From: an uncultured delta proteobacterium
Lineage (GTDB): Bacteria; Myxococcota_A; Polyangia; Palsa-1104
Direction of reading: 5' to 3'
DNA: 64,000 nucleotides
NCBI GenBank assembly: GCA_963785725.1
Contig: CAWAWS010000007.1
Location: 64,001-128,000 of the forward strand
A model generated the notes under the pieces. That model was not told the DNA's origin. It made no database searches and worked only from the letters and a program-made list of their open reading frames with translations. The number at the start of each line of letters is the position of its first letter. Position 1 is the first letter of the stretch. The position numbers and the translations under genes were made by a program. Positions 1 to 64,000 of the stretch are shown piece by piece.

Positions 1-47
1 GCGCGGCGATCGTCGTCGAGCAGTGCCCTGTCGTGCGTCGTGTCCAT
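1..47 (-). CDS. 5' end of a gene running off the window (MDTTHDRALLDDDRR...)
   Basis: ATG at 47 on the minus strand, with a TATGCT -10-like hexamer 7 nt upstream and a LysR-type box further upstream. Too short to assign a product. Confidence 0.4.
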   Translation of the reverse strand, partial: MDTTHDRALLDDDRR

Positions 48-98
48 GACGGAAAGCATACGCAGCTCCATCAGCTTCGATCGCTGTATGAACTGATG

Positions 99-121
99 AG
101 CCATCAGAAAGACTGATGGCT
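99..121. promoter_or_regulatory. LysR-type operator (T-N11-A inverted repeat)
   Basis: AGCCATCAG-aaaga-CTGATGGCT has 9-bp arms with T104-N11-A116. A second CATCAG...CTGATG pair lies at 69-98. It sits about 55-75 bp upstream of the minus-strand ATG at 47. Confidence 0.55.
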
Positions 122-458
122 GCGCGCGTGCGAACGGCGCTGCGACGGTCGGCCTTCCGCCTGCAATGTGCCAAGTTCGCAACAAATGAGCGGCGCCGTC
201 GATCCGGAACGGGCGCGAATGACGCTAGCGGCGACGCGGTCGGCTTCGGGATCTACATCGCCGAGCGCGCCGCCGTCGCCTGGCCGTCGGTGACAACTAG
301 CAGTGAGCGCACGGGAAATGCGTCACCCGCGGAATGAGCCACCGGCGCCGCGATCGCGTTTGCAACATCGGCAGCGCCAGGAGTTGACGCTTCCGTAACC
401 GTTTTGTTGCCGAGCGCGCCACGAGACTGGGTTACAAGCCGGCCTCGGAGGAGGTTTC

Positions 459-2081
459 ATGAACGTCAGGAACTGTCTCGTCTCGGTCTTCACGCTCACG
501 TTCGGGCTCGGCAGCCTGGCGAACGCGCAGACCCAGCCCACGCCCACCGATTCGTCGCCCGGCGCCAAGGCGTCGGCTTCCGCGCCTGCGACGCCCGATG
601 CGGCGCCGGCGCCGGCTCCCGTCTACACGGCCGTTCCGCCCGCGCCCGCCCCGGGGCCGGCGATCGCGCAGCCGAAGCTGGCGCTCGAGTTCACGACGCT
701 GCGGATCATGCTGGCCAAGGGCATCATCACGCAGGGCGAGTTCGACAGCGCGATGCGTGACACCGTCGAAACCACCGGCGACGCCGGCGGCGACGCGCCC
801 ACGCTCATGCTCGGCAAGTGGTCGACGACGCTCTACGGCTTCGTCGAAGCCGATAACATCTACGACTCGACCGAGAGCTTCAACGATCAGGCGTCGAGCT
901 CGGCCGTCCAGAAGGGCACCGGCTACGCCGGCAACCACGGCCGCTTCACGATGGGCATCCGCAACTCGCGCATCGGCTTCCGCATGCGCGCGCCCGAGTA
1001 TCACGGCGTCCGCGCCAGCGCCATGCTCGAGATGGACTTCCTCGGCAACCAGGCGCAGGTCGGTTACGCGCAGGCCTATCAGATCAGCGAGAGCGCGTTC
1101 TTCACGAACCCGGCCTTCCGCGTCCGCCACATGAACTTGAAGATCGAGACGCCCATCGTCGACATCTTGTTCGGTCAGTATTGGCAGCTGTTCGGTTGGC
1201 AGTCGATCTACCACCCGAACTCGGTCGAAATTCAGGGTCTGCCCGGTCAGATCTACTCGCGCACGCCGCAAATTCGCGTGTCGAAGACGGTCAAGACGCC
1301 GGACGTCACGTTCGAAGCCGCCGTCGCCATGATGCGCGCGCCGCAGCGTGACTCGTGGTCGCCCGAAGGTCAGGGCGGTCTGCGCCTCGCGATCAACAAG
1401 TGGACGGCGGTCTCGACGGCCGGCGCCGCGGGCACGAGCATTCAGCCGCTGTCGATCGCGTTCACGGCCGACGTGCGCAAGTTCAACCTGCCGAACTTCG
1501 CGGCCAAGCCCGATCACGCGGTCGGCAAGACCGGCTGGGGCATCGCCGCCGACGGCTTCTTCCCGATCTTGAAGGGCACCAAGACGCACAAGGGCAACTC
1601 GCTGTCGCTGCAGGGCGAGTACGCGCTCGGCCAGGGCATCGCCGACCTGTACTCGAGCTTGAACGGCGGCGTGGCCAACGCGGCGCTGCCGAACCCGACG
1701 ATGGCGGCGACGCCGCCCACCTACACCGTCGATGCCGACCCGTCGCTGGTCGTGTTCAGCGCCGACGGCACCGCGCACCTCATTCAGTGGCAGTCGGTGC
1801 TCGTCGGCTTGCAGTATTACCTGCCGGGCCTCGACGGCCGCATGTGGGTCTCGAGCAACTACTCGCACACGTCTTCGGACAACGCGTTCCGTTACGCGGC
1901 GAGCGCGGCCACCGGCGCGCGCAAGCACGAAGACTTCGCCGACGCCAACCTCTTCGCCGACGTGTTGCCGTCGGTGCGGCTCGGCCTCGAGTACGCCTGG
2001 TTCCGCGACGTCTACAGCGACGCGGGCTCGACCTTCGCGGTCAACCACCGCGTCCAGCTCTCGGCGTTCTACCTCTTCTAG
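459..2081 (+). CDS. Outer-membrane beta-barrel porin (DcaP-like)
   Basis: GGAGG RBS, signal peptide, Pro/Ala linker, MLAKGIITQGEFD N-terminal helix, LYGFVEAD, SRIGF and alternating beta strands, C-terminal aromatic residue (FYLF). Confidence 0.75.
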   Translation: MNVRNCLVSVFTLTFGLGSLANAQTQPTPTDSSPGAKASASAPATPDAAPAPAPVYTAVPPAPAPGPAIAQPKLALEFTTLRIMLAKGIITQGEFDSAMRDTVETTGDAGGDAPTLMLGKWSTTLYGFVEADNIYDSTESFNDQASSSAVQKGTGYAGNHGRFTMGIRNSRIGFRMRAPEYHGVRASAMLEMDFLGNQAQVGYAQAYQISESAFFTNPAFRVRHMNLKIETPIVDILFGQYWQLFGWQSIYHPNSVEIQGLPGQIYSRTPQIRVSKTVKTPDVTFEAAVAMMRAPQRDSWSPEGQGGLRLAINKWTAVSTAGAAGTSIQPLSIAFTADVRKFNLPNFAAKPDHAVGKTGWGIAADGFFPILKGTKTHKGNSLSLQGEYALGQGIADLYSSLNGGVANAALPNPTMAATPPTYTVDADPSLVVFSADGTAHLIQWQSVLVGLQYYLPGLDGRMWVSSNYSHTSSDNAFRYAASAATGARKHEDFADANLFADVLPSVRLGLEYAWFRDVYSDAGSTFAVNHRVQLSAFYLF

Positions 2082-2103
2082 CACTTAGCTTTTCGCAGCA
2101 CTC

Positions 2104-2145
2104 GACGCCCGGCCGACCTCGTGTTGGCCGGGCGTCTTCTTTTGT
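2104..2145 (+). terminator. Rho-independent terminator
   Basis: GACGCCCGGCCGAC-ctcgt-GTTGGCCGGGCGTC 14-bp stem followed by TTCTTTTGT, just downstream of the porin stop. Confidence 0.85.
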
Positions 2146-2174
2146 ACGTAATGCGCTTATGATCGCGGCACCAC

Positions 2175-3524
2175 TTGTCGACGCCCGCGCTAGAGGTCCC
2201 ACCCGATCGCAGCGGTGGCATTCCGCCGACGCTGACGCAGCCGGGCGCCGCGCGCTTCTGGCTCGCCGTCGTCGTCACCGGCGTCGGCGCGGGCTTGGGC
2301 GCGGCGGTGTTGACGCGGCTGCTCGACGTCGTGCAGCGCGCGGTCTGGCCGGGCGCCGGCACGTTCACGGAGACTGTCGCGCGGACGTCGGCCTGGCATC
2401 ACGTCGGCGTGCTGGCCGCTGCCGGCCTCCTCACCGGCCTGGCGCAACGCCTGCTCGTGCACCTCTCGAGCGGCAACAGCATCGACATCACCGCCGCCAT
2501 CTGGTTCACGGCCGGCCGCTTGCCGAAGCTGCGCACGCTCGGCTCGGCCGTCTTGTCGGTCATCGACGTGGCGATGGGCGCGTCGCTCGGCCGCGAAGGC
2601 GCGCCCAAGCAAGCGGGCGCCGTCATCGCCGACGCGCTCGCCGATCGAGTCAGCTTGTCCGACGAGCAGCGCCGCCTGCTCGTGGCCTGCGGCTCCGGCG
2701 CCGGCATGGCGGCGGCGTACGGCGTGCCGCTCGGTGGCGCGCTGTTCGCGCTCGAGGTCTTGCGCGGCATGCTGGCGCTGCGGCTGGTGTTGCCGGCGCT
2801 GGTGGCGTCGCTCGTGGCCACGGTCGTGTCGTGGGTCGCGCTGCCCGACGCGCCGACGTACACGCTGCCGCCGTTGCCGCTGTCGCCGTCGATCGTCGTG
2901 TTCGCGCTGGTGGCCGGGCCGATCGCGGGCGTCGTGTCGGTCGGCTACGTGCGCGCCATCGCCTGGGCCTATCGGCATCGGCCGGAAGGCTGGACGCGCA
3001 TCATCTTGCCGACGCTGGTGCTGGCGGCGCTGGGCGCGACCTCGATCGTGTTCCCGCAGCTGCTCGGCAACGGCAAAGAGATCGCGCAAGCGACGTTTCT
3101 CGGACAGATGGCCCCGACCTTGATATTGGCGCTCGTGTTCCTGAAGCCGCTGGCGACCGTCGCCTGCGTGCGCTCGGGCACCCCGGGCGGGCTGTTCACG
3201 CCGTCGCTGTCGCTGGGCGCGCTCGTCGGCGCCGGGCTCGGCTACGGCTGGTCGTTCCTGTGGCCGGGCGTGCCGCCCGGCTTCTTCGCGCTCGTGGGCG
3301 CGGCGGCGCTGTTGGCGGCGACCACGCAAGGCCCGATCTCGACGGTGGTGCTGCTCATCGAGATGACCGGCCACGATCGCTCCTTCATCGTACCCGTGAT
3401 CTTGGGGGTGGTGACGGCGACGCTGACGGCGCGCACGATCGAGCCGCGCTCGATCTACGACGCCAAGCTCAGCGACGCGGAGGTCAAAGAGCGGCTGCGC
3501 AAGCGCGAGCCGCCGCCGCAATGA
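2175..3524 (+). CDS. ClC-family chloride channel / H+:Cl- antiporter
   Basis: Multiple TM helices, SLGREGAP (gating Glu), GGLFTPS, LLIEMTG and a C-terminal SIY. TTG start is uncertain. Confidence 0.85.
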   Translation: MSTPALEVPPDRSGGIPPTLTQPGAARFWLAVVVTGVGAGLGAAVLTRLLDVVQRAVWPGAGTFTETVARTSAWHHVGVLAAAGLLTGLAQRLLVHLSSGNSIDITAAIWFTAGRLPKLRTLGSAVLSVIDVAMGASLGREGAPKQAGAVIADALADRVSLSDEQRRLLVACGSGAGMAAAYGVPLGGALFALEVLRGMLALRLVLPALVASLVATVVSWVALPDAPTYTLPPLPLSPSIVVFALVAGPIAGVVSVGYVRAIAWAYRHRPEGWTRIILPTLVLAALGATSIVFPQLLGNGKEIAQATFLGQMAPTLILALVFLKPLATVACVRSGTPGGLFTPSLSLGALVGAGLGYGWSFLWPGVPPGFFALVGAAALLAATTQGPISTVVLLIEMTGHDRSFIVPVILGVVTATLTARTIEPRSIYDAKLSDAEVKERLRKREPPPQ

Positions 3525-3536
3525 CGAACGCCGCCG

Positions 3537-5222
3537 TCAGCTTTGCGGGCGCGTCGTCGTCGGAGCGCTTGACGGCGGCGGCGTGCTCGGCGGCGGCGAG
3601 ACCGCAGAACGGCGGAACTCGTCGAGCCGCGCTTTGCCGCCCGGCATGCGCTCATACTCGGGCACGAGCGACAGCGCGCGCTCTTCGGCCTGCGCCGCCT
3701 GCGCGAACTTGCCGCGCGCCGCGTGCAACTGAGCCAGCGTATCGAAACAATAGAAGCAGGTGGGATCGGCCTGCACCGCGCGCATCGCGAACGGGATGCC
3801 CAACTCTGGGTGATCCATCTGGACGCGCGCCACCTGATCCAGCTCGGTCGCCGAGCTGGCCACGCGCTCCAGCTGGTGGAAGTCGTCGTTGAGCGGCTCG
3901 AGATCTGCGGGCGACGGCTTGTGGCCGCCCTTCTGTAGCTGCGCCAGCCGGGCGACGATGAGCGCGAATCGATAGCGCGGCTCGCGTGGCGACACCTCGA
4001 GCCCATCGGACGGCAAGTCGGCGAGCGCCGCGCGCAAGAGGCCTTCGGCCTGTTCGGGCGCGCCGCCCCTGAGCGCGAACAGCGCGCGCCAATACAGCAC
4101 CTCGCGATCGTGCGGCGCCTCGATTTGGGCCGCCATGAGGTCGGCGTTGGCCGCGTCGTGATAGGGCGGCTGCCACGCGCGCAGCTGCAAGAACGTCAGA
4201 TGCACCTGCGCCTCCGACATCGGCACCGCGGCATGCACCGGTCCGGCCTCGCGCGGCGTATACACGGTGCTGGCGAACAACGTCCAGTGATCGCCGTTCG
4301 ACGACGGCGCCGACAGCTCGACCGCGTGACGCCGATATTGCCGCTCGAGCTCGTCGATCGACACGCCGGCGAACGCCTGCGCGAACGCGGCGTCGCGATG
4401 CACACCCGCCGACAAGAGCGCCATCAGCTGATCGAAGCGCGCGTGATAGGGCAGCTGCAGCGACTTCAACATGTGCACGAGCAGCCAGGCGCCTTGATAC
4501 GACAGCGGATGCTGCGGGTTGGGATCGTCTTCGATGCGCTCGTAGAACGTATCCGGCGTCGCCTCCAGCAGCGACTTCACCGTCGGCAGCTGATCGATCG
4601 TGAGCCAGCGCAGCGTCGCGTCGCGTCCGACCGGGATGCGACCGCCCGGCCGAAAGAGCATTTCGTCTTTCGGCGGCATGGCGCCGAACCAGGCGCGACC
4701 ATCGTGCAGCGCCAGCGTCGAGTTGTACTCGGCCAGCCCTTCGTTGAGCCAGGTCGGCGGATCGAGCAGCTGCAGCCGCACGAAGCGATGGGTCAGCTCG
4801 TGTTGCAGCGTCGTGCGCTTGGCCTGGTCGAAGTCGCCCGACAACACCACCGTCGGCGACGGCTCGAGGTCGTGCGTGCGCGGCGTGAAGAACGCCGATG
4901 AATTAGGCAGGCCACGCTGCTTGGCTATTTCCAGGTAATCGACGCGGCGCGCGAAGGCGACGACGTCGATGCGCTCCAGCTCGTCGGCCGGCTTGGCCAG
5001 CAGATCCTCGAACGCCGCGTCGATGCGCTCGAGCTGCTCGGCCAGCCCTTGCGCCGACCTCGCGTCGAGATCGGTGTGCACGACGAAGTGGCGCGACGTG
5101 ACCTCCGACCAAGCGGCGCCGCCTTTGGCGGGCGCGGTGAGCGGCGGGGCCAGCGACAGCTGCGCGCAACCGGCGACGGCGAGGACGAACGCGCCCGCGA
5201 GGGCCGATGACAGTGACCTCAT
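3537..5222 (-). CDS. Lipoprotein with gluzincin-like (DUF1570-type) domain and C-terminal TPRs
   Basis: Lipobox VAGC after ATG 5222, HELTH followed by WLNEGLAEY, and TPR-like helices (AQLHAARGKFAQAAQAEERALSL). Confidence 0.7.
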   Translation of the reverse strand: MRSLSSALAGAFVLAVAGCAQLSLAPPLTAPAKGGAAWSEVTSRHFVVHTDLDARSAQGLAEQLERIDAAFEDLLAKPADELERIDVVAFARRVDYLEIAKQRGLPNSSAFFTPRTHDLEPSPTVVLSGDFDQAKRTTLQHELTHRFVRLQLLDPPTWLNEGLAEYNSTLALHDGRAWFGAMPPKDEMLFRPGGRIPVGRDATLRWLTIDQLPTVKSLLEATPDTFYERIEDDPNPQHPLSYQGAWLLVHMLKSLQLPYHARFDQLMALLSAGVHRDAAFAQAFAGVSIDELERQYRRHAVELSAPSSNGDHWTLFASTVYTPREAGPVHAAVPMSEAQVHLTFLQLRAWQPPYHDAANADLMAAQIEAPHDREVLYWRALFALRGGAPEQAEGLLRAALADLPSDGLEVSPREPRYRFALIVARLAQLQKGGHKPSPADLEPLNDDFHQLERVASSATELDQVARVQMDHPELGIPFAMRAVQADPTCFYCFDTLAQLHAARGKFAQAAQAEERALSLVPEYERMPGGKARLDEFRRSAVSPPPSTPPPSSAPTTTRPQS

Positions 5223-5363
5223 GATCGCGGATGAAGCACGAGCGGCGCCGTCGGCACAAGTAGCGAAGTCACACGATTTTACCGGGGTGCGATATCTTGC
5301 GAAACCAACGGCCACGCGACGTCACTTTCGCGGAAGGCCGAACCAACCGCGCCCGAGGAGCTC

Positions 5364-7386
5364 ATGCGAAACCTGTGGCTGATAGGCGTATCAACGCTGA
5401 TGTCGACGATGGCTTTGGCGCAGCCGGCGCGACCGCGCGGCGTCGAAGTCGGCGATCTCGATCGCCAGGCCGCGCCTTGCACCGACTTCTTCCAGTTCGC
5501 CAACGGCACCTGGCGCGCCAAGAATCCGATCCCGAGCTACATGCCCAAGTGGAGCCGGCGCTGGCAGGCGGGTGAGAACAACAAAGCGGCGCTGCAGCAG
5601 ATTCTGGAGGCGGCGGCCAAGACGAAAGGCGCGCCCAAAGGCAGCGTCGAGCAGCAGATCGGCGACTTTTATGCCGCCTGCATCGACGAGCCGCGCGCCA
5701 ACGCGCTCGGGACCAAGCCGATCGCCGGCGCGCTCGCCGACATCGACGCCATGAAGTCGCGCGCCGACCTCGTGCCCATGATCTGGCGGCTGCAGAATGA
5801 CCAGATCGCGGTGCCGTTCACGTTCTACTCGAGCTCGGACAAGCACGAGCCGACGCAGGTCATCGCCAACCTCGGCGCCGGCGGCCTCGGGCTGCCCGAT
5901 CGCGATTATTACGTGAAGCCGGACGAGCGCTTCAAGGACGCGCGCCTGAAGTATCACGCGCACGTGGCCAAGATGTTCGTGCTCTTCGGCGCCGCGCCGG
6001 CGGCGGGCGAGCATGCGGCCGACGTCGTCGCGCGCGTCGAGACGGAGCTGGCCAAGAGCTCGCTCGACAACGTGGCGCTGCGCGATCCGGCGTCGACCGA
6101 TCACAAGCTTGCGTTCGCGGCGCTGCAGAAGCTGACGCCGCACCTCGATTGGCGGCCCTTCTTCGCCGGCGGTCATGTGCCGGAGATCGGCCTCAACGTC
6201 GATCAGCCGAAGTTCATGGCGACGGTCGATCATATGGTGGCGACGACGCCGCTCGACGACTGGAAGATCTACCTGCGCTGGCAGCGCATCAACAACGAGG
6301 CCCAGCTCTTGTCACGGCCGATCGTCGACGAGGACTTCGCCTTCTACGGCAAATATTTGTCGGGCGCGACCGAGCAGAAGCCGCGCGGCACGCGCTGCGC
6401 CGAGCAGGCCGACCAGCTCTTGGGCGAGGCGCTCGGCAAGAAGTACGTCGAGAAATATTTCCCGCCGGCGGCCAAGGCGCGCATGCAAGAGCTGACGACG
6501 AACGTGCTCGGCGCCATGAAGCAGACGATCGAAGGCGCGACCTGGATGACGGCGCCGACGAAGCAAAAGGCGCTGGAAAAGCTGAGCACGTTCCACGTCA
6601 AGATCGGCTATCCCGACAAGTGGAAGGACTACAGCAGCATCGACATCACGCGCGACGGCTATTGGCAGGATGCGCTGCTGGCGCGTCGCTGGGCCGTGGC
6701 CGACGATCGCGCGCTCATCGGCAAGCCCGTCGATCGCGGCCGCTGGGGGCTGACGCCGCCGACGTCGGACGCGTACTACAATCCGCAGCTGAACGAGATC
6801 GTGTTTCCGGCGGGGATTTTGCAGCCGCCGGCGTTCGATCTGGCGGCCGTCGACGCGGTCAATTACGGCGCCATCGGCGTCGTCATCGGCCACGAGGTCA
6901 GCCACGGCTTCGACGACGAAGGCGCCAAGTTCGACGCCCAAGGCCGGCTCAACAATTGGTGGACCGCCGACGACTTGAAGCAGTTCTCCGCGCGCGGTCA
7001 ATGCGTCGTCGATCAGTTCGAGAGCTACTTCATCGAGCCCAAGATTCATCATCAGGGCCGCTTGGTGCTCGGTGAATCGATCGGCGACCTGGGCGGCGTC
7101 AAGATCGCGCACCTGGCGTTCGGGCTGGCGCAAAAGACGAAGCCGGCGCCGACGATCGACGGCTTTACGCCCGAGCAGCAGTTCTTCATCGCCTGGGGCG
7201 CAGTTTCGCGGCGACGAGACGCGGGCCGAGCAGCAGCGGCTGATGGTGCAAGGCGATCCGCATCCGGTGGCGAAGTTTCGCGTCATCGGGCCCTTGTCGA
7301 ATACGCCGGCGTTTCAGCAGGCGTTCGCCTGCCCGGCCAACGCGGCGATGGTGCGGCCGGCGGCGACCCGCTGCGAAGTCTGGTAG
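5364..7386 (+). CDS. M13 family metallopeptidase (PepO/neprilysin-like), +1 frameshift near 7197
   Basis: PCTDFFQFANG, KIGYPDKW, AYYNPQLNEIVFPAGILQPP, GHEVSHGFDD, GESIGDLGG. The C-terminus (QFRGD...DPHP...CEVW) lies in the 7072..7386 frame. Confidence 0.9.
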
Positions 7387-7436
7387 CGGCCGGGTCGCGC
7401 GCAGCGTCGCGGGCGCGAAAGTGGTACAAGCGAGCG

Positions 7437-8186
7437 ATGCGGACCTTCATTACCGGTGCTTCGAGCGGCCTCGGGCGTGGCCTGGCGCTGCATTACGCGA
7501 CGGCGGGCGCGACGATCGGCCTGTGCGCGCGTCGTAAGGACATGTTGACGGAGCTGGCGGCCGAGATCACGGCGCGCGGCGCGCGGCCGATCGTCTACGC
7601 CGTCGACGTCGCCGAGACCGAAGCCATGGCCAAGAGCGCCGACGACTTCGTCGAGCAGGCGGGCGGCGTCGATCTCGTCGTCGCCAACGCCGGCATCGGC
7701 ATTCCCAACGGCGTGCTGCAGGGCAAATCGGCACCGATCGCGCAGCTCATGCGCGTCAACGTCATCGGCGTCACCAACACGATCGTGCCCTTCATCCCGG
7801 CGATGGTGGCGCAAAAGAGCGGCGAGCTCGTCGCCATCAGCTCGGTCGCCGGCCATCGCGGCATGCCCGGGCGCGCGGCCTACGGCGCGTCGAAGGCGGC
7901 GGTCATCTCGTTCATGGATGCGCTGCGCCTCGATTTGTACGGCACGGGCGTGCACGCGATGACGGTGTGCCCCGGCTTCGTGCACACGCCGATGACGGCG
8001 AAGCTGGGCAAGCTGCCGTTCGCCATCGACACCGACGAGGCGGTGACGCTGATGACGCGCGCCATCGCCAAGCAGCAGGGCACGTTTACGTTCCCGTGGC
8101 AGATGCGGCTGTTGAGCCCGGTGCTGCGCCATTCGCCGGAGTGGCTGGTGCGCAAGATCGCGCCGCCCGCGCGCCCCGAAAACTAA
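7437..8186 (+). CDS. Short-chain dehydrogenase/reductase
   Basis: ITGASSGLG, ANAG, YGASK. It appears fused to the M13 ORF in the track only because of the upstream frameshift. Confidence 0.9.
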   Translation: MRTFITGASSGLGRGLALHYATAGATIGLCARRKDMLTELAAEITARGARPIVYAVDVAETEAMAKSADDFVEQAGGVDLVVANAGIGIPNGVLQGKSAPIAQLMRVNVIGVTNTIVPFIPAMVAQKSGELVAISSVAGHRGMPGRAAYGASKAAVISFMDALRLDLYGTGVHAMTVCPGFVHTPMTAKLGKLPFAIDTDEAVTLMTRAIAKQQGTFTFPWQMRLLSPVLRHSPEWLVRKIAPPARPEN

Positions 8187-8192
8187 GCGCGA

Positions 8193-9164
8193 CTAAGCTT
8201 TGGGCGCGGTTTCGCGGGCGAGGCGCAGGTCGCGCGCTTGCAGATGCGCCCACGCCAGCTGCAAGACGGTGGCGTCGCTGCCGGCCAGGCGCGCGCGCAG
8301 CAGCATCTCGGCCACGATGTGGCCGCTCTCGATCCGCCGTCCCGACTCCAGATCGCGCAGCATCGACGCCGTCGCCGGCGAGCCTTCCGCCGTCAGCTGC
8401 GCCTTGGTCTGCTGCAGCACCTCGGGGCGCGAGGCGTGGCCGGCCGCGTTGGCCGCCGCTTCGCACTCGGCGACGGCGCGCAGCATGATGGCCTCGCCGT
8501 CGTCGGTGGCCACGATGTCGCCGATGGAGGCGCGCATGAGGCAGGTGACGGCAGCCAATGACGTCAGAAACACGTATTTCTCCCAGACGTCCTGCAAGAT
8601 GTCGTCGGAGAGGCGGCAGTCGACGGGCGTCTGCCGGAAGGCGGCGTGCAGCTGCTCGAGGCGAGCGCGCGCCGTCTGCATGTTGCCCTTGCGCGTGCCG
8701 TAGGTGATGCGCTCGATGGCGCCGAGCTGCGCGATGACGCCGTCGTCGCCGAGGCTGGCCGCCAAATAGCACAAGCCGCCCAAGACGCGATCGCGGCCGA
8801 AGCGCTGATCGAGCCGATCGAAGTGGCCGAGGCCGTTCAACAGCGGCAACACCAGCGTCTCGGGGCCGACCGCGGGCGCGATGGCCGTCATGGCCGAGTC
8901 GAGATCGTACGACTTGCACGAGAGCAGGACGAGGTCGTAACGCGCGTCGGCGGCGACGGCGACGACGCTGCGCACCGGCAGTGAGACTTCGCCGGTCGCG
9001 CGGCGGAAGACGAGGCCGCGCTCGGCCAACGCGTGCGCGCGCGACGGCCGCACCAGAAACGTGACGTCGACGTCGGTCTTGCCCGCGTTCGCCGCCTCGA
9101 CGAGCCGACCGCCGAACGCAGCTCCCGTCGCACCCGCGCCGAGCACGAGAATCTTGAGCGCCAT
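8193..9164 (-). CDS. panE: 2-dehydropantoate 2-reductase (ketopantoate reductase family)
   Basis: LGAGATG, CKSYDL, PLLNGLGH, WEKYVFL, SMLRDLESGRRIE. Confidence 0.88.
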   Translation of the reverse strand: MALKILVLGAGATGAAFGGRLVEAANAGKTDVDVTFLVRPSRAHALAERGLVFRRATGEVSLPVRSVVAVAADARYDLVLLSCKSYDLDSAMTAIAPAVGPETLVLPLLNGLGHFDRLDQRFGRDRVLGGLCYLAASLGDDGVIAQLGAIERITYGTRKGNMQTARARLEQLHAAFRQTPVDCRLSDDILQDVWEKYVFLTSLAAVTCLMRASIGDIVATDDGEAIMLRAVAECEAAANAAGHASRPEVLQQTKAQLTAEGSPATASMLRDLESGRRIESGHIVAEMLLRARLAGSDATVLQLAWAHLQARDLRLARETAPKA

Positions 9165-9241
9165 GGCCGACTACTCTACCGCATCGGGCGCGTCGCGCGT
9201 CGTTTGGCCGACGATGTTCGGCCGGTCATACTTTGCGCGCT

Positions 9242-9622
9242 ATGGTCGACTTCGCCGCGCTCGAGCGCGCCCATCGCTGGAAGCCGCTGCGCGATTGCCC
9301 CGGCCGCAGCGTGCTCGTCGACGAATTCGGCGCGCCCGCCACCCTCGTCGGCGACGGCGTGGCCGTCCATCGTTTTCACTCGGCGGCGACGCGCGATCCC
9401 GTCGACGTCGCGCTCTTCGCCGGCGGCGGCCTGTTGTCGTACGCGCGGGCGGACGGCAGCCACTTGCACACGCTCAACACGCGCGACGGCTTACGCCGTA
9501 AGCTGGCGCAGCTCGGCATCGACTTGGCTGCCGTCGGCGCGCGGGCGTGCTCGACCTGTGGCTGCAGCGGCGACGACTGCAGCGACTGCCGAGGCCGCGG
9601 CTGGCGGTTCGACGTGACCTAA
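9242..9622 (+). CDS. Hypothetical protein with C-terminal Cys-rich Zn-finger-like tail
   Basis: Plausible codon usage. C-terminal CSTCGCSGDDCSDCRGRGW. Confidence 0.6.
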   Translation: MVDFAALERAHRWKPLRDCPGRSVLVDEFGAPATLVGDGVAVHRFHSAATRDPVDVALFAGGGLLSYARADGSHLHTLNTRDGLRRKLAQLGIDLAAVGARACSTCGCSGDDCSDCRGRGWRFDVT

Positions 9623-9627
9623 ATCGC

Positions 9628-9643
9628 CGGCACGCGCACTGCA
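9628..9643 (+). promoter_or_regulatory. sigma54 (-24/-12) promoter
   Basis: CGGCACGCGCACTGCA fits GG-N10-GC and ends 13 nt upstream of ATG 9657. Confidence 0.55.
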
Positions 9644-9656
9644 GTATCGACCGGGC

Positions 9657-10268
9657 ATGGGCTCGATCCTGCGATTCGTCGGCGTCTTCGCGGTAGTTTG
9701 TAACTTCGCCAGCTACACGCGCGCCGACGAAGTCGCGCCGGCGGTCAGCGTGCCCGTCGACGCGCCGCCGCCGGTCGCGGCCGACGCGCCGCCGCCGGCT
9801 GTCGTCGCGGCGCCGGCTGTCGTCGCGCCGCCGGCCGTCGTCGCGCCGCCGCTCATCGCGCCGCGGCTGTCGCGTCCGCTGCTGCTGGCGACGGGCGAGG
9901 AGGGCGACCGCGTCGCGCGCGCCCACGCCATGCGCAACGCCGGCATCAGCGTCTTCGCCGTCGGCGTGGTCACGACCATCATCAGCCAATTCCTGCTCGG
10001 CAATTACATCGTCAAGGACAGCAACCTATGCTTCGAGACCGGCTGCCATGCGCCTCCGCAGTCGCAGCTCGACGCGGCGGCGCGGCCCTATCGCATCTCC
10101 GCCATCGCCACCGTCGTCGTCGGCAACGCCATGATCGCGACCGGCTTGACCTTGTGGTGCGTCGGCGACGGGCGCGGCCGCCGCAAAACCAACAGCGTCG
10201 GCGCGCTCAGCTTCGCGCCGTCGAGCGACGGGCACGGCGCGCAGGGCGGCGTCGTCGTCCACTTCTGA
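9657..10268 (+). CDS. Secreted/membrane hypothetical protein
   Basis: Signal peptide, PAVVA repeat linker, two hydrophobic segments, C-terminal GGVVVHF. Confidence 0.65.
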   Translation: MGSILRFVGVFAVVCNFASYTRADEVAPAVSVPVDAPPPVAADAPPPAVVAAPAVVAPPAVVAPPLIAPRLSRPLLLATGEEGDRVARAHAMRNAGISVFAVGVVTTIISQFLLGNYIVKDSNLCFETGCHAPPQSQLDAAARPYRISAIATVVVGNAMIATGLTLWCVGDGRGRRKTNSVGALSFAPSSDGHGAQGGVVVHF

Positions 10269-10305
10269 ACGTCCGTTTTCCGTCGGCTTTCGTCGTTCCC
10301 GCCGG

Positions 10306-11981
10306 TCAGCCGAGCTCCTCGAGCCAATATTCTTGCGGACCGCGCGCGTTGTCGTCGCGCCGCCGCGCCTCCAGCTTGCGCAGCTCGACGCGCCGAATCT
10401 TGCCCGAGATGGTCTTCGGCAGCGCCGCGAACTCCAGCCGGCGGATGCGTTTGTACGGCGCCAGCTTCTGCGCGCAGTACGCGAAAATGGCCCGCGCCGT
10501 CGCCTGATTCTCCGGCGTTCCCGGCACCAGCGCGACGAACGCCTTCGGCACCGACAGGCGCAGCGCGTCCGGGCTCGGCACCACCGCCGCCTCCGCCACC
10601 AGCGCGTGCTCGACGAGGATGCTCTCGAGCTCGAAGGGGCTGATGCGATAGTCGCTGCTCTTGAAGACGTCGTCGCCGCGGCCGACGAAGTGGATGTAGC
10701 CGTCGCCGTCGCGGCGCGCCTCGTCGCCGGTGCGATAGTGGCCGCCGGCCATGGCCGCGGCCGTGCGCGCGTCGTCGTCGCGATAGCCGCGCATGAGGCC
10801 GAGCGGGCGCGGCGTCGTCACGCAGCGCCACTTCGCCTTCGTCGCATTCGCATCCGTCGCCGTCGAGCAGCACGATAGAGTAGCCGGGCAGCGGCTTGCC
10901 CATCGAGCCGAGCCGCACCGGCAGGCCGGGCGAGTTGCCGACCAGCGCCGTCGTCTCCGTCTGCCCGTAGCCGTCGCGAATGGTGAGGCCCCACTGCTGC
11001 GCGCACGCTCTCGATGACCTCGGGGTTGAGCGGCTCGCCGGCGCTACAGAGCTCGCGCAGCTGCGCCGGCTTTTCCCCGAGCGACTCGAGCACGAGCATG
11101 CGCCACACCGTCGGCGGCGCGCACAGCGTCGTCACCGCCTGCTCGGCGAGCACTTCGAGCGTGCGCGGCGCCGAGAACCGCGGCGCCTCGTGCACGAGCA
11201 CCGTCGCCTCCGCGTTCCAGGGCGCGAAGAAGCTCGACCACGCGTGCTTGGCCCAGCCCGGCGAGCTGATGTTCTGATGCACGTCGCCCGGCCGTAAACC
11301 GAGCCAATACATCGTCGACAGATGGCCGACGGGATAGCTGGCGTGGGTATGCTGCACCAGCTTCGGCTGCGCCGTCGTCCCCGACGTGAAATAGAGCAGC
11401 AGCGGATCCTGCGCGCGGGTCTCGACGCGCGGCAAGCGCGCCGGCGCGTCGAGCGCGTCTTCGTACGTCGTGAAATGGGGCGCGCCGCCGACGGCCAAGC
11501 GCACGCCGAGCCGCTCCGGCTGGCGCAGCTTGGCCGCGCCGGTCGCGTCGGTGACGAGGTGCCGCGCGCGGCCGCGCACGATGCGATCGTCGACGTCGTC
11601 GGCCATGAGCTGCGTCGTCGCCGGGATGACCACCGCGCCCAGCTTCATCGCCGCCAACATCGTCTCCCACAAGGGCGCCACGTTGCCGAGCATGACGAGG
11701 ATGTGATCGCCGCGCGCGACGTCGTGGTCGGCGAGCCAGCGACCGAGCCGCGTCGACCGCTCGGCCAGCTCGGCGAACGAGAGCCGCGTCGTCGGCGCCT
11801 GCTCGCGCACCACCGTCAGCGCCGGCGCGTGATTGTTGGCGGCCAGCACCTCGAACCAATCCCACGCCCAGTTGAAGTCGTCGAGCGCCGGCCAGGCGAA
11901 TTCGGCGCGCGCGCGATCGGGATCGTCCCGATGGGCAAAGAGCGTGTCGCGCGCGCGACGAAAGGCTTCGGTCGGCGTCAT
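10306..11981 (-). CDS. AMP-binding acyl-CoA synthetase, with two frameshifts (about 11000 and 10820)
   Basis: YFTSGTTAQPK, SAGEPLNPE, DGYGQTET, YRTGD, GRGDDVFK and LPKTISGKIRR are distributed over three frames. Confidence 0.88.
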
Positions 11982-12029
11982 GGCGTCACAATATCGCCAA
12001 AAACGACGCGCCACGAGTAGCATTGGGTC

Positions 12030-12968
12030 ATGACGCAGCATGCTCGAGTGACCATCGACGCCGACGTCACGCCGCAGTTCACCGCCTGCTATTTGCGGCT
12101 CGCGGGCGACGAATGCGCGTTCATCGAAGCGCACACCGCGCACGCGCTGCCGCGGCTCATGGCCGCGCTCGCTCAGGCCGGCAAGCGTCCCGAAGACGTC
12201 CGCTACGTCGTCGTCACGCATGCGCACCTCGATCACGCGGCGGGCGCGAGCGCGCTCTTGGCGGCCTGTCCCAACGCGACGCTGCTGGCGCATCCGAGCG
12301 CGGCCAAGAACTTGATCGATCCGGCCAAGCTCGTCGAGGGCGCGACGGCGGTGTATGGCGCCGAGCGTTTTCGTACACTGTACGGCTCGCTCGCGCCCAT
12401 TCCGCGCGAGCGAGTGCGCACGTTGGCCGACGGCGAGACGTTCACGCTCGGCGACGCCGTGCTGACGGCGTGGCACACCGCCGGCCACGCCTATCACCAC
12501 TTCATCGTCGACGATCCGGCCACCAGCAGCGTCTTCACCGGCGACACGTTCGGGCTCGTCTATCCGGCGCTGCAGCGCCACGGTCGCTTCGCCTTGCCGT
12601 CGACGAGCCCGACCGGCTTCAACGCCGACGAGGCGCGCGCCAGCATCGCCAAGGTGCTGTCGCTGGGCGAGCGCTGGGTCTGTCCGACGCACTACGACGC
12701 GTACGAAGACGGCGCGACGATCGCGGCGCAGCTCGACCGCTTCATCGATCGCGCCGAGGCGTGGGTCGACGTCGAAGTGGGCGGCGGCGACGAAGCGCCG
12801 GCGGCGTCGCTGCAGGTGCGGCTGCAGGCCGAGTGGTGGGAGGCGATCGCCGAAGAGGCGCCGTGGCTGACCCCGGACGACCAGAAGCTGCTGGCGCTCG
12901 ACGTCGAATTGAATGCGCAGGGCCTGGCCTACGTCATCCAACGGCAGCGGGCGAATCCCGCCACATAG
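12030..12968 (+). CDS. MBL-fold metallo-hydrolase
   Basis: THAHLDHAAG, TAGHAYHH, FTGDTFG, PTHY. Confidence 0.9.
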   Translation: MTQHARVTIDADVTPQFTACYLRLAGDECAFIEAHTAHALPRLMAALAQAGKRPEDVRYVVVTHAHLDHAAGASALLAACPNATLLAHPSAAKNLIDPAKLVEGATAVYGAERFRTLYGSLAPIPRERVRTLADGETFTLGDAVLTAWHTAGHAYHHFIVDDPATSSVFTGDTFGLVYPALQRHGRFALPSTSPTGFNADEARASIAKVLSLGERWVCPTHYDAYEDGATIAAQLDRFIDRAEAWVDVEVGGGDEAPAASLQVRLQAEWWEAIAEEAPWLTPDDQKLLALDVELNAQGLAYVIQRQRANPAT

Positions 12969-13035
12969 CCGCGACCGGGACGTGTCCCTGGGACAGTCTC
13001 GGGACAGCGCGCGAACCCCTACAGCGGCGGCGATC

Positions 13036-14440
13036 TCAGTCGGTCATGCCGTCGAGCGCGATGCCCAGCTGCTTGATCCAGCGGCGAATTTGCACGCGAT
13101 CTTTGCCCATGTGCCGCGCCACGGCCGAGATATTGCCGCCGTTGGCCGTGAGCAGCGCCACCAGCTCGTCGCGGCGCGCGCGCTGCTCGCTCGTCAACGC
13201 CTTGGCCGGCGCCGATGAAGACGGCGACGCCGGCGCCGGCCCGACCGGCGCCGGATCGCGCACCGACGCCGGCAAGTGCGCGACGTCGATGCGCTGCGGC
13301 GACAGCGCCAAGGCCGCGCGCAGGCACTGCTCGAGCTCGCGGACGTTGAGCGGCCAGCCGTGCCGCAAGAGCATGCGCAGCGCCTCCGGGCTCAGCGTCG
13401 TCTCGGCGCCGCCGTAGCGGGCCAAGAGCGCGGCGACGAGGATGCCGAAGTCCTCCAGGCGCTCGCGCAGCGTCGGCAGCTTGACGACGAAGCCGCTGAT
13501 GCGCGCCACCAAATCGCCGCGGAACCGCTCCTGGCGCACCAGGTCGTCGAGGTCGCGATGGGTGGCGCAGACGACGCGCAGATCGACCGGCTGCGGCTTG
13601 GTCGCGCCCACGGCCAGCACCTCGCGCTCCTGCAACACGCGCAACAGCGCCGGCTGCGCGCGCAGCGGCAAGTCGCCGATCTCGTCGAGGAAGAGCGTGC
13701 CTTGGTCGGACGCGCGGACCAGTCCCGGCTTGTCGTCGTTGGCGCCGGTGAACGCGCCTTTGCGCGCGCCGAACAGCTCGGCCTCGACCAGGTTCTCGGG
13801 CAGCGCGCCGCAGTTGATGCTGACCAGCGTGCCGCGCCGCCGCGACAGCGCGTGCAGCGCCCGCGACACCAGCTCCTTGCCGGTGCCGCTCGGCCCCAAA
13901 ATCAGCACCGGCAGCGACGTGACGGCCACGTCGCACAAGGCGTTCAGCGCCTGCTCGAGCGGCGCGTGGAAGGTCGACAGCCCGGGCAGCTCCGACGCCA
14001 GCTCCTGCGAGTCGAGGTCGAGCGGCTCGTCGGCGGCGCGCGAAACGCCGACGCGAAAGAGGAAGAACGTGCGCCCGCACTCGATGACGTCGCCGTCGCG
14101 CAGGAGCTGGCGATCGACGCGGCGGCCGTTGACGACGAGGCCGTTCTTGGAGCGCTCGTCGACGATGACCCAGGCCAGCCCTTCGCGGCGCATGGTGGCG
14201 TGTAACGTGGAGACCCGCTGATCTCTGGATCGACAGCGACAGGCGCGTGCCGGCGCGCTCGACGCCGCGCCGCTGGCCGCGCCGCAGCGCCACCTCGGTC
14301 ACGTCGCTCAGCCGATGGCGCGCCGACGCCGCCAGCGGCCGGTCGCACTCGAGCAGCAGCACCAGCTCGTCAGCCTGGACGGTGCCGGGCTGCTGGCCGG
14401 TGCTGGAATGCGAAATCGTGCTCAGCGTCGCGTCCGACAT
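13036..14440 (-). CDS. FHA-domain sigma54-dependent transcriptional activator, frameshift near 14225
   Basis: FHA motifs (DQRVSTLHA, SKNGLVVNG), GPSGTGKE, GAFTGA, FLDEIGD, WPLNVREL and a Fis-type HTH. Confidence 0.88.
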
Positions 14441-14542
14441 ATAAGGAAAATGCCTCAAGCCGTTGCCTCAGTCCGTTGTCTGCCTGACGCTGACAGCAGA
14501 TTCCGTACCAAGGTAAATGCGGTGGGATTGACTACGGTTCGA

Positions 14543-17060
14543 CTATCGCTCGGGCTGCCCGGCCGCCAAGAGGCGCTGGCCGTGGCCGTTGCCGCCGAGC
14601 GCCGGCTGCTCGGCCTCGGACGGCCGCATCGTGATGCGCGTGTATTTGTGCGCCGGCTGATTCGACCCGGCCGCCACCGCGCGCACGGCCACGAGCACGT
14701 TCGCCTCCGGGAAGTAGCTGGCCGCGCTCTTGCGCGCGATCGGATAGGCGACGGTGCGAAAGCGATGGCCGACGCGCGTCTCGCCTTCGAAGTGGCTCGT
14801 GATGTCAACCATTTGGTTGTCATGGAGCCCGAGCTCGGCGAGGTCGAGCGGGTTGACGAGGATGACGCGCCGGCCGCCGTAGATGCCGCGATAGCGATCG
14901 TCCATGCCGTAGACGACGGTGTTGAACTGATCGTGCGTGCGCACCGTCGTCATGATGAGCTCGCCCGGCTTGAGGTCGTGCTTGGGGATGCCGTTGACGG
15001 TGAAGTTGGCCTTGCCCGTGGCCGTGCGGAAGTCGCGCTCGCGCGCCGCGTTCGGCAGGTAAAAGTGGCCCTGCTTGATGCGCGCGTTGAAGTCGTCGAA
15101 GCCGGGAATGACCTTCTCGATGTGATCGCGCACGACGTCGTGATGCAACATCGCCTGCCAATTCACCGGGCCGGCCTGGCCGAAGATCGCCTGCGCCGTG
15201 CGCACGAGAATCTCGGTGTCGCTGAGCAGCAGCTCCGACGCCGGCTTCTCTCGGCCCAGCGACGGGTTGATGATGCCCATCGAGTCTTCCGCCGTCGACA
15301 GCTGCGGCTCGCCGCCGTGAATCGCGCGCTCGGCGCGGCCCAACACCGGCAAGATCAGCCCCGTTTCGCCGGCGAGCAAGTGGCCGCGATGCAGCTTCGT
15401 CGACACGTGCACGACCAGCTTGACGCGCTTGAACGCCTCGGTCGTGTAGTGCGTATCGGGCGCCGCCGCCAACAAGTTGCCGCTGATCGCGTAGAAGACT
15501 TTGGCTTTGCCGGCGTGCATCGCCTGCAGCGCCTCGACGGCGTCGTAGCCGGGCACGCGCGGCGCCGTGATGCCGAATTCCTTGTCGAGCGCCGCCAAGA
15601 ACGACTCCTTCGGGTGCTCCCAAATCCCCATCGTGCGATCGCCCTGCACGTTGGAGTGGCCGCGCACGCAGCAGGGGCCGGCGCCAGGACGACCGATGTG
15701 TCCGCCGAGCAGACACAAGTTGACCACCTGCTGCACGTTCTCGACGCCGTTGGGATGCTGCGTGAGGCCGAGGCACCACAGAATGATCATGCGCTTGCTG
15801 CGCGCGATGATGTCGGCGGCCTGCTCGATCATGGCGCGCTCGATGCCGCTCGACTCGACGATCTCCTCCCACGTGTCGCGCTCGGCCGCCGCCTTCAGCT
15901 CGGCGAAGCCGGTGGTGTGCTGCGCGATGAAGTCGTGATCGAGCACGCCCGGCGTCTTCGCGTCGCGTTCGAGCAGCGCCTTGATGACGCCTTGCATGAA
16001 CGCCGCGTCGCCGTTGACGCGCACGGGGACGTACAGATCCGTCAGCTGCGTGCCCGAGCCGAGCAGCGCCGGCAACAGCATGAGCGGGTTCTTGTAGTCC
16101 TGCGGATTGGGATTGATGACGCGCATCAAGCCCACTTCCGGCATGGGATTGATCGAGATGATGGTCGCGCCTTTGTGCTTGGCCGCCTCCAGCGACGTCA
16201 GCATGCGCGGATGATTCGTCGCCGGATTGTTGCCGATGATGAGGATCGTGTCGGTCGCTTCGAAGTCCTCGAGCTTGACCGTGCCTTTGCCGATGCCGAT
16301 CGTCGCCGTCAGCGCCGTGCCGCTCGACTCGTGACACATGTTCGAGCAGTCGGGCAGGTTGTTCGTCCCCAGCTGTCGCGCCAGCAGCTGAAAGAGAAAT
16401 GCCGGCTCGTTGCAGGTCTTGCCCGACGTATAAAAGATCGCGTCATTCGGGCTGGCGAGCGCCTTGCATCTCGTTGCCGATGAGCGCGAACGCCTCGTCC
16501 CAGCTGACCGGCGTAAAGTGCGTCGCGCCCGGCGCCTTCATCATCGGATGCGTCAAGCGACCGGCCGCGTTGATCTCGTAATCCGACATCGCCAGCAGCG
16601 TGTCGATGCTGTGCGCGGCGAAGAATTCGGGATCGACCCGCTTGTGCGTCAACTCGTCGGCGATGGCCTTGGCGCCGTTCTCGCAGAATTCGGCGACTTT
16701 GCGCTTCTTGTCCGGGCTCGGCCAGGCACAGCTCTGACAGTCGAAGCCGCGCTCTTGGTTGACGCTGGTGAACGTTCGGAGCGAGCGGAAGACGCCCATC
16801 TCGCGAAAGCCGTACTTCATCGTGCTGACGATGGCGGGGATGCCGGCGGCCGCTTTGTGCGGCTTTCTCACCTTCGGCGCTTTGCGCTCTGCGGGCGGCT
16901 CGCCGAGCGCCAACGTGTCCTGCTCGCTGACGTAGAGGAGCGCCGATTCGTGCGGCGCGCCCTCGCGACTGAGCGTGTGGCGCGACTCTTCGTCCGGCGC
17001 GCGATAGTGGCTCGACGGCTCACCGACTTCGCCTCGCGGAGGATTTTCGCCGTTCGCCAT
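14543..17060 (-). CDS. FdhF/YdeP family molybdopterin oxidoreductase, frameshift near 16466
   Basis: GFDCQSCAWP, AEFCENGAKA, NLPDCSNMCHESSG, VRGHSNVQGDRTMG, RTHDQFNTVVYG. Confidence 0.9.
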
Positions 17061-17160
17061 GGGGTAAATCTAGCATGTGCGCGCCGCAAAGCCGGGGTCG
17101 ACTATCGTGGACGGCCCGCACGAGCGAGGTACCGGCCGCGGCGCGACGTGCTATGAATTC

Positions 17161-18528
17161 GTGGCGGTGGTGACGATCCGGTTCGTCGGCGGGACGATCG
17201 AGCTGCGCGGACGCGGCGCCGCGGACCCGCTCATGCCCGGCTGCCACTTCGACGAGCGCTCGGCCTGCCAGCGCGCGCCCGCCAGCAGCTACGCCGATAT
17301 CGTGCGCGCGTTGACGCGCGAGCAGGTCGCCTTCACCGACGAGGCGCGCCAGTATGCCGAGCTCGCCGGCGGCGCCGCCGTGCATCGCGAGCCGCGGCCG
17401 TATCAAGCGGAGGCGCTGGCGGCGTGGAAGGCGCAGCGTGGTCGCGGCGTCGTCGTCTTGCCGACCGGCGCCGGCAAGTCGCAGGTCGCGTGCATGGCCA
17501 TCGACGACAAACGCCGCGCCACGCTCGTCGTCGCGCCGACGCTGGACCTGGTGCGGCAATGGTTCGATCTCTTGCGCGCGACCTTCGCCGTGCCCGTCGG
17601 CGTCATCGGCGGCGGCGAATACAAAGTCGAGCCGCTCACCGTCACCACTTACGACTCCGCCTATTTGCACATGGAGAATTTGGGCGCGCGCTTCGGCCTG
17701 CTCGTGTTCGACGAGTGCCACCACCTGCCCGGCGCCGCTTACGCCATGGCCGCGCGCTTCGCGATCGCGCCGTTTCGACTGGGACTGAGCGCCACGCCCG
17801 AGCGCGCCGACGGCCGCGACGCCGAGCTCGACGAGCTGATCGGCCCCATCGCCTATCGCAAAGACATCGTCGACCTGGCGGGCGACTACTTGGCCGAATA
17901 CGAGACCGAGCACGTCGCCGTCGAGCTGGCGCCGGCGGAGCGCGAGGAGTACGAGGCCGAGCGCGCCATCTATCGCGGCTTCGTCTCCGACAACGGCATT
18001 CGCATGTCGAGCCCGCAAGGCTGGTCGGAGTTCATCATGCGCTCGGCCGGCAGTGTCGCCGGCCGCCGCGCCATGCAGGCCTATCGACGGCAGCGCGAGT
18101 TGGCGTTTTGCGCGCCGGCCAAGCTCGATTACGTCGCGCACCTGCTCGGCCGGCATCGCGCCGATCGCGCCATCCTGTTCACGCAAGACAACGCCACCTG
18201 TTATGCCGTGTCGCGCCGCTTCCTGATCCCGGCGATCACGCATCAGACCAAAGTGCGCGAACGCAGCGAGATCCTGTCGCGCTTCAACGAGGGGCACTAT
18301 CGCGCGGTCGTGACGTCGAAGGTGTTGAACGAAGGCGTCGACATCCCGGAGGCGAACGTCGCCATCGTCATCTCGGGCTCGGGATCGGTGCGCGAGCACG
18401 TGCAGCGCCTCGGGCGAATCCTGCGCAAGAAGGGCGGCAAGCGCGCCATTTTGTACGAGCTGGTGACGGCGAACACGAGCGAATCGTTCACCAGCGAGCG
18501 ACGGCGGGAGCACGTTGCTTACCGCTGA
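17161..18528 (+). CDS. XPB/Rad25-like SF2 DNA helicase
   Basis: PRPYQAEAL, LPTGAGKS, FDECHH, GLSATPER, VLNEGVDIP, VQRLGRILR. GTG start at 17161 or 17170. Confidence 0.9.
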   Translation: MAVVTIRFVGGTIELRGRGAADPLMPGCHFDERSACQRAPASSYADIVRALTREQVAFTDEARQYAELAGGAAVHREPRPYQAEALAAWKAQRGRGVVVLPTGAGKSQVACMAIDDKRRATLVVAPTLDLVRQWFDLLRATFAVPVGVIGGGEYKVEPLTVTTYDSAYLHMENLGARFGLLVFDECHHLPGAAYAMAARFAIAPFRLGLSATPERADGRDAELDELIGPIAYRKDIVDLAGDYLAEYETEHVAVELAPAEREEYEAERAIYRGFVSDNGIRMSSPQGWSEFIMRSAGSVAGRRAMQAYRRQRELAFCAPAKLDYVAHLLGRHRADRAILFTQDNATCYAVSRRFLIPAITHQTKVRERSEILSRFNEGHYRAVVTSKVLNEGVDIPEANVAIVISGSGSVREHVQRLGRILRKKGGKRAILYELVTANTSESFTSERRREHVAYR

Positions 18529-19729
18529 TCTCGTCAACGTGCGGCGCAAAGGGCGCGAGCTGTGTCTGATTCCGCTCGACGCCGCGCGCCGTCCGCGCGC
18601 GATCGAGCTGGCGGCGGCATTCCTCGGCCTGGCCGAGGCGCACGTCGGGCGCAGCCGCGAAGAGCTGGAGGAGGCGTGTCGCGCCGTCGAGGTCGCGCCG
18701 CGCGAGCGCCGCTTGGCCGACGGCCTGTGCAAGCTGGTCGAAGATCGCTGCCAATTCGCCGAGGACGCCGGGCTCGACCCGGAAGCGCTACGGCGCGACG
18801 TGTTTGCGCGCGCCAGCGCCGCGCGCGCCGGCGACACGTTCGATCGCGCGGCGCTGCTCGCCGCCGTCGCCGCCGAGCGCAACCTCACGCCCGACGTCGT
18901 CGAGCGCGCGCTCTACGCCGACCTGCGCGGCGCGCACGCGCTGCAGTCGGTGCAGCCGATCGGCGCCGAGCCGCTGGTCGACGTCTACGACTTGGCGCAG
19001 GCGCAGGCGGTGCTGTTGCGCGCGGCGCGCGTCGTCGTCGACGTCAAGTGCACGACGCCGGGCGCCTATCGCGCGCTCTTCCACAAGCTCAAGTTCCTGC
19101 GGCTCTTGTACACGATCGAGCCGCGCAGCGACGGCGGCTATCGGCTCGAGATCGACGGCCCGTTCAGCCTCTTCGAATCGGTGACGAAATATGGGCTGCA
19201 GCTGGCGTTGGCGCTGCCGGCGATTCGTGCGTGCGACGAGTGGATGCTCGAGGCCGATTTGCGCTGGGGCAAAGATCGCGCGCCGCTCGTGCTGCGGCTC
19301 GACGGGCGCGCGACGGCGCCTGCCGACGAGCCGCCGCGCCTCGCCGACGAAGTGGTCAAGTTGGTTGACGACTTGGCCGCGCCGGGGCTGGCGACGCCGT
19401 GGCGGGTGACGCCGTCGACCGACATCCTGCAGCTGCCCGGCGCCGGCTTGTGCGTCCCCGATCTGGTGTTCACCCACGCCCAAAGCGGCGAGTGCGTCTA
19501 CTTGGAAGTGCTCGGCTTCTGGAGCCGACCGGCGGTGTGGCGGCGCGTCGAGCTCGTCGAGCGCGGCTTGCCGCAGCGCATCTTGTTCGCGGTGAGCCAG
19601 CGGCTGCGCGTCAGCGAAGAGGCGCTCGGCGACGACTTGCCGGGCGCGCTCTTCGTCTACAAGCGCGTCATGAGCGCCCGCAGCATCCTCGAACGCGTCG
19701 AATTGCTGGCCAATCGCGTCACCAAGTAA
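18515..19729 (+). CDS. DUF790 / Bax1-like endonuclease
   Basis: N-terminal MLTADL, LYADL, YDLAQAQAVL, IDGPFSLF...KYG and a PD-(D/E)xK-like VPDLVF...YLEVLGFW. Overlaps the helicase stop. Confidence 0.85.
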   Translation: MLTADLVNVRRKGRELCLIPLDAARRPRAIELAAAFLGLAEAHVGRSREELEEACRAVEVAPRERRLADGLCKLVEDRCQFAEDAGLDPEALRRDVFARASAARAGDTFDRAALLAAVAAERNLTPDVVERALYADLRGAHALQSVQPIGAEPLVDVYDLAQAQAVLLRAARVVVDVKCTTPGAYRALFHKLKFLRLLYTIEPRSDGGYRLEIDGPFSLFESVTKYGLQLALALPAIRACDEWMLEADLRWGKDRAPLVLRLDGRATAPADEPPRLADEVVKLVDDLAAPGLATPWRVTPSTDILQLPGAGLCVPDLVFTHAQSGECVYLEVLGFWSRPAVWRRVELVERGLPQRILFAVSQRLRVSEEALGDDLPGALFVYKRVMSARSILERVELLANRVTK

Positions 19730-19743
19730 ACAGCTGTTTACTT
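19724..19743. repeat. Perfect 20-bp palindrome AAGTAAACAGCTGTTTACTT (copy 1)
   Basis: Read directly. It overlaps the DUF790 stop at a convergent junction and matches the copy at 61959 except for one base. Confidence 0.9.
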
Positions 19744-19762
19744 CCGAGCGAGGTCGCGCGAA

Positions 19763-20347
19763 TCAGCGCTTGCCGAGCGGCGCCACGACCGCGCGCAAGA
19801 GCTCGACCGCCGTCTCCGCCAGATCGCTGATGCGCCCCGCCTTCTCGACCTTCAACAGCACGAGCTCGTTGATGCCGCCGACGAACGCCATCGCCATCGT
19901 CGCCGTCAGCCGCCGCAGCTCCGGTCGCCGCCGCCGCGCCACGGCGACGAAGCCGCGCGTCAGCTCGGCGAACTCGTGCAGCACCTGCCGGCGCAGCTCG
20001 AGCGCGCCCGACCCGGCCGCGAGAATCTCCAGCAGAAACGTGCGCGCCAAGATCGGCCGCGCCTCGAGCACCGACAGATAGGCGCGCATCGCCGTCTCGA
20101 TCTGTCGCTCCCACGGCTGCGCCGGATCGACCGCCGACGCCACCGTTTGCATCGTCTGATCCGACAGCTCGCGATAGGCCGCCAAGAAGCACTCCTCCTT
20201 GGTCGCGAACTGCTCGTAGAAGGTGCGCTTGGAGACGCGCGCCTGCTTGACGATGTCGGCGATCGTCGTCGGTCCGTAACCCTTGTCCTCGACGGAGAGG
20301 CAGAAGCCTTCGATGAGCTGGAGGCGCGCGTGGGAATCCGCTTGCAT
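19763..20347 (-). CDS. TetR/AcrR family regulator
   Basis: KGYGPTTIADIVKQARVSKRTFYEQFATKEECF HTH. Divergent from the monooxygenase. Confidence 0.9.
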   Translation of the reverse strand: MQADSHARLQLIEGFCLSVEDKGYGPTTIADIVKQARVSKRTFYEQFATKEECFLAAYRELSDQTMQTVASAVDPAQPWERQIETAMRAYLSVLEARPILARTFLLEILAAGSGALELRRQVLHEFAELTRGFVAVARRRRPELRRLTATMAMAFVGGINELVLLKVEKAGRISDLAETAVELLRAVVAPLGKR

Positions 20348-20348
20348 C

Positions 20349-20394
20349 TGGTACCGCACAGTACCACACTCCAGTTGGTACCGCGCGGTACCAA
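20349..20394. promoter_or_regulatory. Tandem TetR operator palindromes
   Basis: TGGTACCGCACAGTACCA (20349-20366) and the perfect TTGGTACCGCGCGGTACCAA (20375-20394), both in the tetR/monooxygenase divergent gap. Confidence 0.8.
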
Positions 20395-20424
20395 GCGCCC
20401 GCGCGCCGCGTAAGGAGAAAATTC

Positions 20425-21942
20425 GTGATCGACGAAGCCGCTCGCCACGTTCACGTCGCCATCGCCGGCAGCGGCTTCGGCGGCCTCGGCATGGCCATTC
20501 GCATGCTGCAGCGCGGAATGCGCGACTTCCTCGTCTTCGAGCGCGCCCACGAGCTCGGCGGAGTCTGGCGCGACAACTCCTATCCCGGCTGCGCCTGCGA
20601 CGTGCAGTCACACCTCTATTCATTCTCGTTCGCGCCCAACCCCGATTGGAGCCACTCGTACTCGCCGCGCGCGGAGATTCAGGCCTATCTGCGCCGCTGC
20701 GCCGAGCGCTTCGGCGTCACGCCCTACTTGCGCTTCGGCCACGAAATCCTGAGCGCGACGTGGGATGGCGCGCGCAATCGCTGGCAGCTGGAGACGGCGG
20801 GCGGCGCCTACACGGCCGACGTCTTCATCGGCGCCATGGGCGCGCTCAGCGCGCCGAAGCTGCCGCACATTCCCGGGCTCGACGGCTTCGGCGGCCGCGT
20901 CTTCCATTCGGCGCGCTGGGATCACGACTTCGCGCTCGCCGGCCGCACGGTCGCCGTCATCGGCACGGGCGCGTCGGCGATCCAGTTCGTGCCGCAGATT
21001 CAGCCAGCGGTGAAGCGGCTGCACCTCTTTCAGCGGACGCCGCCGTGGATCGTGCCGCGCAACGACGTCGCCTTCAGCGCGCGGCAAAAGTGGCTGCTCG
21101 GCCGCTCGCCGCTGCTGCAGAAGCTGACGCGCGCCTCGATCTATGCGCGCCGCGAGCTGTTGGCGCTGTCGTTCCTGCATCCGCGGCTGGCGCCGCTGGC
21201 GGAGAAGCTCGGTCACGCGCAGCTGAAGCAGCAAATCGCCGACCCGGCATTGCGCGCGCGACTGACGCCGCGCTATCGGCTCGGCTGCAAGCGCGTCCTC
21301 GTGTCCGACGATTATCTGCCGGCGCTGACGCAGCCCAACGTCGAGGTCGTGACCGACGCCATCACGGCGGTGACGCCGCGCGCCGTCGTCACCGCCGACG
21401 GCCGCGAGCGCGCCGTCGACGCCATCATCTGCGGCACCGGCTTCCACGTGACCGACATGCCGTTCGCCGCGCGCATCCGCGGACGCGACGGCCGCACGCT
21501 GGAGGCGACGTGGAACGGCAGCCCCAAAGCGCACTTGGGATTGTCGGTGCACGGCTTCCCCAACTTGTTCTTGCTGCTCGGCCCCAACACCGGCCTCGGC
21601 CACTCGTCGGTCGTGCTCATGATCGAGAGCCAGATCGAGCATGTGCTCGGCGCGCTGCGGGCGATCGCGCGCGACCGCGTCGCGCTCGAGCCGACCGCCG
21701 CCGCGCAGGCTGCGTTCGTCGCCGACGTCGATGCGCGCATGCGCAACACCGTGTGGTCGACCGGCGGCTGCTCGAGCTGGTACCTCGATCGCACCGGCCG
21801 CAACTCGACGCTGTGGCCGAGCTACACGTTCTCCTTCCGGCGCCGCGTCGCGCGCTTCGACGCGCGTGAATATCGAGCGGTGGCGGCGTCTTCCGCGGCC
21901 TCGGCGGCGCCAGTCGAAGCCGCGTCTGTCGCAGCGCGTTGA
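20425..21942 (+). CDS. Flavin-containing monooxygenase (Baeyer-Villiger type)
   Basis: AAGGAG RBS, GSGFGG, GGVWRDNSYPGCACD, FGGRVFHSARWDH fingerprint, GTGASAIQ. Confidence 0.92.
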   Translation: MIDEAARHVHVAIAGSGFGGLGMAIRMLQRGMRDFLVFERAHELGGVWRDNSYPGCACDVQSHLYSFSFAPNPDWSHSYSPRAEIQAYLRRCAERFGVTPYLRFGHEILSATWDGARNRWQLETAGGAYTADVFIGAMGALSAPKLPHIPGLDGFGGRVFHSARWDHDFALAGRTVAVIGTGASAIQFVPQIQPAVKRLHLFQRTPPWIVPRNDVAFSARQKWLLGRSPLLQKLTRASIYARRELLALSFLHPRLAPLAEKLGHAQLKQQIADPALRARLTPRYRLGCKRVLVSDDYLPALTQPNVEVVTDAITAVTPRAVVTADGRERAVDAIICGTGFHVTDMPFAARIRGRDGRTLEATWNGSPKAHLGLSVHGFPNLFLLLGPNTGLGHSSVVLMIESQIEHVLGALRAIARDRVALEPTAAAQAAFVADVDARMRNTVWSTGGCSSWYLDRTGRNSTLWPSYTFSFRRRVARFDAREYRAVAASSAASAAPVEAASVAAR

Positions 21943-22000
21943 CCGCGATCCGCCGCCGCGGATGACTATATTTCGCGACTCGTCTACGCTGCTGGCGACG

Positions 22001-23068
22001 ATGCTTGGTCGCAGCTTCGCGCCTCGTCGACTGCTGTTGCTCGGCTGGCTCGCGCTCGGCGCGTGCGGCGGCAAGTCGCCGTCGTCGTCGCGCGCCGACA
22101 TGGCCGCGCCGCCGCCGCCGCCGACCGACGTGCCGATGACCGTCGGGCAATACAACGCCACGCTGCGCTTCACCGTCGCGGTGCAGGTCGGCGACGCGCC
22201 GCCCTTCGACGCGCTGCTCGACACCGGCTCGGCCGGCCTGCGCATTCTGCCCGGCGCCGTCCCCGACTCCGCGTTCACGCAGATCCTCAGCCAAGAGGTC
22301 GAAGAGACCTACGGCGGCTCGCTCAGCGTCACCGGCCGCATCGCGCTCGCCACCGTCGGCATCGGCGGCCTGACGACGCCGGACGCCATTCCGGTCGAGC
22401 ACATCGACACCTTCGGCTGCGCGTCGACCGACCCGACCTGCTCCGTCGCCGACGAGGTCATGAGCCACTTCAGCGGCTTCGTCGCCATCCTCGGCGTCGG
22501 CATGCGCAACTCGGCGCGCGCGCCCGTCATCGGCAATCCCATCGTGCAGCTCGCCGGGCAGCCGTCGTTCGTCGTGCAAGCGCCGCCGTTTCCGGGCGGG
22601 ATGGGGACGCTGCGCATCTCACCGGCCGCGTCGGAGGTGAGCGCGTTCACGCCGTTTCAGCTGGCGCCCGACACGCTCGAGCTCTATCTGCCCAATCAGA
22701 CGCCGGCCTGGAACGACGAGCAGATCCCGACCTGTGTCGACGACAAGACCAACGGAATGCAATATTGCGGCGGCGGCTTTTACGACACCGGCACGCCGTT
22801 TACGATCGTCGCGCTGCCGGGCCAAGCGACCAAGCTGGCGCTGCCGACGAATGAAGACGTCGATATCGCCATTGGCGCGACCTTGACGATGCCGGCGCCG
22901 CTCGACTACGAGTTCACGGTCAGCGCTATGCCGTTACAAGGGCGAGACTTGGTCTATCTCGAGCCGACGACCGGTGTCGAAGCGCTCAACTTGGGAAATG
23001 CGCCCTATTTCTTTTTCGATATGTATTACGACCAAGTCAAAGGCGTCATCGGATTCAAATCGAAATGA
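22001..23068 (+). CDS. Pepsin-like aspartic protease-fold lipoprotein (DUF3443-like)
   Basis: Lipobox LGAC, two DTG motifs (LLDTGSAGL, FYDTGTP), and a C-terminal LG..F..Y.YD...IGF typical of the pepsin fold. Confidence 0.7.
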   Translation: MLGRSFAPRRLLLLGWLALGACGGKSPSSSRADMAAPPPPPTDVPMTVGQYNATLRFTVAVQVGDAPPFDALLDTGSAGLRILPGAVPDSAFTQILSQEVEETYGGSLSVTGRIALATVGIGGLTTPDAIPVEHIDTFGCASTDPTCSVADEVMSHFSGFVAILGVGMRNSARAPVIGNPIVQLAGQPSFVVQAPPFPGGMGTLRISPAASEVSAFTPFQLAPDTLELYLPNQTPAWNDEQIPTCVDDKTNGMQYCGGGFYDTGTPFTIVALPGQATKLALPTNEDVDIAIGATLTMPAPLDYEFTVSAMPLQGRDLVYLEPTTGVEALNLGNAPYFFFDMYYDQVKGVIGFKSK

Positions 23069-23071
23069 CAA

Positions 23072-24536
23072 TCACCACGGAATCGATTTGTAATCCTTTA
23101 GGAACAATCCCCACGGATGGTCGCCCGTCTGATATCCGACCATGATCGGATCGAGCACGCGCGCCGCGCCGTCGATGGCGTCGAGCGGCGGATGGAAGTC
23201 GTGCTCGACCTGCTTGCGCGCCACGTGCTGCAGCGGATCTTCGTCGGTGATCCAGCCGGTATCGACCGAATTCATGAAGATACCGTCGCGCATATAATCG
23301 ATCGCCGACGTTCGCGTCAGCATATTCAACGCCGCTTTCGCCATATTCGTATGCGGGTGCTTATCGGTCTTCTTGTTACGCGCGAACTGCGCCTCCATCG
23401 CCGACACATTGACGATGTGCTTATCGCGATCACTCCGCCGACTCATCAAATTGCGCAGTCGACTAATCAAGAGGAATGGCGCCACTGAATTGACCAGATG
23501 AACTTCCAACAGCTCGACGGTCGACACTTGATCGGCCGTCATGCGCCAGCTGTTCATCGTGCCGTAAGTCGGCCTGCTGATCGTCGAGATCGCGCAGCTC
23601 CGGCGGGAACGCTTCGATCTCGCGCACGTCCTCTTCGGTCAGCGCCAGCTGCGACAGCCGCGCCGGCGTCACGTCCTGCGCCGCGAAGCGCACCATCCCG
23701 GTCTCGCTCGCCGTGCCCGCCAAGAGCGCGCGCGCCCCGTCCGACAGCGCGCTCTGCAGCCGCTCCTCGCGCTCGACGAGCGTGCGATAAAACGCCGGCG
23801 GCCGCCGCACCGTCTGCGCCGCGTTGTTCACCAGCAGATCGAGCGACGGCAGCGTCTTCTCCAGATGCTCGGCCAGCTTCTCCACCGTCGGCACGTGGCG
23901 CAGGTCGATGCCGTGCAGATGCAGCCGCCCGCTCCACGCCGCGAAATCGGGCTCGCGCGCGAAGCGCTCGGCGGCGTCGACGGGAAAGCGCGTCGTGGCG
24001 TGCACCTCGGCGCCGGCGCGCAGGAGAATCAGCGCCGCCTGATAGCCGATCTTGATGCGCGCGCCGGTGACGAGCGCGATGCGCCCGCGCAGATCGGCCG
24101 TCTGATGCCGCTTCTGCCAGTTGAGCGCCGCGCAGCCCGGGCACATCTGATCGTAGAAGTGGTGGACCTGGCGAAACTCGTCTTTGCAGACGTAGCAGTT
24201 GCGCGACTTCTTCAGCTCCTCGACGATCGGCGCGGGCACGACGTCGGCCGTCGTCGGCGCGGTCGACGCCGGCAGCACGTAATGCGACGAGCGCCGCGCC
24301 AGCCGATTGACCGCGCGCGCCACCAGCTGCGCGTCGTGGCTCTTCTGCTCGGCGCGGTTCTTCTTGCGAAATGCGCGCTGCGCCTGGCGCTGCTCGTGCC
24401 GCGTCGGCCGCGAGACTTGGCCGGCGTCGCGCAGGAGCTGCTGGCGGGTCTCCTCGTCCATCTCGGTCATGAGCGCGCGATCTTCGGCTAACGCGCGTAA
24501 AACTCGCAGGCAGGCGTCGACGTCGTCCTTCTTCAC
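23072..24536 (-). CDS. Extended SDR oxidoreductase with N-terminal CxxC..CxxC, frameshift near 23561
   Basis: CYVCK...[45 protein letters not shown]. Confidence 0.85.
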
Positions 24537-24831
24537 GGCGGCGAAGGATAGTCGAAAGAGCCTGCTTCAGCGAGCCGATTCACGCGATCGCCCGCGCCAA
24601 GTGCTTGTCGCGCTAAGCGTTCCGCCGACGCGCCGGCGCGCAGCGACGGCGATTGGCCCACCGCCTGCGTGATGCACCTTTTGCGCATGTTGCCCGCATG
24701 AGACGGCGGACACGCACTTTGCATCGCGTTTTGCCGAGTCATTCGCAGCATCCGCGTGTCAGGATGATCCGTACGCTCCATTGGTTGTGTGTCGCAGTTT
24801 TCCGTAACCGGGGGAGAGATCGAGCTCCGCG

Positions 24832-25914
24832 ATGAAGTGGCCAGCACTGACGGGCGATCAATACCGCCTCGTAGCTCAGCATTCGCCGATGATGATCTGG
24901 CGCGCCGGCCTCGACGCCCAGCGCGACTACTGCAACGACACCTGGCTCGAATTCAGCGGCCGGACGCTGGCGCAAGAGGCGGGCGAAGGCTGGATCGAGA
25001 GCGTGCACGCCGACGATCGCGACAAGTGTCTGGCGATCTATCGCGATCATTTCGCGCGCCGCCGGCCGTTCGAGCTCGAGTATCGGCTGCGCCGTCACGA
25101 CGGCCACTATCGCTACATCCTCGATCGCGGCGTGCCTTACGAAGGTGACGACGGCGGGCAGCTGGCGGGCTTCGTCGGCAGCTGCATCGACGTTCACGAG
25201 CGGCGCGAGCTCGACCGCCAGCGCGCGCAGTTTCACGCGCTCATCGCCCACGAGCTGCGCACGCCGCTGACCTCGATGGCGACGATCGTCGAGACCATTC
25301 GGCGTAAAGGCATCAAGGGGCAGCCGGTCGGCGACGAGATGTACTTGCGCTTCAACGCCCAAGTCGACCGGCTGGCGGCGCTCATCGAAGACTTGTCGGA
25401 GGTGGCGACGCTCGAGGAGGGGCGCGCGCTGCCGGTGCAGAAGACGCGCGTCGACTTGGCGGCGATCGTGCGCGACGTCGTCGTCGTCTATCGCGACGCG
25501 GCGCAGGCGCGCTCGGCGGAGCGGCGGCCGACGTTCACCGTCGACGCCGTCGACGACGGCTGCTTCGTCGCCGGCGACCGCCGCCGGCTCGAGCAGGTCC
25601 TCGGCAATCTGCTCGACAACGCCATGAAGTATTCGCCGCACGGCGGGGAGATCACGGTCACGCTCGCGGTCGCCGACGGGCGCGCGCGGCTGGTCGTCGG
25701 CGATCGCGGCATCGGCATTCCCGCGGCCGAGCTCACCGTCGTCGGGCGCCGCTATTATCGCGCGACCAACGCCGCCATGACGAGCTATCCCGGCCTCGGG
25801 CTCGGCCTGTCGCTGTGCAAGGAGCTGGTCGAGCGCCACGACGGACAGCTCACCGTCACGAGCGCGCTCGGCCAAGGCACGACCGTCGCCATCGAGTTGC
25901 CGACGATCGCGTAA
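24832..25914 (+). CDS. PAS-domain sensor histidine kinase
   Basis: PAS/PAC (VHADD, EYRLRRHDGHYR), AHELRTPL H-box, NLLDNAMKY, DRGIGI, GLGLGL. Confidence 0.92.
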   Translation: MKWPALTGDQYRLVAQHSPMMIWRAGLDAQRDYCNDTWLEFSGRTLAQEAGEGWIESVHADDRDKCLAIYRDHFARRRPFELEYRLRRHDGHYRYILDRGVPYEGDDGGQLAGFVGSCIDVHERRELDRQRAQFHALIAHELRTPLTSMATIVETIRRKGIKGQPVGDEMYLRFNAQVDRLAALIEDLSEVATLEEGRALPVQKTRVDLAAIVRDVVVVYRDAAQARSAERRPTFTVDAVDDGCFVAGDRRRLEQVLGNLLDNAMKYSPHGGEITVTLAVADGRARLVVGDRGIGIPAAELTVVGRRYYRATNAAMTSYPGLGLGLSLCKELVERHDGQLTVTSALGQGTTVAIELPTIA

Positions 25915-25934
25915 TCGCTACAGCGCCGCCGGGT

Positions 25935-26648
25935 TCACGCCTGCAGCTCGGCGACCAAGAGATCGCGCGGCTCGGGCGGCACGAACACATACGGCGGCTG
26001 CTCCTCGACGAGGTTCAACGCCTGGGCGAGCAGCTCGGCCAGCTTGTCCGCCGCCGCCGCCGGCAGCCGAATCGCGCCGCCGCCGCTCTCGTCGACCATG
26101 TCGTCCTCGAAGCGCAGCGTCACGCCGTCGTCCGCCGGCAGCACGTGCAGAAACGGCCGCTGATTCGGGCCCGCTTCCGTCAGCATGCCCGCGCGCCGCT
26201 CGGCCACCAGCGCGCGCAACAGCTTGGCCTCGTCGTCGAGCAGCCACCACGTGTCGCCCATGCGCTCGAGCGACTCGCCGTAACGCAAGACGATGCGCGG
26301 GTTCGACAGCTCGATGACCGCCGTCTCCACCGACACGTCGAGATAGAGCGCGCCGCTCGCCGGCTCCGCCGCCGCGCCTTCGACGAGCCCCAAGTAGCGC
26401 TCGGGCACGAGCCGCGGCGGCTTGTCGCGCATGGCCGCCAGACCGCGGCGCAACAGCGTCGCCAGCTCGCCCGCGCGCTCGTGATCCCAGACGCGCTCGG
26501 CCATCTCCAGCCAATCGGCCGCGCCTTCGACTTCGGCGGCCGTCAACGCCATCACGTAGTCGTCGAACGACACGTGCAGCCGCGCCTGCGGCACGATCTC
26601 GTCGTCGTTGGCCCACAACACCGTTGGAATCTTCACGCGATAGAGCAT
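25935..26648 (-). CDS. Hypothetical protein
   Basis: AGAGAGGG RBS-like sequence upstream and good codon usage. No family recognised. Confidence 0.65.
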   Translation of the reverse strand: MLYRVKIPTVLWANDDEIVPQARLHVSFDDYVMALTAAEVEGAADWLEMAERVWDHERAGELATLLRRGLAAMRDKPPRLVPERYLGLVEGAAAEPASGALYLDVSVETAVIELSNPRIVLRYGESLERMGDTWWLLDDEAKLLRALVAERRAGMLTEAGPNQRPFLHVLPADDGVTLRFEDDMVDESGGGAIRLPAAAADKLAELLAQALNLVEEQPPYVFVPPEPRDLLVAELQA

Positions 26649-26839
26649 TGGCCGCCCTCTCTATCACGATCTGGGCACGCCTTCGCCACGCGCTGGAAAC
26701 GTCGCCGGCGACTCGCCACTCCAGCCCGCGTCCGCGACGCCGCATTCGTCCCGCGCGCGCGACAAAGCGGGGGCCGAGCCTCCCAGTCGCCGCGTTTCGG
26801 GCTCGTGACGCGCCTTACTCCCGCAGTGCAATCGGCAGG

Positions 26840-26855
26840 TGGCACAACGCGTGCT
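26840..26855 (+). promoter_or_regulatory. sigma54 promoter
   Basis: TGGCACAACGCGTGCT (GG-N10-GC), upstream of the GH55 RBS. Confidence 0.65.
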
Positions 26856-26886
26856 CTAGCGGCTGTTCGTGCAATCAGGAGGTTCG

Positions 26887-28836
26887 ATGCGTTCGCGTGG
26901 GCTCATGTTCGGCGCAGTTCTCGTTTCCTTCACCGCTGCCTGCACCGCCGGAAAGATCGGCACCAAGAGCGGCGGTGACTTCAATGGCGCCAACGGCGAC
27001 ATGGGCTCGCAGAGCAATGGTGGCGGCGGCGGCGGATCGGGCTCGGGCGGCGGCTCATCGACTGGTGCGAACGGCGGCGGCAGCGGCAACGGCGGCAACG
27101 GCGGCGGCACCGTCGCGACCGGCGCCGGCCCGACGGCGAATTGCCCGCCGAGCTGGACGACGACGCCGGCCTGCGGCGGCAGCACCAACACGGCCACGCC
27201 CGATTTCGGACCGAACGTCAAAATGTTCGACCCCTCGATGAGCGGCAGCGCCATCCAAGCGGTCACCGACGGCATCTACGCGCAGCAAGACGCCAACCAG
27301 TTCGGCACGCCGCGCTACGCCTACTTCTTCAAGCCCGGCACCTACGGCACGATGGACGTCAAAGTCGGCTTCTACACGCAGGTGCTCGGTCTCGGTCACG
27401 GCCCCGACGACGTCGTCATCAACGGCAACGTGCGCGTCAAAGGCGACTGGATGCCGGGCAACAACTCGACCTGCAACTTCTGGCGCGGCGCCGAGAACCT
27501 CAGCATGACGCCGACGCCGGCCATCGACGACGACGACGACATCTGGGCGGTGTCGCAAGGCGCGCAGCTGCGGCGCGTGCACGTGCTCGGCAACCTGGCG
27601 CTGCACGACTACGGCGGCTGGTCGTCGGGCGGCTTCATGGCCGACTCGCTCGTCGACGGGCAGCTCATCTCGGGCTCGCAGCAGCAGTTCATCACGCGCA
27701 ACAACCAGCAGAACTGGACCGGCGGCGTGTGGAACATGGTCTTCGTCGGCAACATGACCGCGCCGGCGCCGAGCTGGCCGGCGCCGCCGTACACCATCAC
27801 GGCCATGACGCCCAAAGTGCGCGAGAAGCCGTTCCTGTTCATGGATTCGTCCGGCAATTACCTCGTCATGGTGCCGAATCTCAAATCGAACGTGAGCGGG
27901 CGCAGCTGGACGACGGCGGATGCGCCGGGCGTCGCGCTGTCGATCGGCCTCTTCTACGTCGCGCAGCCGACCGACACGGCGACGACGCTGAACGCCGCGC
28001 TCGCCGCCGGCAAGCACATCCTGTTCACGCCTGGGATTTACCACCTCGGCGCCGCCCTGCACGTCACGCAGCCGGGCACGATCTTGCTCGGCCTCGGCAT
28101 CGCCACGCTCATCAACGACAACGCGACGCCGATCTTGACCGTCGACGACGTCGACAACGTCACGCTGGCCGGCTTCCTCATGGAGGCGGGGCCGAACAGC
28201 GCGACGACGCTCTTGCAGCTCGGCGCCGCCGGCGCGAGCCGCGCGCACACGACCTTCCCGACGCTCGTGGCCGACGTGCATTGCCGCGTCGGCGGCGCCG
28301 ATCCGGGCACGGTGCAGAGCTGCGTCATCGTCAACTCGAGCGACGTCATCCTCGACAACGTGTGGCTGTGGCGGGCCGATCACGGCGCCGGCGCCGGCTG
28401 GACCTCGAACGTCGCCACCAACGGCATCATCGTCAACGGCGACAACGTCACGGCTTACGGCCTCTTCGTCGAGCACTTCCAGCAGTACCAGACGCTGTGG
28501 AACGGCAACGGCGGCACCACCTACTTCTATCAATCGGAGATGCCCTACGATCCGCCGAATCAGGCGGCGTGGATGGCGGCGCCGGGACACAACGGCTATC
28601 CGTCGTACAAAGTGGCCGACAGCGTCACGTCGCATCATGCCGAGGGGCTCGGCGTCTACAGCGTGTTCACGCTCGCGGGCATCGCCGCCGAGAACGCCAT
28701 CGAGACGCCGACGTCGAGCGGCATCGTCATGACCCACATGGTCACCGCCAACCTCGCGCAAGGCTCGGTCACGCACATCATCAACGACACCGGCGCGCAG
28801 GTCGACACGACGACGATGACGTCCTACTCGCCCTGA
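26887..28836 (+). CDS. Secreted GH55-type beta-1,3-glucanase lipoprotein
   Basis: AGGAGG RBS, TAAC lipobox, Gly linker, PDFGPNV, NFWRGAENL, WAVSQ, SQQQF, WLWRADHG, GLFVEHFQ, FYQSEMPYD. Confidence 0.8.
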   Translation: MRSRGLMFGAVLVSFTAACTAGKIGTKSGGDFNGANGDMGSQSNGGGGGGSGSGGGSSTGANGGGSGNGGNGGGTVATGAGPTANCPPSWTTTPACGGSTNTATPDFGPNVKMFDPSMSGSAIQAVTDGIYAQQDANQFGTPRYAYFFKPGTYGTMDVKVGFYTQVLGLGHGPDDVVINGNVRVKGDWMPGNNSTCNFWRGAENLSMTPTPAIDDDDDIWAVSQGAQLRRVHVLGNLALHDYGGWSSGGFMADSLVDGQLISGSQQQFITRNNQQNWTGGVWNMVFVGNMTAPAPSWPAPPYTITAMTPKVREKPFLFMDSSGNYLVMVPNLKSNVSGRSWTTADAPGVALSIGLFYVAQPTDTATTLNAALAAGKHILFTPGIYHLGAALHVTQPGTILLGLGIATLINDNATPILTVDDVDNVTLAGFLMEAGPNSATTLLQLGAAGASRAHTTFPTLVADVHCRVGGADPGTVQSCVIVNSSDVILDNVWLWRADHGAGAGWTSNVATNGIIVNGDNVTAYGLFVEHFQQYQTLWNGNGGTTYFYQSEMPYDPPNQAAWMAAPGHNGYPSYKVADSVTSHHAEGLGVYSVFTLAGIAAENAIETPTSSGIVMTHMVTANLAQGSVTHIINDTGAQVDTTTMTSYSP

Positions 28837-29189
28837 CGATTCCGCCGGCGCGAGTTTCCTCAGTGGGCGCGATTTGCCGTCGCACTTTTTCCCTGGGACT
28901 TTTCACCGCAGTTTTGGGCGCGCTCGCGCATCGCGATCGGCAAACTGACAGCTCGCCGTCGGCCTCATTGGCGTGCCGCGCCGCAGTCCGAGCGACGCAG
29001 GCCCGAAAATAGTCGAGCGCACCGCGTAACGAAACCGCCGTGACGCGATCGGAGCGGGCGCGCTGCGGCCGCGATCACCTGCGCGGCGCCGGGGACTCGA
29101 GCCCCGACGTCGCCATTCGCCACGGCGCCTCGACTCCCCGCTGCGCGACAATCCCCCGGAATCGCCGCAGTTCGCGCGTCCGCGGCGGT

Positions 29190-29205
29190 TGGCGAGCGCC
29201 TTGCT
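29190..29205 (+). promoter_or_regulatory. sigma54 promoter
   Basis: TGGCGAGCGCCTTGCT (GG-N10-GC), ending 13 nt upstream of ATG 29219. Confidence 0.6.
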
Positions 29206-29218
29206 CTAGGCTGGCCGC

Positions 29219-30736
29219 ATGTCGCTTGGGCAGCCGAAGAAGCAGGTCACGCAATCTCGCGAGCGCCGTCAGGTCGCGCGGCTGGGCGCGGTCGCGCTGG
29301 CGGTCGTCGCGGTGGTTTCAGGGCCGTCGCGCGCGGAAGAGGCGGACGCGCACGATCCGATCGCGCACTTGAACGAGTATGCGCACGAGCAGGTGTGCAG
29401 CCGCGCCCATCATCCCAACGCGCGCTTCTTGTGCAAGGCGCTGCGGCTCGTCAATCCCGACGGCACGCACACCATCGCACCGCGCGCCACGCCGCAAGGT
29501 TACGGCCCGGCCGATCTGCAGTCGGCCTACGCGCTCGATCCGTCGCTCGGCGACGGCATGACCGTCGCCATCGTCGACGCCTTCGGCTACAGCAAAGCCG
29601 AGGCAGACCTGGCGATGTATCGCAGCACCTTCGGCCTGCCCGCGTGCACGAGCGCCAGCGGCTGCTTCAAAGTCGTTGGCCAAGACGGCGGCACGCCGCC
29701 CGCCGATCCGACGAGCAGCAAGGACGCCGAGTGGAACGGCGAGGCCGCCCTCGACGTCGACATGGTCTCGGCCGCGTGCCCGAAGTGCAAGATCATCCTC
29801 GTCCTCGTCAACAACGATCAGGACGACGGCTTGATGCTCGGCCAGCAGACCGCCGCCACGCTCGGCGCCGACGTCATCAGCAACAGCTGGGGTGGTCCCG
29901 ACACCAATCCCGCCTCCGAGGAGCACTATTTTCAGACGACGCCGCCGGTCGGCATCTTCGTCGCGTCCGGCGATGAGGGCTACGACAACCAGGACTCGAG
30001 CCCGTCGGGACCGGACTATCCGAGCACGTCGAGCTTCGCCATCGGTGTCGGCGGCACGGCGCTCACGCGCGCCGCCGGCACGACGCGCGGCTGGAGCGAG
30101 CTGCCGTGGGGCGAAGACTCGGGGCGCGGCGCGGCCGGCAGCTCCTGCTCGGCGCAGATCCCGAAGCCGTCGTACCAAGCCAGCGTCATCCCCGACAGCG
30201 TCTGCCAGTTCCGCGCGGCGTCGGACACGTCGGCCGTCGCCAGCCTCTCCACCGGCGTCGCGGTCTACCAAGGCGGCTGGTCCGTCGCCGGCGGCACCAG
30301 CGTCGCGTCGCCGTTGGTGGCGTCGATCTTCGCGGCCAATGGACAGGCGCTGGCCGGGCCGTCGTTCCCGTATCTGCATACGGCCGCGTTCAACGACGTC
30401 ACCGGCGGCACGACGGCCAACTCCAACGACTCGAGCGGCCAGTGCGGCGCGCCTTTGTGCATCGCGGGCACGGGCTGGGATGGTCAGACCGGCATCGGCA
30501 CGCCCATCGGCTCGGCGCTGCACCTGCTCGCCGATCCGCCGGACATGGCGCAGCCGCTCGATCTGGCGACGCCGCCCGAGCACGGCGGCAAAGTCGGCGA
30601 CGGCGGCATCGCCAGCAGCCACGACGACGGCTGCGGCTGCACGCTCGGCGGCGCGCCCACGGCCAACGGCGCCCTCGCCTTGCCGCTCGCGCTGGCCCTG
30701 CTCGGCCTGACGATTTACCGTCGCCGCCGCGGCTGA
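29219..30736 (+). CDS. S53/S8-like serine peptidase with MYXO-CTERM-type tail
   Basis: GYGPADLQSAY, EAALDVD, SNSWG, ASGD, GGTSVASP, GWDGQTGIGTP. C-terminal GCGC + TM + RRRR. Confidence 0.88.
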   Translation: MSLGQPKKQVTQSRERRQVARLGAVALAVVAVVSGPSRAEEADAHDPIAHLNEYAHEQVCSRAHHPNARFLCKALRLVNPDGTHTIAPRATPQGYGPADLQSAYALDPSLGDGMTVAIVDAFGYSKAEADLAMYRSTFGLPACTSASGCFKVVGQDGGTPPADPTSSKDAEWNGEAALDVDMVSAACPKCKIILVLVNNDQDDGLMLGQQTAATLGADVISNSWGGPDTNPASEEHYFQTTPPVGIFVASGDEGYDNQDSSPSGPDYPSTSSFAIGVGGTALTRAAGTTRGWSELPWGEDSGRGAAGSSCSAQIPKPSYQASVIPDSVCQFRAASDTSAVASLSTGVAVYQGGWSVAGGTSVASPLVASIFAANGQALAGPSFPYLHTAAFNDVTGGTTANSNDSSGQCGAPLCIAGTGWDGQTGIGTPIGSALHLLADPPDMAQPLDLATPPEHGGKVGDGGIASSHDDGCGCTLGGAPTANGALALPLALALLGLTIYRRRRG

Positions 30737-30885
30737 ACGTCGAGCGGCGCTAAAACAGTGTCGCGTGGCTGTTGATCTATCGCGAGATCCAGCGTCCGGC
30801 GCTGCTCACATACCAAAACGTCTGCTGCCCCGGCTCCTCGTTCCGTCCTTGTCTCTCGCTTGTCTCTCAACCCACGCGACACTGT

Positions 30886-31494
30886 TTAACGATCGAAGCG
30901 GTACATGGCGTCGCTGCGCAGGACGTATTTGGTGCCGGCGGTGACGGGACAGCCTTCGTGCAACATGGCGTGCTCGAAGACCAGCAGCGAGCCCTTCTCG
31001 GGCGTAATCGTCACTTCGTAGTCGATCAAGCGCGTCTCGCCACCGACGAAGCCGTCACTCAGGTAAAAGAGCGCCGTCAGGAGGCTGCCTTCGCGGCCGC
31101 TCGGCGTGTCGGGGCGAAAGTAGGCGCCGTCGAAGTGGGGCGCGAAGCGCTGGCCGCCGCGATAGCGATAGCCGCGAAAGCGCTCGTTGTAGCCGACGAG
31201 CGCGCCGCCGGCGAGCCGCTCGGGCAAGGCGTCGCGGCTGCGCGCGAAGAGGTCGGCCGCCAGCGACTCGTCGTCGAAGAGGACGCGCTCGTTGTCGCGC
31301 ATGCGCGTGTTTACGACCGGCTCGCCGTCGACCAGAATCGGCGCCAGCGCCGGCCCTTCGGCTTCGATGCGCGCAACGAGGCGCTCGCAGACGTCGTCCG
31401 ACAGCGCCTTGGCCACGACGGCCACGTACGGCACGCGCACGTTACGCAGATAGGGCGACTCGCGCAGCGGATGACGAATCGTTCGCAGGCTCAT
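30886..31494 (-). CDS. 2OG-Fe(II) oxygenase (prolyl-hydroxylase-like)
   Basis: FAPHFDG (HxD), LFYLSDGFVGGET, LHEGCPV, KYVLRSD. Confidence 0.88.
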   Translation of the reverse strand: MSLRTIRHPLRESPYLRNVRVPYVAVVAKALSDDVCERLVARIEAEGPALAPILVDGEPVVNTRMRDNERVLFDDESLAADLFARSRDALPERLAGGALVGYNERFRGYRYRGGQRFAPHFDGAYFRPDTPSGREGSLLTALFYLSDGFVGGETRLIDYEVTITPEKGSLLVFEHAMLHEGCPVTAGTKYVLRSDAMYRFDR

Positions 31495-31681
31495 GCGCGC
31501 GAAGCTTAGCAGACGGCGCACCAGCGTCCGCCGCCTCGCGTTTTCACGCGGTTCGCTCGCCGCGTGCGAACCCGATCACCTGTCCGCCTGCGTCAGCTGC
31601 CGAGTCTTCGACATGGGCTCGCCACTCTGCCGAAGTGTCTCCTCCATGATCCATGTAGTATTCCGAGCTGCGTGCGTGGTC

Positions 31682-32658
31682 ATGAGCCGGACGGGCTGAT
31701 TCTGCGCCTCGTGACCGACGCGCTCGTCGCCGTCGGGCTGTCGCCGGCGCAGCTTGGGCCGCTCGTCGATCCGCGGCGCGCGCACGAGCCGGCCAGCGCG
31801 CTCGTCGACGCCGCCGCGCTGGTGACCGGCGATCCCAACCTCGGCCTCGCGCTCGCCGAAGCGACCGCCATTCGCGCGCTCTCGCCGGTCGTCTATCTAA
31901 TGATGAGCGGTCCCGACCTCGGCGCGGCGCTGGCCGATCTGACGCGCTTTGCGCCGGTCGCCGTCCATCGCCCGACGACGGCCACGCTGCTCGTCGAGCC
32001 GCAGGCGACGACGCTCGTCTTCGGCCCCGAGCCCGGCGGTCGCGCGTACACCGAGTATTTGGCGGCGCTGTTGATCCGGCTGTTTCGCTATCTCGTCGAC
32101 GACGCGACGCTGCGGCCGATCGCCGCGCGCTTGACGCACGTCGAGCCGGCGGAGCTGTCGCGCCGGCATGCCATCTTCGGCGCGCAGCTGACGTGGGCGC
32201 AGCCGCGCAATGCCATCGTCTTGAGCGCCGCGCAGGTGCGGCTGCCGTGCGTGCACGCGTCGGACACGCTGCACGCGCTGCACGAACGCGCGCTGGCCGA
32301 GGCGCTGCAGTCGGAGCTCGAAGACGCGCTGCTCGCTCGCGTGCGCGCGGCCTTGGCGCAGCGCGTGGGCCCCGACTTGCCGACGATGGCGGGCGTGGCG
32401 CGCGCCGTCGGCCTGAGCGAGCGAACGTTACAGCGACGGCTCGGCGAGCGCGGCACGTCGTTCGAGCGGCTGCTGCAGGACGTCCGTCGCCAACGCACGC
32501 TCGCGCTCTTGGCGCAGCCGTCGCTGACGATCCAGTCGGTGGCGCTCGAGATGGGCTATCACGACGCGAGCTCGTTTCATCGCGCCTTTCGTGCGTGGAC
32601 GGGCGTGACGCCGGCCGTCTATCGCGCGCGCCTAAAGACCGACACCGACTCGCGCTAG
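31682..32658 (+). CDS. AraC family regulator, probable frameshift near 31695
   Basis: TGDPNLGL N-domain, LSERTLQRRL, MGYHDASSFHRAFRAWTG. Start is uncertain (ATG 31682 out of frame, or GTG 31711). Confidence 0.82.
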
Positions 32659-32691
32659 CCGACGCTCGCGATCCTCGGAATTCGTCGCGAA

Positions 32692-32730
32692 TTGGCGGCA
32701 GTCGTCACTCTTTTGGCGGCAGCTGCCAAT
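32692..32730. promoter_or_regulatory. Direct repeat TTGGCGGCAG x2 (21-bp spacing), candidate regulator site
   Basis: Copies at 32692-32701 and 32713-32722, plus an inverted CTGCCAA, between araC and the GH27 gene. Confidence 0.5.
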
Positions 32731-32807
32731 TCTAGTGGGCACTGCGGTTTGCTACTGAGAGCGTGCTGCCGGCGCGGTGATCGCCGCGCCCTTCGCCTGG
32801 AGGCTTC

Positions 32808-34985
32808 ATGTCCTTGGCTCGCTTCGTCGGCTGTACTCTCGTGCTCGCCGCTTCTGCCTGCTCCTCCGATCCGTCGTTGTCGCTCGGCCGTTCCGCGAGC
32901 GCGTTGGCCGCGGCACCGTCGGTACAGCCGCGCGACGCCACGTTCGGCTCGGTGCCGCTCATGGGCTGGAACAGCTTCGACGTGCTGTCGACCAATCGCG
33001 CCGGCTACGGGCAGACCTGGCTCAACGAGGGCAACCTCAAGAACGCCTCCGACGCCATGCAGGCCAAGTTCCAGAGCGCCGGCTACACGTACATCAACAT
33101 CGACTCCGGCTGGAGCTCGAACCTCGCCTGGACCGCCAACACCATCGACGCGTACGGCGTCCCGCAGCCCGACGCGCAGCGCTTCCCCGACGGCATCACC
33201 GGCATGGCCGCCTACGTGCACGCCAAAGGACAGAAGCTCGGCATCTACGAAGGCGTCGGCCTGCCGGGCGAAATCTACAACGGCAACTACGCCATCGCCG
33301 GCACCAGCTGCCACGTGCAGGACATCGTCAAGCAGCCGATGACGATCGTTCCCAACGGCTGGAACGCCGAGTGGGAGATCGACTTCACCAATCCGTGCGC
33401 GCAGGCCTATTACAACTCGATCGCCAACGAGTTCGCGTCGTGGGGCGTCGACCTGGTCAAGATCGACGGCACCACCATCGACAACGCGCCCGACATCGAA
33501 GCCTGGCAGGCGGCGCTCGATCAATCGGGGCGGCAGATGTGGCTCACCGTCAGCGCCTGGCCGGTGCCGTTGGCGCTGGCGCCGGCGATTCGCAACGCCG
33601 GTCAAGGCGTGCGCATCGACACCGACATCGACTGTTACTGCAGCACCATCTCCAGCTGGACCGCTTCCGTCGACGCGCGCTGGAGCGACCTGCCCAATTG
33701 GCTGCCTTATGTCGGCGTCGGCCACTTTCCCGATCTCGACTCCATGCCGATCAACAACGACGTCGGCAACGGCGTGCAAGACGGCATCAACGACACCGAG
33801 CGCCAGAGCGTCATGACGTTCTGGTCGATGGCATCGGCGCCCTTGTGGGTGGGCGGCGACATCTACTTCATGGACGCGACGGCCGAGTCGATCTTGACCA
33901 ATCCCGAGGTCGTCGCCGTCGACCAGTCGGCCGTCATGCCGCAGCAGATCGTGAGCGGCAACGCGCAGGTGTGGAAGAAGTCGCTGCCCGACGGCACGAC
34001 CGCCGTCGCCGTCTACAACTTGAGCGGCGGAACGACGAGCATCACCGTCGACTTCGGCAGCATCGGCCTCGGCGGCGACGCCAGCGTGCGCGACGTGGTC
34101 GCCCGCGAGGACCTCGGCGTCTTCACCGGCAACTGGACGGCCGCCAACATCCCGTCGCACGGCTCGCGCCTCGTCAAGCTGACCAGCCAGAACGACGGCA
34201 TCGCCGGCTACACCTTCTGCGCTGGCGAGTACGCCAACTGCGCGCTCTCGGGCACGATGGACGTCGCCTTCGGCGCGCAGGGCTCGTACGTCTTCGAGAG
34301 CGGCTTGAGCGGCACGATCTACTGCGGCAACGCGACGTTCGGCAGCGATCCGGCGTACGGCTGGACCAAAGGCTGCTACACGCGTCCGCATGGCGGCGGT
34401 GGCCCGGCCAGCTTCACGTACTGCACCGGCGAAGGCGGCACCTGCACCGGCTCGGGCGACGTCGACGTCGCGTTCGGCGCCGCCGTCGGCAGCTTCATCG
34501 TGCAGAGCGGCATCGTCGGCAGCATCGGCTGCAACAACAGCGTCTTCGGCAGCGATCCGGCGTACGGCTGGTCGAAGGCCTGCTACACGCGCCCGAGCGT
34601 TGGCGCTGGCGGCGGCGGCGTCACCTACGAAGCCGAGTCGGCCACCATCGGCGGCAGCGCCAGCGTCGCCAGCTGCGGAAGCTGCGGCAACGGCAAGAAG
34701 GTCGGCTACATCGGCCACGGCGACGGCAACCGCGTCACGTTCGCGCAAGTCGACGCCTCGGCCGGCACGCACGCGCTCGTCATCCACGGCGTCTCCGCCG
34801 ATCCGCGCACCTTCTACGTCAGCGTCAACGGCGGCGCCGGCGTGCCCGTCAACGTGCAGAGCGGCAGCTGGTCGAGCCCGACGACGGTCACGATCAACGT
34901 CAGCTTGAACGCCGGCAACAACACGATCGCGCTCTACAACGACAGCGATTACGCGCCCGATCTCGATCGCATCGTCGTCCGTTAA
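32808..34985 (+). CDS. GH27 alpha-galactosidase-like lipoprotein with two Cys-rich repeats and a CBM35-like module
   Basis: GGAGG RBS, ASAC lipobox, PLMGWNSF, YINIDSGW, WGVDLVKID, FPDLDSM, C-terminal YEAE...APDLDRI. Confidence 0.88.
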   Translation: MSLARFVGCTLVLAASACSSDPSLSLGRSASALAAAPSVQPRDATFGSVPLMGWNSFDVLSTNRAGYGQTWLNEGNLKNASDAMQAKFQSAGYTYINIDSGWSSNLAWTANTIDAYGVPQPDAQRFPDGITGMAAYVHAKGQKLGIYEGVGLPGEIYNGNYAIAGTSCHVQDIVKQPMTIVPNGWNAEWEIDFTNPCAQAYYNSIANEFASWGVDLVKIDGTTIDNAPDIEAWQAALDQSGRQMWLTVSAWPVPLALAPAIRNAGQGVRIDTDIDCYCSTISSWTASVDARWSDLPNWLPYVGVGHFPDLDSMPINNDVGNGVQDGINDTERQSVMTFWSMASAPLWVGGDIYFMDATAESILTNPEVVAVDQSAVMPQQIVSGNAQVWKKSLPDGTTAVAVYNLSGGTTSITVDFGSIGLGGDASVRDVVAREDLGVFTGNWTAANIPSHGSRLVKLTSQNDGIAGYTFCAGEYANCALSGTMDVAFGAQGSYVFESGLSGTIYCGNATFGSDPAYGWTKGCYTRPHGGGGPASFTYCTGEGGTCTGSGDVDVAFGAAVGSFIVQSGIVGSIGCNNSVFGSDPAYGWSKACYTRPSVGAGGGGVTYEAESATIGGSASVASCGSCGNGKKVGYIGHGDGNRVTFAQVDASAGTHALVIHGVSADPRTFYVSVNGGAGVPVNVQSGSWSSPTTVTINVSLNAGNNTIALYNDSDYAPDLDRIVVR

Positions 34986-35422
34986 GTCGTCACCAGCAGC
35001 CGTTCGAGCGCCGATCGCATCTGCGACGGCAGCTCGAGCGGCCGCCTGCGCGCGCGGTCGACGAAGACGTGCACGAACTCGCCTTGCGCCACCGCCTCCT
35101 CATCGCCGACGACGAAGATCGCGATCTCGTAGCGCACGCTCGAGCGGCCGAGGTGCACGACGCGCAGCCCGCCTTCCAACGTCTGCGGATAGGCGACCGG
35201 TCGCAAATAGCTGCAGCGCGACTCGACGCATAAGCCGATGACGTCGCCCGCGTGAATGTCGAGGCCGCCTTCGTCGATGAGCCAGCGATTGATGACGGTG
35301 TCGAAGTAGGCGTAGTAGACGACGTTGTTGACGTGGCCGTAGACGTCGTTGTCCATCCAGCGCGTCGGGATGGTCAGGTGGAAGCCGAAGTCGGCGCGTT
35401 TGAGCGGCGTGGGCGCGGGCAT
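34982..35422 (-). CDS. Acyl-CoA thioesterase (4HBT family)
   Basis: [26 protein letters not shown]. Confidence 0.9.
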
Positions 35423-35425
35423 GGG

Positions 35426-36740
35426 TCACCAGTAGCGCAGCGCGCCGGCGAAGAGCGCGGTCAGGCGCGCCTCGTCGACGGGCTCGGGCGCGTTGTCGAC
35501 GAGGCGGCGCTGTGCGAAGGCGCCGTGCGCGAGCGCGGCCACGTCGCGTTCGTCGTAGCCGACGCCGGCGATGCCGTTGGGCGCGCCGGCCGCGCGCATG
35601 AGTGACTCGAGCGCGTCGCCCAAGAATCGCGCCGGCGTCGGCAGGCGCGGCGCCGCGAATGTCGGCGCCGAGGGCGGCCGCGCACGCGAAGTGGCGCTCG
35701 GGCGCGCTCGCCGCCGTCGCGCGGAAGACGCTGGGCGCGTTGACGATGACCGACAGCCCGTGCGGCACGAAGGCTTCGTCGTCGGGATAGCCGGCGCAAT
35801 GATAGCCGCGATCGTGCGCCAGGCCCGCGACGGCGTACGACATCGCGTGCGGCAGATGCACGCCGGCGTTGCCGAACGCGATGCCGGCCAGCGTCGCCGC
35901 CCACGCCAAGCCGTCGCGCGCTTCGACATCGTCGGCATCGGCGACGGCGCGGACGAGCCAGCGACCGCACAGCGTCATCGCCTGCATCGCGCCCAGGTCG
36001 CTCCACGGATTGCGCCCTTGGCTCATCGGCCTGAGCGACGGTGACGCCGGCTGTGCGCGCGCGGTGTACGGCCGCGCCGTGTACGACTCGAGCGCGTGGC
36101 AGAGCACGTCGAAGCCGCTGGCCGCGACGACGTTCGCCGGCAGCGTGCGCGTCGTCTCCGGGTCGACGAGCGCGTGCGTCGGACGCAGCCGCCGCGACGC
36201 GATGCCCGTCTTGGCGTGGCGCGCGACCCAGTCGAAGACGGCGATGCCGGTGCACTCGCTGCCGGTGCCGCCCGTCGTCGGGCAGGCGATGTGCGGCGGC
36301 AGCGGCCCCGGCACGGCCTGGCCGAGCCCGAGCGGCGCGTTGACGTAGGTCTCGAGCGGTGCCGGATACGTCGCATACAGCACCGCCGCCTTGCAGGTGT
36401 CGATGACCGAGCCGCCGCCGACGGAGACGTAGCCGTCGAAGCGGCCGTCGCGCGCGAACTCGGCCGCGCGCGCGAACGACGCGTCGGTGGGCTCGACGTG
36501 CACGTCGTCGAAGCGCGCGAAGTCGACGCCGGCGCGGCGCAGCGCGGCTTCGACGACGGCGACGTGCGGCAGCTTGGCCAAGCGCGCGTCGGTGAAGAGG
36601 GCCACGCGTTTGCAGCCGAGCGCGACGGCGAGCGGCCCGCATTCGGCGAGCACGCCGGGCCCGAACGTGACGGCGCTGGCGTCGATGGCGAACGACTGCT
36701 CGAGCCCCGCCGCCAACGCATAGCCGTGAAAGCAGCTCAT
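35426..36740 (-). CDS. Hydroxyacid-oxoacid transhydrogenase-like iron-containing ADH, frameshift near 35620
   Basis: [44 protein letters not shown]. Confidence 0.88.
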
Positions 36741-36757
36741 GCGCGCGACTATAACGC

Positions 36758-37222
36758 TTACTGCGACTGCTGTTTACGCAGCGCCTTCGTGATCTCTTGG
36801 TCGAAGCGCGCCGCGAACTTCTGCTTCGCCTTGGCGTCGAACGGCGCTGGGCCGCCGGTCTGCACGCCCGCCTCGCGCAAGCCCTGCATCAGGTCGCGCA
36901 TCGCCAGCCGCTCGCCGACGGTGCCGGCCGCGTACAAGTCGCCGCGCGGATCGATGACGGTCAGCCCCTTTTCCGCCAGCGCCGCCGCCAGCGGAATATC
37001 GGCCGTGACGCAGAAGTCGCCCGCTTCGCTGCCGTCGACGATATAGGCGTCCGCGACATCCGCGCCTTGACCGACGCGCACGAACGAGACGAACGCGCCC
37101 GGGCCGACGTGCACGTTCTTGTTGGCGACGAGGATCGTTTGAATTTTCAGTCGCTGCGCCGCTTTGAGGACGATGTCCTTGATCTCGCCCGGCATCGCAT
37201 CGCCGTCGATCCAGATCTTCAC
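36758..37222 (-). CDS. YaiI/YqxD family protein
   Basis: [28 protein letters not shown]. Confidence 0.9.
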
Positions 37223-37234
37223 GGCGCGTCCCGC

Positions 37235-37507
37235 CTAAGCGTCGGCGGTGCACTCGGCGCAGCGGATCTTCCCGCGCGGTGCCATCTGAATGCTGGTGCC
37301 ACAATCGATGCAGAGACGTGCCGCGGGGCGCTCCATCGAGCTCGACTCGACGATGACGCCGCGCGCGGGCGCTTCGAACGCCGGCGGCAGCGCTTTCTCC
37401 GGCTCGACCGGACGCGCGTCGCGGAGGGCCGCGCGCTGCGCTTCCGGCGTCTCGTTTTCGCGAACGAGACCCTTGTCGAGCATTTGATCGGTGATGCTTT
37501 GCGACAT
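37235..37507 (-). CDS. Small hypothetical protein with C-terminal Zn ribbon
   Basis: MSQSITDQMLDKGLV...CIDC...RCAEC. Confidence 0.6.
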   Translation of the reverse strand: MSQSITDQMLDKGLVRENETPEAQRAALRDARPVEPEKALPPAFEAPARGVIVESSSMERPAARLCIDCGTSIQMAPRGKIRCAECTADA

Positions 37508-37543
37508 AGCTTGCAGTATGCCCGAGATTGTCAGCGCGGCTGC

Positions 37544-37559
37544 AGCATTCGGCGTGCCA
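37544..37559 (-). promoter_or_regulatory. sigma54 promoter
   Basis: Minus strand TGGCACGCCGAATGCT (GG-N10-GC). Confidence 0.6.
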
Positions 37560-37642
37560 GATCGTGATTTGTCGCGCCCGCTGTCGTCCCGTGTGACCCG
37601 CGCACGACCTATTGCCGCGCTTTGTCCTACAGTATCGGAACC

Positions 37643-38569
37643 ATGAACGACCTCGACGAGCCCGATTCGATCGTTCCGCCTTCGCTGCGCGAGCCGGAAC
37701 GCGGACCGCCGCGGACGTGGGTCGCCGTCGTGCTGACCATCGTCTTCATCGGCGCGGGTCACATCGTGCGCGGACGCTGGCAGCGCGGGCTGAGCTGGCA
37801 CTTCGCGCGCTTCGCGACGTTGCCGCTCTTTTTCCGTTGGACGGTGCCGACGATGATCGTGCTGCTGGCGCTTCACGTCGCCGCCATCGTCGATGCGGTG
37901 CGCTGCGAGCCGATCGAGCCGCGGCCGCGCGCCGGCAAGGCGTGGCTGTTGTGCCTGGCGCTGTTCGCCGGCTCCGTCACGGTGGCGCTGACGATTCGCG
38001 ACACGATCGTGCAGTCGTTCAGCATTCCGTCGGGCTCGATGATCCCGGCGCTGCAGGTGGGCGATCGCTTGTTCGTCTCGATGCGGCGGCACCTGCCCGA
38101 GCGCGGCGAGATCGTCGTGTTCCACTATCCGCGCGAGCCGCGCAAAGACCTCATCAAGCGTGTCATCGGCATTCCCGGCGACACCGTCGAGCTGCGCGCG
38201 GACGGCGGAATCGTCCTCAATGGCCGGCCGCTGCCGCAAAAAGAGGAGCCCGGCGACTGCAGCTACGACGACCACAGCGACGAGGAGGACCGCTGGTATT
38301 CGCTCAGCTGCACCATGCGCACCGAGCGCATCGACGGCCACGAATATCGCATCTATTTGAGCCCCGGAGCCGACCACGGGAATTTCGCGCCGGTGACGGT
38401 GCCGCCCGATTCGTACTTCGTGCTCGGCGATAATCGCGACAACTCGCACGACTCGCGCTATTGGGGCTTCGTGCCGAGCCGCATGTTGGTGGGCACGGCG
38501 CTGCGCACGTGGTGGTCGGTGGGCCCGCACGGCGTGCGCTGGGAGCGCGTGCAGCAGCCGGTGCGCTAG
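37643..38569 (+). CDS. lepB: Signal peptidase I
   Basis: IPSGSMIPALQVGD, LIKRVIGIPGD, YFVLGDNRDNSHDSRYWG. Confidence 0.92.
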   Translation: MNDLDEPDSIVPPSLREPERGPPRTWVAVVLTIVFIGAGHIVRGRWQRGLSWHFARFATLPLFFRWTVPTMIVLLALHVAAIVDAVRCEPIEPRPRAGKAWLLCLALFAGSVTVALTIRDTIVQSFSIPSGSMIPALQVGDRLFVSMRRHLPERGEIVVFHYPREPRKDLIKRVIGIPGDTVELRADGGIVLNGRPLPQKEEPGDCSYDDHSDEEDRWYSLSCTMRTERIDGHEYRIYLSPGADHGNFAPVTVPPDSYFVLGDNRDNSHDSRYWGFVPSRMLVGTALRTWWSVGPHGVRWERVQQPVR

Positions 38570-38775
38570 CGCGCCGACCGCCGGCGGTAGCGCAAAATAC
38601 AGCTCGTTTCGGCAGCCGCTCGTCCGAGCGCGACCGCGGATCGAGCGCGATTCCTCGTAACGTTTTTGGCTCTTCGGCAGGTAAGGCGTGTCACGAAGCT
38701 GAGCCTTGCAGAAGGCGAAAGCGCGGTGTTAGTGTCCGCACGCTTTCTCAACCAAAGTTTATTTGGGGGTCGGTC

Positions 38776-40566
38776 ATGTTTTCGCAGTTTGCTTCGCGCG
38801 CTTCTGTCGGCGCGCTTTTGTTGAGCCTGGGCGCGGCCGGCTGTACGTCGAGCCCCGCGGTCGGCAGCCGCTCGAGCGCGCTCGGCTCGACGAGCCTCGT
38901 CATCAGCAAGGTCTACGGCGGCGGTGGCAACACGGGTTCGCCGCTGACCTACGATTTCGTCGAGATCTTCAACCTCAGCGCGGCGACCGTGAACACCGGC
39001 GGCTGGTCGCTGCAGTACGAATCGGCGACTTCGACGACTGCGAACTGGTTCATTACGCCGCTCGTCGCGGTGGACATTCCCGCTGGCGGCTACTATCTCG
39101 CACAGCTCGCCACGGCGAAGGCGACCGTCGGCGCCGCGCTGCCGCAGACGCCGGACGTCACCAGCACCGCCATCAATCTGAGCGCGAGCGCCGGCAAGAT
39201 CGCGCTCGCCAACGTGACGACGGCGTTGACGTGCGGCGCGGGCGTCGGCTCGTGCCTAGGCGCAGCCGGTGTCGTCGACTTCGTCGGTTACGGCAACGCC
39301 AAGACCGGCGGCGCCAACGACTCCGAGGGCGCGCCGGCGCCGACGGCATCAACGGCCAGCGCCCTCGTCCGTGCGGGCAACGGCTGCACCGACACCGACA
39401 ACAACTTCGCCGACTTCACGCTCCTGACGATCACGCAGCCGTCGGACGTGACGCTGCACAGCCAGGCCGGCTCGCCGACGTTCGTGAATCTGTGCACGCC
39501 GGCGGACATGACGTCGGTGCCGGATCTCTTGCCGCCGGTCGATCTGATCGGCGCAGACCTGACGCCGCCGCCCGACCTCTACGTGCCGCCGGATCTGATC
39601 GGCGCGGACATGACGCCGCCGCCGGACATGACGAAGATTCCGCCCGACATGACGGTCGGTCCCGACATGACGATCGTGTCGACCGATATGGCGTCTACCG
39701 CGGCCGGCGTCGGCGATGTCGTCATCAGCCAGATCTACGCCGCGGGCGGTAACGGCGGCGCGTCCTACCAGAATGACTACGTCGAGCTCTTCAACCGCGG
39801 CAAAGCGACCGTGCAGCTCGGCAACTGGTCGGTGCAGTACGCGCCGAAGGCCAGCGATTTCTCGCAGGTCACGATTCTGCCGCCCGGCGCCAGCATCGCG
39901 CCCGGTCAATACTTCCTCGTGCAGGCTGCTGGTACCCTACCTGCCCAAGGGATGCCGCCCGTCGGAGCGGTGTTGCCGACGGCCGATTACGTCAGCCTCA
40001 ATGACCATTTCAACTTCTCGGTAAGCGCGGGCAAGTTGGCGCTCGTGGAGACGCCGATTACGTTGGGCTGCGGCGGGGCCACGCGCTGCTCGGATCCGAC
40101 GATCTCGGATCTCGTCGGCTACGGCACGGGCGCGACCGATTACGAAGGCTCGGGCGTCGCGTCCGCTCCGGCCGATGCGACGAGCGCGATCTTCCGCGCC
40201 GGCGCCGGCTGCGTCGACACCCAGGACAGCAAGGCGGACTTCGCGTCGGCGGCGGCGATGCCGCGCAACAGCGCGACGGCGGCGGTCGACTGCAGCTTGG
40301 TCGTCCTCGACATGAGCGCGGCCACCGGTGACGACGCGTCGGTGCCGATGGATCTCGGTCACGCCGGCGGCGGCGGCACGGCAGGCGGCGGCGGCGCCGG
40401 CGGTGGCACGGCGGCCGGCGGCGGCGGCGGTGGTACGCACGTCAGCAGCGGCGGTGGCGGTGGCTGCTCGGTCGCGGCGAACGGCTCGAGCGACGCGGGC
40501 GCGCCAATCGTCCTCTTGCTCGCGGCCGGCGTCTTCTGGTTCCGCCGTCGCATTCGCCTCGGCTAA
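38776..40566 (+). CDS. Lipoprotein with two lamin-tail-like domains, a PDM/PDL repeat linker and a MYXO-CTERM-type tail
   Basis: VISKVYGGGGN...DFVEIFN and VISQIYAAGGN...DYVELFN. C-terminal GCSVA + TM + RRR. Confidence 0.82.
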   Translation: MFSQFASRASVGALLLSLGAAGCTSSPAVGSRSSALGSTSLVISKVYGGGGNTGSPLTYDFVEIFNLSAATVNTGGWSLQYESATSTTANWFITPLVAVDIPAGGYYLAQLATAKATVGAALPQTPDVTSTAINLSASAGKIALANVTTALTCGAGVGSCLGAAGVVDFVGYGNAKTGGANDSEGAPAPTASTASALVRAGNGCTDTDNNFADFTLLTITQPSDVTLHSQAGSPTFVNLCTPADMTSVPDLLPPVDLIGADLTPPPDLYVPPDLIGADMTPPPDMTKIPPDMTVGPDMTIVSTDMASTAAGVGDVVISQIYAAGGNGGASYQNDYVELFNRGKATVQLGNWSVQYAPKASDFSQVTILPPGASIAPGQYFLVQAAGTLPAQGMPPVGAVLPTADYVSLNDHFNFSVSAGKLALVETPITLGCGGATRCSDPTISDLVGYGTGATDYEGSGVASAPADATSAIFRAGAGCVDTQDSKADFASAAAMPRNSATAAVDCSLVVLDMSAATGDDASVPMDLGHAGGGGTAGGGGAGGGTAAGGGGGGTHVSSGGGGGCSVAANGSSDAGAPIVLLLAAGVFWFRRRIRLG

Positions 40567-40654
40567 TCAAGCACCCTCCGCCACCACCGCATCCCCGATA
40601 TTCGCAGCTGACCTAACGCCTACGGCGGCGCGTGCTACGTTTTCCCGCGCGAAC

Positions 40655-41047
40655 ATGATCGACCGCAGCCAGCTCTATCCCCGCATCGGCGGCGACGAAG
40701 GCGTGCGCCGCCTCATCGACCGCTTCTACGACCTCATGGACGCGCGGCCCGACGTCGCCGAGGTCCGCGCGCTGCACCCGCCGGCGCTCGACAGCGCGCG
40801 CGACAAGCTGCACCTGTTCCTGATCGGCTGGCTCGGTGGGCCGCAGCTGTACGTCGAGCGCTTCGGCCACCCGCGGCTGCGGGCGCGCCATCTGCCGTTT
40901 TCGATCGGCGCGCGCGAGCGCGATCAGTGGATGCAGTGCATGACGCTGGCGCTCGACGAGACCGTGCCCGACGTCGAGCTGCGCGGCTTTCTCGGCGCCG
41001 CCTTCGCGCAGCTCGCCGACCACATGCGCAATCGCCCGGAGCCGTAA
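40655..41047 (+). CDS. Group II truncated hemoglobin
   Basis: IGGDEGVRRLIDRFYD, WLGGPQLY, GHPRLRARHLPF, ERDQW. Confidence 0.92.
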   Translation: MIDRSQLYPRIGGDEGVRRLIDRFYDLMDARPDVAEVRALHPPALDSARDKLHLFLIGWLGGPQLYVERFGHPRLRARHLPFSIGARERDQWMQCMTLALDETVPDVELRGFLGAAFAQLADHMRNRPEP

Positions 41048-41331
41048 GCGAAGCGACGGGCGCGCGCGTTCCCTCGTTCACGTTGCGGCCGCGCCGTCTG
41101 CGACCGTCGCCGCCAACGCCGCCATCGCGTTCGGCGCCTCGCATCGTCAGCGTGCGCTTCGTCGATCTGGCGGGCGCGACGCTGACGCTGACGCCGCCCT
41201 TTCCCATCGGCACGCCGCCCAATCGCGGTCCCTTCGGTACATGACGAATAGTCATGCATGGAATGACGTGGATGCTGTCGACGCATCCTGATTCGGCGCC
41301 TATGTTCTGACTCGCGAACAGGAGGTCGATC

Positions 41332-42051
41332 ATGACGTTGCAAGGCAAGCGAGTGGTGTTGCTGGGTGGAACTTCGGGCATCGGGCTGGCGACGGCGCGG
41401 GCGGCGGCCAAAGCGGGCGCGACGCTCGTGGTGGCGTCGAGCTCGCAGGCGCGCGTCGACGCGGCGCTGCAGCAGCTGCCGGCGGGCACGACCGGTCACG
41501 CCGTCGACCTCACGCAGGAGCAGTCGTTTCGCGACCTGTTCGAAAAAGTGGGCGCGTTCGATCATCTGACGTTCACCGCGGGCGAGAACTTGCAGCTGTC
41601 GACGATCGCCGGCAGCGACGTGGCGGCGGCGCGGCGCTTCTTCGAGCTGCGTTATTGGGGCGCGTTCATGGCCGCGAAATACGGCAGCGGCCGGATTCGC
41701 GCGGGCGGCTCGATCGTCTTGACCGGCGGCTCGGCCTTCACGCGCCCGCAATCCGGCTGGGCGGTCGCGGCCAGCATCTGCGGCGCGATGGAGGGCCTGA
41801 CGCGCGCGCTCGCCGTCGAATTGGCGCCGATTCGCGTCAACTTGGTCGCGCCCGGCGTCGTGCGCACCGAGCTGTGGGGCGGCATGAGCGAGGCCGATCG
41901 CGAAGGGCTCTTCCGCGCGTTCGGCGCCAAGCTGCTCGTCGGTCGCGTCGGCCAAGCGGACGAAATCGGCGACGCCTACGTGTATTTGATGAGCAACGGC
42001 TTCATGACCGGCCAAGTCGTCGACATCGACGGCGGCAGCAGCCTCGTCTAG
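41332..42051 (+). CDS. Short-chain dehydrogenase/reductase
   Basis: AGGAGG RBS, GGTSGIG, LAVELAPIRVNLVAPG, TGQVVDIDGG. Confidence 0.9.
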   Translation: MTLQGKRVVLLGGTSGIGLATARAAAKAGATLVVASSSQARVDAALQQLPAGTTGHAVDLTQEQSFRDLFEKVGAFDHLTFTAGENLQLSTIAGSDVAAARRFFELRYWGAFMAAKYGSGRIRAGGSIVLTGGSAFTRPQSGWAVAASICGAMEGLTRALAVELAPIRVNLVAPGVVRTELWGGMSEADREGLFRAFGAKLLVGRVGQADEIGDAYVYLMSNGFMTGQVVDIDGGSSLV

Positions 42052-42064
42052 ATCGAAGGCGCGG

Positions 42065-42784
42065 CTATGGCGTGCGACGCCGCCATTCGCGCTCACCCGG
42101 TAATTCCCGGTGAATCGACCAGATGACCCAAGGTCGGCCGTCGATATCGAGCACCCATGGCTGTCCGCGATTGCGCGCGATCAGCTGGTCGAGCTCGGGC
42201 TCGAATCGTCCTTCCAACAACAGCGTATGAATCGACCTCTTTTCAGTCACTGTCGGCGCGCCCCAGGCTTTGGGCCACGAGACGATTCGTCCGCCGCCGC
42301 TCGGCTGCAGCGTCAGCTCGAGCATGTGCGCTGTCCAAGGCCGAGCGCGGGCGTTCCGATAGTGCGCGATCGATGCGAGCGCGTTCGAGAGCGGCTTCGG
42401 CAGCCGCGTCGCCGAGCCTGAATCAGCGCCATAAACAGCGACACATTTTCGCTCTCGACTCCAAACGCAGACTCGCGTCGTCGTCTGATCGGTGAGCTCG
42501 GAGAGCCGATACTCGTTCTTCAGTGTCGGCCATGCTGCGAGCGGGGTCATGATGTCGGCGCGTTCGCGATCGCTCAGCTCCACCGAGCGAAACTGACCCT
42601 GGTCATCCTGAAACAGTGCGTTGCCATTGGCGTACAGGACGAAGGTCGTCGTCTCCGCTCCGTCGTCACGAATGGAACGATCGCATTCGGTGACGACGAC
42701 TCGCGGCGACGCGTGTCGCGAATCGGCGCGCGCGACGCCCGCGAGCGCGCACAAAATGACGGGGACGTCGAGCCGGTCGATCAT
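42065..42784 (-). CDS. Hypothetical exported protein
   Basis: Signal-like N-terminus and atypical codon usage. No family recognised. Confidence 0.5.
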   Translation of the reverse strand: MIDRLDVPVILCALAGVARADSRHASPRVVVTECDRSIRDDGAETTTFVLYANGNALFQDDQGQFRSVELSDRERADIMTPLAAWPTLKNEYRLSELTDQTTTRVCVWSRERKCVAVYGADSGSATRLPKPLSNALASIAHYRNARARPWTAHMLELTLQPSGGGRIVSWPKAWGAPTVTEKRSIHTLLLEGRFEPELDQLIARNRGQPWVLDIDGRPWVIWSIHRELPGEREWRRRTP

Positions 42785-42847
42785 CGCGGAGTCGTCGTTC
42801 GAGACGCGCTCAGTCTCGTCCGGCGATGGCGTGCGGTCTACCGATTT

Positions 42848-44197
42848 CTAAGGATTGACGAGCGGGCCGAGCGCGTCGGCGAACGTCCAGCCCTGGCTCT
42901 GGTCGATGTCGATCGTCCAATCGAAGGCGCCGCGCAGCGTCGGATACTTCGCCTGCACGGCGTTCCACGCGGTGATGGCGTCGCCGATGGCCCAGTAGTT
43001 CGGCTGATTCCAGATGCCGAAGCCGACGACGACTTTGTCGGCGCCGATGAGGCCGACCCAGGTGTCGATGTTGCCGACGAGATACGACGTCTCGGCCAAG
43101 TTGGGGCCGTCGTAATATTGCGGCGCCGCGTAGTCGAGCGCGCCCGCTTGCGCCATCGCTTGGCAGAACGTCTGGTCGACGGGATTCCACGGCGCCGGCG
43201 GCGCGGTGACGAGGAAGCCGGGATACATCGACTTGAGCTGCAGGCTGGACCAGATCATCTCGCTCGTGTCGGGGGATTGGCTGCCTTCGAAGGTGTTCCA
43301 GTCGAGGCCGTCGAAGCCGCCGAATTGCGTGTAGAGCGCGGCGATGCTGGCGACGAACGCCTGCGACTTGGCGCGCGTCGGGAAGCTCATGCCGTTGCCG
43401 GCGCCGCCGACGCTGAGGATGATCTTGCGGCCCTGCACGCTGCGCGCGTATTGCAAGTCGGCGACGAAGTTGGTGGCGGCGCCGAGGCCGTCGCCGGGCG
43501 GCGTCCAGGTGACGGCGCCGGTCGTGCCCGGCGCGCCGCCGACGGGCGTGGCCGCGAACAAGTAGACGACGTTGTAATGCGCGTCGATGTCGCGAATCCG
43601 CGGCGGCGACGGCGTCCAGTTCGGGTAGTAGCCGGCGACGATCTTGCTCGCCGGCGGCGGGGGGTTGGTGGTCCCGGTCGTCGCCGTCGGATGCCACAGC
43701 TGCGCGACGGTGCCGTTGCAGTCCCAAATCTGCACTTTGGTGCCGTTGGCCGTGCCTTGCGCGTTGATGTCGACGCACTTGCCGCTGTTGCTGTTGACGA
43801 TCGTGACCGCGCCGCCGCCGGCGTCGTCGATGCTGAACGACTGCGCGCCCGAGCCGTTGCAGTCCCACAGCTGGATCTGCGTGCCATCGGCCGTGCCGGC
43901 GCCGCTGACGTCGACGCATTTGCCGCTGTTGGGGTTCACCAACCGCGACAAGCCGCCGCCCAAGTCGTCGACGCGGAATGACTGCGCGACGGTGCCGTTG
44001 CAGTCCCATTCTTGGACGATCGTCCCGTCGCTGGTTCCGGCGGCGTTCACGTCGAGACACTTGTTGGTGCCGACGCCGGCGCCGAATTGGTAGGTCGCGG
44101 CCGTGAGCGACGACGCGACGGCGCCTTGCGACGACGGCGCGTTGGCACAGCCGGCGACGCCGGCGAGCACGAGCACGACGGTAAAGGAGTTGCGCAT
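42848..44197 (-). CDS. Ricin-B (CBM13) + GH18 chitinase-like lipoprotein
   Basis: VAGC lipobox, three QxWDCNG repeats, AGYYPNW, IILSVGG, FDGLDWNTFE, PQYY. Confidence 0.82.
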   Translation of the reverse strand: MRNSFTVVLVLAGVAGCANAPSSQGAVASSLTAATYQFGAGVGTNKCLDVNAAGTSDGTIVQEWDCNGTVAQSFRVDDLGGGLSRLVNPNSGKCVDVSGAGTADGTQIQLWDCNGSGAQSFSIDDAGGGAVTIVNSNSGKCVDINAQGTANGTKVQIWDCNGTVAQLWHPTATTGTTNPPPPASKIVAGYYPNWTPSPPRIRDIDAHYNVVYLFAATPVGGAPGTTGAVTWTPPGDGLGAATNFVADLQYARSVQGRKIILSVGGAGNGMSFPTRAKSQAFVASIAALYTQFGGFDGLDWNTFEGSQSPDTSEMIWSSLQLKSMYPGFLVTAPPAPWNPVDQTFCQAMAQAGALDYAAPQYYDGPNLAETSYLVGNIDTWVGLIGADKVVVGFGIWNQPNYWAIGDAITAWNAVQAKYPTLRGAFDWTIDIDQSQGWTFADALGPLVNP

Positions 44198-44270
44198 GGC
44201 GGAGCCTCTCGTGTGGCTCGACGGAGCCGTGTCGGCCGCGCGTGCCGGCGGCGTGTGCGGCCGCGCAGTC

Positions 44271-44285
44271 GCATGTGTCGTGCCA
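44271..44285 (-). promoter_or_regulatory. sigma54 promoter
   Basis: Minus strand TGGCACGACACATGC (GG-N10-GC), upstream of the GH18 gene. Confidence 0.65.
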
Positions 44286-44374
44286 GCGCAGCGGCGCGCG
44301 ATTGCCGCGGCTTAGGCGGCGATTGCCGTCGCTGATTGTCTCAGCCGCGAGGCAATCGGGGCGCGCGCTCTCAC

Positions 44375-47239
<2,865 letters not shown>

Positions 47240-47327
47240 CGCCACGCAAGAAGTAGCACATCGGATCGGCGGGGCCAGCGCCGTCAGCGTCATTGTGTCG
47301 TGGCGATCGGTCTCCTAAGATGCGGCG

Positions 47328-48536
47328 ATGTCCGGCCGCGCCTCGGTGCACATCGGTCCGCTTCGGCTGCGCTGTCCGCCGGGCTATACGCTGTCGTCGC
47401 TGCGGACCTCCGACGATCCGCTGCTGGACGCGCTCTTGCGCAGCTCGCCCGAGCACACGATCTATCACGAGCGACCGTTCATCGAGCTGCAGGCGCGCGA
47501 AGGCAACGTCGACCTCATCGTCGTCTGCAAAGACGGCCACTTCGTCTTCGCCATGCCCGTCTTCGTCGAGACGATCGGCTGCTTCAACACCAGCTTCAGC
47601 GGCATCCTCTTTCCCGCCTCGCCCAAGACGCTGAAGCGCGCGGTGCAGGCCGTGTTCGAGCTGCTCGCCGCCAACCCGCACGTGCGCCGCTTCGAGGTCG
47701 TGCAGACGATCTTGAGCGCCGGCGCCCGCGATCCGGCGCGACGCGTGCTCATCGACTGCCTCTTGGCCGAGCACGCGCCGCCGCAGTCGGTCGCCGATCT
47801 CTTCACGCGCGTGCGCACGCTCGAGCCGCCGGCGCAGCCGCTGCCACGCGTCGATCAATCGGGGACGCTGCGGCCGGCCGAGCTCGACGGCGAGCTCTTG
47901 CGTTCGTACGAGCCCGACCTGCGCAATCAGATCCGCCAGGCCGAGCGCAACGGCCTGACGCTCGACTTCCACATCCTCACCAGCGACGACGCGGCGCGCA
48001 TCGAGGCGGCCTATCGCGACTTCGCGCCCATGCACGCCGAGAGCTGGCGGCGCACGGGCGCAAACCCGCACACGCTGCAGTATTGGCGGGGCCTGTCGCG
48101 CGCGGTCACGGCGGTCGGTGGCGTCGACGTCGTCGTCATCGCCCGCGACGGCGGCGACATCGTCGCCGGCGTAACCTGTCACGTCCTCGGCGACGCCGCG
48201 ATCTACATGAGCGGCGGCAGCCTGCCGCCCGGCCTCAAGAAGCGCGGCAATCCGCTCAGCTTGCACGCCGCGATCTCGCTCTGTCGTCGCCTCGGCGTCC
48301 GCTGGTTCGAGATCGGCCGCTTCGAGCCGCACGAGAGCGACAAGCTCAAAGCGATCACCCACTACAAGTCGCAGTTCGGCGGCAGCTTGTATCGCGTGGC
48401 CAACCTGCGCGTCGCGCGCAGCGAGTGGCGCCCGGTGCTGCTCGACGAGGCGTGGCGTTTTCGCTATCGCATGCCGGCGCACTATCCGCGGCTGTGGTCG
48501 ATCGTGAGCGCGCTCTTGCCGCCGCCGCAGCAATAG
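47328..48536 (+). CDS. GNAT/FemAB-like acyltransferase
   Basis: LRNQIRQAERNGL, AIYMSGGS, G.RWFEIG, YKSQFGG. Confidence 0.7.
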   Translation: MSGRASVHIGPLRLRCPPGYTLSSLRTSDDPLLDALLRSSPEHTIYHERPFIELQAREGNVDLIVVCKDGHFVFAMPVFVETIGCFNTSFSGILFPASPKTLKRAVQAVFELLAANPHVRRFEVVQTILSAGARDPARRVLIDCLLAEHAPPQSVADLFTRVRTLEPPAQPLPRVDQSGTLRPAELDGELLRSYEPDLRNQIRQAERNGLTLDFHILTSDDAARIEAAYRDFAPMHAESWRRTGANPHTLQYWRGLSRAVTAVGGVDVVVIARDGGDIVAGVTCHVLGDAAIYMSGGSLPPGLKKRGNPLSLHAAISLCRRLGVRWFEIGRFEPHESDKLKAITHYKSQFGGSLYRVANLRVARSEWRPVLLDEAWRFRYRMPAHYPRLWSIVSALLPPPQQ

Positions 48537-48565
48537 TCGCCGCCGCGCATGTTACGGTCGCGCCG

Positions 48566-49528
48566 ATGAGCATTCGCGTGCACGTCTACGATGACGCCGG
48601 CTACTCCGTTCGCGACGGCAGCGCCGAGGTGCCGGCGCTGCTCGCCACCGGCGCGCGCTTGTGGATCGAGGCCGCCGATCGCGATCCCGGCCTGGCCGAG
48701 TTCCTCGAGCGCGACCTCGGGCTGCATCCGCTGACGGTCGAGGATCTGCTGCAAGATCGACCGGCGCCCAAGATCGAGGACTACGGCCAGTCGCTCTACG
48801 TCGTCGCGCACGGTCTCGTCGTGCAGCCGGAGGGCCAGCTGGCGACGGTCGAGATCGACCTCGTCTGGAGCGCGCAGTGGATCTTGACCCATCGCTGCGG
48901 GCCGGTCGCCATCATCGACGCCGTCGCCGCCGACCTGTCGCGCAACGCGCAGGCGCTGCAGCGCGGGCCGGCGTTCGTGGCGCACGCCGTGCTCGATCGG
49001 CTCGTCGACTCGTACCTGCCGGTCGTCGACGATTGGGACGATCAGGTCGAGGCCATCGAGACGGCGGTCGTCAACGATCCGTCGCCGAAGGTCTTGCAGC
49101 AGATCTTTCACTTGAAGCGCGCGCTGCAGCAGCTGCGTCGTTCGGGGCTGCATCAGCGCGAGGTCCTGTACCGCTTGTCGCGCGGCGAGTTCGCGCTCGT
49201 CTCGGGCGACGCGCTGCCGTTCTATCGCGACGTCTACGATCACTTCCTGCGCGTGACCGATCTCGGCGACGGCTATCGCGAGCTGCTCTCGAGCGCGCTC
49301 GACGCCTATTTGTCGGTGGTGTCGAATCGCATGAACGAGGTGATGAAGACGTTGACGCTGGTGTCGACGGTTCTCCTGCCGATGACGTTCGTGGCCGGCG
49401 TCTACGGCATGAACTTCGACCACATGCCCGAGCTGCACTGGAAATTTGGTTACCTGGTGGCGTGGTCGGTCATGCTGACGATCGGCGGCGGGATGGTCTG
49501 GTGGTTCAAGACCCGCAAGTGGCTGTGA
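48566..49528 (+). CDS. corA: Magnesium/cobalt transporter CorA
   Basis: LGLHPLTVED, YRDVYDH, MNEVMKTLT, YGMNF, MPEL. Confidence 0.93.
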   Translation: MSIRVHVYDDAGYSVRDGSAEVPALLATGARLWIEAADRDPGLAEFLERDLGLHPLTVEDLLQDRPAPKIEDYGQSLYVVAHGLVVQPEGQLATVEIDLVWSAQWILTHRCGPVAIIDAVAADLSRNAQALQRGPAFVAHAVLDRLVDSYLPVVDDWDDQVEAIETAVVNDPSPKVLQQIFHLKRALQQLRRSGLHQREVLYRLSRGEFALVSGDALPFYRDVYDHFLRVTDLGDGYRELLSSALDAYLSVVSNRMNEVMKTLTLVSTVLLPMTFVAGVYGMNFDHMPELHWKFGYLVAWSVMLTIGGGMVWWFKTRKWL

Positions 49529-49592
49529 CGCTCTTTAGCGCACTAATCCGCGCCATCCGACTCGACGCTGCTCGGTAAACGCGTCCGTCGTG

Positions 49593-50729
49593 TCAAGGAG
49601 CGGTCTTCACCCATTTTAGAGATACTCTCGTCTCTACGCGCTCCTTCCATGGGTATTGCACGCTGACCGGTTCAGGCCGGCTCTTTTCGAACAGCATTGA
49701 GAGATCGAAGTGGACGCCAATCGCGTCAGGGCGCGAAGCGGCGTAGCCGGCGCGGCACAGCCAGCGCGAGATCGATGCCGGCGGTGTTGCCTGCGCCACC
49801 CGCTCCGCGACCAGGCGCAGTGCATAACGATCGAACGCGCGGCGTCCGGACGGCATCACCACCCGCGTGCGCGTCACGTTGCCCGCGCCGTCGACGGTAA
49901 TTTCGAGCTCGACCTCGAGCCAGCTGGCGGGATCGCCGGTCGCCGCCATGACCGCCTCCTGCTGTGACAGCGGCAGCGAGCGCAGGTTGAGTCCCTCGGG
50001 CGCGCCGGTGAAACCCTGTTGGGAGGCCGCCGTCGGGGTGTCGGCGCTGAAGCGGAGGCCGTGACTGTCGGGATCGACAGGATGGCGCAGCCGATCCTCG
50101 CCACCCTGGATCACGGCCGCCTGCTGCTTGAGGTATGTGTCGAGGCGATCGAGCGCGCGCGCCACCTTTCCCGCCGCCGCCTCGTGCACGACGTCGAGGG
50201 GCGGATGGAAGCTCTGCAGCAACTCGCGCTCGACCTCGCGCCACACGGGATCGACCTGGCCGGCGCGCGTGCGCGCCGTAGCGGCGGAATCGTCGAGCCA
50301 ACCGCCCGGCGTCTCGCGACCGCGGTCACGCCCTGGCTCGTCGTTCGGGTGCGGCGCCGCGAGCCTCTCGAGAAGCTCGTGCGGAAACAGCTGCGCCGGT
50401 CCGCGCGTGCCCGCCACCGGCGCCGCGCGTGTAGGCTCGACCACAATCGACGGTGGCGACATCGTTGCCACCGTTTGGCGCGTGAGCGGGGTGGTGCGAT
50501 GGCGCGTAACCGCCGGGCGCGGCGCAACCTCGTCGGCTGGCCGCTGCATCCGCGCATCGGCTGCATGCCGCGTCGGCTGCGGCACGTGCACCGGTCGCGT
50601 CCACTCGATCTCGATAGCGCGCAATGACAGCGCCGTCACCGTCGCTGGCGGCGGCACCAGCCCCAGCAACGCCGCGGCGAGCGCATGCAGCGCGAGCGCC
50701 GCGAAGAACGCCCGCGTCCGACGCCCCAC
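49593..50729 (-). CDS. TonB C-terminal-like membrane-anchored protein
   Basis: N-terminal ALHA TM, Pro-rich linker, VELEITVDGAGNV...PSGRRAFDRYAL. Confidence 0.6.
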   Translation of the reverse strand: MGRRTRAFFAALALHALAAALLGLVPPPATVTALSLRAIEIEWTRPVHVPQPTRHAADARMQRPADEVAPRPAVTRHRTTPLTRQTVATMSPPSIVVEPTRAAPVAGTRGPAQLFPHELLERLAAPHPNDEPGRDRGRETPGGWLDDSAATARTRAGQVDPVWREVERELLQSFHPPLDVVHEAAAGKVARALDRLDTYLKQQAAVIQGGEDRLRHPVDPDSHGLRFSADTPTAASQQGFTGAPEGLNLRSLPLSQQEAVMAATGDPASWLEVELEITVDGAGNVTRTRVVMPSGRRAFDRYALRLVAERVAQATPPASISRWLCRAGYAASRPDAIGVHFDLSMLFEKSRPEPVSVQYPWKERVETRVSLKWVKTAP

Positions 50730-50911
50730 GGCTCGTCAGACGCGCGCAGGTGTCACACGGTTGTCTGCTCAATCGTTGGTGGCTATCGCGGAGGGATTGG
50801 ATTTTCTAAGCGGAGCGATTGGTTCGTCCAATGGCTCGACGGGTGTGGCGGATTGTCGCGCGTGATTCCGCAGATGTTTTACGCGAGCCCTGAAATCCGC
50901 GGGGTGTCGAC

Positions 50912-52447
50912 CTACAGCGACTTCAAGAACGCTTCCAAGTCGCGCTTTTCCTGCGCCGTGAAGCCGATGTCGAAGCGCGTGTCGTAGAAGTCGACCACGT
51001 CGCTGACGCCGGCGGCCGAGCCGTTGTGGAAGTAGGGCGCGCGACCGGCGATGCCGCGCAAGATCGGCCCCTTGAACTTGCCGACGTCCGCCCAGTGGCC
51101 GGTGATGAGCGCGCGGCCCGGGTCGGTCGTCTGCACGGTGACGCCGGTGGTCTTGTTGCGCAAGGTGTAGAGCGGCATGTCGGACGTGCGGCGCGACGCG
51201 TCGGCGATGCCGATGTTGAGCGGCAGCGCGACCGAGTGGTGACCGTAGTTGGGCGAGTCGTGGCAGGTCGTGCAGGTGCCGGCGATGGTCGACTTGCCGA
51301 GCGCGTCGTTCAAGCCGCCGACGCCGGTGATGGCGATGGGCTTGGTGTTGAACAGCGCTTCACCGCGGGCGATGCTGGCGCGCGCCTCGGCTTCGTTGCG
51401 GCTGTCGCAGCCATTGCCGTGCTGGCCGTAGCTCTTGTCGGCGTTGTTCCACGCCTGGTAAATGTCGAACACCGTCGACGAGAAGAGCGCGCCCGTCTTG
51501 GAGTCGCCGGCGAGCACGTCGTTGATGCCGAGATAGAACGTCTGCGTCGCCAGCGCCGCCGGGCCGCCGTTGGCGCCGCCGACGTCGAGGCTGCCGGCAT
51601 TCTCGTCGCTGAGCTGCGCCGTGTGCAAGCTGGTCTCGAAGGCGACGATGGCCGCGCGATCCGCCGTGCTCAACGCCTGCAGCGCCTGCGCGTGCATCAC
51701 CGTCGCGTCGTTGGCCTGCGTGTTCAGGTCGAGCGCGATGGCCTGGCCGGCGACGTTCTCGCGACCGTCCCACATCACCGTCGACAGCGTCGTCGCGCCC
51801 GCGCCCGTGCCCAGGTTCGTCGTCGGCAGCGGGCGGCGAAACAGCGAGAGCTCGGCGGCGCTGGCGTAATGATACGGATCGTCGACCGACTCGAGCGTGA
51901 ACTCCGCCGTCGCCGGGATCGCGAGGCCGATGCGAATGACCGCGCGATCGAGCAGCATGCTGTACGCCTTCAACCGCTTCGCCGTCGTCGACACGTCGGC
52001 GTTGGGCGAGTTGGCGCCGTCGACGAGCCGGAACAGCGGATCTTGCCCGAACTTCTTGTCGTCATGCTCCGCCTTGCACTTATAAGGATCGCGCAAGCAG
52101 TCGAGGTTGTCCGTCTGCAGCGGGTTGGTGAAGCGCAGCTGCACGACCTCGGGCGTAATCGTCCAGCCCGCCGCCGGCACGTGGCAGTGAATGCAGGCGC
52201 GATCGTTGGTCCCGAATGACTTGAAGAACGGGTGCTGGCTCGGCTGCTTCAGCGCCGTCACCGCGCTGCCCTGCGCGATGGTCTCGAGCGTGCCCGAATC
52301 GTCGCGCGACGCGAGGCTCAGGCTCGTCGACGTCGCCGGCACGCTGTTCGTCGCCAAGGCCTCGACGGTGGCGCCTTCATCCGGCGTCCCGACGCAACCG
52401 ACGACCGACAGAGCCAAGCAGACCAGAACCGCGCGACGTGAGCCCAT
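50912..52447 (-). CDS. Di-heme cytochrome c lipoprotein (bCcP/MauG superfamily)
   Basis: GGGAGG RBS, VVGC lipobox, CIHCH and [28 protein letters not shown]...APYFHNGS. Confidence 0.85.
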
Positions 52448-52917
52448 TGTACTTGTCCTCCCGCGGCATCTCGTCGCCGCGTGCAGAGGCCTATTACAGG
52501 TGTCGTGCCGAAGGCGATTCTGTGGGTTTACGTGGCCAGCCGGCGCTCATCGACTCCACTGAATTCCGATCGCCGATAACCGCCTCCATTGCAGCATCGC
52601 GCAATCGCACGCCAATCACCGAAATGCCTGCGCCCTGGGTTTATTCGTCCCCACCATTCCGGATTCCGGGGAATGCGCGCTCGGAAGCGGTACCGTGCCG
52701 TACCAATCGATATCGGCGTGCTGGCGCAGCGACGGGCGCGTCGTTATTCGTACGAGCGATTGCCGGTGAAATTAGAAGCGCTGATATCGGTTATGCGCGA
52801 TATCCGCGATTAAAATGATATTCGCGTCGATATCGATTCGATTGATTGCGATATAAGGTGTAATCGATATCGTATGGCTGCGAATCAATATGCGATTGAT
52901 TGCGCGCTGGCTGACGC

Positions 52918-53409
52918 TCACGAACCCGCGAGCACGCCGCGGATGAACGGCCCTTTGGCGTCGGCGTAGGCGTTGCCGTCCGTGAAGCGCGGCGCCAGCG
53001 CGCGCTTGAGCCGCTCGTACTCGGCCGCGAGCGCGCGGTCGGCGCGCAGCCGGTCGCGGAACGCCAGGTGGTGGCGCTCCCAATCGCTGCCGGCCAGGCA
53101 CAGATGAAGATGCGCGAGCCGCTTGCCGTCGGGCGCTTGCAGGCGGAAGAGCCGATGTGCCGGCTCGTCGTCGGGCCGATATTCGTAGCCGAGCTGCGCG
53201 AGCGGCAGGCGATAGCGCGACTCGGGCTCGAAGGAGGCCACCGACAGCTGCAGATCGATGATGTCTTTGGCCGCCAGCTCGGGCACCGACGTCGAGCCGA
53301 TGTGCTCGAGTCGCACGATGGTCGCGCCCAGCGCGGCCACGAGGCGCGCCGACTCGCGCGCAAACCGCGCCGGCCACTCGCAATCATAAGCGACGATCTC
53401 GATGTGCAT
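52918..53409 (-). CDS. GrpB family protein
   Basis: EHIGSTSVPELAAKDIID, HLAFRDRLR, YERLK, YADAK. Confidence 0.9.
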   Translation of the reverse strand: MHIEIVAYDCEWPARFARESARLVAALGATIVRLEHIGSTSVPELAAKDIIDLQLSVASFEPESRYRLPLAQLGYEYRPDDEPAHRLFRLQAPDGKRLAHLHLCLAGSDWERHHLAFRDRLRADRALAAEYERLKRALAPRFTDGNAYADAKGPFIRGVLAGS

Positions 53410-53475
53410 GGCGCGAGAGCTTACTGCGCCGCGCGGTTGGGCCACGCGATCGCGATCACGCGGGCCGGCGAGGCG

Positions 53476-53882
53476 TCAGGCGACCGAAGACTTCAGGCAG
53501 TCGCCGATGCTGAGCTCGACGTCGCTGCGCAAGAGGTTGGCCAGGCTCTCCAGCTCCGCGGACGAGATGCCGAGATGCTCGTGCAGCCGGCCGCGCACCG
53601 CTTCCTGCAGCTGCTCGAGGCAGACGCCGATGCGACGATAGATCGTCGAGCGGTTGACCTTGAAGAGCTTGCCCAGCTCCTCGAGGTTGAGGCCGTCGAC
53701 GAAGTGCAGCTTCAACATGAGGCGCTGCTCGCTCGCCAGCTTGCGCATGGCGCCGCTCAGCGCGTCCTGCAACAGCGGCCGATAGCGGTTGCGCAGGAGC
53801 TGCAGCTCGGGGCTGGCCGCCGTCGCCGCCGGCCGAGTGCGCCGCGTCGGCGTCGCGCCGGGCGCGCTGCAGATCGATCGCC
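53476..53882 (-). pseudogene. 5'-truncated myxobacterial-type ECF sigma factor (end of region 2 plus region 4)
   Basis: AIDLQRARR...(frameshift about 53820)...SPELQLL...LKLHFVDGLNLEELGKLFKVNRSTIYRR. No N-terminus present. Confidence 0.7.
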
Positions 53883-55442
53883 TGGAATCCAACGCGGCGC
53901 GCGCAGCTCGAGGCCGTCCTCACGCAAGGCGGCCAACCTTACGCCGGCAGCATCGCCGCCACCGTCGCCAACCTGCTCGACGACTACGCGGCGCGCTGGT
54001 CGGCCATGCGCCGCGACGCCTGCGAGGAGACCGAAGTGCGCCACGCGCAGCCGGAGTCGGTGCTGGCGCTGCGCAACGCCTGCCTCGACCAGCGGCAACA
54101 GGCGGCGGAGGCGACGATCGCTTACTTGGCGACGGCCGATGCCAAGCTCATGGCGCAGGCGCCGCAAGTGGTGTCGTCGCTGGCCACGCTGCACGAGTGC
54201 GGCGACACGCAGGCGCTGTTGGCGCGGCTACCGCCGCCCAAGGATCAGGCGCAGGCCGAGCACGTCCGCGCGTTGCGCGCGCGCATCGACAAAGTCGCGG
54301 TCATGCAGAACGCCAGCCACACCAGCGAGACGCTGCCGATCATCGAGCCCATTCTGAAGGAGGCGCGCGCCATCGGCTACGCGCCCACCATCGCCGTCGC
54401 CAGCTATCGGCTCGGCTTCGCCTACGTCGCGGTCGGCAAGTACAAAGAGGCCGAAGCGATGCTGCAGGAGTCGGCCGAGTGGGCCGAGCGCGGCCACGAC
54501 GACGAGACGGCCGAGCGCGCCTGGCTCTCCTTGTGCGAGCTCGTCGGCGTGCGCCAGCATCGCGCGCAGGACGGCGAGGTCTGGCGGCGCTACGCGGCGG
54601 CGGCCGAGGAGCGGCGCGGCTCGCCCGACGACGACACCACCGGCCCGCTGCTCGTCTGCGAGCAGGATCTGACGCAGATCGAAGGCAAGCTCGACGAGGC
54701 GCTCGGCTACGCGCGGCGCAACGCGGCCGTCCGCACCGGTCTGCACAACGAGCTCGAAGCGGCCGAGGCCGACGACAACATCGCCATCATCCTGTCGCTG
54801 CAAGGACGCGTCGCCGAGACCGATGCCGTCTTCGCGCGCGTCCTCGCCGTGCACGAGAAGCTGCTCGGGCGCGACCATCCGTCGACGACGACGTCGCGCG
54901 AGAACGCCAGCTTTGCGCTCTTGATGCAGCATCGCTTCGCCGACGTGCTGCCGCTCTTGCAACAGGGGCTACGCGAGCGGCTGGCCAGCTTCGGCGAGAA
55001 GGACGGCGACACGGCGCAGGCCGAGGCCAGCTTGGGCCAGGCGCTGGGCGGGCTCGGTCGCGTCGCCGAGGCCGAGGCGATGAACACGCGCGCGCTCGCC
55101 AACTACACGGCGCTGACGGGATTGGACAGCCCCGACCTCATCGATCCGCTGACCTTCGCCGGCCGCTACGCCTTGCAGCGCGGCGCGGCGACCGAGGCGC
55201 TGACGTCGCTGGAGCGGGCGCTCGTGCTGGCGAAGAAGGCGGCCGGGACCGCGCTCGACTCGGCGGAGATCAACCTCTTGTTGGCGCAGGCGCTGCACAA
55301 GGCGCATCGCGACGAGCCGCGCGCCCGCCAGCTCGCGACGGCCGCGCGCGACGCCTGGACCGAGGCCGTGCACAAATATGGCGGCGTGAACATCTACGCG
55401 CAGCGGGCCCAAGCCGCGCAGGACTGGCTCGACGGTCGCTAA
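53880..55442 (+). pseudogene. 5'-truncated TPR region of a myxobacterial-type Ser/Thr kinase
   Basis: AWNPTRR...PYA...LDDYAARWSAMRRDAC...LRNACLDQR, followed by kinesin-light-chain-type TPRs (LGRDHP). The kinase domain is absent. Confidence 0.65.
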
Positions 55443-56107
55443 GCGAACGCGTACGGCCCGCCGCGCTCGAGCGCGCGCCGATAGGCCGGTCGCGCGTGAA
55501 TACGCGCCAAGAAGTCCGTCAGCCGCGGATAATTCGGCCCCAATCCGCCGCGCGCCGCCGCCGCTTCCAGCGGAAAGCTCATCTGAATGTCGGCGGCCGA
55601 GAAGTCGTCGCCCGCGAACCAGCCGCGCTGACCGAGCTGGCTCTCCATGAACCCGAGGTGCAGCGCGATCTGCGGCATCACGAAGCTGCTCTTGGCTTTG
55701 CGGGCGATCAGCTTGGCGAACGGCTTGACGAAGAACGGCATCGGCCCGTGCTCGATGCGATCGAACACCAGCTTCATGACCAAGGGCGGCATGGCCGAGC
55801 CTTCGGCGTAATGCATCCAGTAGCGGTATTGCAGTCGCGCCTCGTCATTCGCGGCCGGCTGCAGCGCGCCTTTGCCGTAGGTCGCCACCACGTATTCGAG
55901 GATCGCGCCCGACTCCGCCAGCGTCCGCTCACCGTCGACGATCACCGGCGACTTGCCGAGCGGATGCACGGCGCGCAGCTCTTTGGGCGCCAGCATCGTC
56001 TGCCGATTGCGCTCATAACGCTTGATTTCGTAAGCCACGTCGAGCTCTTCGAGCGCCCACAAGACCCGCTGCGAGCGCGAGTCGTTCAGGTGATGGACGA
56101 GGATCAT
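55439..56107 (-). CDS. Glutathione S-transferase
   Basis: HHLNDSRSQRVLW, HPLGKSP, ESGAI, FSAADIQM. Confidence 0.92.
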   Translation of the reverse strand: MILVHHLNDSRSQRVLWALEELDVAYEIKRYERNRQTMLAPKELRAVHPLGKSPVIVDGERTLAESGAILEYVVATYGKGALQPAANDEARLQYRYWMHYAEGSAMPPLVMKLVFDRIEHGPMPFFVKPFAKLIARKAKSSFVMPQIALHLGFMESQLGQRGWFAGDDFSAADIQMSFPLEAAAARGGLGPNYPRLTDFLARIHARPAYRRALERGGPYAFA

Positions 56108-56239
56108 CGGACGCCATCTTGGCTGTGCGTCCGATAAGTGGCAAGCGCGGCTAGCGTCATCGTGCGATCCACAATTGCGACACCCGGCATGCAAAGTCTG
56201 CCCGTTGCCGATCGGCGGCAGTATGATGCGGATGTCACG

Positions 56240-56476
56240 ATGCCGGCGCCATCCGAGATCGTCTTTCGCCACCTCGTGCACTATCTCGGCCCGCATACGA
56301 CGCGGACCGCACTGAAGACGTTTTGCACGAAGGCGGTCCAGAAGTCTCCCGAAGCGCTGACGCTCGACGACATGCCCAACGTGTTGAGCGCGCTGCGCCC
56401 CATGATGCGCACGCTACTCGGCGCCAAGGAGAGTGAACAGGTGCTGGCGCAGATCAGCTACGAGCTTCGTCTATGA
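56240..56476 (+). CDS. Small helical hypothetical protein
   Basis: MPAPSEIVFRHLVHYLGPHTTRTALKTF... with an ATGA overlap with the next gene. Confidence 0.65.
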   Translation: MPAPSEIVFRHLVHYLGPHTTRTALKTFCTKAVQKSPEALTLDDMPNVLSALRPMMRTLLGAKESEQVLAQISYELRL

Positions 56477-57294
56477 AGAGCCGTGCGCTGTGGCTGCTGC
56501 CGCTCGCCGGCGCCGCGCTCTACTTCGTGGCCGTGCGTCTCCTCGGCGGCGACGGCGATCGCAGCGGCTTTTACTTCGGCGAGGCGCTCCTGACCAAGAG
56601 CGTCGCCCTCGTCGCCTGCATCGGCGCCGCCTTACGCTTCGAGCGCGGCGATCGCATGCGCACGATCTGGCTGCTCTTCGTCGTCGATTTCGCGCTGCTG
56701 TTGTCCAAGGAGCTGATCGTCCATCCGGCGGCGGGCGCGCTGTTGAGCCAGCCGGTCGTCATGTGGCTGCGCGCGATCTGTCTCATCGGCGCCAATCTCG
56801 CCGGCACCTTCGCCTGGATCGTGCTCGCGCGAACCTGGCGCGTCGCCGGCCTGACGCTCGATGGCTCGCCCGCCGTGCAGCGCGCGCTCCTCTTCGTCGC
56901 CGTCGTCGCCGGCATCGCGCTCGTCGGCTGGGGCACGATGAGCGACGTGCGCGCGCTCTTCGCCGGCCACTTCGCCTACGCCATCAACGTCTTGTCCGAC
57001 GCCGCCGACGTCATCGGCTTCGCGCTCGCCGCGCCGGTCGCGCTCACGGCCTGGACGCTGCGCGGCGGCTCGCTCTCGTGGCCTTACGTCTATCTGACCA
57101 CGTGCACCTTCACCTGGATGCTCTTCGACGTCGCCCAGGCGCTGCGCGGCACCACCGGATCGGCGCGATCGGCCGAGGAGCTGTTGCGCATCATCGCCTG
57201 CAGCTTGCACGTCTCGGCCGCGGTGGCGACGCGTTGGGCCGTGCGCCGCCCGTCAACCGCGATACAGCTGCAAAACGAGCAGCTCAGCGCCTGA
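56473..57294 (+). CDS. Multi-pass membrane protein
   Basis: About 7-8 hydrophobic segments. Translationally coupled to the upstream small ORF. Confidence 0.75.
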   Translation: MKSRALWLLPLAGAALYFVAVRLLGGDGDRSGFYFGEALLTKSVALVACIGAALRFERGDRMRTIWLLFVVDFALLLSKELIVHPAAGALLSQPVVMWLRAICLIGANLAGTFAWIVLARTWRVAGLTLDGSPAVQRALLFVAVVAGIALVGWGTMSDVRALFAGHFAYAINVLSDAADVIGFALAAPVALTAWTLRGGSLSWPYVYLTTCTFTWMLFDVAQALRGTTGSARSAEELLRIIACSLHVSAAVATRWAVRRPSTAIQLQNEQLSA

Positions 57295-57457
57295 CGCATC
57301 CGCTGATTCAGGCGATCGTTATCCGATAGTTGCGATATGCACTGTCTCCTAAATGAGACAACGATATAGTCGTAGTGCGTCAAAATTATTGAGAAATTAG
57401 TATGTGATCATAGTCCGCTGATTGACCGTCGCTCGTTACGAACGGTAGTTTTCGCGC

Positions 57458-60337
57458 ATGTGGACCTCCGTGCGCGCCTCGGTGCTCCTCGCGGTTTTGT
57501 CAGCGGCGGCCTGCGGACCTTCAACGGCCGGCAGCGGTAGCGGCGGCGGCGGCGCTCACGCCGACATGACGGCCGGCACGACGCCCGACCTGTCCGCGCC
57601 CGCCGCCAACGACAGCGGCGTGCCCGCCGACCTGGCGCCGGCGGCCGATCTCTTGCCGCCGCCCGATCTGACGGTGCCGGCCCCGACGGGCCTGACGTGG
57701 CCGCCGGGTCAGGTTTTCCCGACGTTTCCGCCGATCACGGCGCTCGACGTCGTCGATTTGGGGCCGCTGACGGCCGATCAGCAGACGCTGTTCGTGACGC
57801 TGGCGGGCCTCGTCAACCGCACGACGCCGCGCATCTACACGCTCTCGAACGGCGACGGCGAGGGCAAGACCTTCTGGCTCGACAAGATGCCGTACACGAA
57901 GAACAGCATCGCCAATCCCTACACGCTACTCACGAAGTATCAGAGCGAGATCAAAGGCATCATCGTTTACGACGACACGCAGATGGACACGATCAACCTG
58001 GCCACGACGATCGCCGGGCAGACCAACGCCGTCGTCGCGTCGCCGGCGCAGGCGACGCTGTTGACGGCGGCGCCGTACAGCTTGGCGATCCTCGTCGATC
58101 TGCGGACCAACAAGTTCACCACCAAGCTCGCTATTTATCAGTACGAATACGATCTCTATTCGGCGGGCGCGACGCATCGGCTGATCTGCGGGCTGAACCC
58201 GGCGATCGCGGGCAACTTGCGCGACTATGCGGTGGCCACGCAGTCGATGATGGTGTGGCTCGATCCGCGCGTCACGGCCGAGGCGACGCTACTGTCGCAG
58301 TTCTTGGCGCTCTTGCCGCCGACGAGCCCGTATCTCGGCTGGTGGGTCGACGAGCCGACGGGCGTGTCCGCGGCGTCGACGGCGGGCGTGCCCACGTTCG
58401 CGGCCGACTACGCCAGCAACCTGACGGTCATGGGCGGCACGCCGCGCGGCAGCGCCACGGTCCCGCCGGCGCCGGCGCCGCCGCCGCTCGAGAACAAGGT
58501 CTACGTCGCCATCTTCATGAGCGACGGCGACAACGTGCAGGAAGATCAGCACCTCATTCCCATCAAGTGGGGCGACGCCAACCGCGGCAAAGTGCCCATC
58601 GGCTGGACGATCGATCCGGCGCTCGTCGACGTCGCGCCCAACGTCTTGCAGTACTTCCAGTCGACCGCGACGTCGAACGACGTGCTCGTGTCGGGGCCGT
58701 CGGGGCTCGGCTACACCTATCCGGCCGCGTGGACGACGAGCGCCTTCGACACCTACGCGAAGGTGAGCGGGCGCTACATGCAGTCGGCGGGCTTGCGCGT
58801 CATCACCGTGTGGAACAACGGCGTCGACTTGAGCGCGGCCAACATGGCGAGCTATTCCAACGACGTGCCCAACTTGGTCGGCCTGACCATCCAGGACGAG
58901 TCGACGCCGATGCAGATCATCGGCGGCGCGAGCGGCACGGTGCCGCTGTTCAAGCTGAACATTTCGTACGGCGACACCGAGCAGATCCTCGAGAGCAACC
59001 CGGGCGGCATCGACTCGCAGCTGGCGACGTTCAACGGCACGGCGCCGGTGTTCATCGCGGTGCAGGGCGACATGAACTCGAGCAGCATCACGCCGACGGC
59101 GTTCAATGACGTGGCCGCGCATTACGGCAGCAACTCGAACGTCGTGTTCGTGCGGCCCGATCACTTCTTCCAGCTGTTGCTCGAGGCCAATCAACCGCCG
59201 GGCCATCGCGTCTTCACCGGCGACTACGACGGCGACGGCAAGACCGACACGATGTTCTATTACAACGGCGACGGGAACTGGTGGATGGCGCCTTCCGACG
59301 GCATCAACTTCGCGTGGCACGTCGCCGGCAACGTCGCGTCGCTGGGCAACTTCGCCGACAACAACCACGTCTTTTACGGCGGCGACTTCACCGGCGACGG
59401 CAAGAGCGACATCATGGTCTTCGGCGGCAACGACAACAACTGGCGCCTCGGCACGTCCGACGGCACGAATTTGACCTGGAGCGTCGTCAGCAATACCGGC
59501 AACTTCGGCGGCCTGCTCGACGGCGCGCACCGCACGTTCACCGGCGACTTCACCGGCGACGGCAAAGCGGACGCGCTCTTCTATTACAGCGGCGACAATC
59601 ATTGGTGGCTGGGCACCTCGAGCGGCACGGCGTTGACGTGGTCGCTGGTCTGCACGAGCACGTTCGGCAACCTGCTCGACGGCACGCACGGCCTCTACGT
59701 CGGCGACTACAACGGCGACGGCAAGAAGGACCTGCTCGTCTACAACAACAGCGACGGCAGCTGGTGGTTCGGCATCTCCAGCGGCACCGCGATCACGTGG
59801 ACGCAGGCGGCGGCGACGAGCGGCTTCGGCAACGTGCTCGGCAACGACCACAAGATCCTCATCGGCGACTTCGACGGCGACGGCAAAACCGACGTGCTCT
59901 TCTACTTCAACGGCGACGGCAACTGGTGGATGGGCACGTCGAACGGCACGGCGCTGACGTTTCATCAGGCGAGCGCCACCGCCGCCGCCGGCAACTTGCT
60001 CGACTGGAGCTATCGCATGATGGCCGGCGACTACGACGGCGACGGCAAGACCGACGTCGCCTACTACAACAGCGTCGACGGCAGCTTCACCTTCGGCATC
60101 TCCGACGGCAACCAGCTCAACTGGGAGTCGGCGGGCACGGGCGCGGCCACCATCGGCGACCTCGACGACTCGACGACGCGCCTCTTCTTCAGCGGCGACT
60201 TCAACGGCGACGGCAAGATGGACGCGCTGTCCTATTCGTCGACGGATGGCAACTGGCGCGCCGGCCTATCGAACGGCAGCGCGCTCACGTGGCACGTCGC
60301 CGGCAACACGAGCGGCTTCGGCAACCTCATTCATTAG
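57458..60337 (+). CDS. GxGYxYP putative glycoside hydrolase lipoprotein with seven FG-GAP/VCBS repeats
   Basis: AAAC lipobox, MSDGDN, PIGWT, GPSGLGYTYP, and seven GD[FY]xGDGKxD repeats at about 59200-60330. Confidence 0.85.
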   Translation: MWTSVRASVLLAVLSAAACGPSTAGSGSGGGGAHADMTAGTTPDLSAPAANDSGVPADLAPAADLLPPPDLTVPAPTGLTWPPGQVFPTFPPITALDVVDLGPLTADQQTLFVTLAGLVNRTTPRIYTLSNGDGEGKTFWLDKMPYTKNSIANPYTLLTKYQSEIKGIIVYDDTQMDTINLATTIAGQTNAVVASPAQATLLTAAPYSLAILVDLRTNKFTTKLAIYQYEYDLYSAGATHRLICGLNPAIAGNLRDYAVATQSMMVWLDPRVTAEATLLSQFLALLPPTSPYLGWWVDEPTGVSAASTAGVPTFAADYASNLTVMGGTPRGSATVPPAPAPPPLENKVYVAIFMSDGDNVQEDQHLIPIKWGDANRGKVPIGWTIDPALVDVAPNVLQYFQSTATSNDVLVSGPSGLGYTYPAAWTTSAFDTYAKVSGRYMQSAGLRVITVWNNGVDLSAANMASYSNDVPNLVGLTIQDESTPMQIIGGASGTVPLFKLNISYGDTEQILESNPGGIDSQLATFNGTAPVFIAVQGDMNSSSITPTAFNDVAAHYGSNSNVVFVRPDHFFQLLLEANQPPGHRVFTGDYDGDGKTDTMFYYNGDGNWWMAPSDGINFAWHVAGNVASLGNFADNNHVFYGGDFTGDGKSDIMVFGGNDNNWRLGTSDGTNLTWSVVSNTGNFGGLLDGAHRTFTGDFTGDGKADALFYYSGDNHWWLGTSSGTALTWSLVCTSTFGNLLDGTHGLYVGDYNGDGKKDLLVYNNSDGSWWFGISSGTAITWTQAAATSGFGNVLGNDHKILIGDFDGDGKTDVLFYFNGDGNWWMGTSNGTALTFHQASATAAAGNLLDWSYRMMAGDYDGDGKTDVAYYNSVDGSFTFGISDGNQLNWESAGTGAATIGDLDDSTTRLFFSGDFNGDGKMDALSYSSTDGNWRAGLSNGSALTWHVAGNTSGFGNLIH

Positions 60338-60423
60338 CCCTAGCTGATCGCGATGTGAGCCGGCGCAATGTAAAGCCGTTCGAAATCGCGTAGTGTCCCT
60401 CGCTAGCTCAAGTCGAGTGACTC

Positions 60424-61203
60424 ATGTCTCAATCAACATCGTCCATTTATCTGGTCATGCAGCTCGTGCTGTCGCTGCTCTGTTTGCCGTCGGTGGCGTT
60501 GGCGAATAAGCCGAACGTCGAGCTCGATCCCGACACCGAGGTCGCGCGGCGCCATTTTCAAGCCGGCAGCGCCGCCTATGAAAAGGGCGATTACACGACG
60601 GCGCTGCAGGAGTTCGAGCGCGCGCGCTTGGTCAAGCCGCTGCCCGATCTCGACTACAACATCGGGCGCTGTCAGGATCGGCTCGAGCATTATCCGGAAG
60701 CGATCGCGGCCTATCAGCGCTTCGTCGACGCGACGAGCAACATCGAAGAGCGGACGGAGATCGGCGAGCGCATCGCGGCGTTGAAGGCGCGGCAGCGGCA
60801 GCTCGACGCCGCGCGGCCGGCGCCGAATCCGCTGCCGTCGCCGCAGCCGGCGCTGGCGTTGACCGCGGCCGAGGCGACGCGCCCGACGGCGCTGCACGCC
60901 TATCGCGGGCCGATCGTGCTCGGCTCCGTCGCGGTGGCGACGCTCGCGGTCGGCTTCGGCCTCTACGGCTCGGTCGGCGGCGACTACGACGCGCTGAAGT
61001 CGAGCTGCGCGCCGGCGTGCGCGCCCTCGCGCTGGTCGGGCTTGCAGGAGCGCGAGCGCGCCGGCGTCGGCTTGGCGATCGCGGGCGGCGTGCTGGCCGT
61101 CGCCGACGTCGCCTGGTTCCTCGTCGCTGCGCACCATCGCGAGCACGCAGCACCGCCGCGACCGCTGGCGACCGGCGATCTGTCGGTGTCGGTGTGGCCG
61201 TGA
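60424..61203 (+). CDS. Exported TPR protein
   Basis: Signal peptide, ARRHFQAG...Y..GDY..AL.EF, YNIGRC, two C-terminal hydrophobic segments. Confidence 0.8.
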   Translation: MSQSTSSIYLVMQLVLSLLCLPSVALANKPNVELDPDTEVARRHFQAGSAAYEKGDYTTALQEFERARLVKPLPDLDYNIGRCQDRLEHYPEAIAAYQRFVDATSNIEERTEIGERIAALKARQRQLDAARPAPNPLPSPQPALALTAAEATRPTALHAYRGPIVLGSVAVATLAVGFGLYGSVGGDYDALKSSCAPACAPSRWSGLQERERAGVGLAIAGGVLAVADVAWFLVAAHHREHAAPPRPLATGDLSVSVWP

Positions 61204-61961
61204 AGTCGCCGCTCGCGCTCGCCGCGCTGTGCGCGCTGGCCGCCGGCTGCCACGACTTCGACGCGCTGTCGTCGCGCTACGGCAACGATGACTTGGGTCG
61301 CGACCTGGCCGTCGAGCTCGATATGTCACCGTCGGTCGCGCCCGATCTGTCGCCGCCGCGCGATCTCTCGGCCGGCGCCGATCTGTCGCTGCTCGACATG
61401 ACCGCCGTCGGCCATTTGAGCGGCAGCGGCGCCCCGACCGCCAGCGTCGTCGATCTGACCGCCGCCGGCACGCTCGATTGGGCGCATTGGGGCTATCCCA
61501 ACGACGACATGGACCACAAAGCCAGCGCGGCGTCGCTGATTCCCAACTATACGACGCTGAGCGGGCTGGTCGCCTTGGCCTACGCCAACAATCCCGACGG
61601 CTTCAGCTGGAGCGACGGCTTGGTCACGCCGTCGGTGACGAGCACCACGACCGGCATGTACCGCCCCGACGCCGGCGACGGATTTCAGCTGGTCGTGCCG
61701 GCGTCGACGGTGCCGCGCACGCTCGTCGTCTACGTCGGCGGCTATCGCTCGAACGGTAAGCTGACGGCGTCGCTGTCGGATCACTCGGCGCCCGACTACA
61801 GCGACGCCAGCTTCGTCGATCTCGTCGACAACATTTATGCCGCGACCTACACGCTCACGTTCAACGCGGCCAGCGCCGGGCAGACGCTGACCATCACGTG
61901 GTCGGCCAGCACCATCGTCATGGATGGCAACGTCTCGCTGCAAGCCGCCGCCCTGCGCTAA
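61200..61961 (+). CDS. Lipoprotein of unknown function
   Basis: GTG overlapping the TPR gene stop, AAGC lipobox, DL/DM repeat linker, beta-rich domain (VDLTAAGTLDWAHWG). Confidence 0.75.
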   Translation: MKSPLALAALCALAAGCHDFDALSSRYGNDDLGRDLAVELDMSPSVAPDLSPPRDLSAGADLSLLDMTAVGHLSGSGAPTASVVDLTAAGTLDWAHWGYPNDDMDHKASAASLIPNYTTLSGLVALAYANNPDGFSWSDGLVTPSVTSTTTGMYRPDAGDGFQLVVPASTVPRTLVVYVGGYRSNGKLTASLSDHSAPDYSDASFVDLVDNIYAATYTLTFNAASAGQTLTITWSASTIVMDGNVSLQAAALR

Positions 61962-61980
61962 GTAAACGGCTGTTTACTTA
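61959..61980. repeat. 22-bp near-perfect palindrome TAAGTAAACGGCTGTTTACTTA (copy 2)
   Basis: Spans the two convergent stop codons and the 16-bp gap between them. One mismatch versus the copy at 19724. Confidence 0.9.
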
Positions 61981-63366
61981 CGGGTGCGCCGACGCGCGCG
62001 GCGCGCCGAACTTGTCGGTGTTGAGCGCCATCGGCGCGCCGGCGTCGAGGTCGAGGCCTTTGTCGTTGCTGCCGGCCTTGATGTCGACCAGGGCCACCGT
62101 CGGCGTGCTGTTGCGATCGCTCCAGGCCTTCATGCGATATTTGCCGGGCGGCAGGCTGCGGAAGTAGAACGTGCCGCCGGCGCCCGTGACCGCGTAGTGC
62201 GGCGCCGAGACGACGACCAAATAGGCCGACATGCTCGAGTGCAGATTACAGCCGAGCATGATGATGCCCTCTTTGTCGAACTTGACCTCGCGCATGTCGC
62301 CGTTCTTGTAGAGGCCGAGATCGAACGACTTCGACTCCGAGAGCGAGAACACGTTGTGGTAGACGCTGTCGAAGTTGGGGAAGGCGACGGTCGAGCCGAG
62401 GGGCACGGCCATGACGCGAGGCGCGAATTGGCGGTCGCGCTGCTCGAGCACGCGATGTTTGGGCGCGCGCTGCGCGAACTTGCCGCCGACCGGCTCGAGC
62501 ATGACGACGCCGAAGCTGCCGAGCGGCTTGCCGTCGACGCGCAGGACGCCGCGCAAGGAGCCGCGCGCCGGCACCTTCGCGGGCTCATCTTCGTCGGAAT
62601 TGCCGACGGCGGTCTTCGGCTGCGGCGTGTTGCTGGCGGCGTGCGTGAGCTCGCCGGCGACGCGCGGCGGGCTGCCCGAGCGGAACGTCGGCGCCACCGA
62701 CGCGAGCAAGGGCGCGCCCAAGAGCAGCTCGGCGCGGCTGAAGAGCTGCTCGGCGTACGAGCGCTGCCCGCGTCCGCCCGCGGTCACGGCCATGGCCAAG
62801 AGGTCGGCCGCGTCGCCCGGCGGCAGCGTGCGCTGAATCTTCACGACCGCGGCCAGCTGCGCGGCGTCGATGGGCTTGAGCGTGTCCGGCTTGGCGATGA
62901 TCTGCGGCTCGAGCGGACCGAGCGCGCCGAGCAGCTCGTTCTCCTCGCGCGCCGGCACGTGGAACTTGTCGAGCGCGCCCTTCAGGTTCTCGACGACGGC
63001 GTCGAACTCCTCCGCCACCAGCTCCATGCCGACGTGCGACGAGGGCATGTCGCGCCCGCTGTAACCGCCCGGCCCACCCGTCGCCGTGGTGACGAACTCG
63101 ACGAGCATGGCCTCGAGGTGCGCGGCGTCGGTGTTGAAGAAGCGCTGTTTGACGCGCTTGTCGGTCACGTTGCGCACGACGAACTCGTGCACGACGGCGA
63201 CGACGGCGTCGTGGCCGCCGAGCCGCTGGAACAACGGCCGCGAATCGACGGCGGCGGCGGGCGCGGCAGCGGCCGGCGTCGTCGGCGCGGGTGACGTGGC
63301 CGCCGCTTGCGGCGCCGGCGCGTGGGCACAACCGAACAGCAGCAAGCAGAGCGAAAGCTTCCTCAT
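61978..63366 (-). CDS. Lipoprotein: group I truncated globin fused to a cupredoxin-like domain
   Basis: GGAGGG RBS, LFGC lipobox, LFQRLGG...TGGP..YSGRDMPSSH globin, FPNFDSVYHNVFS and GCNLHSSM. Confidence 0.85.
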   Translation of the reverse strand: MRKLSLCLLLFGCAHAPAPQAAATSPAPTTPAAAAPAAAVDSRPLFQRLGGHDAVVAVVHEFVVRNVTDKRVKQRFFNTDAAHLEAMLVEFVTTATGGPGGYSGRDMPSSHVGMELVAEEFDAVVENLKGALDKFHVPAREENELLGALGPLEPQIIAKPDTLKPIDAAQLAAVVKIQRTLPPGDAADLLAMAVTAGGRGQRSYAEQLFSRAELLLGAPLLASVAPTFRSGSPPRVAGELTHAASNTPQPKTAVGNSDEDEPAKVPARGSLRGVLRVDGKPLGSFGVVMLEPVGGKFAQRAPKHRVLEQRDRQFAPRVMAVPLGSTVAFPNFDSVYHNVFSLSESKSFDLGLYKNGDMREVKFDKEGIIMLGCNLHSSMSAYLVVVSAPHYAVTGAGGTFYFRSLPPGKYRMKAWSDRNSTPTVALVDIKAGSNDKGLDLDAGAPMALNTDKFGAPRASAHP

Positions 63367-63460
63367 CGCGGGCCCTCCCTGGGCAAAAACGTGCCGTGGA
63401 CGCGCGAAAACGTCGCGCGCCGAGCGGCATCAGCCAATGTCGCGACGCGCGCGCCGGGCG

Positions 63461-64000
63461 TTATCGCCGGCGCCGCTGCCGTCGCAGCTCGAGCGAAAAT
63501 GCCAGCGCCACCGCGGCCGCCAGCAGCCACAATCCATAGCGCGCGAGGTCGTGCCAGCGCGTCGTCGTCGTCAGCGGCACGGCTTCGAGCGACAGCTCGG
63601 CCAGGCTCAGCTCCGCCGACGACGGCAAGGGCAGCGACAGCGACGACAATTCGCCGCGCCCGCCGCTCGTCACCAAAGGCACGATGCCGTGCGGACCGCG
63701 CAGCCAGGCGCGCAAGACGCGCGACTGCAGCCGCCGCCGCAGCGCCGAGAGGTCGATCTCGTCGGCGATGGCGATGGCGCCGCCGCCGGCGCGGGCGCGA
63801 TAGAGCGGCAACACCGGCGCGCCGGCGTCGATGACGAGCTTGTCGCCGACGATGTCGACGCGCGTCTCGCGGCCGGCAATCGGCGACAGCGCGCGCGCGC
63901 CGGCCGGCAAACGCAACAGCGACGACGTCTTCGGCCCGTCCACCTGGAACAGCTCGACCACTTCGTGCTTGCCCGACGTGAACACCAGCTCGCTCGACGC
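63461..64000 (-). CDS. 3' part of a membrane-anchored hypothetical protein (5' end outside the window)
   Basis: Open frame at the window edge, with a C-terminal TM helix followed by RRQRRRR. Confidence 0.6.
   Translation of the reverse strand, partial: ASSELVFTSGKHEVVELFQVDGPKTSSLLRLPAGARALSPIAGRETRVDIVGDKLVIDAGAPVLPLYRARAGGGAIAIADEIDLSALRRRLQSRVLRAWLRGPHGIVPLVTSGGRGELSSLSLPLPSSAELSLAELSLEAVPLTTTTRWHDLARYGLWLLAAAVALAFSLELRRQRRRR

What the first reader, a model, noticed from the sequence alone, without database searches (positions are those of the whole stretch)
61978..63366. Exported globin-cupredoxin fusion lipoprotein: candidate heme-to-copper redox or sensing module
Seen: a lipobox, a complete 2/2 group-I truncated globin with proximal His (SSH), a helical spacer, then a cupredoxin-like domain with a full type-1 Cu ligand set (HNVFS His; C-x2-H-x2-M). 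By manual alignment to Synechocystis GlbN-type motifs, the polar distal residues are replaced: B10 Tyr to Val (EFVVR), E7 and E11 Gln to Leu, with Met at E10 (DAAHLEAML). Inference: the heme may not stabilise O2 and may instead be His/Met-ligated for electron transfer to Cu, outside the cytoplasm. From recollection (unverified), signal-peptide group-I globins and such cupredoxin genes co-occur as separate neighbours of signalling genes in some proteobacteria, so this fusion would be Rosetta-stone evidence for an uncharacterised pathway. The co-directional upstream membrane protein (63461-64000) may belong to it.
Basis: partly seen in the sequence, partly recalled or inferred. Interest (0 to 1): 0.8.

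Follow-up and report, generated by a model that had tools for sequence, protein, structure and literature searches.

The report
Globin-copper lipoprotein beside Cache-domain kinases
A conserved myxobacterial-type protein joins a heme-binding globin fold to a blue-copper fold and usually sits next to a membrane kinase with an outside-facing sensor domain, so it likely reports oxygen or oxidants outside the cytoplasm by a route not yet described.

Summary
The fusion is real. One 462-aa ORF holds a lipobox, a group N truncated globin, a folded helical spacer and an amicyanin-like cupredoxin. The 120 best homologs are all full-length fusions, and the proximal His and four Cu ligands are invariant in 121 of 121.

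The His/Met idea is not supported. E10 is Met in only 18 of 121, and the apolar pocket is the published TrHbN-2 signature. In the one studied member, Met(E10) does not bind the ferrous iron.

The neighbour is a 652-aa Ser/Thr kinase whose outside domain folds as a double Cache. That domain lies beside 31 of 37 fused loci and all 3 spacer-cupredoxin genes of this genome. Across 121 genomes, 20 of its 23 matches adjoin such a gene. Other phyla carry the cupredoxin beside dCache_3 His kinases, a cyclase or GGDEF-EAL proteins; two of three annotated proteobacterial loci add a separate globin.

Best reading (inferred): an extracytoplasmic sensor in which heme meets O2 or another oxidant, sets the Cu redox state, and the Cache receptor reads it. 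Metal binding, the ligand and receptor contact are all untested. My paper searches found no description.

The parts
61978..63366 (-). Whole ORF, 462 aa: lipoprotein globin-spacer-cupredoxin fusion (P0001)
   Evidence: AF2 pLDDT 89.5, pTM 0.85
63328..63366 (-). Predicted lipoprotein signal, lipobox LFG-C13, no twin-arginine motif; followed by a Pro/Ala-rich tether (residues 14-44)
   Evidence: sequence; Cys in 119 of 121; low pLDDT over the first 30 residues
62896..63234 (-). 2/2 group N truncated globin, residues 45-157; B10 Val63, CD1 Phe76, E7 Leu84, E10 Met87, E11 Leu88, G8 Val124
63034..63036 (-). Proximal His111 (F8), predicted heme ligand
   Evidence: 121 of 121
62572..62874 (-). Folded helical spacer, residues 165-265, with conserved RGQRSYAEQLFSRAE-type helices; also present in globin-free relatives
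62206..62457 (-). Amicyanin-like cupredoxin, residues 304-387, with His337 and C373-x2-H376-x2-M379 (predicted type-1 Cu site)
62047..62205 (-). CarboxypepD_reg/transthyretin-like strands, residues 388-440; likely completed by strands 269-292, so the cupredoxin is an insertion
   Evidence: Pfam E 3e-5, below cut-off; strand pattern; pairing inferred
61996..62016 (-). Conserved C-terminal DKFG-x2-R motif, residues 451-457
   Evidence: K452 and F453 in 121 of 121
63461..64000 (-). C-terminal part of a 652-aa membrane Ser/Thr kinase (continues to L001:9420): double-Cache ectodomain and second TM helix; proposed receptor
50912..52447 (-). Di-heme (two CxxCH) peroxidase/MauG-superfamily predicted lipoprotein, 9.5 kb away; possible accessory partner
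   Evidence: best match in this genome (E 1e-196) to the family found beside other fused genes

Best explanation
The protein is a predicted lipoprotein that likely acts as the outside-the-cytoplasm input of the neighbouring membrane Ser/Thr kinase: its globin heme would meet O2 or another small oxidant, pass the redox change to the type-1 copper site, and the cupredoxin module would present that state to the kinase's double-Cache domain.

Shown: the fusion, conserved heme and Cu ligand residues, an apolar distal pocket, the double-Cache fold of the neighbour, and their tight genomic coupling through gene rearrangements and swaps of output domain.

Inferred: heme and Cu binding, the ligand, heme-Cu electron transfer, and physical contact with the receptor. 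The cupredoxin is the constant receptor partner and the globin an optional input. The signalling role alone I put near 0.8; the full redox-relay chain near 0.5.
For: Ligands: H111, H337, C373, H376 and M379 are each 121 of 121; B10 Val, CD1 Phe, E7 Leu and E11 Leu are also 121 of 121. Hydrophobic E7/E11/G8 goes with predicted low O2 affinity (PMC4720485 passage; PMC11904497).

Model: whole-chain pTM 0.85 suggests a defined domain arrangement.

Receptor fold: the ectodomain model (pLDDT 91.7) matches the KinD and LuxQ sensor domains and the acidobacterial dCache_3-type ectodomains (hhalign 90%).

This genome: the ectodomain profile hits 4 of 7754 called genes. Three are kinases next to the three spacer-cupredoxin genes, against 108 kinase-like genes in all.

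Other genomes: the ectodomain lies beside 31 of 37 fused loci and 7 of 8 spacer-type globin-free loci. In 121 genomes, 20 of 23 ectodomain matches lie within 300 bp of a fusion or cupredoxin match. Gene order and kinase position vary while adjacency holds.

Other outputs: cupredoxin-only genes adjoin His kinases, a cyclase, Ser/Thr kinases or GGDEF-EAL proteins with related ectodomains. A di-heme peroxidase-like gene lies within 3 genes in 16 of 37 fused loci.
Against: 6 of 37 fused loci have no ectodomain gene in the stretch held (two are contigs of 3.5 and 5.2 kb). 3 of 10 fused matches class-wide have none adjacent.

None of 34 cupredoxin-only loci has a globin nearby, so the globin is dispensable for much of the family. 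Some divergent fusions have lost the F8 His (P0126, P0133) or the axial Met (P0131, P0133).

The Caballeronia operon globin keeps Tyr at B10, so an apolar B10 is not universal. The genomes are related (15 genomes, 8 genera, 7 in one genus), and the ectodomain profile was built from neighbours of these genes.
Confidence: 0.5

Rival explanations
1. Cofactor-loading sensor: the protein binds copper (and heme) outside the cytoplasm, and the receptor reads loaded versus empty states, so the signal is copper or heme availability and not a gas or oxidant.
For: The cupredoxin is the constant partner and appears with receptors without any globin. The signal peptide has no twin-arginine motif, so heme would have to load after export (inference). 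Porin-like or DUF3034 genes are frequent neighbours. The di-heme neighbour's best NCBIfam matches include MbnH-family models, far below cut-off.
Against: A His-Cys-His-Met site is typical of electron-transfer copper (established knowledge). No copper transporter or chaperone cluster stood out among recurrent neighbours. Fusing a globin with an invariant distal pocket is not needed for Cu sensing.
Confidence: 0.2
2. Enzyme or electron carrier, not a sensor: the fusion detoxifies NO or peroxide with Cu re-reducing the heme, and the adjacent receptor only regulates it or senses its product without touching it.
For: [quoted passage not shown] A di-heme peroxidase-like gene lies near 16 of 37 fused loci. 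Some fused copies lack an adjacent receptor.
Against: The pocket lacks the Tyr/Gln hydrogen-bond network tied to high O2 affinity and enzymatic use. The same ectodomain stays adjacent in upstream, downstream and convergent orientations and with different outputs, which fits a protein partner better than regulation.
Confidence: 0.2
3. One reading: Met(E10) binds the iron, giving a six-coordinate His/Met cytochrome-like heme dedicated to electron transfer to copper.
For: Met87 sits at E10 in this protein and in the three stand-alone lipoprotein globins next to split genes. An engineered E10 Met binds ferrous iron in Chlamydomonas THB1 (cited in PMC11904497).
Against: E10 is Leu in 91 and Met in 18 of 121. 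Native Met(E10) in S. benthica HbN does not give the Met-bound ferrous spectrum.
Confidence: 0.05

Closest known systems
TrHbN-2 truncated hemoglobins (Shewanella benthica HbN, PDB 7tt9/8ugz; PMC11904497)
   Same: 2/2 fold (top Foldseek hit, rmsd 1.5 A, 33% identity); hydrophobic B10/E7/E11/G8; Met at E10; Cys at E16 in most homologs (78 of 121).
   Different: Ours is a domain of a predicted lipoprotein fused to a cupredoxin and has Phe at CD1. The paper's main text has no mention of operon, signal peptide or periplasm.
Amicyanin and other type-1 cupredoxins; NCBI 'methylamine utilization protein'
   Same: Fold match to amicyanin (E 3e-7); His...C-x2-H-x2-M ligand set; 39% identity to a protein annotated 'methylamine utilization protein'.
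   Different: Accompanied by a transthyretin-like sandwich, fused to a globin, and tied to receptors. No methylamine dehydrogenase genes were seen among recurrent neighbours.
Proteobacterial DUF3034 / group 1 truncated hemoglobin / 'methylamine utilization protein' / EAL gene cluster
   Same: Same globin, cupredoxin and dCache_3-type receptor logic, as separate genes.
   Different: Output is c-di-GMP turnover, not Ser/Thr phosphorylation; no helical spacer; the Caballeronia globin keeps Tyr B10. I found no paper describing this cluster either.
LuxP-LuxQ type systems: periplasmic partner protein read by a double-Cache receptor
   Same: The neighbour's ectodomain matches LuxQ, including LuxP-bound structures (2hj9, 1zhh). 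The proposed logic is the same.
   Different: The partner here is a metalloprotein, not a solute-binding protein; the output is a Ser/Thr kinase; binding is untested.
Globin-coupled sensors, H-NOX and NosP operons (recalled, not tested by a call)
   Same: A heme protein linked to a kinase or c-di-GMP enzyme.
   Different: Those are cytoplasmic, use other folds and have no copper relay.

Membership tests
Group N (I) truncated hemoglobin | 2/2 globin fold with proximal His F8 | tested here: met
TrHbN-2 subgroup | Hydrophobic B10, E7, E11 and G8, Phe at CD1 | tested here: met
   against the description in PMC11904497 section 4
TrHbN-2 subgroup | Phylogenetic placement with reference TrHbN-2 sequences | tested here: inconclusive
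   The tree held no named references; sequence scores to TrHbN-1 and TrHbN-2 structures are nearly equal
Group N (I) truncated hemoglobin | Binds heme b | not testable with these tools
   needs spectroscopy
His/Met six-coordinate electron-transfer globin | Conserved distal Met at E10 | tested here: not met
   Met in 18 of 121, Leu in 91
Type-1 cupredoxin | Cupredoxin fold with His and C-xn-H-xn-M ligands | tested here: met
   Pfam Copper-bind itself stays below cut-off
Type-1 cupredoxin | Ligands cluster in space and bind blue copper | not testable with these tools
   model coordinates were not returned; binding needs UV-vis/EPR
Methylamine utilisation (mau) pathway protein | Lies with methylamine dehydrogenase genes | tested here: not met
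   none among recurrent neighbours or three annotated loci; the whole genome was not searched for them
Bacterial lipoprotein | Short signal with lipobox Cys | tested here: met
   C13 in 119 of 121, preceded by Gly or Ala in 118; judged by motif, no predictor run
Accessory protein plus double-Cache receptor (LuxP-LuxQ-like) | Linked membrane receptor with a double-Cache ectodomain | tested here: met
   Pfam dCache_3 alone is weak for this ectodomain (1 of 42 members, E 0.012)
Accessory protein plus double-Cache receptor (LuxP-LuxQ-like) | Direct binding of accessory protein to receptor | not testable with these tools
   needs a binding assay
Globin-coupled sensor | Globin fused in one chain to a cytoplasmic output domain | tested here: not met
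   no output domain in the ORF; a search of longer proteins gave only one unrelated hit, which is weak evidence

The most novel reading that the evidence does not exclude
This is the fused form of a widespread, undescribed class of envelope sensor: an exported truncated globin and a blue-copper protein form a heme-to-copper redox relay that a dedicated double-Cache receptor reads, feeding Ser/Thr kinases in Myxococcota, His kinases or cyclases in Acidobacteriota and c-di-GMP enzymes in Proteobacteria. It would give TrHbN-2 globins and the mis-named 'methylamine utilization proteins' a function.
Probability: 0.4. Interest if true: 0.85.

Novelty: new variant of a known kind. Interest (0 to 1): 0.7.

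Why it matters
The role of most truncated hemoglobins is unresolved, and TrHbN-2 has one studied member (PMC11904497). This fusion ties such a globin to a copper centre and to a specific receptor, so the question becomes directly testable with one soluble protein and one ectodomain. It would also explain a common but uninterpreted proteobacterial gene cluster, suggest a stimulus for a branch of dCache_3 receptors, and give a defined outside input to a myxobacterial-type Ser/Thr kinase. Sensing gas or oxidants with an exported globin through copper is not a mechanism my searches found described.

Tried and rejected
- Complex prediction of the fusion (41-459) with the ectodomain: no verdict, score 0.00 in two runs, controls not folded. 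It is not used as evidence either way.
- VIA structural searches never ran because the machine was busy, so the spacer's fold has no named match.
- Covariation on 162 sequences (Neff 68) recovered some intra-globin pairs and T93-G100, but inter-domain pairs were not separable from noise.
- Search of longer proteins for a fusion with a receptor: 1 unrelated hit. P0165 joins a cupredoxin to the ectodomain but reads like a frameshifted assembly, so I rejected it as evidence.
- Metagenome scan for the neighbourhood of the second fusion type found nothing.
- Globin tree: only the quick tree finished, with few columns and no clade test. Independent origins of the fusions are therefore a suggestion.
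- Sequencing runs: no RNA holder listed; none laid.
- NCBIfam has no family for P0001. Earlier scan findings: nothing returned.
- Assembly artefact rejected. His/Met ligation rejected. A methylamine-pathway role rejected on neighbourhood.
- Paper searches: searches gave 3 papers each (listings only; titles and abstract starts do not concern this system); searches gave 0.

Full report
Observation. Window 61978-63366 (-) is one 462-aa ORF. It has a lipobox Cys13, a Pro/Ala tether, a Bac_globin domain (45-154, E 8e-14), weak CarboxypepD_reg (385-434) and Copper-bind (310-380, E 0.12) matches. AlphaFold2 on an 83-sequence alignment gave pLDDT 89.5 and pTM 0.85, with the spacer folded as four helices. 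Foldseek returned group 1 truncated hemoglobins, S. benthica HbN first, then amicyanin. Coordinates were not returned, so ligand clustering and the heme-Cu distance were not measured.

It is a family. The homolog search found 1340 proteins at E<=0.001 among 7994 scored. All 120 listed cover 89-100% of the query at 53-87% identity and carry the globin; source names, where given, point to Kofleriaceae and Polyangia. Three Atlas clusters (121, 117 and 50 members) score 0.92-0.96 and are mostly Myxococcota where the phylum is known. This genome has a second fusion on contig C3 and a split version on C15, where a spacer-cupredoxin and a stand-alone globin are divergent genes, each with a lipobox-like signal. 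An assembly join is excluded.

Heme pocket. Across these 121 close sequences, F8 His, B10 Val, CD1 Phe, E7 Leu and E11 Leu are invariant, G8 is Leu 111 or Val 10, and E10 is Leu 91, Met 18, Phe 8, Tyr 2 (positions from the alignment to M. tuberculosis HbN, helix numbering recalled). PMC11904497 (sections 4 and 5 read whole, other passages by term search; supplements not read) gives hydrophobic B10/E7/E11/G8 as the TrHbN-2 consensus. It finds the Met(E10)-bearing S. benthica protein five-coordinate-like when ferrous, and its Phe(CD1) variant able to form an oxy complex. PMC4720485 (passages only) links Leu at E7/E11/G8 to predicted low O2 affinity. So the pocket likely stays open and binds gases weakly, and the His/Met idea fails. 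Cys at E16 and in the EF loop occur together in 70 of 121, neither in 43, and the second never alone. That fits a disulfide in an exported protein; this copy has lost both.

Copper site. His337, Cys373, His376 and Met379 are each 121 of 121. The C-x2-H-x2-M loop has the spacing of amicyanin, whose exposed His can leave Cu(I). That is recalled; my one search for it returned 0 papers. It would offer a surface switch, but this is speculation.

The neighbour. The ORF cut by the window edge is a 652-aa Ser/Thr kinase with two predicted TM helices around an ectodomain of about 200 aa. A 42-sequence alignment of such ectodomains folds at pLDDT 91.7. It matches double-Cache sensors KinD and LuxQ (E 1e-5 to 5e-4, modest TM-scores of 0.34-0.48) and a 10-sequence acidobacterial-type ectodomain set at 90%. 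Pfam barely sees it (dCache_3 in 1 of 42, E 0.012).

Coupling in this genome. A profile trained on 10 ectodomains from other genomes (8 of 18 intended rows lacked the anchor motif and were dropped) hits 4 of 7754 heuristically called genes. Three are kinases adjoining the three spacer-cupredoxin genes, the fourth is a kinase-free gene on C20, and 108 kinase-like genes exist in all.

Coupling in other genomes. Of the best 80 of 504 confirmed loci, 37 are fused (L035 corrected by hand to split; L013 left out because its contig cuts the gene). The ectodomain gene adjoins 31 of the 37, and 7 of 8 spacer-type globin-free loci, 2 of which have a globin gene in the locus. Many of these loci supplied the profile, so this count is partly circular. 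A whole-genome search of 121 genomes of the class found 23 ectodomain matches in 15 genomes; by the listed coordinates 20 lie within 300 bp of a fusion or cupredoxin match. Two of the other three cannot be judged, as 143 weaker matches were not listed. Conversely 20 of the 23 strongest matches (E<=1e-73) adjoin an ectodomain, including 7 of 10 fused ones. These genomes are kin (8 genera, 7 genomes in one) and may overlap the training loci. The receptor gene can be upstream, downstream or convergent, and the kinase domain N-terminal, C-terminal or absent.

Wider system. Among 34 cupredoxin-only loci (L051-L084), 20 adjoin a gene hit by an ectodomain profile (10 of them training rows), with His kinase, cyclase or Ser/Thr kinase outputs; none has a globin in the stretch held. 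Three annotated proteobacterial plasmid loci, out of 54 matching records, all put the cupredoxin before a dCache_3-HAMP-GGDEF-EAL gene; two also carry a group 1 globin and DUF3034. A second fusion type with a Lys-rich or low-complexity linker and no conserved spacer exists in 4 clusters (P0168, P0134, P0276, P0277), of unknown taxonomy and context. A quick tree groups fused, split, second-type and proteobacterial globins in one 52-row clade (SH-aLRT 93) together with other globins, and is poorly resolved. A di-heme peroxidase-like gene lies within 3 genes in 16 of 37 fused loci, and this genome's best match to that family is window 50912-52447. It was found in only 4 of 121 genomes with that query, so it is accessory.

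Mechanism. The constant pair is cupredoxin plus double-Cache receptor; globin, spacer, barrel-like protein and di-heme enzyme come and go. The simplest reading is that the receptor reads the state of the copper protein, and that heme partners set that state. In the fusion the globin would catch O2, NO or peroxide and exchange an electron with copper. Every step after the genomic link is inferred (0.5). Rivals are cofactor-loading sensing (0.2), a detoxifying enzyme merely regulated by the neighbour (0.2) and His/Met ligation (0.05). Against my reading: some fusions lack an adjacent receptor, some divergent ones have lost heme or Cu ligands, and the Caballeronia globin keeps Tyr B10.

Novelty. 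The parts are known and the accessory-protein-plus-Cache-receptor logic has precedent in LuxP-LuxQ. The fusion and the gene cluster were not found described in my searches, which miss most subscription papers; the 2024 heme d paper on S. benthica HbN was not read. Verdict: a real new variant of a known kind, interest 0.7.

Noticed in passing
window 61959-61980: A perfect 9-bp inverted repeat with a 4-base loop spans the stop codons of the fusion and of the convergent gene ending at 61961; possibly a shared terminator. Seen, not scored.
   Followed up: no
window 50912-52447 (-): Predicted lipoprotein with two CxxCH motifs; nearest solved relatives are di-heme enzymes and peroxidases (6e1c, E 2e-7). 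Two weaker relatives in other genomes lie about 1.4 kb from a cupredoxin match.
   Followed up: partly
L053, L056, L058, L068, L076, L083: A recurring Myxococcota cluster: an unknown ~390-aa protein, a porin-like gene and the cupredoxin, preceded in four loci by a membrane Ser/Thr kinase whose ectodomain passes neither profile.
   Followed up: partly
G000 contig C20:238637-239503; L009, L015, L018, L019, L028: Kinase-free membrane proteins carrying only the Cache-like ectodomain; in four of the five loci in tandem with the kinase copy.
   Followed up: partly
L007, L026, L031-L033: The ectodomain gene beside the fusion has no kinase; several end in an unrecognised cytoplasmic domain with no Pfam match.
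   Followed up: no
proteins P0135, P0147, P0157 and others: Long proteins made of tandem truncated-globin repeats (up to 12 in 1882 aa), many with Arg aligned at CD1.
   Followed up: no
window 57458-60337 (+): 959-aa exported-looking protein with GxGYxYP putative glycoside hydrolase domains and FG-GAP repeats.
   Followed up: partly
L001:9708-11101 (beyond the window): Heme-oxygenase-like iron redox enzyme (PF14518) and a cupin gene directly upstream of the kinase on the same strand; not recurrent beside other fusions.
   Followed up: partly
L004:6169-7002 (contig C34): A more distant cupredoxin-CarboxypepD protein sits before genes that look like heme A synthase, heme O synthase and SCO (judged from sequence, not scanned); no Cache neighbour.
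   Followed up: no
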